Positions 1-64,000 of a DNA stretch of 64,000 bases are shown piece after piece. The position numbers were made by a program, and so were the translations under genes. The DNA lies in assembly GCA_963717145.1 (NCBI GenBank), contig OY970325.1, positions 2,112,001-2,176,000 on the forward strand, given 5' to 3'. How positions within the stretch are numbered: position 1 is the first letter of the stretch; each line of letters starts with the position of its first letter. The DNA comes from an uncultured Armatimonadetes bacterium. GTDB taxonomy: Bacteria; Armatimonadota; UBA5829; DTJY01. A model generated the notes under the pieces. The model had not been told where the DNA came from. It made no database searches and worked only from the letters and a program-made list of their open reading frames with translations.

Positions 1-252
1 AGGCGACAGTTCCTGGCGGCCGTATCCGCCGACCGCGATGACGCAGACGCCGTCGAGGGCGTCATCGGCCCCGATGTCCTTCAGCGCCATGTCGACGATC
101 CGCCGGACGACCGAATCGATGAGGTCGCTGTACGCGTGCATGAACCCGACGCCCCCGATGGAACGCCGGGTCATGAGTTTCTGTCGCGCGCGCAGTATGT
201 GCTCCCCCAGGTCGGCGGGAGAGACCGATTCTATTCTGCCTGTGATGGCCAT
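1..252 (-). CDS. glnD: PII uridylyltransferase GlnD, N-terminal part (runs off window start)
   Basis: Manual translation from ATG at 252: MAITGRIES...VCVIAVGGYGRQELSP, the GlnD nucleotidyltransferase motif; lies directly after amtB-glnK. Confidence 0.88.
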   Translation of the reverse strand, partial: MAITGRIESVSPADLGEHILRARQKLMTRRSIGGVGFMHAYSDLIDSVVRRIVDMALKDIGADDALDGVCVIAVGGYGRQELSP

Positions 253-280
253 ATACTCAGTTCCAAACCCCTCATGTCCG

Positions 281-401
281 ACCCACCGCTAGTCCTGAGT
301 GCGCCGGTGAATGACGGCGTTATCGAAGGACGGCTCGTACAGCAAGGCCGTCCTTCGATACACGCCGTCATTCACCGGCGCACTCAGGACTAGCGGTGGG
401 T
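281..401. repeat. Long palindromic REP-like element, family A copy 1
   Basis: About 55-bp inverted arms GTCCTGAGTGCGCCGGTGAATGACGGCG...TCGAAGGACGGC; also at 27322, 40023 and 54368. Confidence 0.95.
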
Positions 402-444
402 TGAGAGCGATAGCGGGAGGCCGTTGAAGGCCTCCCCTACAGTT

Positions 445-2122
<1,678 letters not shown>

Positions 2123-2172
2123 GCTCGCACCTCCATCGCGTGATCCTACTGATGCCAGTTTACCCGGTGGAG

Positions 2173-2210
2173 GTTTCGATGTAGTTTCGCGGATGTTAAA
2201 TCGATGTTTC
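2173..2210 (-). promoter_or_regulatory. Putative GlnR/OmpR-type operator, four pentamers at 11-bp period
   Basis: Minus strand GAAAC-N6-TTAAC-N6-GAAAC-N6-GAAAC, 50-90 nt upstream of amtB. Confidence 0.6.
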
Positions 2211-2212
2211 GT

Positions 2213-2273
2213 CTTTGGAGTGCGGCCCTCACCCCCAACCCCTCTCCCGGGGGGCGAGGGCCGCACTCCAAAG
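2213..2273. repeat. Palindrome CTTTGGAGTGCGG...CCGCACTCCAAAG enclosing a CCCTCACCCC..CCCTCTCCC element
   Basis: Outer arms related to 60321-60421; inner element related to 44382-44421. Confidence 0.8.
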
Positions 2274-3255
2274 CTACCCCTTGATTCGGTCGAGGAAGAA
2301 GCGGATGAACCGGGGAGCGTCGACTTCGACGCAGACGCGGGCGTTCGGAGGCCATCGGGGTCACGGGATTCGGTCGCAGGTCGCAGACGGTCATGCCGGC
2401 GGTCACGCGGCCCTCGGTCTCGACCTCGACGTGGCCCTCCTGCATCCGCGCGAACGACTCGTCGAGGGCTACTCCGACCGCCAGTGGATCGTGTAGGTAG
2501 CAGCCGGAGAACCCTTCGGTCTCCATGTGATACTCGATGTACCCCTGCGTCAGATCGACGAGGAACTCCGACAGCCTCGTGCCCAGCGGCTCGACCTCCT
2601 GCGCGATGTGCCCCATCTCGAGGCACACCTGCTCCGTGACGTCGAGTGGCACGAATACAAGCGGAATGCCCGACTCGACGACGACTTGAGCGGAATGAGG
2701 GTCGACGAAGATGTTGAACTCCGAGACGGTAGTCGTGTTACCATAGGCGCGGAATGCTCCGCCCATCACGAAGATCTGCTTGTACTTCCCCATCCGCTCG
2801 GGGTCAGAGATGATCGCCTTCGCGACATTCGTCAGCGGGCCGATAGTGACCAGGGTGATCTCGCCCGGATCGTCGCCTGCGATCTGAGGCAGCAGTTCGA
2901 CCGCGGGAGTCGAGATCGGCGATACGTCCGGGCGAGGATATTTGAGGCTGCCCGTCTCGCCCATGAGGGTATGCAGTCCGCCGAGACCATCGTGTCCATG
3001 GACCTCCGGAGCGACGACCGGCGGTCGGACGAGCGGAACGGCTTCCCCCTTGGCAACGATGGGCATCCGGGCGGGTTGCAGGATGTCGAGGATGCGGAAG
3101 ACGTTCTCAGTGCAGAAATCGACGTGTACGTTGCCGCTGACAGTGGTGATCGCCTCGACCTGAAGCTCAGGCGACCGCATGGCGAATACGATCGCCAGGG
3201 CGTCGTCCACGCCTGCATCGGTGTCGATCACGATTCGCTTGTCGCCGTGTGTCAC
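2274..3255 (-). CDS. Nucleoside hydrolase (IUNH family), +1 frameshift near 2352
   Basis: DTDAGVDD, GPLTN, EFNIFVDP and LHDP motifs; GTG start overlaps the upstream stop; the family-typical tail PNARVCVEVDAPRFIRFFLDRIKG* lies in another frame. Confidence 0.88.
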
Positions 3256-3974
3256 GACTCCTCGCAGAGTGCCTTTTCGGCCCAGAACTTGTTGGTGCGG
3301 TAGAGGCTCTCGAATGTGCCTGCGTCGCTCCAGAAGCCTTCCAACTCGGTCCAATCCAACTGGCCGCCCTGGACATACAGGTTATTCACGTCGGTGATCT
3401 CGAGTTCGCCGCGCTCCGACCGCCGGCACCGGCGTATGTAATCGAAGACCTTGTCGTCGTAGATGTAGAGGCCCGCCACGGCGTAACTCGATTTCGGCTC
3501 CTTCGGCTTCTCCTCGATGGCGACGATCTTGCCGTTCTCGAAGACCGGAACGCCGAATCGCTCGGGATCCTGCACCTGCTTGAGGAATAGGCGCACCCCT
3601 CCCTCGAAGCTTCGAACCGCCGGACCGATGTCGGCATCAGTCGTGTTGTCCCCCAGGATGACGGCAATCGGCTGCCCGTCGGCGAAGTCCTCGCAGAGGC
3701 TCAACGCTTCCGCGATCCCGCCCTCCTTCTCCTGATAGGCATACTCCAGATGGCTGAGGTTGAGCGCGCGGCCGTTCCTCAGCACCGAGAGAAAATGGCC
3801 GGCATGAGGGCCGCCCGTGACCACGATCACCTCACGGATGCCCGCGGAGACGAGCGTCTGAATAGGGTAATAGATCATCGGCCTGTCGTAGACCGGGAGC
3901 AAGTGCTTATTGGTGGCATGGGTCAGCGGGTACAACCGCGTTCCGAGTCCGCCTGCGAGGACAACACCCTTCAT
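3252..3974 (-). CDS. Glucose-1-phosphate thymidylyltransferase-like sugar nucleotidyltransferase (short RmlA/SpsI type)
   Basis: GVVLAGGLGTRLYPLT..NKHLLPVYDRPMI, LGDN, EEKP, RGELEITD, WSDAGT. Confidence 0.93.
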   Translation of the reverse strand: MKGVVLAGGLGTRLYPLTHATNKHLLPVYDRPMIYYPIQTLVSAGIREVIVVTGGPHAGHFLSVLRNGRALNLSHLEYAYQEKEGGIAEALSLCEDFADGQPIAVILGDNTTDADIGPAVRSFEGGVRLFLKQVQDPERFGVPVFENGKIVAIEEKPKEPKSSYAVAGLYIYDDKVFDYIRRCRRSERGELEITDVNNLYVQGGQLDWTELEGFWSDAGTFESLYRTNKFWAEKALCEES

Positions 3975-4043
3975 AGCTTTGTGGGAGCCTCCTGTCTATT
4001 GGCTGCGGGACGTGACGATTATAGCAGCACCGAGGTGGGCGGT

Positions 4044-4148
4044 CAATCCGGGAGGGCGAGGCTCCGTCCGAGCCGGATGCTTCGGCAGCAGAACGAAGTG
4101 GCGCTACCGGAGCATCCGGCTCGGACGGAGCCTCGCCCTCCCGGATTG
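4044..4148. repeat. Palindromic REP-like element, family B
   Basis: CCGGGAGGGCGAGGCTCCGTCCGAGCCGGATGC and its inverse. Confidence 0.9.
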
Positions 4149-4153
4149 GGCAG

Positions 4154-5068
4154 TCACGGCTTGCAGATCTTGCACGGCTCATGGCCCGCGGCGACCGCGT
4201 CCGCACGAGTGGCGAACTGCACGCGGTTCTTCTCTGCGGGAAGATGCCCGCACGTCGTGCGGTGGAACTTCTTGCTCGACTTGTTGCCGATGAACTCCCC
4301 CGTCGCGTCCGGCTTGGTGAGCAGGCTCCTCCACACGTCGGCGAGGCTGTTCGACGCGAGTGAGAAGACGGCGGCGGGCGACTCTTCCGCCTTCTTGCCG
4401 CCTTCGGACAAGCTCTTCAGCTGAGCCTGCGCCTTGGTGGATGTCTCCAGCGCAAACTTGGCGGGATCGGTGACGCGTTGGAAGCCGTCGGCATCGGCTT
4501 TGACGGTCGAGCATACGGTATCCAGCTTCTTCTCAAAGATGGGCCGTTCGGCGCTCTCGAAAGAGGCCTTGTCGGTCCGGTAGGGCTGACATGTTGCGAT
4601 CACGTGCGGGACAAGACGGCCAAGTTGAACCTTCAAGTCCGCGGTGGACTTCCCGGCGTCCACGGCTCTCCTGACCTCACCATATGCGTCGGCAAACGCC
4701 TTTCGGCCCGCTTCATCCTGTTTCGCAGCATATCCGAAGCGTGCATCGGTCTTGGCGGAATCCGGTTTCGCCGCCGCCGTGATCTCCTTCGCGCATGACG
4801 TCAACTGTGTCTTGAGATCGGCGGGCATGAAACTGATCGCCTTCAGGATCACGGCTTCGGTGAAATCCCCCGGTTTGGGTTCTTTCGGCGTCTGTTCCGC
4901 GCCGAAAACGCCACCCGCCAACAGAATGAGGATGGCGCAGAGAAGCGTAGTGGCCGTGCCTCTGTGCCGGCCTGCCGTGCCTCTGTGCCCGCCATCCCGC
5001 CTCGCTGGCCGGCACAGAGGCACGGCCACTACAACAGATGATCGATCGAACAGAGCGTGTCTACTCAT
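4154..5068 (-). CDS. Exported protein with C-terminal Ada-type metal-binding domain
   Basis: Hydrophobic signal LLCAILILLAGGVFGA; C-terminus FIGNKSSKKFHRTTC...AVAAGHEPCKICKP; ATG overlaps the end of rsmI. Confidence 0.8.
   Translation of the reverse strand: MSRHALFDRSSVVVAVPLCRPARRDGGHRGTAGRHRGTATTLLCAILILLAGGVFGAEQTPKEPKPGDFTEAVILKAISFMPADLKTQLTSCAKEITAAAKPDSAKTDARFGYAAKQDEAGRKAFADAYGEVRRAVDAGKSTADLKVQLGRLVPHVIATCQPYRTDKASFESAERPIFEKKLDTVCSTVKADADGFQRVTDPAKFALETSTKAQAQLKSLSEGGKKAEESPAAVFSLASNSLADVWRSLLTKPDATGEFIGNKSSKKFHRTTCGHLPAEKNRVQFATRADAVAAGHEPCKICKP
4947..5032. repeat. GTAG-type REP-like palindrome, family C, inside the CDS
   Basis: GTAGTGGCCGTGCCTCTGTGCCGGC and its inverse; also at 9422, 24497 and 43352. 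Confidence 0.92.
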
Positions 5069-5927
5069 GGTTTGCATCACCCTGCTTCATTTTGAGCATG
5101 CGCGCGTAGACTTCCTTCCTGGGCAGCGAGTAAAGCGCCGTCACCTGGCGGACGGCATCGCGTTCGGACAGTCCTTCGCCGAGGAACCGCCTGAGCGAGT
5201 CCTCGACCCGGTCGTCGGAGATCCCGGGCGGCTGCACCACTGAGCCTTCGAGGACAAGGGTGATCTCGCCCTTCGCCTTCACGGCGGCGAACCGTTCGAT
5301 GGCGGAGGTCAGCGTCCCCCGATGGACCTCCTCGAACATCTTGGTGGCCTCTCGAACGACTGCGACCCTGCGATCGCCGAGCACTTCGAGCATCGACTTC
5401 AAAGTGGCAAGCAGTCTCATCGGCGACTCATAGAAGATCATGGTGCGCGGCTCGTTCTCGAGCGCCTGGAAGTACGTTCGCCGCTCGCCCGCCGGCCTGG
5501 GAGGGAAACCCTCGAATGTGAACCGACGGGTCGAGAGCCCGGAGACGATCAGCGCGGTGATGATGGCATTTGCGCCGGGGATGGCGACGACGGAGATGCC
5601 GTTCTCGATGGCGAAGGCGATCAACTCGTGTCCGGGATCGGAGACGCCGGGAGTGCCGGCATCCGATACCATCGCGATGCTCTTCCCCTCCCTGAGCAGG
5701 TCCAGCAGGTGCTCGGCTTTTCGCCCGACGCTGTGCTGGTGGTAGGGAGTCATGGGGGTGGCGATGTCGTAGTGGGCGAGAAGCTTGCGGGTGACGCGGG
5801 TATCCTCGGCAGCGATCAGATCGACCTCTTTGAGCGTGCTGAGCGCACGGAGGCTGATGTCCGCCAGATTGCCGATCGGGGTCGCCACCAGGTATAAGGT
5901 TCCGGGCACGATGACCTCCTGGAGCAT
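5061..5927 (-). CDS. rsmI: 16S rRNA C1402 2'-O-methyltransferase
   Basis: LYLVATPIGNL.D, AAEDTR, VSDAGTPGVSDPG, FYESP, RE.TK.FEE, KGEI. Confidence 0.96.
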   Translation of the reverse strand: MLQEVIVPGTLYLVATPIGNLADISLRALSTLKEVDLIAAEDTRVTRKLLAHYDIATPMTPYHQHSVGRKAEHLLDLLREGKSIAMVSDAGTPGVSDPGHELIAFAIENGISVVAIPGANAIITALIVSGLSTRRFTFEGFPPRPAGERRTYFQALENEPRTMIFYESPMRLLATLKSMLEVLGDRRVAVVREATKMFEEVHRGTLTSAIERFAAVKAKGEITLVLEGSVVQPPGISDDRVEDSLRRFLGEGLSERDAVRQVTALYSLPRKEVYARMLKMKQGDANHE

Positions 5928-5999
5928 GAGTTATGAGAAGGGCGAAGCAGTTACGCTTCGCCCTATGAGATCGCCTGTCATGCTGTTCCGACTAACGGA

Positions 6000-7634
6000 T
6001 CACTGTCCGCCGGCCGGTACACGGATCGGCTGGGTGGTCGCGGTTGCCCCACCGCCATTCGCCGCCTGCTCCTTGTTGAACTCGTCGATCCATTTCTGCT
6101 CCCTGGCAGCCAGATCGGCCCGGTTCATCTCTTTGTACATGTCCCGGATCGCCTCATGAGTCTGCGCTTCGTCGTACGCATTGTCCGCCGCGATCTGAAG
6201 ATTCTCTTCCGCGGCCTTGTAGTCCTTGGCCTCTATATCCATTTTGGCGAGACCGAGTCGCAGGGACTTGTCCTCAGTATTCAACAGCGCCGTCTGGAGG
6301 GCGCCTCTGGTCAACTTAGCGTACTTAGCCTGATCCTCCTTCGTAAGCCCGAACATCGGGGAGGAGTTCATCATGCCGTATATCGATGCCATCTGGACGT
6401 AGCACCTCGCCTGAAGGCCGGTATCCTCAGAGGACTGGGCAGCGGCGGCCTGATACAGGGCGATAACTTTCTCGAAGGCCTTCTTGCGCTCCGACTCCGA
6501 CATGGCCATCAGGTTCTGGTAGGCGTCCTTGAACGCGACATATGCCTTGAGTTCGGGATCGAGAACCTCGATCTTCGCGCTCTTCTGAAGCTTGCCGTAG
6601 TACTCCTGTTTCGCAGTGTCGCGCGCCTGCTGGCCGAACTGAGCCAGGTATTCGCTCTTCTTCTTGGGATCCTTGAAGTCGGGCGGTAGATTGCGCTTTG
6701 CGGCAGCAGCGGCTTTCAATATCACATATCCCTGAGCGGTCTTGATCGGACTGCTGATCTCACCCGGCTTCAGAGTGAATGCCGCGGTCCTGAGTTCCGG
6801 CTCGATGGTGGCTCTGCTGACCGGACTCCGGTTGCCGCCATAGTCCTTGTACATGTCGTCGGACGACTGCTTGGCGACGGTCGCGAAGTCATCGCCCTTC
6901 TTGAGCTTGGCAACGATGTCCGCGGCGCGCTTCTTGGCCTGGTCATCGGAACGCTTGCCGGCGGACGCCACCGTGATCTGGCTGACCGGCACCTGGTCAT
7001 AACTCTCCTGAAGAGTGCGATCATTCACTACGACTTTGTCAGTGATCTTCTTGTCGAGCTTCTCCATCAGGAGGCCGTTCCGAATTTCATCCGTATACTT
7101 CTGCAGTTCCTTCTTGATCTCACTTCGCTTCTTGGCTATGGTCATGCCGGGCTCAGCCCTGGCAAGCTGAGCTTGGAAGATCGCGTCGGTCTTCTGCTTC
7201 TTGCCGGTCAGAGCCTGCTCTCGAAGTTGTTTCATCTGCATGTCGGTGTATTCGTCGAGCTTCTTTCTCACATCGCCGCGCGACACGCGGATACCTTCCT
7301 CTTTGGCGGCCTGGACCTTAACGGCCTGGTCGACCAACTCATCGAAGATCTGTCCCCGCAACCGAATGTCCATCGAGGGACTGAGCTGGCCCGCCTGCTC
7401 ATACTGCTGCGTCTGCCTCAGCAACGCCGCACGGAATTCCTCCCACATCAGCTTCTCGCCGTTGACGCGAGCAAGAACGCCGGTCTCCTGCCCCGTCTTC
7501 GGGCCCATCCTGCCGCCGCCGCCGCCAACCGACATCCCGACAAAGCCGATGACGAATACGCCCGCGATGGCTATCATCACGCCCTTGAAGTATTTTGACA
7601 TCTTGGTCCGCATACCATTTATTGACATGAACAC
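6000..7634 (-). CDS. SurA/PpiD/PrsA-like parvulin PPIase with C-terminal TPR-like helices
   Basis: N-terminal anchor, ARVNGE, GDDFATVAKQSSDD...GG, AAFTLKPGEISSPIKTAQGYVIL. Confidence 0.85.
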   Translation of the reverse strand: MFMSINGMRTKMSKYFKGVMIAIAGVFVIGFVGMSVGGGGGRMGPKTGQETGVLARVNGEKLMWEEFRAALLRQTQQYEQAGQLSPSMDIRLRGQIFDELVDQAVKVQAAKEEGIRVSRGDVRKKLDEYTDMQMKQLREQALTGKKQKTDAIFQAQLARAEPGMTIAKKRSEIKKELQKYTDEIRNGLLMEKLDKKITDKVVVNDRTLQESYDQVPVSQITVASAGKRSDDQAKKRAADIVAKLKKGDDFATVAKQSSDDMYKDYGGNRSPVSRATIEPELRTAAFTLKPGEISSPIKTAQGYVILKAAAAAKRNLPPDFKDPKKKSEYLAQFGQQARDTAKQEYYGKLQKSAKIEVLDPELKAYVAFKDAYQNLMAMSESERKKAFEKVIALYQAAAAQSSEDTGLQARCYVQMASIYGMMNSSPMFGLTKEDQAKYAKLTRGALQTALLNTEDKSLRLGLAKMDIEAKDYKAAEENLQIAADNAYDEAQTHEAIRDMYKEMNRADLAAREQKWIDEFNKEQAANGGGATATTQPIRVPAGGQ

Positions 7635-7685
7635 CCTCCAAACGGTCGAATCCTACTTATCATTACGCTTCTCAGCGCAAGAATG

Positions 7686-8528
7686 TCACAGATCACGAAG
7701 CATCTCATTCAAGGCAGCAAGGCACTGACGCGAGCCATCCTCCGATACGCCTCCGGGTTTGAAGTGCGTCTCGAGCGAGATATAGCCCTTGTATCCATCC
7801 GCCTTCAGCGCCTTGAGCTGTGCCGGATAGTCGAGCACGCCGTCACCGATGCACACGAAATGCACCTTGCCTTCCGCGTCACGGACCGCGTCTTTGACGT
7901 GGACGTGAACGGTGTACGGCTTCATCGCGTCATAGCCGGTCGGGAAAGGCACTTCACCCGAGCAAAACGCATTGCCCGGATCCCAGACCGCCTGCAAGCC
8001 GGGCGAATCGACGGCGGCGATCACTCTCGCAGTTTCGACGCCGGTTCCGAGGTAGCAGGCATGCTCATTCTCGAGGCCAAGGATGACTCCTGCCTCCCTG
8101 GCGCGCGCAGCCGGCTCCCTGAATGCTTCGACGATGCGACTCTCTATATCTTCGGTCAGTTCGCCCTTTTTCCAGAATGCAAAAACGCGGATGAACCTGG
8201 TATCGAAGATCTCACAGAGGCGGATGCACTTCTCCAGGAGAGCCATCTGGTCCTCCATGCCCCTGTCCTTCGCGCCGTGTGTCTGCCCGGTAGCGCCCTC
8301 GCCGCCGAACAGGTCGCACTTGAAGAACGGCGACGCGATGCACGAGACACGCACTCCGCGATCGGCTACCAGCTTCCGGGCTCGTTCGATGGCCTCGTCG
8401 TCGAGGTCCGCAGCGTTCACACCCCACAGGCATCGAAGCTCGGCGCCCTTTACGTCATAGTCTGCCATGACATCGAGCGCGTGCTCGAAATCCTGCGAGA
8501 TCTCATCGGTGATTACGGAAAGGTCCAC
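7686..8528 (-). CDS. Sugar phosphate isomerase/epimerase (xylose isomerase-like TIM barrel)
   Basis: ITDEISQD, LENE, WDPGN, HVHVKD, ISLETH metal ligands. Confidence 0.9.
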   Translation of the reverse strand: MDLSVITDEISQDFEHALDVMADYDVKGAELRCLWGVNAADLDDEAIERARKLVADRGVRVSCIASPFFKCDLFGGEGATGQTHGAKDRGMEDQMALLEKCIRLCEIFDTRFIRVFAFWKKGELTEDIESRIVEAFREPAARAREAGVILGLENEHACYLGTGVETARVIAAVDSPGLQAVWDPGNAFCSGEVPFPTGYDAMKPYTVHVHVKDAVRDAEGKVHFVCIGDGVLDYPAQLKALKADGYKGYISLETHFKPGGVSEDGSRQCLAALNEMLRDL

Positions 8529-8615
8529 GTGTGCCTCCGGTGACGAATTCGTGCTTCATATTAGCATTTTCAGCCTGCTCTTGTCAACTTCGGCAACGTG
8601 CTTCGGAGTGCGTGC

Positions 8616-8704
8616 GTGAGGTGCTCCGTAGGGGCGATCCTTCAACGGTCGCCGTACTGACCCCGGGGCGACCGTTGAAGGATCGCCCCTACGGAGCACC
8701 TCAC
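8616..8704. repeat. GTAGGGGCG-type REP-like palindrome, family D
   Basis: GTAGGGGCGATCCTTCAACGGTCGCC and its inverse, about 38-bp arms. Confidence 0.9.
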
Positions 8705-8714
8705 TTGCCCTGGG

Positions 8715-9389
8715 TCACTCGCGGAAGAGGATTCGGCCGAAGCGCGCAGGCACGTGGAAGTTGGCCGGGGACTCCATCGTGGGAGACCAGCAACTATACT
8801 CCGCGGTCGGGGTGCGATCGATACGGTAGAGGTTGATGCGCCACGAATCGCCGTCTTTCGGAGGCGTGTTCGGCGCGGTCTCGAGCGAGGCAAACGGGAT
8901 CGCCCACTCCGCGGTCCACCCCTTATCGACGTCCTCGCGGTTGTCGAGTGTGCCATCGACGCGGAGCGCCGTCCGCCATCCCTGACAGTCCCAGGAGGTA
9001 TCGGCAACGAGATCCCTGCGCAGGCCGGTCGGATTGTCGATGATCGCGTCGAAGAGCGTGCCGTGGGGGCTCATCTGGAACTCGTAGTAGCGGACGAGGT
9101 CTGAATCGGGGTCGATGAACGCCTCGACGACCTCCTCCTCGTAGATCTTCTCATCACGGTTGGAGAGCGTGCCCCAGATATCCGGGTCGTCGCTGTCGAA
9201 TGAGACGTAGAGGTTGAGGTCGTCCCAGCACATCCGGGCGCGTGTCTGACGAGTGGCCGGGCCGGATCCGTCGGAGACGATGAAGTCACCGACCGTCGGG
9301 ATACCCTCCCAGTCGCTCAGGTCGCCGTCGATGGTGATCCGTCCGTTCGGGACCTTTCTGCACTCGTAGACGGGCACTTCCTGCTCCAT
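8715..9389 (-). CDS. Carbohydrate-binding family 9-like (CBM9/DOMON-like) protein
   Basis: IDGDLSDW, WDDLNLYV, VEAFIDP, YYEF, WTAEWAIPF, WRINLYR; start at MEQEV with RBS. Confidence 0.85.
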   Translation of the reverse strand: MEQEVPVYECRKVPNGRITIDGDLSDWEGIPTVGDFIVSDGSGPATRQTRARMCWDDLNLYVSFDSDDPDIWGTLSNRDEKIYEEEVVEAFIDPDSDLVRYYEFQMSPHGTLFDAIIDNPTGLRRDLVADTSWDCQGWRTALRVDGTLDNREDVDKGWTAEWAIPFASLETAPNTPPKDGDSWRINLYRIDRTPTAEYSCWSPTMESPANFHVPARFGRILFRE

Positions 9390-9421
9390 GGTAATCTCCT
9401 CGCTGCGACCCGGTCGGCATC

Positions 9422-9498
9422 CGTCATGTAGTGGCCGTGCCTCCGTGCCGGCCAAGAACGTAGCGAGGCCGGCACGGAGGCACGGCCACTACATGACG
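9422..9498. repeat. REP-like palindrome, family C
   Basis: CATGTAGTGGCCGTGCCTCCGTGCCGGCC and its inverse. Confidence 0.92.
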
Positions 9499-9543
9499 TC
9501 TCGACGAGCGCAGAAGCCTGCCCCTACATGAAACAACGGTCTA

Positions 9544-11150
<1,607 letters not shown>

Positions 11151-11168
11151 GGCCGGATGTATTCCGGT

Positions 11169-11197
11169 ATTATAGATCAGGGGATGGACTGTGTCAA
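11169..11197 (-). promoter_or_regulatory. sigma70 promoter of guaB
   Basis: Perfect TTGACA-N17-TATAAT on the minus strand. Confidence 0.85.
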
Positions 11198-11202
11198 GGA
11201 AC

Positions 11203-11231
11203 TTGACACACTTCTTTCCCCATGATACGCT
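11203..11231 (+). promoter_or_regulatory. sigma70 promoter of the TPR membrane protein
   Basis: TTGACA-N17-TACGCT with extended TG. Confidence 0.7.
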
Positions 11232-11251
11232 ACCGGAGGGAGACATACCTG

Positions 11252-19735: not shown

Positions 19736-22702
19736 ATGAAGCACCCGGTCCTCAGTCTTGCAGTACTGGCAGTTGCACTACTCATACTCTGCGCCGCAGC
19801 ATCTTCAGCGGTCATCTACGTCAAGTATGACTCCCCCGGCCCGACCTTCGACGGTACATCGTGGGACAAGGCGTTCCACACCGTACAAGCCGGCCTCAGT
19901 GCCGCCACCTCCGGCGGCGAGGTCCGAGTCGCACGGGGCACCTACGTCGAACGCATCACCCTGAAGGCGGGCGTTGCACTCTACGGCGGCTATTCCGGCG
20001 CCGGGGACACGAGGAACATAGCGACCTATCCTGCCATACTGGACGGAAACCAGGGCGGCTCGGTGGTGAGGTCGCCTTCCGGGGCAACCAGCACTACGCG
20101 CATAGACGGCTTCACAATCCGAAAGGGAAGGGCCTCATCCAATGGCGGCGGGATATACTGTTCCTCCTCTTCGCCGACTATCACGAACAACACGATTGCG
20201 GGGAACGAAGCGACCGGCGGAGGCGGTGGGATATACTGCTACTCATGGTCACCGGCGATCGCCAACAACACTATAACAGGAAACTACGCGTCCGACGGGG
20301 GCGGTATATTCTGCGAATCCTCGGGGGCGACGATAACGAACAACCTGATCGCCAGGAACTACGCCTCTTCGGGCGTAGGCGAGGGAGACGGCGGTGGGAT
20401 ATTCTGCAAGTCCTCGTCGTCGAGTGTGATCAGCAACAACACCATTAGGGAGAACTTCGCTCCATATGGCGGCGCGATATGCTGCACCAGCTCCTCGCCT
20501 GCTATCATGGCTAACCTGATTGCTGAGAACAGCGCGACCAAAGGCGGCGGCATATACTGCAGTGACCCTGCTTCCTCGCCCACTATAGCGAACAACACCC
20601 TCAGAGGAAACAGGGCTACCTCCAACGGTGGCGGGTTGCACTGCTCCTCCGCCCCGGTCATCACAAACAACACTGTGATTGGAAACAGCGCAGCCTCTGG
20701 TGGAGGCGGGGCATACTTGGGTGTCTGGTCGCCAGCAGTTTCGAACAACCTCGTGGCGTTCAACTCCTCAGGGATAGACTGCAGTCACAGCGGAACTCCT
20801 GTTCTTCGGAACAACTGCGTGTACGGGAACACTGCCTACAACTACCATGACCTCTCCGAGGGGGTTGGAGACATATCGGTCGATCCTTTGCTCGCCGGTG
20901 CAGAGTACGGCAATATGCATATCCAGGCCGGATCACCCTGTCTGAACGCCGGATGGAACGGTGCGCCTGGGCTTCCTGAGACCGACATGGACGGCCAGCC
21001 GAGAATACATGCAGGAACAGTGGACATAGGTGCGGATGAGTCGGATGCGACGGTCTGGTCTCCCGGACCCTACGTGATCGTTCGCGTGAGCCCATCCGGA
21101 AATGACGCCAATGACGGGTCGAGTTGGGCGCTGGCGAAGAAGACGGTGCAGGCGGGGATCGAGGCCGCGTCGGCCCTTGGTGGAGAAGTCTGGGTGAAGG
21201 CAGGTACGTACAACGAGCGGATCGTACTCCAGACTTACGCCTACGTCTACGGCGGCTTTGGGGGAATGGAGAACTCCAGAGCCGAAAGAAACTGGACTGC
21301 GAACAAGTCGATACTGGACGGAGGAGCCAGCGGCTCCGTTGTCATTGCCAGGGTCGGGCAACAGGTGAGCGCAATAGACGGCTTCACGATCCGCAACGGA
21401 TACGCGCACTCTGGTGGGGGCGTATACTGCTCAGTTTCCTCGCCAACGATCGCGAACAATGTGATCGGTGGAAACACCGCATACTACGCCGGCGGTGCGA
21501 TATATTGCGCCGGCGCCTCACCCACTATCACCAACAACAGAATCATGTGGAACAGTGCAATGGGCGGCGGTGGGATATTCTGCGACTTCTCAGCCGCTCC
21601 CACGATTACCAACAACGCGATCTCGGGAAACACCGCGTCTTTGCATGGCGGTGGAGTGAGCTGTGAGTCCTCCTCGACCCCGACCATTACGAACAACACC
21701 ATCCTGGTCAATACCGCATCCATGAGCGGCGGAGGGCTCTACAGCAGTTACTCCTCACCTAAGGTATCGAACAACATCATTGCCTTCAATTCCTCCGGGA
21801 TATACAGAGACGGTTGGACGCCAACCCTTCACAGCAACTGCGTGTTCGGCAACCATGGCTACGACTACTCAGGCATCTCCGCCGGGACCGACGATATATC
21901 GGCCGATCCTCTCATAGTGGACTGGGGGAGTGGCGATCACCACCTCATGCCACTCTCACCCTGCATCAACGCCGGATGGAACGAGGCGCCGGGTCTGCCG
22001 TTGTTCGACATGGACGGCGACGGACGGGTGTTCGGGCGCAAGGTCGATATCGGCGCGGACGAGTTCTGGTCGCCTGAAATGAGCATCTCCGATACCCGAT
22101 ACGCCGCCGATGGGGCGAAGATCAGCGGTCAGGGCACGATCGTCACCGCCGCGTTCTCTGACTGTTTCTACATCGAGGCGGAAGACCGGTCGTCCGGCAT
22201 CCGAGTCGAGAAGTCGGACCACGGAGTCCAGACGGGCGACAGAGCCGACGTGACCGGCATGTTGAAGACCAACGACGACGGCGAGCGCTACATCGAGGCA
22301 TCGAGCGTTTCATTGAGCGGAACAGGCAGCATCGCTCCGGTACGCGTCACCGGCAGAACGCTCGGAGGCGGCAACTGGTTCTACAATCCCGCGACGGGCG
22401 CGGGTCAACAGGGCGTGCTCGGTGGCGCAGGGCTGAACAACATCGGCCTGCTGGTGCGCACGTGGGGCAAGGTGACGCATGTGGGCGACGGCTTCTTCTA
22501 CTTCGACGACGGCTCGAATCTGCGAGAGGGCTCGGGGTTCGCGGGAGTGAAGGCACTCGTCGCCGGGCCGGGGCTACCGGCGGAAGGCGACTACATAAGG
22601 AGCACTGGGATCAGTTCATGCTTCCGCGACGGAGAGAACCTGCACAGACTGCTCAGGGTCCAGGAGTGGTCGAAGGAGCAGTCTGCTACGCCCATCCCTT
22701 GA
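19736..22702 (+). CDS. Secreted protein: two tandem right-handed beta-helix modules (GGGIYC repeats) and C-terminal double-OB-like domain
   Basis: Signal peptide; duplicated SW..A..TVQAG/GTY.ERI/DIGADE modules; C-terminal GLNNIGLLVRTWGKVT. Confidence 0.9.
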   Translation: MKHPVLSLAVLAVALLILCAAASSAVIYVKYDSPGPTFDGTSWDKAFHTVQAGLSAATSGGEVRVARGTYVERITLKAGVALYGGYSGAGDTRNIATYPAILDGNQGGSVVRSPSGATSTTRIDGFTIRKGRASSNGGGIYCSSSSPTITNNTIAGNEATGGGGGIYCYSWSPAIANNTITGNYASDGGGIFCESSGATITNNLIARNYASSGVGEGDGGGIFCKSSSSSVISNNTIRENFAPYGGAICCTSSSPAIMANLIAENSATKGGGIYCSDPASSPTIANNTLRGNRATSNGGGLHCSSAPVITNNTVIGNSAASGGGGAYLGVWSPAVSNNLVAFNSSGIDCSHSGTPVLRNNCVYGNTAYNYHDLSEGVGDISVDPLLAGAEYGNMHIQAGSPCLNAGWNGAPGLPETDMDGQPRIHAGTVDIGADESDATVWSPGPYVIVRVSPSGNDANDGSSWALAKKTVQAGIEAASALGGEVWVKAGTYNERIVLQTYAYVYGGFGGMENSRAERNWTANKSILDGGASGSVVIARVGQQVSAIDGFTIRNGYAHSGGGVYCSVSSPTIANNVIGGNTAYYAGGAIYCAGASPTITNNRIMWNSAMGGGGIFCDFSAAPTITNNAISGNTASLHGGGVSCESSSTPTITNNTILVNTASMSGGGLYSSYSSPKVSNNIIAFNSSGIYRDGWTPTLHSNCVFGNHGYDYSGISAGTDDISADPLIVDWGSGDHHLMPLSPCINAGWNEAPGLPLFDMDGDGRVFGRKVDIGADEFWSPEMSISDTRYAADGAKISGQGTIVTAAFSDCFYIEAEDRSSGIRVEKSDHGVQTGDRADVTGMLKTNDDGERYIEASSVSLSGTGSIAPVRVTGRTLGGGNWFYNPATGAGQQGVLGGAGLNNIGLLVRTWGKVTHVGDGFFYFDDGSNLREGSGFAGVKALVAGPGLPAEGDYIRSTGISSCFRDGENLHRLLRVQEWSKEQSATPIP

Positions 22703-22811
22703 GGACCAACCCGGATCACTCCTCACTCATCTCCAAACATTCTGACTCTTCGGCTATGACGCCCTGGCGTCCTCGAACTGCCGTTTTCCTCACGTCTGGT
22801 ATTTATACGGA

Positions 22812-22840
22812 TTGACGGATGGCAATCCCGGGTCTACAAT
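22812..22840 (+). promoter_or_regulatory. sigma70 promoter
   Basis: TTGACG-N17-TACAAT. Confidence 0.6.
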
Positions 22841-22894
22841 GGATTGGTGCTTCCCCGATTCAAAACCGCAGGCCGATTCCGAAGAGGTTGTCAG

Positions 22895-23926
22895 ATGAAA
22901 TTCCGCCGCTTGCTTACCATATACGTGCTTTCGATTGCTCTATTTGCGTCCGCTCCGTGCGCCGCCGATCCTCCGCCGGTCACGTCGATCATCGACGCAA
23001 AGCTGGCAGCCGATACCACGCCCGTTTCGCTGACCGGAGCGATCGTCACAGCGGCGAATAGCAGCCTGTTCTACATCGAGGCGGATGACCGCTCGTCCGG
23101 AATGTACGCGCAGAAGGATGCGCACGGCAAGTCCGGCGGCATGCGCGCGAATGTGACAGGGACCGTGCAGACGGACTCTGATGGCCAGAGGTATATCGCC
23201 GCCGACACCGCAACTGAGAACGGCGCCGGAAGCGTTCAGCCGATCGCTCTATCCAACAGGGATGTGGGCGGCTCGGACCTGCCTTCGAGCATCGCGGGCG
23301 GTGGCCAGAAGGGCGTACCGGGCGGCGTCGGACTGAACAACATCGGCCTGCTGGTGCGCATCAGGGGCAGGGTCACGTATGGCGGTGACGGCTTCTTCTA
23401 CATAGACGATGGTCAGGGGCTCGTCGACGGCTCAGGCTATCGAGGCGTGAAGGTCATCGGCTACATGCCGCTGTGCGACGGGATGGATCCGCTCGGTTGG
23501 TACGTGGAGGTGACCGGACTGAGTGTCATCTCCCGAAACATCGACGGTCCGTGCCGAGCGGTCTGGAGCACCAAGGTGTCGCTGGTGAGCCTGATCGACA
23601 CGCCTTCCGGGCTGGCCTATGCGAATCTCCGAGTCGGCACGGGCGCAACTGCGGAGGCGGGATCTACGGTTGCAGTTCACTACACCCTGTGGCTGACAAC
23701 CTGCCAGGAGATGGATAGCTCGGTGGGTCGAGGGCCATTGGAGTTCACTCTCGGCCAGGGACAAGTCATCGCCGGCTTCGACGGGGGTATTCTCGGCATG
23801 AAGGTCGGCGGCAAGAGATTCCTGGTCATCCCACCAGAACTTGGCTATGGCGCGGGAGGCACTCTGACGATACCACCGAACTCCTACCTGCTCTTTGAAG
23901 TCGAACTGGTCTCAGTATCGAACTAG
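22895..23926 (+). CDS. Secreted double-OB-like domain fused to an FKBP-type PPIase
   Basis: Signal peptide MKFRRLL; GLNNIGLLVR; FKBP motifs VHYT, DSS, GQVIAGFDGGILGMKVGGKR, IPPELGYG, FEVEL. Confidence 0.9.
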   Translation: MKFRRLLTIYVLSIALFASAPCAADPPPVTSIIDAKLAADTTPVSLTGAIVTAANSSLFYIEADDRSSGMYAQKDAHGKSGGMRANVTGTVQTDSDGQRYIAADTATENGAGSVQPIALSNRDVGGSDLPSSIAGGGQKGVPGGVGLNNIGLLVRIRGRVTYGGDGFFYIDDGQGLVDGSGYRGVKVIGYMPLCDGMDPLGWYVEVTGLSVISRNIDGPCRAVWSTKVSLVSLIDTPSGLAYANLRVGTGATAEAGSTVAVHYTLWLTTCQEMDSSVGRGPLEFTLGQGQVIAGFDGGILGMKVGGKRFLVIPPELGYGAGGTLTIPPNSYLLFEVELVSVSN

Positions 23927-23928
23927 GC

Positions 23929-24441
23929 TCACGCGCCCACGCCGCGCGAGATATCCCACACTATCAGCGCCAGAGTGAGCGCCATCAGGGCGAGTGGCAG
24001 GTAGGAGAGCAACAGCTCGCTTCCGAACTGGGGCTCGTCGGACGAGAGATCGGATACCGCATAGGCCACGGCTTTGTCCTCATGCCATCCAAACCGCTTG
24101 AAGGCGATCGGCACGTACAACATCTGCTTCCCGCCGAGCCGTTCGAGCCAGAGACTGAAACCTATCGCCCCCAGGATCGAGCTGACGACAACCGCCCCGA
24201 ATGCCGTCAGCACGGCATGCCCCTCTGCCCGGTGAAACCACATCAACGAGCAGCCGATCATTACCACGACGAGTACCGGGATGAACGCGCCCCTGAGGAT
24301 CAGCGTGCGGACCGGGCATTTCGCGAGCCTGATCGAGAGGCCGAGCGCAACGCCGTAGTAGACGAAGAAGAGGCCTATCAGGGTGTAGCGCAATATGAGG
24401 GACAGGTTGTCGGCAAGATCCATCTCGAAGACCTCTTCCAT
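23929..24441 (-). CDS. Hypothetical membrane protein (about 4 TM helices)
   Basis: Hydrophobic ORF filling the gap; no recognised motif. Confidence 0.65.
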   Translation of the reverse strand: MEEVFEMDLADNLSLILRYTLIGLFFVYYGVALGLSIRLAKCPVRTLILRGAFIPVLVVVMIGCSLMWFHRAEGHAVLTAFGAVVVSSILGAIGFSLWLERLGGKQMLYVPIAFKRFGWHEDKAVAYAVSDLSSDEPQFGSELLLSYLPLALMALTLALIVWDISRGVGA

Positions 24442-24496
24442 AGTCTCAGCATATTCAGTGTTCGCCGCCCGAACGATTCCTCCTGCCCCACCCTCC

Positions 24497-24584
24497 TGCC
24501 CATGTAGTGGCCGCGCCTCCGTGCCGGCCAGGGATCGTTTCGCGACCGAATGGCCGGCACGGAGGCGCGGCCACTACATGGGCA
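24497..24584. repeat. REP-like palindrome, family C
   Basis: TGCCCATGTAGTGGCCGCGCCTCCGTGCCGGCCA and its inverse. Confidence 0.92.
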
Positions 24585-24626
24585 CATAAGCAGGAGAAAC
24601 GCGGTTCGTAGCCAATGGTTAGCTTG

Positions 24627-24944
24627 ATGAAACACCCAGCGCTGATACTGTCCTGCCTCGTATTGGTGTTCTGCTTATCGGTAGCCTGTGCCGGTCCGCC
24701 CCTCGAGGTCCAGTCGTCCGAGACGGGCAAGACCGAGTGGATTGGTGATTGGAACGCCGCCGTGAAGCGGAACACCGACGGCTATTCGGTCGAGATGCGA
24801 ATCCCCTTCTCGATCCTCAAGTACAGCTCGCAGGCCCCAAACATCAGTGTCGCGTTCATCCGGCATCATGCGGGGAGAACCCAGGTTCTCTGCATGCGGC
24901 CACTCGAGGCATCCCGCGATCAGTCATGCTCCTTCGATGGCTGA
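24627..24944 (+). pseudogene. Truncated relic of a secreted CBM9-like protein
   Basis: Signal peptide, then only WIGDWNAAVKRNTDGYSVEMRIPFSILKY before degenerating. Confidence 0.5.
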
Positions 24945-24998
24945 ACACGAATCGAATTCGGGCAGGTCGGACTCCGCTTGTGGTACAATGTCCACGCA

Positions 24999-27272
24999 AT
25001 GGCAGATACACAGACAATACTGTTCGGCGCGGACTCGACTGCGGGGATCGTGGCGGTGGAGACTCTCGACTCGGAAGCGATCGTGTATCGCCGTCAGGGC
25101 GACACGGTCACCGAGTCGCGCGAGCCGTTTCGTCCGTGGCTGATCGTGGCCGACCGGAACGAGATCCCCTCGGACTGGAACACCGCCGAGGTGACCGAAC
25201 TCGAGGGCGATGGGTATCGCTTCCTCGTCACCGTCCCGAGCTGGAAGGCATTCCTGACCGCGCGGGATGCATTGCGCGCCAAGAAGGCCGACCACGTCTC
25301 CTATGCCAACCCGGAGAAGCAGTTCCTCCTGCGGTCCGGCAAGACGCTCTTCAAGGGCATGACGTTCGACGATGTCCACCGCATGCAGTTCGACATCGAG
25401 ACCTCCAGCCTCTCATCGGACGACGAATACGCGCGCATCCTGCTGATCGCCGTGTCCGACAACCACGGGTTCGAGGCGATCATCGAGGGCGACGAGGCCG
25501 ATATGCTAGCGGGATTCGTCTGCATGGTCCGGGAGCGCGACCCGGATGTGCTCGAGGGACACAACGTCTTCGGCTTCGATCTGCCGTTCATCTCGGCGCG
25601 CGCTCGGAAGGCCGGCATCACTCTGGAACTGGGCAGGGACGGCTCGGAGCTGCGTTACGGCTCGGAGCGCAGTTGTCCGATGGGCGGGATGTCGCGGCCG
25701 TTCATCCCGGCGTACATCCACGGCCGGCACATCATCGACACGATGTTCTCCACCCAGCGGTTCGACATCGCCAGGGGACAGCTCGACCGGTATGGCCTCA
25801 AGGAGTGCGCGGTGACTCTCGGGCTCGCCGAGCCGGAGCGGGTCTACATCCCCGGCGACCAGATTGCGCCTCTGTGGGAGGCCGACCCGGAGACCGTCAA
25901 GCTCTACGCCCGGCATGACGTGCGCGAGACCCGGCGGCTGGCGGCTTTGGTCTGCCCGGCGGAGTTCTATCTCTCGCAGATGGCGCCGGATGTCTACCAG
26001 ACGGTCGCGACCTCCGGCACCGGCGAGAAGATCAATGCGATCCTGATCCGCGAGTACCTTCGGCAGGGACACGCGATCGCCCAGGCGCGTCCGGGGCGAG
26101 CGGTCGTCGGAGGTTACACCGAGCTTCGGGAGTCGGGACTGATCCGCCGGATCGTCAAGTGCGATGTCGAGAGCCTGTATCCGAGCCTGATGCTTAGCAT
26201 GGGGATCAAGCCCTCCACCGACACGCTCGATGTCTTCCTCCCGGCCCTCGGGGAGTTGACCCGTCGCCGGTTCGAGGCGAAGGCGAAGGCCCGGTCGAAG
26301 TCGGATGACCCGCCCACGGCTGTAGGGGCGTGCCTTGTGCCGCCCGGTACGTCGTCGCGGGCGGCACAAGGCACGCCCCTACAGCCGTTGGGTCGGGCTG
26401 AGGGTGATCGTTCGGCACACGAGCGGGCGTACTGGGACGGCCTGCAGAACTCGTTCAAGATCCTGATCAACTCGTTCTACGGCTACCTCGGGGCGACCCC
26501 ATTCCATTTCAACGACATGGACGCGGCCGAGAAGGTGACCACATCGGGCCAGCGGATCGTGAAGCAGATCTCCGACTCGATCGAGCGACTCGGGGGCCGG
26601 GTGATCGAGATCGACACCGACGGCGTCTACTTCCAGCCGCCGGAATCGGTGGACACTCTCGAGGCCGAGGAAGCGTTCGTCGATGAGATCGGCGGTGAAC
26701 TCCCGGAGGGGATCCGCCTCGCGCACGACGGACGATATGCCGCGATGCTCTCGCTCAAGGTGAAGAACTACATCCTCGTGGGCCATGATGGGAAGAAGAC
26801 GTTCAAGGGCGCGTCGGTTCGCTCGCGGGCGGATGAGCCGTTCGGGCGGGAGTTCATCTCAGCGGCGGTGGACCTCCTCCTCAATGATGACAAGCATGGG
26901 GTGAGCCGTCTCTACAAGGAGCTGATGGAGCGCATCACCGGGAAGGAGCTGCCGGTCGCGCAGTTCGCCCGCCGGGAGCGGATCACTCCGCGGACGTTCG
27001 CCAGCAGCCAGCGGAAGAGGCTCGCGATCGCGGCGGAGGGGCTCAGAGTCGGCGAGTATATCACGGTCTACGAGCGGATCGACGGCACTCTGGGATTGAT
27101 CGAGGAGTACGACTGCGACGAGAACACCGAGCATCTCCTCGACAAGCTGTACAAGTTCGCATGCCGCCTGCGGGAGGCCTTCGGAGACGAGTTCGACGAT
27201 CTCTTCCCGAACCCGGCATTCGGCGCGCGCGCTCGGAAGGCGGAGGCGCAGGGGCAGCAGAGCTTGTTCTAG
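24999..27272 (+). CDS. polB: Family B DNA polymerase with 3'-5' exonuclease
   Basis: ExoI FDIET, ExoII GHNVFGFDL, motif A DVESLYPS, motif B KILINSFYGYLG, motif C IDTDG. Confidence 0.95.
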   Translation: MADTQTILFGADSTAGIVAVETLDSEAIVYRRQGDTVTESREPFRPWLIVADRNEIPSDWNTAEVTELEGDGYRFLVTVPSWKAFLTARDALRAKKADHVSYANPEKQFLLRSGKTLFKGMTFDDVHRMQFDIETSSLSSDDEYARILLIAVSDNHGFEAIIEGDEADMLAGFVCMVRERDPDVLEGHNVFGFDLPFISARARKAGITLELGRDGSELRYGSERSCPMGGMSRPFIPAYIHGRHIIDTMFSTQRFDIARGQLDRYGLKECAVTLGLAEPERVYIPGDQIAPLWEADPETVKLYARHDVRETRRLAALVCPAEFYLSQMAPDVYQTVATSGTGEKINAILIREYLRQGHAIAQARPGRAVVGGYTELRESGLIRRIVKCDVESLYPSLMLSMGIKPSTDTLDVFLPALGELTRRRFEAKAKARSKSDDPPTAVGACLVPPGTSSRAAQGTPLQPLGRAEGDRSAHERAYWDGLQNSFKILINSFYGYLGATPFHFNDMDAAEKVTTSGQRIVKQISDSIERLGGRVIEIDTDGVYFQPPESVDTLEAEEAFVDEIGGELPEGIRLAHDGRYAAMLSLKVKNYILVGHDGKKTFKGASVRSRADEPFGREFISAAVDLLLNDDKHGVSRLYKELMERITGKELPVAQFARRERITPRTFASSQRKRLAIAAEGLRVGEYITVYERIDGTLGLIEEYDCDENTEHLLDKLYKFACRLREAFGDEFDDLFPNPAFGARARKAEAQGQQSLF
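26316..26388. repeat. Family D palindrome inserted in frame in polB
   Basis: ACGGCTGTAGGGGCGTGCCTTGTGCCGCCCG...CGGGCGGCACAAGGCACGCCCCTACAGCCGT. Confidence 0.93.
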
Positions 27273-27321
27273 CCGCACAGCGTTGGGGATGGATTTGGAC
27301 TCCATCCCCAAGACACCGTGA

Positions 27322-27422
27322 GTCCTGAGTGCGCCGGTGAATGACGGCGTGTATCGAAGGACGGCCTTGGTGCACTGAGCCGTCCTTCGATACACGCCGT
27401 CATTCACCGGCGCACTCAGGAC
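27322..27422. repeat. Family A palindrome copy 2
   Basis: Same arms as 281-401, between convergent genes. Confidence 0.95.
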
Positions 27423-27450
27423 CACCGTACTGGTTTTCCTGGGGGACAGG

Positions 27451-30400
27451 TCATAGGCCGGTGAGCTTGCGCACATCCTCCGGCCTGCGGGTGAGGATGC
27501 GGCGGGCGATGCCGGAAGGGGTCCAGAGGCAGGAACTGATGCCGGTGACCTCGACCTTCTCGCCGCTTGAATACCCCGCTGGGTCACATATCACCCGCAC
27601 CCCGACGTTCTCCGTTTCGCCGGTCGAAGTCCCATCCCTCAGCCCCGACCCATCGTCGACGTAGAGGTAGTCCGCGCCGATCTGGGTAACCTTGCCCCAT
27701 GTGCGGATGAGCAGACCGATGCTGTTGAGGCCAAATCCATAGCCCATACCGGACTGGATGCCAAAGCCCGACCCACCCAGATAGAGTGAAGGCAGCCCAA
27801 GCGGTCTGAGTGTTTGCAGCTGTGCGGTAACCAGGACACTAGAAGCCTGAATGACCATTTCGCCGTCCATATCTACCTCAGAGCCAACAACCCTCACCAG
27901 GTCGCCCTCCTGAACGGAAGTAGTGGAGTCAATGACGCCGATGGCGCACTTGCGATCTAGGTCGGCAACGTAAAACCTGTCAGGCAGCACGGCGGTCACT
28001 ACCCGATCGGAGATCACCTTGGGCATCGAGTCGAGTCGCAGCTTCATCTCGGAGACGCTGCCTGTACCGCCGGGCGCGAGTGCCTCGCCGAACGACGGAG
28101 CGTAGGTGGCATCTACCCCGCTGCACAGCGCGTAGCCGGGAGGAGCAGAGTGGAGGATGGAGAAGCCTGCCAAGGACCCGCCGGCCGCAATCGTGTTCGG
28201 GCCGAAGCTGCCTTGCACCCAGCCGTTCTCGGACTCCTGGGTGAACCAGGTTATCGCCCCCTGCTCGTAGTCCAGCCTGTAGGTCCAGCCGGTTGGTGAA
28301 GTGACTTGGACTGGGAAGCCGGACTCCTTGTTGTAGTACACAGTCCAAGACCAGACCGGGGAGGCGGCCGTTGTTGGTCACATTGTAGCTGATAAGCCAG
28401 TCTTCCTCGGATGCTGTTACACTGGGAGCGACCGAGAGCGCTCCGGGATCAGTCGCCGCGATTGTTGCTTTCGTCCTGTATAGTGTTGCGTCGGCCTTGG
28501 GCAGCTCGGTTACTCCGAGCAGTCCATTGGAGTCTCGATGACTGGTGAAGGTGGATTTGAGATCGTCGCACTTTGTCTCGATCGCATACACGCACTCGCT
28601 GCCGATGATCCGCAGTACGTCGTAGATAGTCATCGCAGTGAATACGTTCTTGAGGGCGGACTCGCTTGTGTGAATGCCGATATGGGAGAGCGCCGTGCAG
28701 AGTTTCACGCGCTGTTCCGGCGACGCGGCGAAGCCGCGCAAAGCCCAGACTACCCGGCGAACCGTTTCCGCCCACTCCCACCCTGAACTGGGTCTGGAAT
28801 TGAATGCCTTTGCCGCGCTGTATATCGCTCCGATCTCCCTAAACTCCGGGTAGAAGGCGGCCAGTGATGCGGGACTCACTCCGCTTCCTCCGGGTACCAC
28901 CTTCAAGACAATCTCAAGAATCGTCAGGAGGCCGCCAGTCCCATCGAAAGCAAGGCTCATTGTGACCGATTGGCCCGCATCACTAAACTCTCCCATCCAG
29001 GCGACAGTGCCCTTGGGATTGGCTACTCCAAAGTAGCCAAGAACCTCCTCAATGCTCCCACCCGTCGGTGCACTGGCGGTCGCGCCCTCGCTCGCCGATG
29101 CTCGCAGGTGGAACCACAGGTTGAGGTAGTGAGTCATGAGGAGTTTCGCTTCCAGGCAGTCCGCCGTCTGGACGATCGGCTCGTAGGTGCTGTCGGCCAG
29201 ACCAAATGTATATGTGTCGTCCGTCTCAAGATGGAGACTGCCTGGTGTTGGCTGTGCCACATCCCGTATGCGCAGGATGGCACTCCCCGAGGATGTCGCC
29301 CCACCGGGGCTGGTCGCGTACGCGACAAACTTCACTGTGCTACCGCGCGCGAACATGAGGAAGGAAGTAGGGAACGACAGCGTGAACGAAGACCCGCTAG
29401 ATCGGAGCATAGAAAGCTCTGGGAAACCGCGTGTCACACCTTCACACCTCAACCGCACCGACGTTGCTCCCAGTGCATAGGCGGTCACCGTAAGTGGCTG
29501 TCCGATCTCCACAGTGCTGGGCGAGAGAGCCACCGTAACAGGCGTGCCCGTGCCGCTCCCCGTTCCATTGATCCCAATGCTGTACCCATAGCCCGCCGCT
29601 ACCGCTACAAACCCGATGTTCGGCGAAGACACATTGCACTGTCCGCACTCGTTATCTCCCCACGCGACGACTGACCCGTCTGCTCTTAGGCCTAGGCTGT
29701 GCGTCCAGCCCGTTGCCACCGCTACGAATCCCGTGTTCGGCGAAGGCACGCTGCACTGGCCGTAGGAGTTGTCCCCCCAGGCGACGATCGAACCGTTTGC
29801 CTTCAGGCCCAAGCTGTGGACAAGGCCCGCCGCGACAGCCACGAATTCGGTGTTCGGTGAGGGCACGTTGCGCTGGCCGTAGTTGTTGTACCCCCAAGCG
29901 ACTATCGAGCCGTTTGCCTTGAGGCCCAAGCTGTAGTATGTGCCGGCCGCGACCGCCACGAATCCCGTGTTCGGTGAGGGCACACTACACTGGCCCGCAT
30001 AGTGCCCATCATAAGTACTATTGCTACCCCACGCAAGAACCGAGCCGTCTGCCTTGAGGCCCAGGCTGTGGTTGTAACCTGCCGCGATCCCCACAAATCC
30101 TGTGTTCGGCAAGGGTAGGTTACACTGTCCGTACTCGTTATCCCCCCACGCAAGGACCGAGCCGTCTGCCTTGAGGCCCAGGCTGTGGGACTCGCCCGCC
30201 ACTACAGCCATGAACCCCGTGTTCGGCGAAGGCACGTTGCACACGCCGCGGCGGTTCCATCCCCAAGCGACGAGGGAGCCGTCTGCTTTCAGGCCCAAGC
30301 TGTGGTAACGTCCCGCCGCGACTGCCGCGAATCCCGTGTTCGGCAGAGGCACGTTGCACTGGCCGCAGTCGTTCCATCCCCAGGCCACGATCGAGCCGTC

Positions 30401-31288
30401 TGCTTTCAGGCCCAAGCTGTGCTCACAGCCCGCCGAGACAGCCGCGAATCCCGTGTTTGGCGCAGGCACGTTACACTGGCCGTTGTTGTTATATCCCCAG
30501 GCCACAATCGATCCGTCTGCTTTGAGGCCCAAGCTGTGGTCATAGCCCGCCGAAACAGCCGCAAATCCCGTGTTTGGCGAAGGCACGTTGCACTGGCCGA
30601 AGTCGTTCCATCCCCAGGCCACAATCGAGCCGTCCTCTTTGAGGCCAAGGCTGTAGTGATAGCCCGCCGAAACAGCCGCGAATCCCGTGTTGGGCGAAGG
30701 CACGTTGCACTGGCCGTAGGAGTTGCATCCCCAGACCACAATCGAGCCGTCTGCTTTCAGGCCCAAGCTGTGGTCACTTCCCGCCGCGACCGCTACGAAT
30801 CCTGTGTTCGGCGTCGGTACGTTGCACTCGCCCGAGGAGTTTGATCCCCAGGCGACAACGGAGCCGTCTGCCTTAAGTCCCAGGCTGTGCCCACCGCCCG
30901 CCGCGACTGCCGCGAATCCCGTGTTCGGCGAAGGCACGTTGCACTGGCCGTAGTCGTTCCGTCCCCAAGCGACGACAGAGCCGTCTGCCTTGAGTCCTAG
31001 GCTCTGCCCACCGCCCGCCGCGACTGCCGCGAATCCCGTGTTCGGCGAAGGCACGTTGCACACGCCCGAGCCGTTTGATCCCCAGGCCCCGATGGATCCG
31101 TCCGGCTTCAGCCCCAGGCTGTACTTAGAGCCCCCGGCCACTTTGACCACTTTGTCGATCGGGCCAACGACCTGACTTCCCCAGCCGACGATGGAGTCCG
31201 AGCCCGCCCCCCAAACGCAAACAGGAGCCGAAAGCGTGAGGGCGCACAGGCATATCAGGATGACGATGAGTCTGCTGGGTGAACGCAT
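27451..31288 (-). CDS. Secreted RCC1/BLIP-II repeat protein (14 repeats) with C-terminal double-OB-like domain; +1 frameshift near 28366
   Basis: 39-aa repeats AVAAGxxHSLGLKADGSxVAWGxNxxGQCNVPSPNTGF; reading continues as ASPVWSWTVYYNK...GLNSIGLLIRTWGKVT in the 27451-28341 frame. Confidence 0.87.
29570..31190 (-). repeat. About 117-bp coding tandem repeats (RCC1-like)
   Basis: Near-identical units GGCACGTTGCACTGGCCG...CCCCA...GAGCCGTCTGC...AGGCCCAAGCTGTGG. Confidence 0.93.
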
Positions 31289-31368
31289 GTTGTGACTCCT
31301 TGCCTGGCCGCGGATACACGTGCGGTCGGAGATAAGTCATGCCGGGTCGGAGGTGCTGACCCACCGCC

Positions 31369-31397
31369 AGTTTACTACTGCTCACGGCATCTGTCAA
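31369..31397 (-). promoter_or_regulatory. sigma70 promoter of the RCC1 gene
   Basis: TTGACA-N17-TAAACT. Confidence 0.7.
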
Positions 31398-31471
31398 GTA
31401 ATAGGGCGGAAAACAGGTAGAAATACCAGGGGGAGAAGTCAGAAGCCAGGAGTCAGGAGTCAGAATGGGAC

Positions 31472-32785
31472 CTAAGCAGCTTCCCGCGCGGCGGGAAGCC
31501 AGGCGGAGTGGGCCGCGTCCACAATCTGCGGATCGAACTGAGAACCGGCGCCCTGGTGCAGGATCGCGAGCATCTCGGCGGCAGATTTTTCCGACTTGTA
31601 CGACCTCGGCGACGTGATCGCGTCCACCGCATCCGAAACCGCCAGGACTCTCGACAGCAGCGGAATCTCTTCGCCCGCGAGGCCGTCGGGGTAGCCCTGT
31701 CCATCCCATCGCTCGTGATGATGCCCGGCGATCCATGCCAGCTCCGACAGATGGACGATGTTCTTCAGGATGTCCATCGTCAGCGTCGGGTGATTCTTCA
31801 CGCGCGTGAACTCATTCGGGCCGAGCGGCCCCGGCTTGTCGATGATCGAGCGGGGAACCGCGACTTTGCCGGCGTCGTGGAGCAGTCCGGCGAACCGGAC
31901 CTTCAGCACATCGGCGTGCGGGAGTTCCATTGCCTTTGCCAACTCGACTGCATATCTGGCGACGCGCTCCGAGTGGCCGGACGTGAACCCGTGCTTGGCA
32001 TCGATCACCCTGGCGAAGACGGTCAAGACCGTACCCAGGGTGTCGGCGTTCGGCTGGAATATCGGGCCGGTGACGCTCGACTCCAGGCGCTGGATCATCA
32101 CGTGCAGGCTGGTCTCATCGATCAACTGGCGGAAGAACTCCTGGTCCGAGACAACCTTCCGGAACGCGTCGGTGACGTCCTGGTGGACCTCGATCCGCGT
32201 CATGAGTTCCATCATGCGGATGGTCTGGTCGATGGGGGTATCGGGCTGGAACCGGCGATTCATGTCGGCGCTGTCCGCGATCCTGATGAGTTGTGCGCCC
32301 AGAGGGATGTCGTCGGCCGACTTGTGGTATGGGTATCCTGAGCCGTTCCACCACTCATGGTGGTCGGCCACAAATTCGGCGGAGAGTTCGAGCCCCGGGA
32401 TGCCGAGGATGATCTCCTTGCCCCTCTGCGGATGTGAGACGACCTCGGGCTTGGAGGTCTGGCTGTAGAGCGTCGGATAGTTGATTATGTGAGAGAAGCT
32501 GCCCATCCCTCCAACGTCGTGGAGCAGGGCCGCGAAGAATACATCGGAGGTCTGAGCGGGCACGATCTGCTCGGCCATCGAGGCGGCGACAGCGGCGACT
32601 CGCCAGGCGTGGTACAGCCTGGGATCTTCCTGAACGTCGAGTACGAACGAGAGCGCGGCGATCAGATCGCCGAAAAGCCGCGCATTGTCGCCGTCGAACG
32701 GAGATTGGCAGGCGATGGCCGCTTCCTTGGCAGAAGAAGCGGACGCATTCAGGCCGGCGTAACTGAGCCCGGACATCGAGATCAT
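31472..32785 (-). CDS. Tandem HD-GYP cyclic dinucleotide phosphodiesterase
   Basis: LLHDVG...HHEWWNGSGYP and HSERV...LLHDAGK...HHERWDGQGYP. Confidence 0.92.
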   Translation of the reverse strand: MISMSGLSYAGLNASASSAKEAAIACQSPFDGDNARLFGDLIAALSFVLDVQEDPRLYHAWRVAAVAASMAEQIVPAQTSDVFFAALLHDVGGMGSFSHIINYPTLYSQTSKPEVVSHPQRGKEIILGIPGLELSAEFVADHHEWWNGSGYPYHKSADDIPLGAQLIRIADSADMNRRFQPDTPIDQTIRMMELMTRIEVHQDVTDAFRKVVSDQEFFRQLIDETSLHVMIQRLESSVTGPIFQPNADTLGTVLTVFARVIDAKHGFTSGHSERVARYAVELAKAMELPHADVLKVRFAGLLHDAGKVAVPRSIIDKPGPLGPNEFTRVKNHPTLTMDILKNIVHLSELAWIAGHHHERWDGQGYPDGLAGEEIPLLSRVLAVSDAVDAITSPRSYKSEKSAAEMLAILHQGAGSQFDPQIVDAAHSAWLPAAREAA

Positions 32786-33016
32786 GTGTATGCCCCCAAA
32801 CGTGCTGGATACGCATTTTCTATTATCGGCTTCTACATTGAATTGCAGTAGGGGATACCGAGACAAGGAGAAACGATCGCCGCCGAATAATACTATCCCG
32901 GCGTCCACCCACATGACGGGATGAGCCGCCGAAACGGGTAAGAAGGGTACATACTACCATGCCGTGTGCTCGACAGAGCGTTCGGGCATATGCCTGGTTA
33001 CCATTGAGGAGCAAAT

Positions 33017-34057
33017 ATGAAAGCGGTGCGTTTCCCCGAGAACCCGCTGATAACCCCGGCGGATGTGCCACCGACCAGACCTGAGTTCGAGGTCGTCTGC
33101 GTGTTCAACGCGGGAGTGGCGAGATACAAAGATGAGATCATACTCCTGCTGAGGATTGCAGAATGGGCGAAGAGCGACGAACGGGTCGCCCGTGTCCCGG
33201 TGCTCGAGGCTGAAGGGATCTGCATCCGGGAGTTCGACAAGCGAGACCCCTCCTTCGACTTCCGAGACCCGAGAGCCATCACCACGCCCAAAGGCACTCT
33301 GCTCACTTCGATCTCGCACCTGAGGGTCGCCCGAAGCAAGGACGGCATCAACTTCACCGTCGATCCCAAGCCTGCACTGTGGCCGGACAGGGCCTCGGAA
33401 GCATACGGCCTCGAGGATCCGAGGGTCACTGAGATCGACGGAACATACTACATCGCCTACAAGAGCGTGGCCCCTAACGGAATCTGCGTCAGCCTGGCGA
33501 CGACCACGGACTGGCAGACCTTCGAGAAGAGAGGCATCATCTTCGCGCCTGAGAACCTCGACGTGGCCATCTTCCCCGAGAAGATCCGGGGCCGCTACGT
33601 GTCGCTCCATCGGCCCGTACCGCGCATGTTCGGCGCGCCGAACATGTGGGTCGCCTACTCGCCCGATCTCATGTGTTGGGGGGAACACGATTTCCTGATG
33701 GGCATCCGCGAGGATTCGTGGGACAGCGGCCGAATCGGGGCGAGCGCGGTGCCGATCAAGACCGAGCGAGGCTGGCTGGAGATCTACCACGGCTCGACGG
33801 CCGATAACCACTACCACCTCGGCGCACTCCTTCTCGCACCGGATGAGCCTCACGAGATCATCGCGCGAGGTCGAGAGCCGATCCTCAGCCCGGAACAACC
33901 GTACGAGAAGGTGGGTTTCGTGCCGAACGTCGTCTTCTCCTGTGGCGCATACAATGACGGTGACCGGCTGGTGATCTACTACGGCGGCGCGGATACGGTC
34001 ATGGCCGCATGCGAGATCAGCATCAGCGAGTTGCTCGACAGCCTCGTCATAGGTTAA
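33017..34057 (+). CDS. GH130 family glycoside hydrolase/phosphorylase
   Basis: VFNAG, LTSISHLR, GLEDPR, FPEKI.G, HRP, PNVVFSCG, YYGGAD. Confidence 0.93.
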   Translation: MKAVRFPENPLITPADVPPTRPEFEVVCVFNAGVARYKDEIILLLRIAEWAKSDERVARVPVLEAEGICIREFDKRDPSFDFRDPRAITTPKGTLLTSISHLRVARSKDGINFTVDPKPALWPDRASEAYGLEDPRVTEIDGTYYIAYKSVAPNGICVSLATTTDWQTFEKRGIIFAPENLDVAIFPEKIRGRYVSLHRPVPRMFGAPNMWVAYSPDLMCWGEHDFLMGIREDSWDSGRIGASAVPIKTERGWLEIYHGSTADNHYHLGALLLAPDEPHEIIARGREPILSPEQPYEKVGFVPNVVFSCGAYNDGDRLVIYYGGADTVMAACEISISELLDSLVIG

Positions 34058-34073
34058 CATAGGGCAGAATGGA

Positions 34074-34157
34074 TGGGGAATGGTTGATGGTTCATGGTTG
34101 ATGGGGAGGCCAGTCTCCTTCCCCATTAGCCATCAACCATCAACCATTCCCCATTCC
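34074..34157. repeat. Heptamer palindrome, family E
   Basis: GGGGAATGGTTGATGGTTCATGG...CCATCAACCATCAACCATTCCCC. Confidence 0.88.
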
Positions 34158-34172
34158 GCAAGGAGGAAGCAC

Positions 34173-35243
34173 ATGCCAGTCAAGATCGCAATCATCGGCG
34201 CCGGCAAGTTCGGAGAGGTACATCTCAAGACGTTCAAGCAGCTCGAGATGCTGGGAGTCGCCGAGCTTAAGGGCTTCAGCACTGTCAAGCAGAACGAGAT
34301 CGACCTCTACGAGCCGATGTACGGCGTCAAGGGGTACCTCGACTACAAGGAGATGCTGGCAAAGGAAGATATCGACGGCGTCACGGTCGTCACCCCGGAC
34401 TTCCTCCACCGCGAGATAGCCGTCTACGCCGCGAACCAGGGCAAGCATATCCTCTGCGAGAAACCGCTCGATGTCACCGTCGAGGGCTGCACCGAGATGA
34501 TCGAGGCAGCGAAGAGGAACAACGTCTTGCTCGAGGTCGACTTCCACAAGCGTTACGACCCCGATCACTTGGCGGTCGAAGCCGGAGTCCGCGCCGGGAA
34601 GATCGGCGACCCGCTCTACGGCCAGTGCTACATGGAGGACCGCATCGAGGTCCCTGTCGACTGGTTCGCTCACTGGGCGCCGCACGGATCGCCTGTGTGG
34701 TTCCTCGGCAGCCACTTCGTCGACCTCATCCGCTGGATCATCAAGTCGGACGGCGAGTCGGTCTACGCCACCGGGAGCAAGAAGAAGCTGCTCGGCGAGT
34801 TCGGCATCGACATGTACGACTCGGCGAGCGCCAAGGTCGTCTTCAAGAACGGCGCTTCGTTTTCGTTCGACGTCTCGTGGATCATCCCCCGCAAGTTCGA
34901 AGCGATCGTCAACCAGGGCATGCGGATCGTCGGCACGGACGGCCTCTGGGAGGTGGACAGCCAGGACCGCGGCGACCGATCGTGCTCCCAGGACGACGGG
35001 ATGCGCACCTGGAACAACAACTTCATGCGCGAGGAAAAAGACAAGCACGGTCGAACCATATACAGGGGCTACGGCGTCGAGAGCATCGCGGATTTTGCCT
35101 ACAACGTCGAGTTCCTGAAGGATGGCGGGACGCTCGGTGATCTCGCCGGCAAGTATCCCTCAGGCGAGGATGGCCGCGAGGTGACCCGCATCTGCGCGGG
35201 GATTCACAAGAGCATGGAGACCGGCGAGATCATCAGGCTATGA
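34173..35243 (+). CDS. Gfo/Idh/MocA oxidoreductase
   Basis: IAIIGAGKFG, VVTPDFLH, HILCEKPL, SHFVD; AAGGAGG RBS. Confidence 0.93.
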   Translation: MPVKIAIIGAGKFGEVHLKTFKQLEMLGVAELKGFSTVKQNEIDLYEPMYGVKGYLDYKEMLAKEDIDGVTVVTPDFLHREIAVYAANQGKHILCEKPLDVTVEGCTEMIEAAKRNNVLLEVDFHKRYDPDHLAVEAGVRAGKIGDPLYGQCYMEDRIEVPVDWFAHWAPHGSPVWFLGSHFVDLIRWIIKSDGESVYATGSKKKLLGEFGIDMYDSASAKVVFKNGASFSFDVSWIIPRKFEAIVNQGMRIVGTDGLWEVDSQDRGDRSCSQDDGMRTWNNNFMREEKDKHGRTIYRGYGVESIADFAYNVEFLKDGGTLGDLAGKYPSGEDGREVTRICAGIHKSMETGEIIRL

Positions 35244-35248
35244 TTCTG

Positions 35249-35477
35249 AACTGGTCGCATTTTGCGACCAGTTGGGTGTCAGGTTATAAGTATAAATCAT
35301 GCCACGGGTTGGCTGGAGTACATCTTGAGATCACAGAATGTGATCTCAAGTGCCCGGCAGTCAATGCGTTTGAGGTTGCATTCTGCAACCTCAAACCGAA
35401 TCCACTATGGCCAGTTTTGTCCTCCCGTGGAGTCTTTGAGGTCGCATTCTGCGACCTCAAAGACTCCACGGGAGGAC
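35249..35477. repeat. Array of four perfect palindromes with 3-nt centres, related to an internal ORF6N segment
   Basis: 35249-35273, 35324-35350, 35369-35395 and 35419-35477; fifth copy at 35699-35731 inside the gene. Confidence 0.9.
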
Positions 35478-35495
35478 TTCGAACGGAGGCATCTA

Positions 35496-36068
35496 GTGAC
35501 AGAAGCAGAGCAGTCTCTTGTACCTGTTGAGGCAATTGCCGGATTGATCCTTGTGCTCCGTGGACAGAAGGTCATTCTCGACGCGGACTTGGCGCATCTG
35601 TATGGCGTCACCACCAGACGCCTCAATGAGCAGGCAAAGCGCAACCGCGAACGGTTTCCTGACGATTTCGTGTTTCAGCTCAACGATGAGGAGACACAGA
35701 ACTTGATGTCGCATTTTGCGACATCAAGTTCCTCAAGACACGGAGGCCGTCGGAAGAACCCTTGGGCCTTCACAGAACACGGCGCACTGATGGCAGCCAT
35801 GATCTTGAACTCGCCAACCGCAGTCGAAGCAAGCGTCTACGTCGTTCGGGCGTTCATCCGGCTGAGGGAACTGCTCTATACACATGCCGAACTGTCACAC
35901 AAGCTCGCCGAACTGGAATCCCGAGTGGACCACCATGATGACGATATCGCCATGCTGTTGGAGGCGATCCACCAGCTCCTGACCCCGCCCGAGCCGCCCC
36001 CACAGCGGAAGATCGGATACCGTGTAAGAGAACCCGGACGCCGTTACGTAGTGAGCCGCAAGAACTAG
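35496..36068 (+). CDS. ORF6N (KilA-N-like) DNA-binding domain protein
   Basis: LRGQKVILDADLAHLYGVTTRRLNEQAKRN.ERFP.DFVFQL...GGRR..P.AFTEHG; GTG start with GGAGG RBS. Confidence 0.92.
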   Translation: MTEAEQSLVPVEAIAGLILVLRGQKVILDADLAHLYGVTTRRLNEQAKRNRERFPDDFVFQLNDEETQNLMSHFATSSSSRHGGRRKNPWAFTEHGALMAAMILNSPTAVEASVYVVRAFIRLRELLYTHAELSHKLAELESRVDHHDDDIAMLLEAIHQLLTPPEPPPQRKIGYRVREPGRRYVVSRKN

Positions 36069-36080
36069 AGGAGAGAGATC

Positions 36081-37400
36081 ATGCCTGTACCAAGTATCAA
36101 GACCGAGCTTCCCGGGCCGAATGCCCAGAGATTCATCGAAATGTCGCGGCAGTACGAGCCGAATTCGATGTCCGACCAGGTGCCCGCCGTCTGGCAGCGC
36201 GCCGAGGGCGTCGTCGTCGAGGACGTCGACGGCAACACGTTCATCGACTTCACGTCCGGCGTGCTGGTGACCAACATCGGTCACTGCCATCCCAAGCAGG
36301 TGGCGGCGATCCGGGAGCAGGCCGGCGAGGTCATGAACTCCTACGATTTCGTGAATCCCTGGCGGGCTCAGCTCGCGAAGAAGCTCGTCGAGATCACCGC
36401 CGACAACCTCGATAAGGCGTTCATCCTCTCCACAGGCGGCGAGGCGGTTGAAGCAGCGATCAAGGTCGCCCGACGTTACACCGGCAAGTACGAGGTCATC
36501 GCGTTCCACGGCGCGTTCCACGGGCGCACGTACATGGCGATGAGCGTCGGCGGCAAGCAGGGCATCAAACGCGATTTCGGGCCGATGGTGCCCGGCGTAC
36601 TCCATGCGCCGAATGCCTACTGCTATCGGTGCATATTCGACCAGAAGTTTCCCGACTGCAACTACACCTGCCTGCGATACCTCGACCGCCTGATCGAGAC
36701 CGAAAGCACCGGTAACGTCGGCACGCTGATCACCGAGTCGTATCAGGGCGGCGCGGGCTCGATCATCCCGCCGGGCGAGTATATGCAGCGCCTGAAGAAG
36801 TGGTGCGAGGACCGGGACATCCTCTTCATCCTCGACGAGGTTCAGTCGTCGTTCGGCCGCACGGGCAAGATGTTCGCATACGAGCACTGGGGCATCAAGC
36901 CGAACCTGCTGACGCTCGGGAAGGGAATCGGCAGCGGAGTCCCGATCTCGGCGCTCGTCGGCGAATCGAAGATCTTCGACGTCCTGGAGCCGGGCAGCAT
37001 GTCGAGCACCAGCGGCGGCAATCCGCTCTGCTCCCGGGCGGCGCTCACCTCGATTCAGGTCATCGAGGAGGAGAAGCTGGTCGAGAAGTCGAGGAAGTCC
37101 GGCGAGTTGATGCTCGATCGCCTCAACGAAATGATGCGCAAATACGAGATGATCGGAGATGTCCGGAGCATGGGCCTCGTCGCCGGCGTCGAGATCGTGA
37201 AGGACAAGGCGAGCAAGACGCCCGATGCCGCCGCGACGAAGCGGATCACCGAGGAGGCGTTCCGGCGCGGGCTGATCATGATCGCGCCGATCGGGTTCTA
37301 CGGCAACGTCCTGCGCATCGCCCCACCGCTTGTGATCTCAGAGGAGCACCTCAACAAGGGCCTCGACATCATGGAAGATGTGATCAGAAACCTGTCATAA
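36081..37400 (+). CDS. Class III PLP aminotransferase (GabT-like)
   Basis: DVDGN.FIDF, GHCHP, GGEAVEAA.K, FHGRT, ILDEVQSSFGRTG, LGKGIG. Confidence 0.93.
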   Translation: MPVPSIKTELPGPNAQRFIEMSRQYEPNSMSDQVPAVWQRAEGVVVEDVDGNTFIDFTSGVLVTNIGHCHPKQVAAIREQAGEVMNSYDFVNPWRAQLAKKLVEITADNLDKAFILSTGGEAVEAAIKVARRYTGKYEVIAFHGAFHGRTYMAMSVGGKQGIKRDFGPMVPGVLHAPNAYCYRCIFDQKFPDCNYTCLRYLDRLIETESTGNVGTLITESYQGGAGSIIPPGEYMQRLKKWCEDRDILFILDEVQSSFGRTGKMFAYEHWGIKPNLLTLGKGIGSGVPISALVGESKIFDVLEPGSMSSTSGGNPLCSRAALTSIQVIEEEKLVEKSRKSGELMLDRLNEMMRKYEMIGDVRSMGLVAGVEIVKDKASKTPDAAATKRITEEAFRRGLIMIAPIGFYGNVLRIAPPLVISEEHLNKGLDIMEDVIRNLS

Positions 37401-37434
37401 CGCCTGCGGCCGGCGGCATGGAGGAGGCAGACAT

Positions 37435-37878
37435 ATGGCTGGGAGACCGCGGCTTGCGGAACTGTGGCCGAGCTTCGTGGGTTTCATAGGATCGGTGTTG
37501 GTACTGATAGGTCTCTGGAGAAGCTATTGGATATGCTTCGGTGTGGGCCTGATGATAGAACTGGTTTACGGCGTCTGGCTGCTTACTCGACATGAGAAAG
37601 AAGATCCCTTATCTCTATCAGAGAAGGCAAAGTCTGAGATAGGTCCGCTCGGCAAACCGGAGTTCAAGATCTCCCTGGTAGATCCGGGAGAGAGGAAGAG
37701 AGAGGTAATCAGATGTTTGCGCCATCTCTATGAGAGTGGAATAGAAACGACTTTGTCTCTGGTTCGGGATACGCCGAGCGTTCTGGGGATGGCGGTTTCA
37801 AAGGAAGAGGCTGATTTTGTGGCGAGCCGTCTCAGGGAATGTGGCGCACAGATTGATATTGAGAGAGTCCAGGAGTAA
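37435..37878 (+). CDS. Membrane protein with ribosomal L7/L12 C-terminal-like domain
   Basis: Two hydrophobic helices, then LVDPGERKREVIRCLR...TPSVL...SKEEA...LRECGAQI. Confidence 0.7.
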   Translation: MAGRPRLAELWPSFVGFIGSVLVLIGLWRSYWICFGVGLMIELVYGVWLLTRHEKEDPLSLSEKAKSEIGPLGKPEFKISLVDPGERKREVIRCLRHLYESGIETTLSLVRDTPSVLGMAVSKEEADFVASRLRECGAQIDIERVQE

Positions 37879-37881
37879 CCC

Positions 37882-38925
37882 ATGCCTGTACCTGATCTGC
37901 ACGAACGACTCGAGACACTCGATGCATTGGTGGACCCGGCGCACGTGGCCGAGTCCGAGCGGCTGCTGGAGGATGCGCTCCTCTATCGCGAGGTTTCACG
38001 ACTCCCTATGATCGAAGCCAAAGGCGTGGAGGGATGGCCGACGTACCCCTACTCGGAGGCATTCCACGACATCGAGAAGATGCTCATCAACGAGTTGGCC
38101 AGCATCTACGTCGGCGCGAATCTGCGGGACGACCGAATGTACACCATCCGCGCGAACTACGGCGTCGGTGCGATGGCCTCGCTGTTCGGCTGCAAGACCT
38201 CGCTCACGATGAACAACATGCCCTGGTGCGAGGCGCTTTCCGAGCGGGAACTCCTCAGAGCGCTCGACCGGGGCGTCCCGGATGTGACGACCGCCGGTCT
38301 CGGTTCGCGGGTATTCCAGACCGAGCGTTTCTACCTGAGTACGCTGTCGGAGTACCCAAACCTGAGCAAGGCCGTCAAGATCTTCATGTGCGACACTCAG
38401 GGGCCCTTCGATACGGCGCATCTGGTCATGGGTCATCGAATCTACACGGAGATCTACGACAACCCCAACCTGGTGCATCGCCTGCTCGATCTCGTCACAG
38501 AGACCTCCAACCGGTTCACTCATGCGCAGAAGAAGCTCATCGGCGAGGGGAACGAGTGGAGCTTCCACTCCCAGACGAGGGTTCGCGGCGGCATCAGAAT
38601 CTGCGAGGACGCGCCGACGAACATCTCAGGCGACTCATACGTGGAGTTCTGCCGGCCATACAATGAGCGCGCGCTCGCGGAGTTCAGCGGCGGATGGATC
38701 CATTACTGCGGGAACGGCCGCCAGATCCTCCCGCACGTCCTGGATACACCGGGCGTGCTCGGCATCAACTTCGGCAACCCCGAGATGCAGGACCTGGATG
38801 CGCTCTACGAGGTGACCCGCGAGCGGGGAATCGGCATCATAAGCTGGAGCGGACCGTTCACACCGGAGCAGGGCGACCGCATGCGAACCGGCATCAGCCT
38901 GATCGGAAAGCGGGGGAATGGTTGA
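37882..38925 (+). CDS. Uroporphyrinogen decarboxylase/MtaA-CmuA superfamily protein
   Basis: DTQGPFDTA, IYDNP.LVH.LL, ICED, F..PY, IHYCG. Confidence 0.8.
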   Translation: MPVPDLHERLETLDALVDPAHVAESERLLEDALLYREVSRLPMIEAKGVEGWPTYPYSEAFHDIEKMLINELASIYVGANLRDDRMYTIRANYGVGAMASLFGCKTSLTMNNMPWCEALSERELLRALDRGVPDVTTAGLGSRVFQTERFYLSTLSEYPNLSKAVKIFMCDTQGPFDTAHLVMGHRIYTEIYDNPNLVHRLLDLVTETSNRFTHAQKKLIGEGNEWSFHSQTRVRGGIRICEDAPTNISGDSYVEFCRPYNERALAEFSGGWIHYCGNGRQILPHVLDTPGVLGINFGNPEMQDLDALYEVTRERGIGIISWSGPFTPEQGDRMRTGISLIGKRGNG

Positions 38926-39004
38926 TGGTTGATGGTTCATGGTTAATGCGGGACGGGAGCGGTCTCCCATTAACCATGAACCATCAGCCATCAACCATTC
39001 CCCC
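38914..39004. repeat. Heptamer palindrome, family E (supplies the upstream stop codon)
   Basis: GGGGAATGGTTGATGGTTGATGG...CCATCAGCCATCAACCATTCCCCC. Confidence 0.88.
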
Positions 39005-39017
39005 TGAGGGAGCAACC

Positions 39018-39806
39018 GTGGACAACGTCGTCTCGATTCTCGACCGATACTTCTCGCTGTACCTGGGCACCGACCGCCGAACGATCCCTCCCGGCACGGT
39101 CAGGCTCGTCTCGTCGCCGATGCGCGAGATTGAGGACACGTTCTGGGAATACGTCCGCCTCGTCCTCTGCGGAACCGCATTCGACCGAGGCGTCATCTCG
39201 GTCCACCTCGCCCTGCTCGAGGAGGCTCAGAAGCTCGTGCCGCCGGACGCCAAGCCGTCCATCATCTTCGACCCGACGTTCCAGGAGAAGATGATCGCGC
39301 TCACCCGAGAGAAGCTGTCCTATCTGGGAGACATCCAGCCGTTCACCGGTTACGCTTTCTACTGCGCGCCGCAGACCCTCAAGTTCCACCCCAACTATGA
39401 GGTGCGCAGCATACAGCCCGACGACCGCCACAAGTTCATGCTCCTTGCCGGCGACGAGCGGATGCTCAAGTACATGTGGGACAACATCTACTGGTCGGTG
39501 TGCCAGGGGACGGCATACGGGATCCAGCGGCACGGATACTACGTCTCGTTTGCCGCCGAGTACCAGATTCCCTACATGCAGGACGAGGTCGCGGAGGTGC
39601 TGATACTCACCGGCGAGGAGTATCGGGGACGCGGATACGGGAAGTCGTGCGTGTCGGCGGTGACGAAAGCGGTCATGGATCAGTGCCGGGTGCCGCTCTA
39701 TCGCGTGGACGAGCATAACATCGCGTCGGTGCGAACGGCCAAGTCGCTGGGATACCAGGCTTACTCCGAATGGTTCTCATGCAGACTGGTATCAAAGAAT
39801 TCTTGA
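39018..39806 (+). CDS. GNAT family acetyltransferase (C-terminal domain)
   Basis: EEYRGRGYG, NIASVRTAKSLGY; GTG start with GAGGGAG RBS. Confidence 0.82.
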   Translation: MDNVVSILDRYFSLYLGTDRRTIPPGTVRLVSSPMREIEDTFWEYVRLVLCGTAFDRGVISVHLALLEEAQKLVPPDAKPSIIFDPTFQEKMIALTREKLSYLGDIQPFTGYAFYCAPQTLKFHPNYEVRSIQPDDRHKFMLLAGDERMLKYMWDNIYWSVCQGTAYGIQRHGYYVSFAAEYQIPYMQDEVAEVLILTGEEYRGRGYGKSCVSAVTKAVMDQCRVPLYRVDEHNIASVRTAKSLGYQAYSEWFSCRLVSKNS

Positions 39807-39821
39807 GCGGAACGCCCCGAA

Positions 39822-39837
39822 TGGCACGCTTTTTGCA
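39822..39837 (+). promoter_or_regulatory. sigma54 -24/-12 promoter
   Basis: TGGCACGCTTTTTGCA, GG-N10-GC matching the TGGCACG-N4-TTGC consensus. Confidence 0.8.
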
Positions 39838-39847
39838 CTATATGCTT

Positions 39848-39954
39848 ACATACTCTACTCCTTCCATCCTTGCGTGAGGAGTGCAACGCACTCTGATCCG
39901 AGGGCATCTCTAAACGCCCGCGGGTGATCACATCACCTGCGGGCCTTCTTTTTT
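39848..39954 (+). ncRNA. Candidate sigma54-dependent small RNA
   Basis: Lies between the sigma54 promoter and an intrinsic terminator; no ORF; CU-rich 5' part and hairpin GAGTGC-AAC-GCACTC. Confidence 0.55.
39916..39954 (+). terminator. Intrinsic terminator
   Basis: GCCCGCGGGTGAT-CAC-ATCACCTGCGGGC followed by CTTCTTTTTT. Confidence 0.88.
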
Positions 39955-40022
39955 GTTACAGCTCACGATTGTTGATCGCGCAAGCCACGGGCTGTCATTC
40001 TTCGCTCTGTTTCTAAGAAAGC

Positions 40023-40143
40023 ACCACCGTCAGTCCTGAGTTCGCCGGTGAATGACGGCGTGTAACGAAGGACGGCTCGGTGCAGCAAGGCCGTCCTTCG
40101 TTACACGCCGTCATTCACCGGCGAACTCAGGACTGACGGTGGT
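40023..40143. repeat. Family A palindrome copy 3 (compensated variant)
   Basis: Symmetric changes in both arms relative to the other copies. Confidence 0.95.
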
Positions 40144-40365
40144 TTCTCACAGAAATAACTGAGCAGCGATGTGCTCAGAATGACATCCGATACCCTTTTT
40201 TCGGTAACCTGGGAACAATACTAGCTACCAAGCAGTCAGACAAACTGGCGTTTGGTGTCGTTCCATGCAGGTGGAGCGGATCAGAGGCCGATTGCATACA
40301 TATCGTTCTTCATCTGATGTGCACCGATCAATGGATGACCGGTGGTTTGCCATCCCCCATGAGGC

Positions 40366-40397
40366 AGCCCGTTCAAGCGAACGGGCTTCTTTTTTTC
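40366..40397 (+). terminator. Intrinsic terminator
   Basis: AGCCCGTTC-AAGC-GAACGGGCT followed by TCTTTTTTT. Confidence 0.8.
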
Positions 40398-40409
40398 GCT
40401 GGGAGAAGC

Positions 40410-42404
40410 CTACTGGGGAGTGGAGATGAGTTTGATATCCTTCAGTTCCGCCCCCCGACTCCGCACGATGATGGGGAGATCCGGTCCGCCGGCCTTGGTT
40501 CCAGCGGACAAGCGGCCCGGAGACGCTACGATCAGCACCTCGTAGTCGCCGACGGGGACACCTCGGATCCGATATACTCCGCGTTCATCGGTGACCCCGA
40601 GAACACCGCCCAGACGAGCGGCTCCATCGGGGGTGGTGATGGGCTTCGGGTCTCGCCCCGTTTCCACCGGGAGAAGGCACACCCGAACATCAGCCATCGG
40701 CTTTCCGTCGCAAAGCACGCGGCCTCGGACATCGGCCCTGGGAGTGGGGCCGGCCCCTTTCGCCTTCATGCTCTGCGCGTAGGCCAGGCGCTTCTCCCAC
40801 GGGCTTAGTGAAGCCGGGTTGGCGACCTTGTCCCGGATATCCCGTTCGATACTTGACTTCACAGTCCGGCACAGAGATATCGCGTCGTCCCACCGCCCGA
40901 GCACAGACGCGACACGGAACTCCTGTAGACCGCCCTGGCGCTTAGTATTCAGCTTTGGTTTCTCCGCACGGTACCGGTTCAGCACCTCATCGTAGTCAGC
41001 CACAAGCATGGCGTTGGTGCGGTCCAGGCCCATACCACGGAGTGGATAGCCATGGTGCGGATACCTCTGATCCAGCATCCGCCCAGTCGCGATGGCCTCC
41101 CCTGGACGCCAGTTGCGCGACTCGGCGAGGTACTTCAGGTAGATCGCGCCGGAACGAAACGCGCTGTCCGGGTATTCGCGGATCAGCCGATCGCACAGGC
41201 TGATCGTCTGACCGAACCTGCCGTCCTGAGACTTGCGGGTCACCCGGCCGTCCGAATGGATGTGGATGACGGAGTTCCCGGGATGAGTCGTCTTGTCCTC
41301 CGGAGGCATGTCTATGTGGATCCACCAGCATTGGCCCTCCAGCCTGGATGCCTTCACCAGCAACTGCCGACCGGCATCGTAGTGCCTCACGAAACCGTGC
41401 GCCCAAAGTGCGAGAAAGATCGTCGGCAGGGCGATAAGCGGCACTACCGATCTGACTCGATCGAGGCGATTCTCCGGCGCAGTACTCATCACGTGTGTCG
41501 CGCTCCCGAGCACCAGCCCGCCCACCAGGCCCGTGATGCACCATATCCAGAGGGAGGATACCACCACGTCACCCTCGCTCCAGGCGGCACGGTAGCTCTG
41601 AAGGAGGAGAACGCTGTGCGCCGCGAACATCACGCCGGAGCAGACGGCTCCGAGTGCAGCGCCGATCGGAGCGCGCCGTACCATTCGGCCGCGGATGTCG
41701 CCACCGGAGCTTGCGGTAAAGATAAGACCCGTGACGGCACCGAGGACGCCGCCGATGTAGAGGCTGTATTGCAGCCACCTTGCGAAGTCGATCTCGCCAA
41801 TACCGCCCAGTAGCGCTGCCATCGGCAGCGAGAACCCGCACATACTCGATACCCCGTACATCTCCCACGACCTTCGACCGGCGTCCTGGCTCACAAAGTA
41901 CGCAACTACGCCAATCAGAAGGAGAAGCGGTGTTCCAACCGTCAGGATCGGCCAGGCCTGTCTCTTGGACTCGGCTTTTTGCTCCGGGGTCCTCCGTTTG
42001 GCCAGGCGGCCCTGCCGGACTAGTTCCACGGTGCCTGCTATTATCAGGACCCCGAGGAGGGCGAAGATCGCGCCGACACCGAAATCAAGCTCGCCGACCG
42101 TCAGTGAATACGGGATGCCGATCCATATGGCGGCGTAGATGATCGGGTAGTGGGCTGCGGTGACGGTACGAAGCCCGGCCCATGCACTGCCCGTGGCCCA
42201 ACGCCCCGCGAGCCAGACGGAGAAGATGACGAGTGCGAAGGAGAGAGGGAAAAATGTCGAGGTGAACCACGGCAGGCCACTCTCGGCCTCGGGAAGAAGT
42301 AGCCGGGTCGGGAGGAACACCTGGGCCTCGACGACGCCGAACAGGAGTCCGGCGGATCCCAACAGACCGCAGAATACGAGCACTTTGGCCCAGAGTCTAT
42401 CCAT
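40410..42404 (-). CDS. Hypothetical polytopic membrane protein with C-terminal TPR-like and carboxypeptidase-regulatory-like beta domain
   Basis: Own start MDRLWAKV with GGAGGT RBS; many TM segments; VRGRVL..GKP...TDERGVYRI.GVP.GDY. Confidence 0.75.
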   Translation of the reverse strand: MDRLWAKVLVFCGLLGSAGLLFGVVEAQVFLPTRLLLPEAESGLPWFTSTFFPLSFALVIFSVWLAGRWATGSAWAGLRTVTAAHYPIIYAAIWIGIPYSLTVGELDFGVGAIFALLGVLIIAGTVELVRQGRLAKRRTPEQKAESKRQAWPILTVGTPLLLLIGVVAYFVSQDAGRRSWEMYGVSSMCGFSLPMAALLGGIGEIDFARWLQYSLYIGGVLGAVTGLIFTASSGGDIRGRMVRRAPIGAALGAVCSGVMFAAHSVLLLQSYRAAWSEGDVVVSSLWIWCITGLVGGLVLGSATHVMSTAPENRLDRVRSVVPLIALPTIFLALWAHGFVRHYDAGRQLLVKASRLEGQCWWIHIDMPPEDKTTHPGNSVIHIHSDGRVTRKSQDGRFGQTISLCDRLIREYPDSAFRSGAIYLKYLAESRNWRPGEAIATGRMLDQRYPHHGYPLRGMGLDRTNAMLVADYDEVLNRYRAEKPKLNTKRQGGLQEFRVASVLGRWDDAISLCRTVKSSIERDIRDKVANPASLSPWEKRLAYAQSMKAKGAGPTPRADVRGRVLCDGKPMADVRVCLLPVETGRDPKPITTPDGAARLGGVLGVTDERGVYRIRGVPVGDYEVLIVASPGRLSAGTKAGGPDLPIIVRSRGAELKDIKLISTPQ

Positions 42405-42466
42405 GTCCGGTCGCCACCTCCACGGTATTAGACATACTACAGCTCGCGGAGTTGCATCGGCGCACC

Positions 42467-43331
42467 TTAACCTTTGAGCGCACCCGCGGTGAGGCCGGCG
42501 GTGATCTGGCGCTGGAAGAACATGTAGACGATCAGCGTCGGGAGCATCACCATCACCAGGCCGGCGAAAAGCGTGCCCCAGTTTGTCTCGTAGTGCTGGA
42601 CCATCATCAGGTTCTGCGATCCCGAGCGGAAGCGTGCGCAGGTTGCTGTCGGCGATGATGACGAGGGCGAGCGGATACTCGTTCCAGATGCCGAAGAAGT
42701 TGAATATCCCCGCGGTGATGAGCCCCGGTTTCGCCAGGGGAAGCATGATCCGCCAGAACGCGGTGAAGTGCGAGCAGCCGTCGATCAGCCCGGCCTCCGC
42801 GAGTTCGCCGGGGAGCGTCTTGAAGAAGCCGGTCATGATGAAGACGGTGAACGAGAGCGAGTATGCCACGTAGGCGGTGATCAGGCCGAAGTAGTTGTTC
42901 CACATGCCCAGGCTTCGGAGCAGCAGGAACAACGGGACGATGCTCAGGAACACGGGGAACATCATGCCGCTGATGAACGCCGTGTGGATCGTGCTGCTGC
43001 CTGGGAAGACGAAACGCGCGAGCGCATAGGCCGCCATCGAGCCGATCAGCAGGATGAAGAACATCGAGACGGCGGTGACGAATACGCTGTTCGCGAAGTA
43101 TTGCCCGATCCCCGCCTCAGTCCACGCACGGGTGTAGTTCTGCCACTGCATCGACACGGGGAGCTTCCAGGGGCTCTGGAACAGCTCGATCGAGGTCTTG
43201 AATGATGCCGAGACGAGCCACACCATCGGGTAGATGACGATGACGGCGTAGGCGAGCAGCATCGCGTGGAGCAGCCCGCCCTTCACGATGCCGAATGCCG
43301 AGAGTCTGGTTCTTGCTGGTTGCTTTCCCAT
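42467..43331 (-). CDS. Carbohydrate ABC transporter permease (MalG-like), +1 frameshift near 42614
   Basis: EAGLIDG EAA loop, WNEY, RTLPLG; true tail NLMMVQHY...FFQRQITAGLTAGALKG* is in another frame. Confidence 0.9.
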
Positions 43332-43351
43332 GTCAGCTCAATATGTAACCT

Positions 43352-43426
43352 GGAATGTAGTGGCCGTGCCTCTGTGCCGGCCTACAACGTCACATGGCCG
43401 GCACAGAGGCACGGCCACTACATTCC
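43352..43426. repeat. REP-like palindrome, family C
   Basis: GGAATGTAGTGGCCGTGCCTCTGTGCCGGCC and its inverse, between the permease genes. Confidence 0.92.
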
Positions 43427-43431
43427 CGCTC

Positions 43432-44319
43432 CTAGTACTCCACCACTTCCCGCCGCATGAGGCGGATGGAGGTGACCGAGATGATGAATATCAGTATGAA
43501 CGCCACCACGCCAAGCGCGGTCGCATATCCGAAGTTGCTCTCCTCGAACGCCAGCCGGTAAAGGTAGCTCAGCATGACCTCGGTGTGATTGTTCGGGCCG
43601 CCGTCGGTCATGATGAACACCAGGCCGAAGATGTTCAGCGTGTGTATGATCAGATACACGATCGCCATCTTGAGGATCTCCCACACCAGAGGCAGGGTCA
43701 CGTGCCGGAACGACTGCCAGTTGTTCGCGCCGTCGATCAAGGCGGCTTCATAGAAGGTCTCGGGGATGCTCTGGACTCCGGCCAGGAAGAGCACGATGTA
43801 GAACCCTATCGAGTACCAGATGGTCGTGGCGATGAGCGCGTTCAATGCCATGTTCGGTTCGCCGAGCCATCCGGTGGAAGCGTACTGATCGAGCCCGATC
43901 AGCTTCAGGAGCGCGTTCAGGATCCCCATGCGCGGGTGATAGACGAACGACCACAGTACCGCCACTGCGACGACGGAGATGATGTTGGGGAATAGAAAGA
44001 CCGCCCGATAGCTTGACGATCCCCTCACCTTCTTAGCCAGCGCCACTGCGATGAACAGCGCGACCGGGATGATGATGAGCAGGGCGGCGGCCGTAAACGT
44101 GAAGTTGTGCTTCAGCGCCATCCAGAAGACCGGATCGTCGAAGAGCAGCCGCCGGAAGTTGTCGAGCCCGACGAACTCCTTGCTCCTCGAGAAGCCCCTC
44201 CATCGGAACATGGCGATGTAGAACGCCTGCGCCATCGGGAACAGGAAGAAGACGGCGTACAGCAGTCCCGCGGGCGCGAGGAATGCGAATATGGTCAGAT
44301 ATCTGTCTCGTTTGAGCAC
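43432..44319 (-). CDS. Carbohydrate ABC transporter permease (MalF-like)
   Basis: FVGLDNF, YEAALIDGA, VTLPL, MTDGGP, FGYATA. Confidence 0.94.
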   Translation of the reverse strand: MLKRDRYLTIFAFLAPAGLLYAVFFLFPMAQAFYIAMFRWRGFSRSKEFVGLDNFRRLLFDDPVFWMALKHNFTFTAAALLIIIPVALFIAVALAKKVRGSSSYRAVFLFPNIISVVAVAVLWSFVYHPRMGILNALLKLIGLDQYASTGWLGEPNMALNALIATTIWYSIGFYIVLFLAGVQSIPETFYEAALIDGANNWQSFRHVTLPLVWEILKMAIVYLIIHTLNIFGLVFIMTDGGPNNHTEVMLSYLYRLAFEESNFGYATALGVVAFILIFIISVTSIRLMRREVVEY

Positions 44320-44381
44320 GGGAGTAGGTTCTAGCTACCTGGCGGAGATTCCTCTCAGCGGCCGCCCGTCAGGGCATTCGA

Positions 44382-44421
44382 CCCTCACCCCCGACCCCTC
44401 TCCCTCAGAAGGGCGAGGGGA
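44382..44421. repeat. CCCTCACCCC..CCCTCTCCC..GGGCGAGGG hairpin element
   Basis: Similar to 2227-2260. Confidence 0.7.
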
Positions 44422-44447
44422 GTAATCCGCAGTCTCCGGTGCACCGT

Positions 44448-45566
44448 TCATATTCCCAACTGCATCTTAGTGCGGACCAGGTTGACGATGCTCTCCTGGG
44501 TGACCACGCCCTCGAGCTTGCCGTCACACATGACCAGCATCCGGCCCGCGTGGTCCTCCGCCATATGCATCAACGCATCGAAGGCATCATCGGTGCACTT
44601 GATGACATGCTCATCGTCGAGATGCTTGACTACATCGCTCAGTCTGGTATCCTTCCACTTCTCACGAGGGATGCTCCTCGCGTCGTTGATGCTCACGACG
44701 CCGAGGAACCGCCCGTCGTCGCTGACGGGGAACGTGCTGTAGTCGTATCTCAGCAGATAATCGTGGACGAACTCGTCCAGCGTCAGGTTTGGATCGAGAT
44801 GCGGGAAGTCCGTGCTCATCACTCGATGCACATCGACGCCGGAGAGCGCCCTCCTGAGTTGGACCTGTTGATAGCTCTGTTGTGCGGCGTTGTTCAGGAA
44901 CCATCCGATGAATACCATCCAAAGACCGCTCAGGAATCCGCCGAACAACATGGACCAGAAACCGCCAACGATGAAGAGATACGCGAACCCCTGGCCGACA
45001 GACGAGGCGATCCGAGTAGCCTTGTCAAGATCGTTCAGGACGCCCCAGAGGATCGCTCGAAAGACTCGCCCGCCGTCGAGCGGGAATCCGGGTATCAGGT
45101 TGAAAATGCCCAGCACGAGGTTGATAACCGCGAGATACCCGATGATGACCACACCGAGCCGTCCGTACAACGCCGCCCCGCCAAGTTTGAGGAGTCCGTA
45201 GAAGATGCCCGCCAGCAGGATGCTCGTCAGCGGACCGGCGATCGCCATTCTGAACTCGTTGCCGGGGGTCTGAGGCTCGGACCGCATTTTCGATACGCCG
45301 CCAAAGATAAAGAGGTTGATCCCACTGATCTCGATCCCGCTCCGAAGGGCAACCATACTGTGCATCAACTCGTGGAGGAGCACGCTGCCGAACAACAAGA
45401 GCGCTGCGATTACGCCGCCAAGCCACCTCATCGGCACGCTCAGGCCCGGCGCCATCTGCGGGAAGTAGAACGTCGCCAGGGTGTATACGATCAGCGCGAA
45501 TATGACAAACCAACTCAGGTCTACGCTGATCGGGATGCCCGCGATCTTGCCCAGTTTGAAATTCAT
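44448..45566 (-). CDS. Site-2 protease (M50) with two CBS domains
   Basis: LLHELMH, FIFGGV, AIAGPL, FNLIPGFPLDGGR, C-terminal CBS pair. Confidence 0.95.
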   Translation of the reverse strand: MNFKLGKIAGIPISVDLSWFVIFALIVYTLATFYFPQMAPGLSVPMRWLGGVIAALLLFGSVLLHELMHSMVALRSGIEISGINLFIFGGVSKMRSEPQTPGNEFRMAIAGPLTSILLAGIFYGLLKLGGAALYGRLGVVIIGYLAVINLVLGIFNLIPGFPLDGGRVFRAILWGVLNDLDKATRIASSVGQGFAYLFIVGGFWSMLFGGFLSGLWMVFIGWFLNNAAQQSYQQVQLRRALSGVDVHRVMSTDFPHLDPNLTLDEFVHDYLLRYDYSTFPVSDDGRFLGVVSINDARSIPREKWKDTRLSDVVKHLDDEHVIKCTDDAFDALMHMAEDHAGRMLVMCDGKLEGVVTQESIVNLVRTKMQLGI

Positions 45567-45668
45567 ATGAGATCACCTTACCTTCCATCCCGGCTGCCGG
45601 GATCGAGTGCCTGCAGGGTTACTTACCCGCGCACATCGTTCGGCAAAACCGGGTGCTTGGTTGTACTC

Positions 45669-45772
45669 TGTAGGAGGGATTCTCTGGGATGGCTTGTGCC
45701 CGGTAATCCCGACGGCTACCATCTGCGGTCGGGATTACCGGGCACAAGCCATCCCGTAAAATCCCTCCTACA
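45669..45772. repeat. Nested GTAG-type palindrome
   Basis: TGTAGGAGGGATT...AATCCCTCCTACA enclosing GGGATGGCTTGTGCCCGGTAATCCCGAC and its inverse. Confidence 0.88.
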
Positions 45773-45904
45773 TCGCTCTCCGTAAGATGCATTCTCCCCC
45801 GGCGCTTGACCACTGCGGGCGGGATTTGGTACACTCTTGTTGTTTGATCGGAACGACGCGATTCGCACCGGGACACCCGGTTTCAAGAATACGAGGAGAA
45901 GACA

Positions 45905-46243
45905 GTGGCGACAGACACCAAGAACGACACGAAAGAGATTTCGAAAGAGGCCGGCTGGCGTGACCTCCCGATCGGGGGCATACTCAAGGAAGCCGGGAGT
46001 GCGGAGAAGTACCTCAGCGGAGACTGGCGCATCGAGCGGCCGATCTGGGATGCGCAGAAGTGCATCAGTTGCCTGGTGTGCTGGGCGTACTGCCCGGACA
46101 GCTCGATCATCACCAATGAAGAGGGCAAGATGACCGGGATCGACCTGGACCACTGCAAGGGTTGCGGCATCTGCGCCGAGGAGTGCCCGCCGAAGGTCAG
46201 AGCGATCGAGATGGTCGCGGAGTCGGAGTTCCGGAACAAGTAG
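45905..46243 (+). CDS. porD: Pyruvate/2-oxoacid:ferredoxin oxidoreductase delta subunit, 2x[4Fe-4S]
   Basis: SGDWRIERP, CISCLVCWAYCPD, DLDHCKGCGICAEECP; TTGACC-N18-TACACT upstream. Confidence 0.9.
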   Translation: MATDTKNDTKEISKEAGWRDLPIGGILKEAGSAEKYLSGDWRIERPIWDAQKCISCLVCWAYCPDSSIITNEEGKMTGIDLDHCKGCGICAEECPPKVRAIEMVAESEFRNK

Positions 46244-46493
46244 GACCGGGAGTATCGGAGCACTAGAGTATTGGGGCCGAATGGGCGATCCATCCGGCCC
46301 TTTTTGCGTTCATGGGTCCTATGGCAGGGGGCACTGCACTCAAGATGTCCCCCTTACGAAGGGGGACCGGCCTCTGGGCCGAGGGGGTTTGCATCGCCGA
46401 CTGGAGTCGCCTCCCACAACAACCGCCCCCAGCACCCCTTCGTAAGGAGGGGAGTTCTCGGGCGGCATCGAAGCACTCCAGTGGAGGCGCTGA

Positions 46494-48191
46494 ATGAGAC
46501 GTTACCGCATATGCATGCTTGTCGCCGCAATCCTGGCAGCAGTCGTCTGCCATGCCGAGGAGGTACAGCAGTTGAAGAACACCGCTTTCACTGTGTGGGT
46601 CGCCGATCCGCTCATCAAGATCCTGCCGGATACTCCCGTGCCGCCCAGACCGGCCGCTCGCGTCAGTGTCGATGCCGTCCGGAATGAGTACGAATCGGCG
46701 CAGATTATCATCACAGCCGTGGAGAAGCTCGAAAGCGTCTCAGTGACTCCCAGCGCGCTCTCGGGCCCGTCGAAGATCGTGCCGCGCGTGGAGGCCCACT
46801 TCCTCGGCTTCGTGCCGGTGAAGAGAGGCACCACCGACACCCCGCCGGAGGATCTGGCGGTGAAGTCGCCGGCTGATGTGCCCGATCCACTGCTCGAGAC
46901 GGAATCGGTTCTGATCGAGGCCGGGAAGAGCCAACCGATCTGGCTCACCGTTTACGTCCCGAAGCGCACTCCGCCCGGCGACTACAAAGGGACCGTCGAG
47001 ATCGCTACCTCACGGGGCAGGTCATGTATGCCGCTGACGGTCTACGTCCACCCGGTCACATTGCCGGACGAACGGACGCTGTTCCTCACCAACTGGTTCT
47101 CGACCGGCAACATCGCGAGCGGGCACAAGTTGGAGAAGTGGAGTGAGCCGTACTGGACGATGCTGGGGGCCTACGCGCGTGTAATGGCCGACCACCGTCA
47201 GAACGTCGTCATCACACCGATTATGGAGTTGATCAAGGGGCGCGACGACGGCAAGGGCAACCTCACGTTCGATTTCACGCGGTTCGACCGCTGGGTCGAA
47301 TTGTTCAAGAAGGCCGGAGTGATCGGGACGATCGAGGGCGGCCACCTCGGGGGACGGAGCGACTGGGAAGCCAAAGACTTCAACGCGTCATGGCCGGAGA
47401 TCACCAACCCGGATGGCTCGATCAAGCCGAACCCGGCAGTCCTGACCGCCACCGATGAGGAAGAGCGCTTCCTGTCGCAGTTCCTGCCCGCGCTACAGAA
47501 CCACCTGGAGGACAATGGTCTGCTCGACAGCTACATTCAGCACCTTGCCGACGAGCCGATCCCGGCCAACGCAGAGAGCTACAAGAAGCTATCGTCGTTC
47601 GTGCGGAAGTACGCGCCGAAGTTGAGGATCATCGACGCGAGTATGTGCACCGAGATCGCCGGCGCGATCGACGTATGGGTGCCCCAGCCGCCGGAATACG
47701 AACAGAAGCTGCAGTTCTTCACGGAGCGGCAGAAGGCCGGCGACGAGATCTGGTTCTACACGTGCCTCGCACCGAAGGGCAAGTACATGAACCGCTTCAT
47801 CGACTACCAGCTCATCAAGACGCGGCTGCTGCACTGGGTCAACTTCAAGTATGGCCTCACGGGATATCTGCACTGGGGGTTCAACTACTGGCAGGCCGAC
47901 CCATTCGCCGATCTCGAACCGAATTGGGGCGGGGATACGCACCTTCCGCCGGGCGACTCGCACATCGTTTACCCTGGCAAGTACGGCCCGCTGAGTTCGA
48001 TACGCCTGGAGGCGCTCCGAGACGGCGTCGAAGACTTCGAGCTGCTCAAGCTCCTCGAGAAGAAAGACCCGAAGAAGGCGCGCGCGATCTGCGACTCGAT
48101 CGTGACATCACTGACCGACTACACTCGAGATCCCGGCGAGTTCAGGAGAGCAAGGGCTCGGCTCATCGAGAGCCTGGAGTCAGACGATTAG
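46494..48191 (+). CDS. Secreted DUF4091/GH123-like glycoside hydrolase
   Basis: RNEYESAQ, QPIWLTV, ADEP, WFYTC, GYLHWGFNYW, PGD...YPG, SIRLEALRDGVEDFELL. Confidence 0.85.
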   Translation: MRRYRICMLVAAILAAVVCHAEEVQQLKNTAFTVWVADPLIKILPDTPVPPRPAARVSVDAVRNEYESAQIIITAVEKLESVSVTPSALSGPSKIVPRVEAHFLGFVPVKRGTTDTPPEDLAVKSPADVPDPLLETESVLIEAGKSQPIWLTVYVPKRTPPGDYKGTVEIATSRGRSCMPLTVYVHPVTLPDERTLFLTNWFSTGNIASGHKLEKWSEPYWTMLGAYARVMADHRQNVVITPIMELIKGRDDGKGNLTFDFTRFDRWVELFKKAGVIGTIEGGHLGGRSDWEAKDFNASWPEITNPDGSIKPNPAVLTATDEEERFLSQFLPALQNHLEDNGLLDSYIQHLADEPIPANAESYKKLSSFVRKYAPKLRIIDASMCTEIAGAIDVWVPQPPEYEQKLQFFTERQKAGDEIWFYTCLAPKGKYMNRFIDYQLIKTRLLHWVNFKYGLTGYLHWGFNYWQADPFADLEPNWGGDTHLPPGDSHIVYPGKYGPLSSIRLEALRDGVEDFELLKLLEKKDPKKARAICDSIVTSLTDYTRDPGEFRRARARLIESLESDD

Positions 48192-48548
48192 GCTGCACAA
48201 GTCTTCTACGCCGCTGAACGTGTAACCGGACGGAAGGGCCTCGATCGCCGACATAGCCGACGGGGATGCGTTCCGATCTCGCGCGTGCTGGATCACGGCC
48301 TCGCGTTGGGCCGGGAACGGCGCACCGATCAGAACTTGTATTACTTCGAGGTGGCATTGTACCCGAGCGTTTTCGCATACCTCTGAGATATTCTCGTACA
48401 TGCGCTGGTCATCGAGTTGGTCGAGGCTGACTATGACCGCCTCCGGAGCGTCCTTCCTCTCCGCGTACTCGATCAACTCGTGCCTGGTGGCCGGGAACGA
48501 GAGCCCGTCCAGAGCCTTGAAGACATCCCTGCTGCAATATAGCGCCAT
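48180..48548 (-). CDS. Tandem DUF2795-like protein
   Basis: Two L.G..FPA.R..L...A....A repeats; GAGGTG RBS. Confidence 0.75.
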   Translation of the reverse strand: MALYCSRDVFKALDGLSFPATRHELIEYAERKDAPEAVIVSLDQLDDQRMYENISEVCENARVQCHLEVIQVLIGAPFPAQREAVIQHARDRNASPSAMSAIEALPSGYTFSGVEDLCSLIV

Positions 48549-48606
48549 AGCCCACACCTCTTTCCTGGTTTGCCTTAGGTATTCCCGTGACCGGCGACTC
48601 TCCAAA

Positions 48607-50196
48607 CTAGCGGGCTTTGACGATCAGAACGGCCATATCATCGGAGATCCGGTCATGACAGAAGGCACAGACGCTGGAGTGTATGCTGTCCACCAGTGTT
48701 TCCGGCTCCTCGTGGCGATGCTCCTGGGCCACCTGACAGAGCCTTTCGATCTCGAACATATCACCGTTCGACCTGGCCTCGATGAGTCCATCCGTGTACC
48801 CTATCAGCAGGTCACCGGGACGCAGCGCTAGTGACCGCTCAACGTATGTAATGTCGCCGAATATCCCGAGGGGCGGCTGCTGATCGGGACATGGAATGCA
48901 GGAGACCTCGCCGTCGGAACGAACCAGCACGCACGGAGGATGGCCGGCGCTAGCGTAGGTGACGGCACACGTCTCAGCGTCTATCACGGCGAAGAACATC
49001 GTTATGAACCCCCACTCTCGACTGGTTCTCGACAGTGCGGCATTGGCCCGTGTCAGAACATCCGCCGGTGATGGGTTCTCGGAGGCAAAGGCCCTTATTG
49101 TGTATTTGCCCATAGCGGTGTAGACGGCGGCCTCCAGGCCCTTGCCCGATACGTCGGCGATGAGGATGCCGATGCGGTTCTCGGACAACTGGATATAGTC
49201 GTAGAAATCGCCGCCCACCTCCGCGAAATCGAGCGCCGGATAGTACCCTGTGCTCAAGAGCAGCTTCCTGACCTCACGCGGGATCCAAGGCAGCAGGCCC
49301 TTCTGCAGCACCTCGGCTATGTTCTTCTCTCGCTCGAATAGCTGCGCATTCTCGATCGCAACCGCCGCAAGTTCCGCAAGGTTGCGGGTGGCCTCGATGC
49401 TCTCAGCGTTGAATGTGGAATACTCGCCCGGATTATCGATGACAGCCGCGCCCACGAAACGGCCTGCATGTGCGATCGGTATGATCAAAGCGTTTCTCAC
49501 CGCCGCCTCCGGAGGAAGGTTCTCGGCCGGCCAGGACTTCGTCTCGACATCCGTCACGACTATTGGCTTCAACTCCTTTACCACCTGGAGGAGTTCGCTG
49601 TCGAGATCCGCGAGGCTGAGGGTATAGGACTCCAAAACGTCCCGGTGCTGAATGCCCCATCCCGTCGTGCCGACGACGGAGTTGCCTTTACGGAGGAGGA
49701 TGATGCAGCGTTTGGCCCGAATCAGCTCAGCGAGTCCCCTGGCGATGACCTGCAGCTTGTCCGTCAGACTCACGGTCACCACAACGCCCTCCGCCATGCT
49801 GTATAGCGCCTCGACCTGCCGGCTCTGCCTTCTCTGCACGTCCAGCGCCGCCCGAAGCTCCGAGTCGTGGGATTCCAGAGCATCGGCCATTTCGTTGAAC
49901 CTGTCGCCGAGGAACTCGAGTTCGTCGCCGGTCCGGATCTGGGATCGCGCATCGAGCTTGCCCTCCCCGAAAGCGCGTACGGTTTCTGCGAGCACCAGAA
50001 CGGGACGGGACAGTCTGTTGCCGAGGTAGATCGCGAGGCCTACCACCAACAGCGTGAGTGCGGCCACGAAGAGCATCACCTCGCGGCGGTGCTCCCAGAA
50101 GCTTGTAGGACGTGCAACCAAGCTCCAGATGACGAGCGGGAGTAAGACGAGGAGGCTCGCGAGAATGAGCTTACTCCGAATGTGCCTGATGCGCAT
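48607..50196 (-). CDS. HAMP-GAF-PP2C (SpoIIE/RsbU-type) phosphatase
   Basis: Two TM, DEL..L...FN.M HAMP, AIENAQLF, VGGDFYD, ADVSGKG, AGHPP, YTDGL, DDMA. Confidence 0.94.
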   Translation of the reverse strand: MRIRHIRSKLILASLLVLLPLVIWSLVARPTSFWEHRREVMLFVAALTLLVVGLAIYLGNRLSRPVLVLAETVRAFGEGKLDARSQIRTGDELEFLGDRFNEMADALESHDSELRAALDVQRRQSRQVEALYSMAEGVVVTVSLTDKLQVIARGLAELIRAKRCIILLRKGNSVVGTTGWGIQHRDVLESYTLSLADLDSELLQVVKELKPIVVTDVETKSWPAENLPPEAAVRNALIIPIAHAGRFVGAAVIDNPGEYSTFNAESIEATRNLAELAAVAIENAQLFEREKNIAEVLQKGLLPWIPREVRKLLLSTGYYPALDFAEVGGDFYDYIQLSENRIGILIADVSGKGLEAAVYTAMGKYTIRAFASENPSPADVLTRANAALSRTSREWGFITMFFAVIDAETCAVTYASAGHPPCVLVRSDGEVSCIPCPDQQPPLGIFGDITYVERSLALRPGDLLIGYTDGLIEARSNGDMFEIERLCQVAQEHRHEEPETLVDSIHSSVCAFCHDRISDDMAVLIVKAR

Positions 50197-50411
50197 GTCG
50201 GCCTCCCTGCCGAACGGCAATCAAAGGCGCATCATACCTCCTGCGCGCTCCGCCTGGTCGCTTCTGCCGGAAACAAGCGCGCCAAGCGGCGTCTAATGCG
50301 GTGAAGCGTACCATATGTACCCAGGCGGCAAGAGACACTAATCGGTGTTCCGGCGGCGTTTTGACCGACGGTATGGGATGCCCGTATAATGCCTGTTGGG
50401 AGGACAGGGGA

Positions 50412-51608
50412 ATGCGTGGAGGAAACGGAAGGACATTCGGTCTGAGCCGCACGGTTGTCGTCCTCGGGGTAGTCAGCCTGCTGACCGACGTGTCGAGCGA
50501 AGGAATCTACCCGCTCATACCACTCTTCCTTGTTGAGGTGCTCAAAACTCAGGTCGTCGTAGTCGGCCTGATCGAGGGGATCGCGAACAGCACTGCGAGT
50601 ATCTTGCGCATCTTTTCCGGCTGGCTCAGCGACGTCCTGGGCAACCGAAAGTGGCTGACCACCACCGGCTACTCCCTCTCGACAATCGCCAAACCGCTCC
50701 TGGCGGTATCGTACTCGTGGCAGGCGGTATTCGGCATTCGGTTCGCTGACCGGCTCGGGAAGGGAATACGGGCAGCACCGCGCGATGCCTTGATTGCGGA
50801 CACCAGTCCGACGGACCGGAGAGGGATCTCATTCGGATTCCACCGCGCGATGGACACCGTGGGAGCAGTAACGGGGCCGCTGTTGGCATTCTGGCTTCTG
50901 CGCAGCTTGGCATACAGCTACCGTACGATATTCCTGTTGTCGGCGATACCTGCCGTGCTCGCGGTGCTGATATTGATTGCCTTCGTTCGAGAGCCGCGCC
51001 GAGAACGACCTGCACGCGCGGAGCGACCGTCCCTGGCGCTCAAGGGGTTCAGCCGGCAGTTCAAGCTGTTCCTCGTTGCGGCGACTCTGTTCTCGGTCGG
51101 AAACTCGTCGGATGTGTTCCTGATTCTTCGGGCGAACCACCTGGGAATCGGCACCGACGGCATACTTCTGCTGTACGTCCTGTTCAATGCCGTGGAAGCC
51201 TCTCTCTCGATGTCGGCCGGGGCGCTGTCCGACAGAATCGGACGAAGAAACGTGATTCTCGCGGGATACGTCATCTATGCGATCGTCTACGCGGGGTTCG
51301 GACTCGTGCGATCGACATCACTGGTGTGGGCGCTCTTCGCGCTCTACGGAGTACATAATGCGCTCACTCAGAGCGTACAGAGGGCTTTCGCGGCTGATCT
51401 GACGTGCGCCGACGCGAGAGGGACGGGACTCGGGGCGTACCACGCACTCACAGGAGTGGCGTTGCTTCCCGCCAGCCTGATCGCCGGCTACCTGTGGCAG
51501 GTCGTAAGCCCTTCGTCGCCATTCTACTTCGGCGCGGCCATGGCAGCCATCGCAGCGGTTCTACTTGCGGCCTGCTTCCGACGTGACGCTATTTGTACCG
51601 CCACGTGA
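50412..51608 (+). CDS. MFS transporter
   Basis: [42 protein letters not shown]. Confidence 0.93.
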
Positions 51609-51807
51609 TTCGGCCACGCGAGAGATCGTACGGCGACAGTTCGACGGTGACCCTGTCACCGGGAAGTATTCTGATGAACCTCATGCGCATCTTGCCCGAG
51701 ATATGTGCGAGGACCTCATGGCCGTTCTCGAGCTTGACCTTGAAGACCGCATTCGGCTGGGCTTCCTCAACGACGCCATCGACGCGCATCGCTTCTTCCT
51801 TCGGCAT
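51589..51807 (-). CDS. infA: Translation initiation factor IF-1
   Basis: MPKEEA...[22 protein letters not shown]...[30 protein letters not shown]. Confidence 0.97.
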
Positions 51808-51914
51808 ACTCTGTTTCACCTCCCCTTTGCGCGGCCTGACAATCAGCCGCACGATAGGTATTTCAACACCGGCATCCCCATCTCCTCCCAACTCTTACTC
51901 TCACACTCTTTCCC

Positions 51915-51994
51915 AGCGGATGTCATTCTGAACGTAGTGAAGAATCTGTTTACGCACAGCCAGATTCTTCACTACATTCAGAATGACATCCGCT
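51915..51994. repeat. TGTCATTCTGA...TCAGAATGACA palindrome
   Basis: About 34-bp arms; a degenerate relative lies at 39993-40185. Confidence 0.9.
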
Positions 51995-52094
51995 ATCCCT
52001 GATCGCGAGATCTTATCCAAAACCGGAGGGCGTGCCTGCCGAAGTTGCATGTGTTATAATGCTCGCGCGACATAGAAATTCGCGGAACGGGACT

Positions 52095-52724
52095 ATGGAC
52101 CCTTCGTCTTTACAACCTGAAGCACACGGATCTTCGAGAGCGATCCTCTCGGATCTTAGTGATGCGGAGCTGATCGAGGAATCGAAGCGCGGCAATACCG
52201 AAGCATTCGAGGTCCTCTTTCACAGGTACCAGAAGCGCATCTACAATATCGAGTACCGCATGGTCGGGAACGAGGCGGATGCGGCGGACCTCACCCAGGA
52301 GGTCTTCGTAAGAGTATACAACTCGCTCCATACGTTGCGGGCCGGAGAGGCGCTGTTTGGCTGGCTGCGAACCGTAGCCGTAAACATCGCCCGCGATCAT
52401 TTCCGCAAGTCGGGGCGGACGATTCGAGCCGACAGCCTGGACGCCAAGGTCCAGCTCGACGACGGCGAAGTCGATCGGGAGATTGTGGATTGGTCGAACA
52501 ACCCTGAACGAGCCCTCGATCGCAAGGACGTGCAGGAAGCGGTGCGGCGAGCGATGAGCTCGCTCTCGGACGAGCATCGCACGGTTGTGGCCTTGCACCA
52601 TATCGATGGCATGGACGTGAAGGATATGGCGAAGGTGCTCGAAGTGCCGGTGGGCACTGTGAAATCGAGGCTGGCTCGCGCAAGAGGGGAACTCAAGCGC
52701 AAGCTGGGACATTACGTGGATTGA
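52095..52724 (+). CDS. ECF sigma factor (RpoE/SigW-like)
   Basis: AFEVL..RY, DAADLTQEVF, WL..VA.N, VPVGTVKSRL.RAR; TGnTATAAT at 52052-52060. Confidence 0.95.
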   Translation: MDPSSLQPEAHGSSRAILSDLSDAELIEESKRGNTEAFEVLFHRYQKRIYNIEYRMVGNEADAADLTQEVFVRVYNSLHTLRAGEALFGWLRTVAVNIARDHFRKSGRTIRADSLDAKVQLDDGEVDREIVDWSNNPERALDRKDVQEAVRRAMSSLSDEHRTVVALHHIDGMDVKDMAKVLEVPVGTVKSRLARARGELKRKLGHYVD

Positions 52725-52731
52725 TTGGGAA

Positions 52732-52820
52732 AGACCTTAGACTTTTGACCTCAGACCTTAGACTGCGGACCTTGCCGAACAAAGTGCCTTCCACAGTCTG
52801 ATGTCTAATGTCCAAAGTCT
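52732..52820. repeat. Heptamer-based palindrome (AGACCTT)n
   Basis: AGACCTTAGACTTTTGACCTCAGAC...AGTCTGATGTCTAATGTCCAAAGTCT. Confidence 0.7.
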
Positions 52821-52835
52821 GAATCGAGGACTGAA

Positions 52836-53324
52836 ATGGACTGCACAACGATTCTGAACTGCATGGCTGAATACGCCGTCGGGCTGATCACCGGACGAGC
52901 GAAGATCGAAGTCGAAACCCATCTGGCGGAATGCCCGTCATGCCGGGCCGAGTTCGAGAAGCAAGAGCGGGTCATGGCCATGGTCGAGCAGGTCGAGCCG
53001 GTCGAGCCGCCTGCGGGTCTCTGGAATGGCGTCTACAACCGGATCAGCGCGACGCCCGCTCGCCTTACCTTGTGGGAACGGCTGACGGCTGGGCGGCATC
53101 GAAAGACCTCGCGCTGGTCGCTGGGATTCGCTGCAGTCGGCTTGGCGGCGCTCGTCCTCTATACGGCTAACACTCCGCAGCCGGTGGCCGGCATCGAAGC
53201 CCTGGAATACGTCAGAGGCCACGCGATCTATGCCAGCCAGGATGTCCTTGCCGACCAGACGGCACTCTATTCTGAGGCTGTGTTGGCCGAGAGAACTCAC
53301 GCGCCGGAGGGCCGGACACTGTGA
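52836..53324 (+). CDS. Zinc-binding (ZAS) transmembrane anti-sigma factor
   Basis: HLAECPSC motif and a TM helix; follows the ECF sigma gene. Confidence 0.9.
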   Translation: MDCTTILNCMAEYAVGLITGRAKIEVETHLAECPSCRAEFEKQERVMAMVEQVEPVEPPAGLWNGVYNRISATPARLTLWERLTAGRHRKTSRWSLGFAAVGLAALVLYTANTPQPVAGIEALEYVRGHAIYASQDVLADQTALYSEAVLAERTHAPEGRTL

Positions 53325-54346
53325 ACGCCCGATCTCTCTCGATCCTGATCGCGCTCCTCGTGATCATCACTGGAATTGCCATCGTCAAGCACGGCGAGAT
53401 CGGGACGGAGCGCGATGCATCATGGATCGTGCGCCGGGCACAGGAGCAGGCATCGCTTCAGAGCTACTCCTCGATGGCACAGACCCGCGTCTCGTGCCAG
53501 GGAGAAGTCGTAACGGGCAATGTGAAGATCATCCGCACTCAGCCGAACAGGGGCCGGATCGAGTATCTTTCTGAGCCGCTCAAAGGCGTTATCGTCGGGA
53601 ACGACGGCAACACGACGTGGCGCTACGACCCGAAGACAGAGCGGCTGGTCATCAGCGACAACACCAACTGCACCAGCGATGCAGACAAGCTCCGTTTGCT
53701 CCTCGAGAACCACAGAATCACGCTCGCCGGGACGGACACAGTTGCGGGAAGGCAAACGTACTCCCTGGTTGTAAGGCCGAAGGATTCCGGCGAGATCAGA
53801 AAGCGTCTCTGGATCGATAAGGCCACGTCCGTGGTCGTCCGCCAGGAGGACTACGGCACGAACGGCAAGCTGCAGTCCTCTACGCGCTTTACCAGCATTC
53901 AATTCGAAAAGAGGTTCCCGGACAAGCTGTTCGAGGCGCCTTCCGACGTGAAGACCAAGGTATCCAACCGGATGCTCGGCGCAACTATGTCGCCCGGTAA
54001 GCTCTCAGAAGCCGTGGAATTCACTGTCCGCGCGCCTAAGTACATCCCCAAGGGCTACAAGTTGGATGGCTACAGACTCTATGCCTGTCCCTGTGAGTGC
54101 CCGCACCAATCGGCCTACATCAGATACAGCAACGGGCTCAGCAGCGTCTCGGTCTTCGAGTCGAAGGTCGGAAGCGGCTGCCGTGCGGAGGCGGGCTGCG
54201 GCAAGTCCGAAGGGCCTATGGGGACCTGTGAGGTCAAGAGAGCGGACCGGGATGAGATCGCCAGGCTCGAGAAAGACGGCATCTCGTTCGTAGTCGTGGC
54301 GGACATGGACGGCCGCGAACTCAGGAAGATCGCTGAGTCGCTGTAG
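53321..54346 (+). CDS. MucB/RseB/LolA-fold extracytoplasmic regulator
   Basis: N-terminal TM, RIEYL.P, DG...W.YDP, VAGR..Y, LWIDKAT, P.YIP.GY; third gene of the ECF operon. Confidence 0.8.
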   Translation: MNARSLSILIALLVIITGIAIVKHGEIGTERDASWIVRRAQEQASLQSYSSMAQTRVSCQGEVVTGNVKIIRTQPNRGRIEYLSEPLKGVIVGNDGNTTWRYDPKTERLVISDNTNCTSDADKLRLLLENHRITLAGTDTVAGRQTYSLVVRPKDSGEIRKRLWIDKATSVVVRQEDYGTNGKLQSSTRFTSIQFEKRFPDKLFEAPSDVKTKVSNRMLGATMSPGKLSEAVEFTVRAPKYIPKGYKLDGYRLYACPCECPHQSAYIRYSNGLSSVSVFESKVGSGCRAEAGCGKSEGPMGTCEVKRADRDEIARLEKDGISFVVVADMDGRELRKIAESL

Positions 54347-54367
54347 TGATCCCCGGGGAGGAAGACG

Positions 54368-54482
54368 ACCGTCAGTCCTGAGTGCGCCGGTGAATGACGG
54401 CGTGTATCGAAGGACGGCCTTGCTGGACCGAGCCGTCCTTCGATACACGCCGTCATTCACCGGCGCACTCAGGACTGACGGT
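54368..54482. repeat. Family A palindrome copy 4 (supplies the MFS stop codon)
   Basis: Same arms as 281-401. Confidence 0.95.
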
Positions 54483-55688
54483 GGGGGAGACACCTCGCGC
54501 GGAATGGACAGATGGGAACTCTGCCGTCCTCATCTTCAACACCACCAGCGCCGAGATCGCCACCACAGCCGCTCCGCCGTAGAATGTCACCGGATAGCCA
54601 AGCCTGGCCCACAGCAGTCCGCCGACCACCGGCACCGTTACCGCCGCCGCGTGGTTCACTGAGACACCCATCGTCAGGCTCGGCATCACGTCCGCCGGAT
54701 CCGCGATCTTGTGCAGGTAGGTCGTCAGCCCGATACTCCCGAGGAAGAGCAGATTGTCGGCGAAATACAGGCAGTAGAGGATCACCGGCGTCTTGATCGT
54801 CGCATATCCGATGAAGACGGGGATCAGCAGCGCGTAACAGATCGCCAGGACCTTCTTCTCGCCGACTCTGTCGATGAGCCTCCCGACCTTCGACGCCAGT
54901 AACAGGTTCGTGACGCTGTTGACGATCATCAGGAGCGCGATCACACGAAGCGACGCGTGGAATTGCCGCACGAGCACGAAGATTGCGAAGGTGATGAAGA
55001 CCTGCTTCCGGCAGCCTTCGAGGAACACCAGGATGTAGTACAGCGAGTACTTCCGTTTGAAGACGAAACGCGGTTTCTCCTCGTGGCCGATGTCCTTCGA
55101 TATCCTCGAGACCGCGATCGCTCCTACCCCGACCGCAAGGCCCGCCACTATGAAGATGCTCTGAAAAGGCAGCACCTTCGCCAGCACAAAGACCATCGCC
55201 ATGCCGCAGATAGTGCCGAATGCACCGATCGAGCCCATTTGCCCCAGACGGCGGCCCTGCTTTCCCTCGTGGGCGAGACTGAGAGCCATCGAGGGCGACA
55301 AGGGCATCCACGCGTGTATGCCGACGCTCCAGATCAGCGAGAAGATAATCAGCGTCGTTATACTGTCCACCTGACTGTACCCGCAGATGCCGAGCGCGAT
55401 GAACGACAGGGCGATCGAGCCCAGAATCGGTTCGGCGATCCTCATCGTCAGTGCCGCAACGAAGACCATCAGGAAGCCCGGCACCTCTCTGAGCGACTCC
55501 AGGACGCCGAGCTGATTGGCCTGCAGATCCAGGGTCTCGACGACGAAGTTGTTGAAGGTAGAGAAGTAGGCCCCCCAGCCGAACGATATGCAGAATACCG
55601 TGAACGCCAACAAGCGCAGGTCACGCGAGCCGCGCCTGGTCAATGACCTGATCCGATCGATGCCGTTGCTTCCGAGACTGATCGACAA
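54453..55688 (-). CDS. MFS transporter
   Basis: About 12 hydrophobic segments, LESLREVPG, GRLIDRVGEK. Confidence 0.88.
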   Translation of the reverse strand: MSISLGSNGIDRIRSLTRRGSRDLRLLAFTVFCISFGWGAYFSTFNNFVVETLDLQANQLGVLESLREVPGFLMVFVAALTMRIAEPILGSIALSFIALGICGYSQVDSITTLIIFSLIWSVGIHAWMPLSPSMALSLAHEGKQGRRLGQMGSIGAFGTICGMAMVFVLAKVLPFQSIFIVAGLAVGVGAIAVSRISKDIGHEEKPRFVFKRKYSLYYILVFLEGCRKQVFITFAIFVLVRQFHASLRVIALLMIVNSVTNLLLASKVGRLIDRVGEKKVLAICYALLIPVFIGYATIKTPVILYCLYFADNLLFLGSIGLTTYLHKIADPADVMPSLTMGVSVNHAAAVTVPVVGGLLWARLGYPVTFYGGAAVVAISALVVLKMRTAEFPSVHSARGVSPTVSPECAGE

Positions 55689-55795
55689 CTACTGAAGCCC
55701 TTCCATGCCTGACAGATATGTGAACGATTCCGGTTCGCCTTCGATCAATCCTCCTGTGCAACAGGCAGTTTGAGTCCACCGCTCTTCATAAATGC

Positions 55796-55824
55796 TTGAC
55801 TTCCACCTTGAAACGGTCTATAAT
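55796..55824 (+). promoter_or_regulatory. sigma70 promoter of rpoN
   Basis: TTGACT-N17-TATAAT. Confidence 0.75.
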
Positions 55825-55991
55825 ATCCCTGAAGAACGTTCGGGGCAACGGCATTCGGTCGGGCCCAGGCCACCCCGTTGTACCCCTCTGCGATATATCC
55901 AGCCGTGAGTTCTTTTTCTTCAGGATTTCCGGTACTTTTGCCGACAATGATAATGAGGCAAAGTCCCTGATTCCGGTAACCGCAGACGGAT

Positions 55992-57443
55992 TTGCCATCG
56001 CTGAAGAGGTATCGGCTAGTGCTGATCCAGGATCAATCCCAACAACAGCAACAGCGAATAGACCCGAAGATCATAATGGCGAACTCCGTGCTCCAACTGT
56101 CGAGCATGGAGCTTCAGCAGGCCATCGAGCAGGAACTCGTCGAGAATCCGGCTCTCGAAGCGGAGGACGAAGACCCCTGCTCCGGCTGCGAACTGTCGCC
56201 GTTCGGGTGCCAGGACTGCAATGTGCAGCAGCAGAGGGAATTCACCGATTCAGATCTGAGTGTCCATGACCTGGAGGTATCGTTCGACTTCGCGTCCGAC
56301 CCGATGGACGACGAGGAAGACCCGATCGGGCGGATTCAGTCTGACGTTACTCTGATCGAGCACCTGCGCAACCAACTCCGCGACACAGCCTCCGGTCGCA
56401 TCCCTGAGATCGCCGACTACCTTGTGAACTACATCAACGAAAGCGGCTACCTGGAGTGCGACCTGCTGGAGATCACCCTCGAACTCGAGGCCACCGACGA
56501 GGAACTCCTGGAGGCGGTCGCGCTCATCCAGTCGCTCGATCCCCCCGGCGTCGGTGCTCGTGATCTGCGCGAGTGCATGACGATCCAGCTCAGGTATCTC
56601 ACAGATGAGGGCAAGGGAAACCCGATCGCCGAACGCATCATCCGAGACTGCTGGGACGAGATGATCGCCCAGAAAGTCAATCGGATCGCCAGACGCCTGA
56701 AGATCAAGCCCGAGCAGTCGCGTACTGCCTTGAGGTTCATCCGCGCCAAGCTGAACCCCTACCCCGCGGCGGGCTTTCGACCTCCCTGGGAGCAGAATGC
56801 GAGCGACTCGAAGAACGCCGTCCGACCCGATATCATCGTCCGCCGGACCGCAACGGGCTACGACATCGAGGTCGTCTCGAACGATCATCTGTCGCTCTCC
56901 GTCAACCCGTACTATCGCCGGATGCAGAGCGAGATGAAGAACGGCAAGGCCAAGCAGTACTCGGAGCAGGACAGGAAGCATATCACCGAGTACGTGGAGC
57001 GCGCCGATCTGTTCATCAAGAACATCAACCAGCGCCGAAAGACTCTTCGCACTATCGCGAAAAACGTCGTTGAGTACCAGCACGGCTTCCTGGATACCGG
57101 TTCGAAGCTCTTCCTCCGCCCGCTCACCCGGGTGAAGATCGCCGAAGCCGTCAATATGCACGAATCGACCGTCAGCCGGGCGACCGCGAACAAGTACGTT
57201 CAGCTTCCCAGCCAAGAGGTCGTTCCGCTCGATTTCTTCTTCAACCAGTCACACTCCCTCACGGACATGATCTCACAGCTCGTCGACCGGGAGGACCCCT
57301 CGCATCCTCTGAGCGACCAGGAACTCGCGGACATACTGACCGAGCGAGGCATCCCGGTCGCGCGCAGAACCATCGTGAAGTACCGGGAGGCCCAGAAGAT
57401 ACTCTCCTCCCGCCAGCGCCGTCGCACGGTGGCAAGCTTCTAG
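55992..57443 (+). CDS. rpoN: RNA polymerase sigma-54 (start may be GTG 56019)
   Basis: Q-rich region I, ELVENPALE, DPPGVGARDL.E, HESTVSRAT.NKY, PLSDQ, RpoN box ARRTIVKYRE. Confidence 0.97.
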   Translation: MPSLKRYRLVLIQDQSQQQQQRIDPKIIMANSVLQLSSMELQQAIEQELVENPALEAEDEDPCSGCELSPFGCQDCNVQQQREFTDSDLSVHDLEVSFDFASDPMDDEEDPIGRIQSDVTLIEHLRNQLRDTASGRIPEIADYLVNYINESGYLECDLLEITLELEATDEELLEAVALIQSLDPPGVGARDLRECMTIQLRYLTDEGKGNPIAERIIRDCWDEMIAQKVNRIARRLKIKPEQSRTALRFIRAKLNPYPAAGFRPPWEQNASDSKNAVRPDIIVRRTATGYDIEVVSNDHLSLSVNPYYRRMQSEMKNGKAKQYSEQDRKHITEYVERADLFIKNINQRRKTLRTIAKNVVEYQHGFLDTGSKLFLRPLTRVKIAEAVNMHESTVSRATANKYVQLPSQEVVPLDFFFNQSHSLTDMISQLVDREDPSHPLSDQELADILTERGIPVARRTIVKYREAQKILSSRQRRRTVASF

Positions 57444-57564
57444 TTCCGTCGCACTCCAAAGCTCAGAGGTGTTCCCCCCTGGCGCGACCTGCCGAAACGC
57501 TGGTATTCTGAGGCGTTTTGTGCTACAATAGAGTCAGAATTCACAGTCGGGAGGGCTAGCGAGA

Positions 57565-58119
57565 ATGAAGTTCAAAGAGGGAGAATACGTAGCGATCGTT
57601 GAGCGGGAAGTGTCGGCAGCAGACGTGAAGAGCGGGCTGTACTACCAGCATTTCGCAGGTCTCGCGGGCACCGTAGACCGCATATACGACAGCGAAGTCT
57701 GCATCAACGTGGACACTGAATGCCTCCCGGATGACATCCTCAAGAGGCACTCCGATATCCAGGAATCGATCCGCCGCAAGTGGCTCAACGGGCTCTCCGG
57801 AGAGGCGCGGCACAGACTGACTCCGGAGGAACGTCAGTTCAACCTGGCATACACCATACTGGTACACTCCGATGACCTCGCCAAGTCCAAGAAAGCCGCT
57901 CCCAAGCCGGTCGCGATCAAGAGCGTGAAGCCGATCGTGCCGGCGGACGAGCCGATCGCGGAAGAGAGTGCAGTGGTGGACGAAGTCGAGGAGACTCAGC
58001 CGGCCATCGTCGCTGCCGAAGCGAAGGCAGAGGATTCCCCCGACGACACGGAGGGGCTGACTCTTGCCGAGTTGGAACACCTCAGAGAGCGCGAAAAAGC
58101 CCTCAAGGCCGAGAAGTAG
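57565..58119 (+). CDS. Hypothetical protein
   Basis: Clean ORF with GGAGGG RBS and TGCTACAAT -10 upstream. Confidence 0.75.
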   Translation: MKFKEGEYVAIVEREVSAADVKSGLYYQHFAGLAGTVDRIYDSEVCINVDTECLPDDILKRHSDIQESIRRKWLNGLSGEARHRLTPEERQFNLAYTILVHSDDLAKSKKAAPKPVAIKSVKPIVPADEPIAEESAVVDEVEETQPAIVAAEAKAEDSPDDTEGLTLAELEHLREREKALKAEK

Positions 58120-58127
58120 GCTGGGGC

Positions 58128-58799
58128 TCAGATCGACTGCTTTTCTGCCGCTTTGGCCTTTTCGAGGTAGCGAAGAACGTCCTCGTCGGTCAGATCGCTC
58201 CAGTGCCGGTAGAATTGGACAACGGCGAAGGGAATGCGTTCGCCGACGATCAGCGCGACAAAGCGATCGACCCGAGGTCGAACCAGCCGTGCCGCCCCGC
58301 TCGATGCCACCGGAACGGCTACCACCACCTCGGAGGGCTTGTGCTTCTCGATCGACCTGATCGCAGCCAGCATCGTGTAGCCGGACGCGAGCCCATCGTC
58401 AACCAGGATCACCGGTCTTCCCGCCACATCCGGGGATTCCATGCTCCCCTTGCGGTACATCTGCGTGCGCCTGATTATCTCCTCGCGCACCTCCTCAGCC
58501 GCAGCCTGGATCTGTTCATCCGACATCCCGAGTCCTCGAACCATGCTGTCGTTCAGCACCAGTGTCCCGTCGGCCGTGACCGCGCCGAAGCCGGCCTCGG
58601 GATTCCACGGAATCGGTATCTTCCGGAGGACGATGACATCGAGCAAGGCGTCGATGCTTTCGGCAAGCTCGAAGCCGACGGGGACGCCCCCGCGCGGGAT
58701 GGCGAGGACGATCGCTCCCCGACCCTTATAGTCGAGCAGGCGGTCCGCCAGACGTCGCCCGGCATCCTCTCTGTCACGGAACATCTCAGTGTCCATCAT
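58128..58799 (-). CDS. Phosphoribosyltransferase family protein
   Basis: FRDREDAGRRLA, LAIPRGGVPV, VILVDDGLASGYT, VAVPVA. Confidence 0.93.
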   Translation of the reverse strand: MMDTEMFRDREDAGRRLADRLLDYKGRGAIVLAIPRGGVPVGFELAESIDALLDVIVLRKIPIPWNPEAGFGAVTADGTLVLNDSMVRGLGMSDEQIQAAAEEVREEIIRRTQMYRKGSMESPDVAGRPVILVDDGLASGYTMLAAIRSIEKHKPSEVVVAVPVASSGAARLVRPRVDRFVALIVGERIPFAVVQFYRHWSDLTDEDVLRYLEKAKAAEKQSI

Positions 58800-58880
58800 G
58801 CTCCGCTTCCCGCCGCTCGCGATACGTAGTCCATCGGTGTATTCCCTTCAACATCGCCGGTACGGTGGCATATTGCCGAC

Positions 58881-59273
58881 CTACGAAGCCAGCAACTTGT
58901 GCATCTCGGTCGGCTTGATGATGCGGATGCCCTCGAACTCCTTGATGCGCAGAAGGTGCTCGTCGCTTGTCACGACGTACTGCGCGCGAGCATATAGAGC
59001 GCACTCCAGGAACTTATCGTCCTCGGGGTCATCCTTGACGACCGAAAGAAAGCCGGGAACCGTTATCTCCGTCCCCGAGGCCAGCGCCTTGTCGACACGC
59101 TTCTTGAACTCATCCTTTGCGCGGATGTTTCTCAGTATGAGGTGTACCTCTCGGCGAATCTGGTCCGAATAGTACAGGCTCAGACGCCCATCGACACAGG
59201 CGTTGAGAATGTTCGCCGAAGCGCTGCGCCTGTTCCAGTAGGCGGCGACGATCAGGTTGGTGTCAAGCACCAC
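58881..59273 (-). CDS. PIN-domain putative toxin (start possibly ATC 59312)
   Basis: VVLDTN, DDPEDDKFLECA, VVTSDEHLL. Confidence 0.9.
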   Translation of the reverse strand: MVLDTNLIVAAYWNRRSASANILNACVDGRLSLYYSDQIRREVHLILRNIRAKDEFKKRVDKALASGTEITVPGFLSVVKDDPEDDKFLECALYARAQYVVTSDEHLLRIKEFEGIRIIKPTEMHKLLAS

Positions 59274-59314
59274 GCTCGGTTTGTCTTGCTCTTTGGTGTG
59301 TGTGTCTGCGATTG

Positions 59315-60187
59315 TTAGCTCCTCTTGGACTTTTCTTTGACTTGGGCCTCGAAAGTGCAGATCGCCTCGGGTCGCTTGATCCTGAGCACAAGCGATTCCA
59401 GCACTCGAAACGGGTGGTTCATCTTATCGGGACCGAGATAGGCGGTGATCAGGTCCTGAGCCACGGCCATATCGAAGTTTTCCGGGCCTGTGGAGACGAT
59501 CACCACGCCGTCGTCAGGCAGAACCGGCGTCTGAAATACGCCCGCGGTGACGAGTTCGCGCACCTGGTTGATCTCCAGGACGCCGGTATTGTTATAAACT
59601 CGCTGCATCTTCGAGAAAAGACTCGGGCTGACAGCCATCGCGAAGGGGCCATAGTAGCCGGAATCGATGAGCTTCTTGGTGGCATCGACGACGTTCTGGA
59701 AGGCAAGTCCGGATTCGTCCCAGTTCAGCATGGGAACGGTATTCCGCCACTTCGCATTCAGCAATCCTTCGAAGCCGAGCTTCTTGTGCCCATTCAGGAT
59801 GAGATCGTCTTCGGCCTGCGCAACGAAGTTCGCGGCGCCGGCGGCCGCGCTTATGTCGAGCGGCATGCCGAAGCTTCGCGCAGTCTCGATGTCTCGCCAG
59901 TAGATCCAGAAGTCCTTGTAGATCAGGGGCAGTTGCTTGAACTCGCGCAACTCGGTGTGTACAGGATGGATGTCCTCCTCGCCGAGCATGCTCACCGCGC
60001 CGCTGTCCGCACCTGCATAGGTGTCTTGGTATACCGACTGCAGTCCTGCACCGAGAGGACCGAATATCTGGATGAACCGTCGTCCGACGAGCCGATTTCT
60101 CGCCACACGAACGACGATCTCGTCGATGCTGTCCCACTCCTCGGGAGTAAGCGGCGCTTCCTCGCGCAGCAGATTCTCCTTAAGCAT
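59315..60187 (-). CDS. Family 1 encapsulin shell protein (linocin M18-like)
   Basis: APLT.EEW..ID...ARNRLVGRRFI...GPLG.G, IYKDF...WRDIE, AEDDLILNG, EGLLN, YYGPFA, QDL..AY; AAGGAGG RBS. Confidence 0.93.
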   Translation of the reverse strand: MLKENLLREEAPLTPEEWDSIDEIVVRVARNRLVGRRFIQIFGPLGAGLQSVYQDTYAGADSGAVSMLGEEDIHPVHTELREFKQLPLIYKDFWIYWRDIETARSFGMPLDISAAAGAANFVAQAEDDLILNGHKKLGFEGLLNAKWRNTVPMLNWDESGLAFQNVVDATKKLIDSGYYGPFAMAVSPSLFSKMQRVYNNTGVLEINQVRELVTAGVFQTPVLPDDGVVIVSTGPENFDMAVAQDLITAYLGPDKMNHPFRVLESLVLRIKRPEAICTFEAQVKEKSKRS

Positions 60188-60320
60188 GGCATCCTCCTTA
60201 TGGCTGACCCCCGTGGGGGATATGATGTTGATGCAGAGCAGCCATGCCAACCGCTTATAGCATGGGCAAGGCTGCATGCCTCAAGGTTATTCCCCGGTTG
60301 CCCGCAATCTGAAACTGTGG

Positions 60321-60421
60321 GTTCACCTCTCGGAGTGCGGTGGCTCGACACCGCTCTGACACAGCGTCGAGCCGCCGAAGAGGCAAAGCGGTGTCGAGCC
60401 ACCGCACTCCGAGAGGTGAAC
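60321..60421. repeat. GGAGTGCGGTGGCTCGACACCGCT palindrome
   Basis: About 35-bp perfect arms. Confidence 0.92.

Positions 60422-64000: not shown

Follow-up and report, generated by a model that had tools for sequence, protein, structure and literature searches.

An ORF6N gene within a metabolic operon

The window (the whole stretch of DNA that was analyzed, 64,000 nucleotides in length) carries a gene for a protein of the ORF6N family between the genes for a GFO/IDH/MocA-type oxidoreductase and a class-III aminotransferase (Table 1). These Pfam assignments bear out the view taken in a first-pass annotation, made from the sequence alone, that the ORF6N unit interrupts an oxidoreductase-aminotransferase operon. 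Its impression that the unit is AT-rich was likewise correct, with GC contents of 0.49-0.55 in this islet and 0.60-0.65 in its flanks. The oxidoreductase, whose orthologs in relatives are 74-92% identical, probably begins at ATG 34174, which follows an AGGAGG sequence; a longer open reading frame (ORF) from 34080 runs across an intergenic hairpin repeat. Hairpin repeats distinct from the ORF6N palindromes lie between operon genes of this genome at 34066-34152 and 38915-39008.

Table 1. Genes, palindromes and predicted protein elements at the ORF6N locus
Feature	Position	Strand	Basis and remarks
GFO/IDH/MocA-type oxidoreductase, upstream operon gene	34174..35243	+	Pfam PF01408, PF22725, PF02894
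Leader palindrome P1	35249-35273	.	11-nt perfect arms; AACTGGTCGCA-TTT-TGCGACCAGTT
Leader palindrome P2	35324-35350	.	12-nt perfect arms; CTTGAGATCACA-GAA-TGTGATCTCAAG
Leader palindrome P3	35368-35396	.	13-nt perfect arms; GTTTGAGGTTGCA-TTC-TGCAACCTCAAAC
Leader palindrome P4	35419-35477	.	28-nt perfect arms, TTC center; family core at 35435-35461, TTTGAGGTCGCA-TTC-TGCGACCTCAAA
Shine-Dalgarno-like GGAGG	35486..35490	+	Sequence; about 5-6 nt before GTG 35496
ORF6N gene, 190 aa, GTG start	35496..36068	+	PF10543 and PDC-S05 profiles; start aligned with ortholog ATG
Codons for residues 40-49 (TRRLNEQAKR), predicted DNA-reading helix	35613..35642	+	AF2 model, co-variation
Internal palindrome	35699-35731	.	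15-nt perfect arms; GAACTTGATGTCGCA-TTT-TGCGACATCAAGTTC
Codons for residues 107-162, two long helices	35814..35981	+	AF2 secondary structure
ORF6N 3' end (SRKN-stop) and aminotransferase ribosome-binding site, 22 nt	36053..36074	+	Junction comparison
Class-III aminotransferase, downstream operon gene	36081..37400	+	PF00202, E 1.6e-108

Residues 18-102 of the ORF6N protein match positions 3-85 of the 86 in PF10543 (108.2 bits against a cut-off of 27.8; E 2.5e-31). The PADLOC model PDLC04856 for PDC-S05, a candidate single-gene defense family, covers model positions 4-175 of 177 (E 7.5e-48), and the PHROG label for the protein family is 'anti-repressor'. ORF6N is a very large family that is labeled only 'anti-repressor' or 'candidate defense'; a single search in which 8000 candidates were scored returned at least 7957 relatives at E <=1e-5. 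ORF6N domains may be kin to KilA-N domains. A Pfam search at E values up to 10 found only ORF6N and a weak Rha match in this protein, with no KilA-N.

Syntenic orthologs begin at an ATG that aligns with GTG 35496 (MTEAEQSLVP in L115 and MTEYSLVP in G009), and across these orthologs dN/dS is 0.08-0.10 with dS saturated (>2). Because the gene starts at this GTG, the four palindromes that fill the 252-nt leader (35244-35495) are leader DNA rather than coding sequence. A longer ORF (35262-36068) does exist, and the first-pass annotation had observed that copies 2-4 fall in its frame without stops and that copy 1 reads WSHFATS. Both observations hold, with center spacings of 45, 66 and 267 nt for the in-frame copies and a different frame for copy 1, but the extension from 35262 to the GTG is probably not translated. 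A Pfam search of the 268-aa ORF revealed no trace of an ORF6N domain ahead of residue 1. Moreover, only 5 of the 12 palindromes in the four syntenic leaders are in frame 0, which is about the chance level, and the in-frame reading of the leader copies was rejected on these two grounds. The database version of the protein (P0001) has 234 rather than 190 residues, an indication for annotation that the leader palindromes mislead gene callers.

A scan of the leader, which does not cover the promoter types of this phylum, found neither a sigma-70-like promoter nor a terminator between 35244 and 35495. The sole promoter-like site that it returned (35215-35244) is located inside the upstream gene.

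Five perfect palindromes confined to one locus

Five perfect inverted repeats, each with a 3-nt center as originally described, are packed into the 483 bp from 35249 to 35731. Because each copy is perfect, the differences between copies are mirrored in both arms, which was another claim of the earlier reading that proved sound. P1 begins 5 nt after the oxidoreductase stop codon, and the first palindrome adjoins the upstream stop codon at each of the four syntenic loci. The inner core of P1, GGTCGCA, belongs to the CG class, and its outer arm to the rAACyGG class. The inner cores of P2 (GATCACA) and P3 (GGTTGCA) belong to the CA and TG classes, respectively, and the core of P4 is again CG-class. 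In each P4 arm, the outer 16 nt (GTCCTCCCGTGGAGTC) are unique to this site within the genome. Just as had been noted for LMSHFATS and GGRR, the internal palindrome encodes NLMSHFATSS and is followed by SSRHGGRR.

A scan of the whole 5.37-Mb genome identified 277 perfect repeats with 3-nt centers and arms of at least 10 nt. None outside the locus belongs to the motif family, either as perfect arms of at least 10 nt or when only 10 of 12 arm positions were required to match, and this genome therefore has no solo copies. The 15-nt core has one other match in the genome (C1:948419), but its arms are only 6 nt long and it was rejected as a family copy. REP/REPIN elements of the same genome resemble the ORF6N palindromes in being short and perfect, with 3-nt centers and mirrored variation, and they too are often found between operon genes. 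However, they are dispersed in hundreds of copies, whereas the ORF6N palindromes show no such dispersal outside the locus in this genome and track the gene across phyla.

Vertical inheritance of the islet

The islet occupies one identical site in four lineages. Relatives that lack it show deletion scars. In one such relative (G001), which has no ORF6N gene, the 22-nt string that joins the ORF6N 3' end to the aminotransferase ribosome-binding site is unchanged. No integrase or transposase adjoins the islet, and the neighbors of the ORF6N gene are metabolic, with no adjoining phage genes. These sequence comparisons indicate that the islet is not mobile at this locus and that it has been inherited vertically and deleted in the lineages without it. 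All four syntenic loci (dS >2) keep leader palindromes, in numbers that range from 1 to 4, while the spacers between them differ. Logan contigs from four soil runs covered the locus in short fragments only, none of them over 35276-35416.

The first-pass annotation had offered, as one of two explanations, that the upstream copies are a cassette reservoir for varying a segment of the DNA-binding domain, or else signals at the ends of a mobile unit. Such a reservoir would accord with the stop-free frame of copies 2-4 and their spacings in multiples of 3, and in some relatives the gene contains two or three tandem palindromes. However, homology between copies stops at the palindrome edge, and the in-frame layout is lost in the orthologous leaders. 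In the AF2 model, the palindrome-coded residues (69-79) form a helix end and a loop of low confidence (pLDDT 56-70), which lie outside the predicted DNA-reading helix 40-49. Given also the fixed site in four lineages, the scars where the islet is absent, the lack of an adjoining integrase or transposase and the absence of solo copies from the genome, we consider a cassette or mobility function to be highly improbable.

A family-wide palindrome inside ORF6N genes

In 169 of 187 ORF6N loci (94/107 and 75/80 in two samples), at least 11 of 12 arm pairs are present at the same spot in the gene, whereas the best score in random 90-nt windows reaches this level in only 10 of 409 cases. Palindromy in other ORF6N genes is thus common, the opposite of the outcome that the first-pass annotation had named as contradicting its proposals. 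Its companion expectation of flanking copies applies to a minority of loci, and most have none. The symmetry exceeds what the amino acid sequence requires: the loci average 11.46 of 12 arm pairs versus 5.19 under synonymous resampling, and 98 of 101 loci fall at or below the 1% level. For the gene described here, 12 of 12 pairs are observed where 5.9 are expected, and none of 300 resamples reaches 12.

Among 111 distinct sites, 95.7% of cells pair, compared with 74.3% in shuffles and 24-42% in slid controls. Changes on both sides are found in 246 cells versus 55.5 in shuffles, with 0 of 500 shuffles attaining the observed number. Two reading frames are used across the core, one giving LRSQxATS and the other EVVANCDHL (offset 40; 11 of 107 loci). 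Furthermore, when inverted repeats outside coding sequences were collected without bias, 68 of 82 carried the family signature, and non-coding copies keep the base sequence and not symmetry alone. On the strength of these sequence comparisons, the internal palindrome is a family-wide feature that appears to be selected at the DNA level, with symmetry beyond the needs of the protein. The ORF6N/PDC-S05 family itself is known, but no published description of this palindrome was found in the literature searched for ORF6N and PDC-S05, and the feature is apparently undescribed there.

Perhaps the palindromes act as nucleic acid structures in the manner of REP elements, either as DNA cruciforms or as RNA hairpins in the read-through transcript that influence stability, processing or translation. 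The leader RNA folds at -150 kcal/mol (z = -12 versus shuffles) with P4 as its main stem, the ribosome-binding site starts 9 nt past the end of P4, and hairpin repeats between operon genes also occur elsewhere in this genome. Yet it is the bases that are conserved rather than pairing alone, and the mismatches in imperfect sites show no wobble enrichment (G-T in 11 of 55 versus A-C in 22 of 55). Copies are located upstream, within and downstream of genes, with centers in both orientations. Rfam 15 returned only generic hairpin matches (25-35 bits against thresholds of 67-100), and there is no other genomic copy, unlike for REPs. The co-variation of protein residues with site bases described below also argues against a purely structural role, which we judge to be very unlikely.

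A predicted DNA-reading helix that co-varies with the palindrome

The AF2 model places residues 40-49 in a confident helix (pLDDT about 96). When palindrome-coded and adjacent residues (69-87) are set aside, helix residues 41, 42, 45 and 46 have the highest mutual information with the half-site bases. R42 accompanies G10 in 104 of 106 proteins, while residues other than R accompany bases other than G in 29 of 30, and E45 accompanies CG in 94 of 95. The CA class occurs with Q45 and non-Arg42 proteins, and the TG class with R42/Q45 proteins. In phylogenetically independent pairs, the R42/G10 association runs in the same direction in 5.9 of 6 (p 0.03) and the E45/CG association in 6.9 of 7 (p 0.016), versus only 0.1-0.4 pairs for the control columns listed (135, 142 and 153).

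The protein encoded here carries R41, R42 and E45 at these co-varying positions. Because residues 41, 42 and 45 co-vary with the half-site bases, the palindromes are most likely the binding sites of the ORF6N protein. By the same pattern, copies 1, 4 and the internal copy would suit this protein (P1 and P4 share the CG-class core expected with R42/E45), whereas P2 and P3 would suit other family members rather than the resident one. The first-pass annotation had suggested, as its other explanation, that the palindromes are autoregulatory operators for a protein whose gene encodes its own site. The part of this claim that concerns sites is supported by the internal palindrome in 169 of 187 loci, by the sequence kept in non-coding copies and by the helix co-variation.

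The two long helices of residues 107-162 presumably pair as a coiled coil; among PDB sequences, a profile search matched designed coiled coils only (best E 1.6e-4), and Foldseek found no match in the PDB at E <=0.001. At the fold level, DNA-binding domains are matched weakly (Z 5-6), among them those of pSK1 Par (8csh) and RacA (5i41), with Z 5.3-5.9 over 53-56 residues. As predicted for the ORF6N protein, these have a small N-terminal, MerR-like winged-helix domain and a long helical tail, and their PDB titles name centromere or DNA complexes. However, they have no sequence relation to the ORF6N protein, and their roles are in DNA segregation.

From the observed palindromes, their conservation and the co-variation of helix and site, we infer binding, dimerization and a regulatory outcome. 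The N-terminal winged-helix-like domain would read one half-site with helix 40-49, with R42 and E45 matched to C9-G10 and residue 41 to positions 6-7. The long helical tail would pair two subunits, one per arm, on a binding site of 25-27 bp with an odd center and an inner core resembling GGTCGCA-N3-TGCGACC. One such putative site lies in codons for a flexible loop inside the gene, and four more fill the leader. With no promoter-like site of its own, the ORF6N gene would be transcribed by operon read-through; therefore, the bound protein would most likely act as an operator complex or road-block that limits its own synthesis and perhaps also that of the downstream gene. We favor this reading, in which all five palindromes are sites of the ORF6N family and a bound dimer limits synthesis of its own protein, with a probability of roughly 55%. 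Several observations count against this reading: the leader has no sigma-70-like promoter or terminator, extra copies show no preference for the class of their own gene, P2 and P3 are of classes that accompany other helix variants, most loci lack extra copies, degenerate internal sites are not significantly richer in flank copies, the fold matches are weak, and consensus palindromes also occur away from ORF6N genes.

Two processes probably preserve the mirror symmetry: selection acting on a symmetric dimer site, and quasi-palindrome correction, in which a hairpin serves as template during replication. The latter would lead to arm growth, for which the 28-nt arms of P4 are a candidate example. 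Quasi-palindrome template switching, as reported (PMC7202029), can carry a mutation from one arm over to its partner and can lengthen the arms. This process could explain symmetry, but not a conserved base sequence or a link to the gene.

Recognition sites within genes have several precedents. Auxiliary operators are located in coding sequence in the case of lac O2 in lacZ and gal OI in galE, and cis sites reside inside the gene of the binding protein in the case of parS in parB/spo0J and the lambda origin in gene O. All of these are likewise symmetric or repeated sites in translated DNA near the gene served. In either setting, sites in front of and within the gene could be bridged. Unlike these examples, the ORF6N site is conserved across a family that spans many phyla, is read in two frames and co-varies with a protein helix. 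A predicted site that is locked into its gene, kept symmetric at the cost of amino acid changes, read in two frames and matched to a helix offers a direct and inexpensive entry to the function of this family.

Comparison with the BstA-aba system

It is also conceivable that the protein binds these sites for the purpose of self-marking, as an immunity mechanism of a defense protein. An intragenic site would be inseparable from the gene and would inactivate the protein on DNA that carries it, while leader copies might add to the local dosage, and those that are non-cognate could serve for other members of the family. The match to PDC-S05 is consistent with this idea, as is a report that one PDC-S05 representative protected E. 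coli B and cut T7 and T5 plating about 1000-fold (bioRxiv 10.1101/2024.09.26.614923). However, that representative is described as having a RhuM domain and might belong to another subfamily.

The closest analogy is with BstA, which is reported to have an N-terminal DNA-binding domain and a cognate element, aba, that overlaps its own gene (PMC8585504). According to the same source, it is the DNA of aba that acts, several copies are required in trans, and each homolog has its own version. The ORF6N locus similarly has a short putative cognate element overlapping the coding sequence of a predicted DNA-binding, defense-type protein, with classes that co-vary with the helix as cognate pairs might. 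In addition, the intragenic site is universal and leader copies are optional. The two systems also differ. The aba element is given as a 63-bp segment at the gene start, delimited by direct CCCGCC repeats rather than palindromic (Owen et al. 2021, PMC8585504), whereas the ORF6N element is a perfect palindrome of 25-33 bp in the middle of the gene, and the leader holds further copies. Neither direct repeats at the gene start nor a prophage context is present at the ORF6N locus, and BstA is prophage-borne and about twice as long. Because the ORF6N gene is chromosomal, vertically inherited and set in a metabolic operon with no adjoining phage genes, self-immunity during lytic replication would have no obvious use here. 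The lack of a KilA-N match in Pfam may also count against self-marking, which we regard as unlikely. If the sites were self-marks of a defense protein after all, the BstA-aba principle would extend to a much wider family.

Leader arrays and solo palindromes

Since extra copies are lacking altogether at 120 of 165 loci, the leader array is not needed for the function of the family. Where extra copies occur, 29 of 60 are of the class of their own gene's site, compared with 26.8 +/- 3.2 expected, and those within 120 nt upstream are concordant in 10 of 25 cases. Flank copies accompany degenerate internal sites in 6 of 18 loci and other sites in 38 of 165, a difference that gives no significant sign of compensation (p 0.38).

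These findings allow the possibility that the resident protein makes no use of P2 and P3, or perhaps of the array as a whole, and that such copies are local duplicates or relics of earlier alleles, which drift by transitions and stay perfect only through hairpin-templated correction. Transitions alone (G to A and C to T at CpG) separate the inner cores of P2 and P3 from that of P4, leader copies vary in number among syntenic loci, and template-switch mutation in quasi-palindromes is an established mechanism (PMC7202029). Extra copies have no preference for their own class and are perfect less often than internal sites (27 of 91 versus 86 of 146), and solo consensus palindromes are retained between unrelated genes where there is no cognate gene. 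On the other hand, few extra copies are half-decayed, with a bimodal distribution of 11 at 7-9 of 12 arm matches versus 80 at 10-12. A CA-class palindrome is kept in the leader at all four syntenic loci despite saturated synonymous sites, and non-coding copies keep the specific family sequence. We regard this reading as rather unlikely.

A more elaborate proposal is that ORF6N proteins and their gene-embedded palindromes are cognate protein/DNA-tag pairs with a readable code, in which Arg42/Glu45 would specify TCGCA, Gln45 would specify TCACA or TTGCA, and residue 41 would specify positions 6-7. The leader would then be a deliberately mixed panel of its own class and two foreign classes. Such a panel would respond to or soak up foreign ORF6N proteins from phages and other mobile DNA, adding a cross-recognition or decoy layer over self-recognition. 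Though quite unlikely in our estimation, this arrangement would give the locus a role in responding to or sequestering proteins encoded by mobile DNA.

Finally, 19 of 91 exact consensus palindromes have no ORF6N gene nearby. In all three genomes that carry a solo palindrome and an ORF6N gene elsewhere, the site within that gene is different or absent. Perhaps solo palindromes mark the places of lost ORF6N genes.

Layout of the ORF6N islet

The islet lies between genes for a GFO/IDH/MocA oxidoreductase and a class-III aminotransferase, holds one ORF6N-family gene (PF10543, E 2.5e-31), and has a GC content of 0.49-0.55 versus 0.60-0.65 in its flanks. The five perfect inverted repeats with 3-nt centres that the first-pass annotation had listed at this gene are all present. 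Because the gene starts at the GTG codon listed in the table, the four repeats P1-P4 are leader DNA. Numbered from this codon, the Pfam ORF6N domain starts at residue 18, and the ATG start codons of syntenic orthologues align with the GTG (MTEAEQSLVP in metagenome contig L115 and MTEYSLVP in the relative G009). The database version of the protein (P0001) has 234 amino acids, exceeding the 190 that follow from the GTG.

Features of the islet and its surroundings, in window coordinates
Feature	Position	Arms	Remark
Imperfect hairpin	34066-34152		long; GGTTGATGG / CCATCAACC units between operon genes
Oxidoreductase ORF as called	34080
Likely oxidoreductase start	34174		ATG, preceded by AGGAGG
Oxidoreductase stop codon	35241-35243
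Islet	35244-36068
P1	35249-35273	11 nt
P2	35324-35350	12 nt
P3	35368-35396	13 nt
P4	35419-35477	28 nt
ORF6N start codon	35496		GTG; GGAGG 5 nt 5' of the codon
Internal palindrome	35699-35731	15 nt	codes NLMSHFATSS
Class-III aminotransferase start	36081
Imperfect hairpin	38915-39008		long; GGTTGATGG / CCATCAACC units between operon genes

The earlier observation that P2-P4 stand in the frame of the gene without stops holds for the window (centre spacings 45, 66 and 267 nt), but only 5 of the 12 palindromes in orthologous leaders are in frame 0. Since this layout is not kept, it is very improbable that the upstream copies form a cassette reservoir, as had also been proposed. The hairpin units between the operon genes, when translated, yield spurious peptides (including HQPSTIP) and extend ORF calls.

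Conservation of the internal palindrome in ORF6N genes

Our sample comprised 187 ORF6N loci (nine from genomes of relatives, 80 from genome contigs of many phyla, 18 from viral contigs and 80 from metagenome contigs), and for each we took the highest-scoring repeat with a 3-nt centre within the 90 nt that lie 3' of the conserved FQL codons. The proposed test of whether this segment is palindromic in other ORF6N genes came out positive: 169 of the 187 loci have 11 or all 12 of the arm pairs (12 and 11 pairs in 59 and 35 of the first 107 loci, and in 41 and 34 of the last 80). Choosing the best repeat per locus biases these scores upward, although the constant position of the palindrome speaks against an artefact: of the first 107 loci, 83 have its centre 42 nt past the F60 codon. 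When 90-nt windows were placed at random in these loci, only 10 of 409 attained 11/12.

This symmetry is not a by-product of the encoded peptide. Redrawing synonymous codons gave a mean of 5.19/12 pairs versus 11.46 observed, and in 98 of 101 loci no more than 1% of redraws reached the observed symmetry. In a set of 111 distinct sites, pairing holds for 95.7% of cells, compared with 74.3% in shuffles and 24-42% when partners are slid, and two-sided changes occur in 246 cells versus 55.5 expected. Double changes are seen in 9 of 12 arm pairs, and the paired base changes alter residues, including Ser/Ala (TCG/GCG), Ser/Val (TCA/GTG), Leu/Ala (TTG/GCA), Cys/Gly (TGC/GGC) and Phe/Gly (TTC/GGA). 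Furthermore, translation of the inner core is shifted by two bases in 11 of the first 107 loci, giving EVVANCDHL, and a register switch recurs in the last 80 (five at offset 40, one at offset 37). By these comparisons, the conserved item is the DNA rather than the peptide. Imperfect internal sites contain 55 mismatches, and because G-T (11) is rarer than A-C (22) among them, selection at the RNA level is unlikely; we likewise consider it improbable that the palindromes are purely RNA or DNA structure elements.

Several loci depart from this arrangement. Five of them (L041, L042, L072, L088 and L189) and protein P0112 have a tandem second or third palindrome within the coding sequence, 27-63 nt beyond the first and often of a different class, with the loop region extended in frame. 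The ORF6N gene of L010 (relative G052, contig C3) has lost the internal palindrome and encodes GSMADAAPPKRGGTRK at that place; a perfect palindrome with 14-nt arms (TTTGATGTCGCA-TTT) lies 34 nt 5' of its aligned start, and two more lie farther upstream. Metagenome contigs L163 and L182 have a stop codon in the palindrome-coded stretch (QWKS*IATSN and NLM*QIVISR) and palindromes decayed to 9-10/12, and their ORF6N genes are likely pseudogenes.

Co-variation of the palindrome with one predicted helix

In an AlphaFold model built from an 84-sequence alignment (mean pLDDT 77.8), helices 29-36 and 40-49 belong to a small alpha/beta domain that is predicted with confidence; the stretch 72-89 is loosely defined (pLDDT 56-70), and long helices follow at 107-144 and 149-162. 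The palindrome-coded residues 69-79 form the end of helix 64-71 and part of the loose stretch, a predicted placement that fits their tolerance of substitution and frame switch. Foldseek returned no match at E <=0.001, and VIA-align gave weak matches (Z 5.0-5.9) to the baculovirus Orf22 N-domain, the DNA-binding domains of pSK1 Par and RacA, MerR-type domains, and Dachshund/Ski.

With residues 69-87 excluded as palindrome-coded or adjacent, the highest mutual information with half-site bases across 136 non-identical proteins of the main register falls on residues 41, 42, 45 and 46, which share one face of helix 40-49. Of 106 proteins with Arg42, 104 have G at position 10 of the half-site, and 29 of the 30 with another residue have A or C. 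At positions 9-10, 94 of 95 Glu45 proteins have CG, and those with Gln45 have CA (22) or TG (9); at positions 6-7, all 80 Lys41 proteins have [A/G]G. In phylogenetically independent pairs, taken from a tree built without the helix and palindrome columns, the change was in the same direction in 5.9 of 6 pairs for R42/G10 (p 0.03), 6.9 of 7 for E45/CG (p 0.016) and 5.1 of 9 for K41/G7 (0 opposite, p 0.06); among the control columns listed (135, 142 and 153), the corresponding value was only 0.1-0.4 pairs. The outer five half-site bases fall into three classes (yTTrA, AGGTGG and rAACyGG) between which the helix is unchanged, and thus helix 40-49 seems to read the inner seven bases.

The window protein has R41, R42 and E45. 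The CG expected for R42/E45 is found in the internal site (TGTCGCA), P4 and P1 (both GGTCGCA), and P2 (GATCACA) and P3 (GGTTGCA) belong to the CA and TG classes that accompany Gln45 proteins. P2 and P3 differ from P4 by transitions only, at or next to CpG. It is conceivable, though doubtful, that they are drifting duplicates kept symmetric by hairpin-templated correction, which would be compatible with other readings. Quasi-palindrome template switching (PMC7202029) would give both perfectly mirrored arms and arms as long as those of P4 (28 nt), whose outer part is unique in the genome.

Additional copies near other ORF6N genes

The first-pass annotation had also proposed looking for flanking copies at other ORF6N genes. 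Of 165 distinct loci whose internal site is good, 45 have at least one additional family palindrome (upstream, downstream or in the gene) within the fetched flanks; the remaining loci have none. Thirty-seven loci have one, four have two, two have three, the window has four, and one has five, making the window's leader array the second largest in the sample. Of the 60 extra copies, 40 are upstream, most of them 22-160 nt from the start; another 14 are downstream, and six lie in the gene itself. The only sampled array that exceeds the window's, on metagenome contigs L168/L170, has five extra palindromes of several classes, four lying 30-857 nt upstream and one 221 nt downstream.

The base sequence is evidently kept in non-coding copies as well, with the family signature present in 68 of 82 repeats outside coding sequences (unbiased list). 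The arm matches of extra copies show two modes, one at 10-12/12 (80 copies) and a chance mode below the 7-9 range (11 copies), and 27 of 91 extra copies are perfect versus 86 of 146 internal ones. The class of extra copies is not tied to that of their gene: 29 of 60 are concordant versus 26.8 +/- 3.2 expected, as are 10 of 25 copies within 120 nt upstream, and upstream copies of CG-class genes are 11 CG and 11 CA. This result runs against a simple picture of every leader copy as a cognate operator.

History of the islet

The ORF6N gene stands between orthologous oxidoreductase and aminotransferase genes in three more lineages, whereas the two adjoin directly in four relatives. One of these (G001, oxidoreductase 92% identical) retains in its 32-nt gap a 22-nt string matching the window's last ORF6N codons (SRKN-stop) and the ribosome-binding site after them, and we read this string as a deletion scar because close homologues share that type of C-terminal ending (RRYVVNRRN). 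In G006 (locus L197), no stop codon separates the two flanking reading frames where they meet near 2580-2586 (EIVKL-A-MIPNIKT), an arrangement suggestive of gene fusion or close overlap of the pair. Given the shared site in four lineages and these remnants, the islet is old at its site and is lost by deletion. The proposed mobility signal finds no counterpart here, as the islet shows no sign of mobility.

Filled loci: identity to the window and leader content
Locus	ORF6N	Oxidoreductase	Aminotransferase	Leader	Palindromes
G000 (window genome)				258 nt	4
G009 (relative)	72%	74%	84%	178 nt	4 (one at 10/12)
G007 (relative)	67%	78%	83%	158 nt	3
L115 (metagenome contig)	73%	87%	83%	53 nt	1

Comparisons between the four filled loci give dN/dS values of 0.08-0.10, with dS >2 or not computable. 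Neutral positions are scrambled, yet leader palindromes remain in each. In all four, the leader's first palindrome adjoins the oxidoreductase stop codon, each leader has one CA-class copy, and the spacers between palindromes vary in sequence and length. The L115 leader is too short for a promoter, which argues that the ORF6N gene is transcribed by read-through from the operon.

A possible operator-like function

Comparison of these loci shows that the palindromes exist, are conserved at the DNA level, keep their base sequence in non-coding copies and co-vary with one helix. We consider it somewhat more probable than its negation (roughly 0.55) that they are binding sites with an operator-like role. 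Two subunits, joined through the helical tail, would occupy the two arms; the site within the gene would be the primary, cognate one; and leader copies would supply additional local sites, in an operator or road-block function restricting the gene's own expression. Such a role is favoured because the gene lies within an operon and no promoter-like site for it was found in the leader.

The main alternative, which we regard as rather unlikely, is that the palindromes mark the DNA bearing a defence gene as self, in the manner of BstA and its aba element, for which PMC8585504 provides a precedent. Indeed, the window protein matches the candidate defence family PDC-S05, and one representative is reported to be protective in E. 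coli in a preprint (bioRxiv 10.1101/2024.09.26.614923). However, that representative carried a RhuM domain, making transfer to the window subfamily uncertain, and the stable chromosomal setting speaks against this reading.

The general type proposed here, a DNA-binding protein with a putative cognate site in its own gene, is a known one; within the literature searched, we found no published description of a palindrome in ORF6N genes. The window contributes four syntenic loci that permit evolutionary footprinting, a large leader array and deletion scars, and its analysis adds class-unmatched extra copies and relic-like solo sites.

Solo sites and other repeats

The exact 25-nt consensus (TTGAGGTCGCA-N3-TGCGACCTCAA) occurs in six viral and at least 120 genome stretches, from highly diverse bacteria and some archaeal bins. 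We assessed 91 occurrences in 86 loci for which flanks were retrieved: coding sequences of ORF6N homologues contain 57, a further 11 are upstream and four downstream of such a gene, and 19 (four of them near contig ends) are in loci without one. Pfam detected no ORF6N among 103 nearby ORFs of 18 solo loci (L229, L247, L251, L255, L233 and 13 more). These palindromes sit between unrelated genes, with neighbours such as thiolase/ChlI, NUDIX/asparagine synthase and GH18/choice-of-anchor. Three of five solo-site genomes have an ORF6N gene elsewhere, with a different palindrome or none. For these reasons, the solo sites look like leftovers rather than regulon members, and they may mark lost ORF6N genes.

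The window's own genome (5.37 Mb, one contig) has a single ORF6N gene, no solo consensus palindromes and no further copies of the family even at 10/12 arm matches. Most of its 277 perfect 3-nt-centre repeats with arms of at least 10 nt belong to an unrelated REP-like family, NGGGNNGGAGT-NNN-ACTCCNNCCCN (e.g., C1:552014/552054 and 756004/756043), which also accounts for the majority of the 167 perfect repeats whose arms are 11 nt long. Its copies often form pairs, spaced by about 40 or 64 nt, in which one 3-nt centre is the inverse of the other (TGG/CCA, TGT/ACA), and their variation is mirrored between arms.
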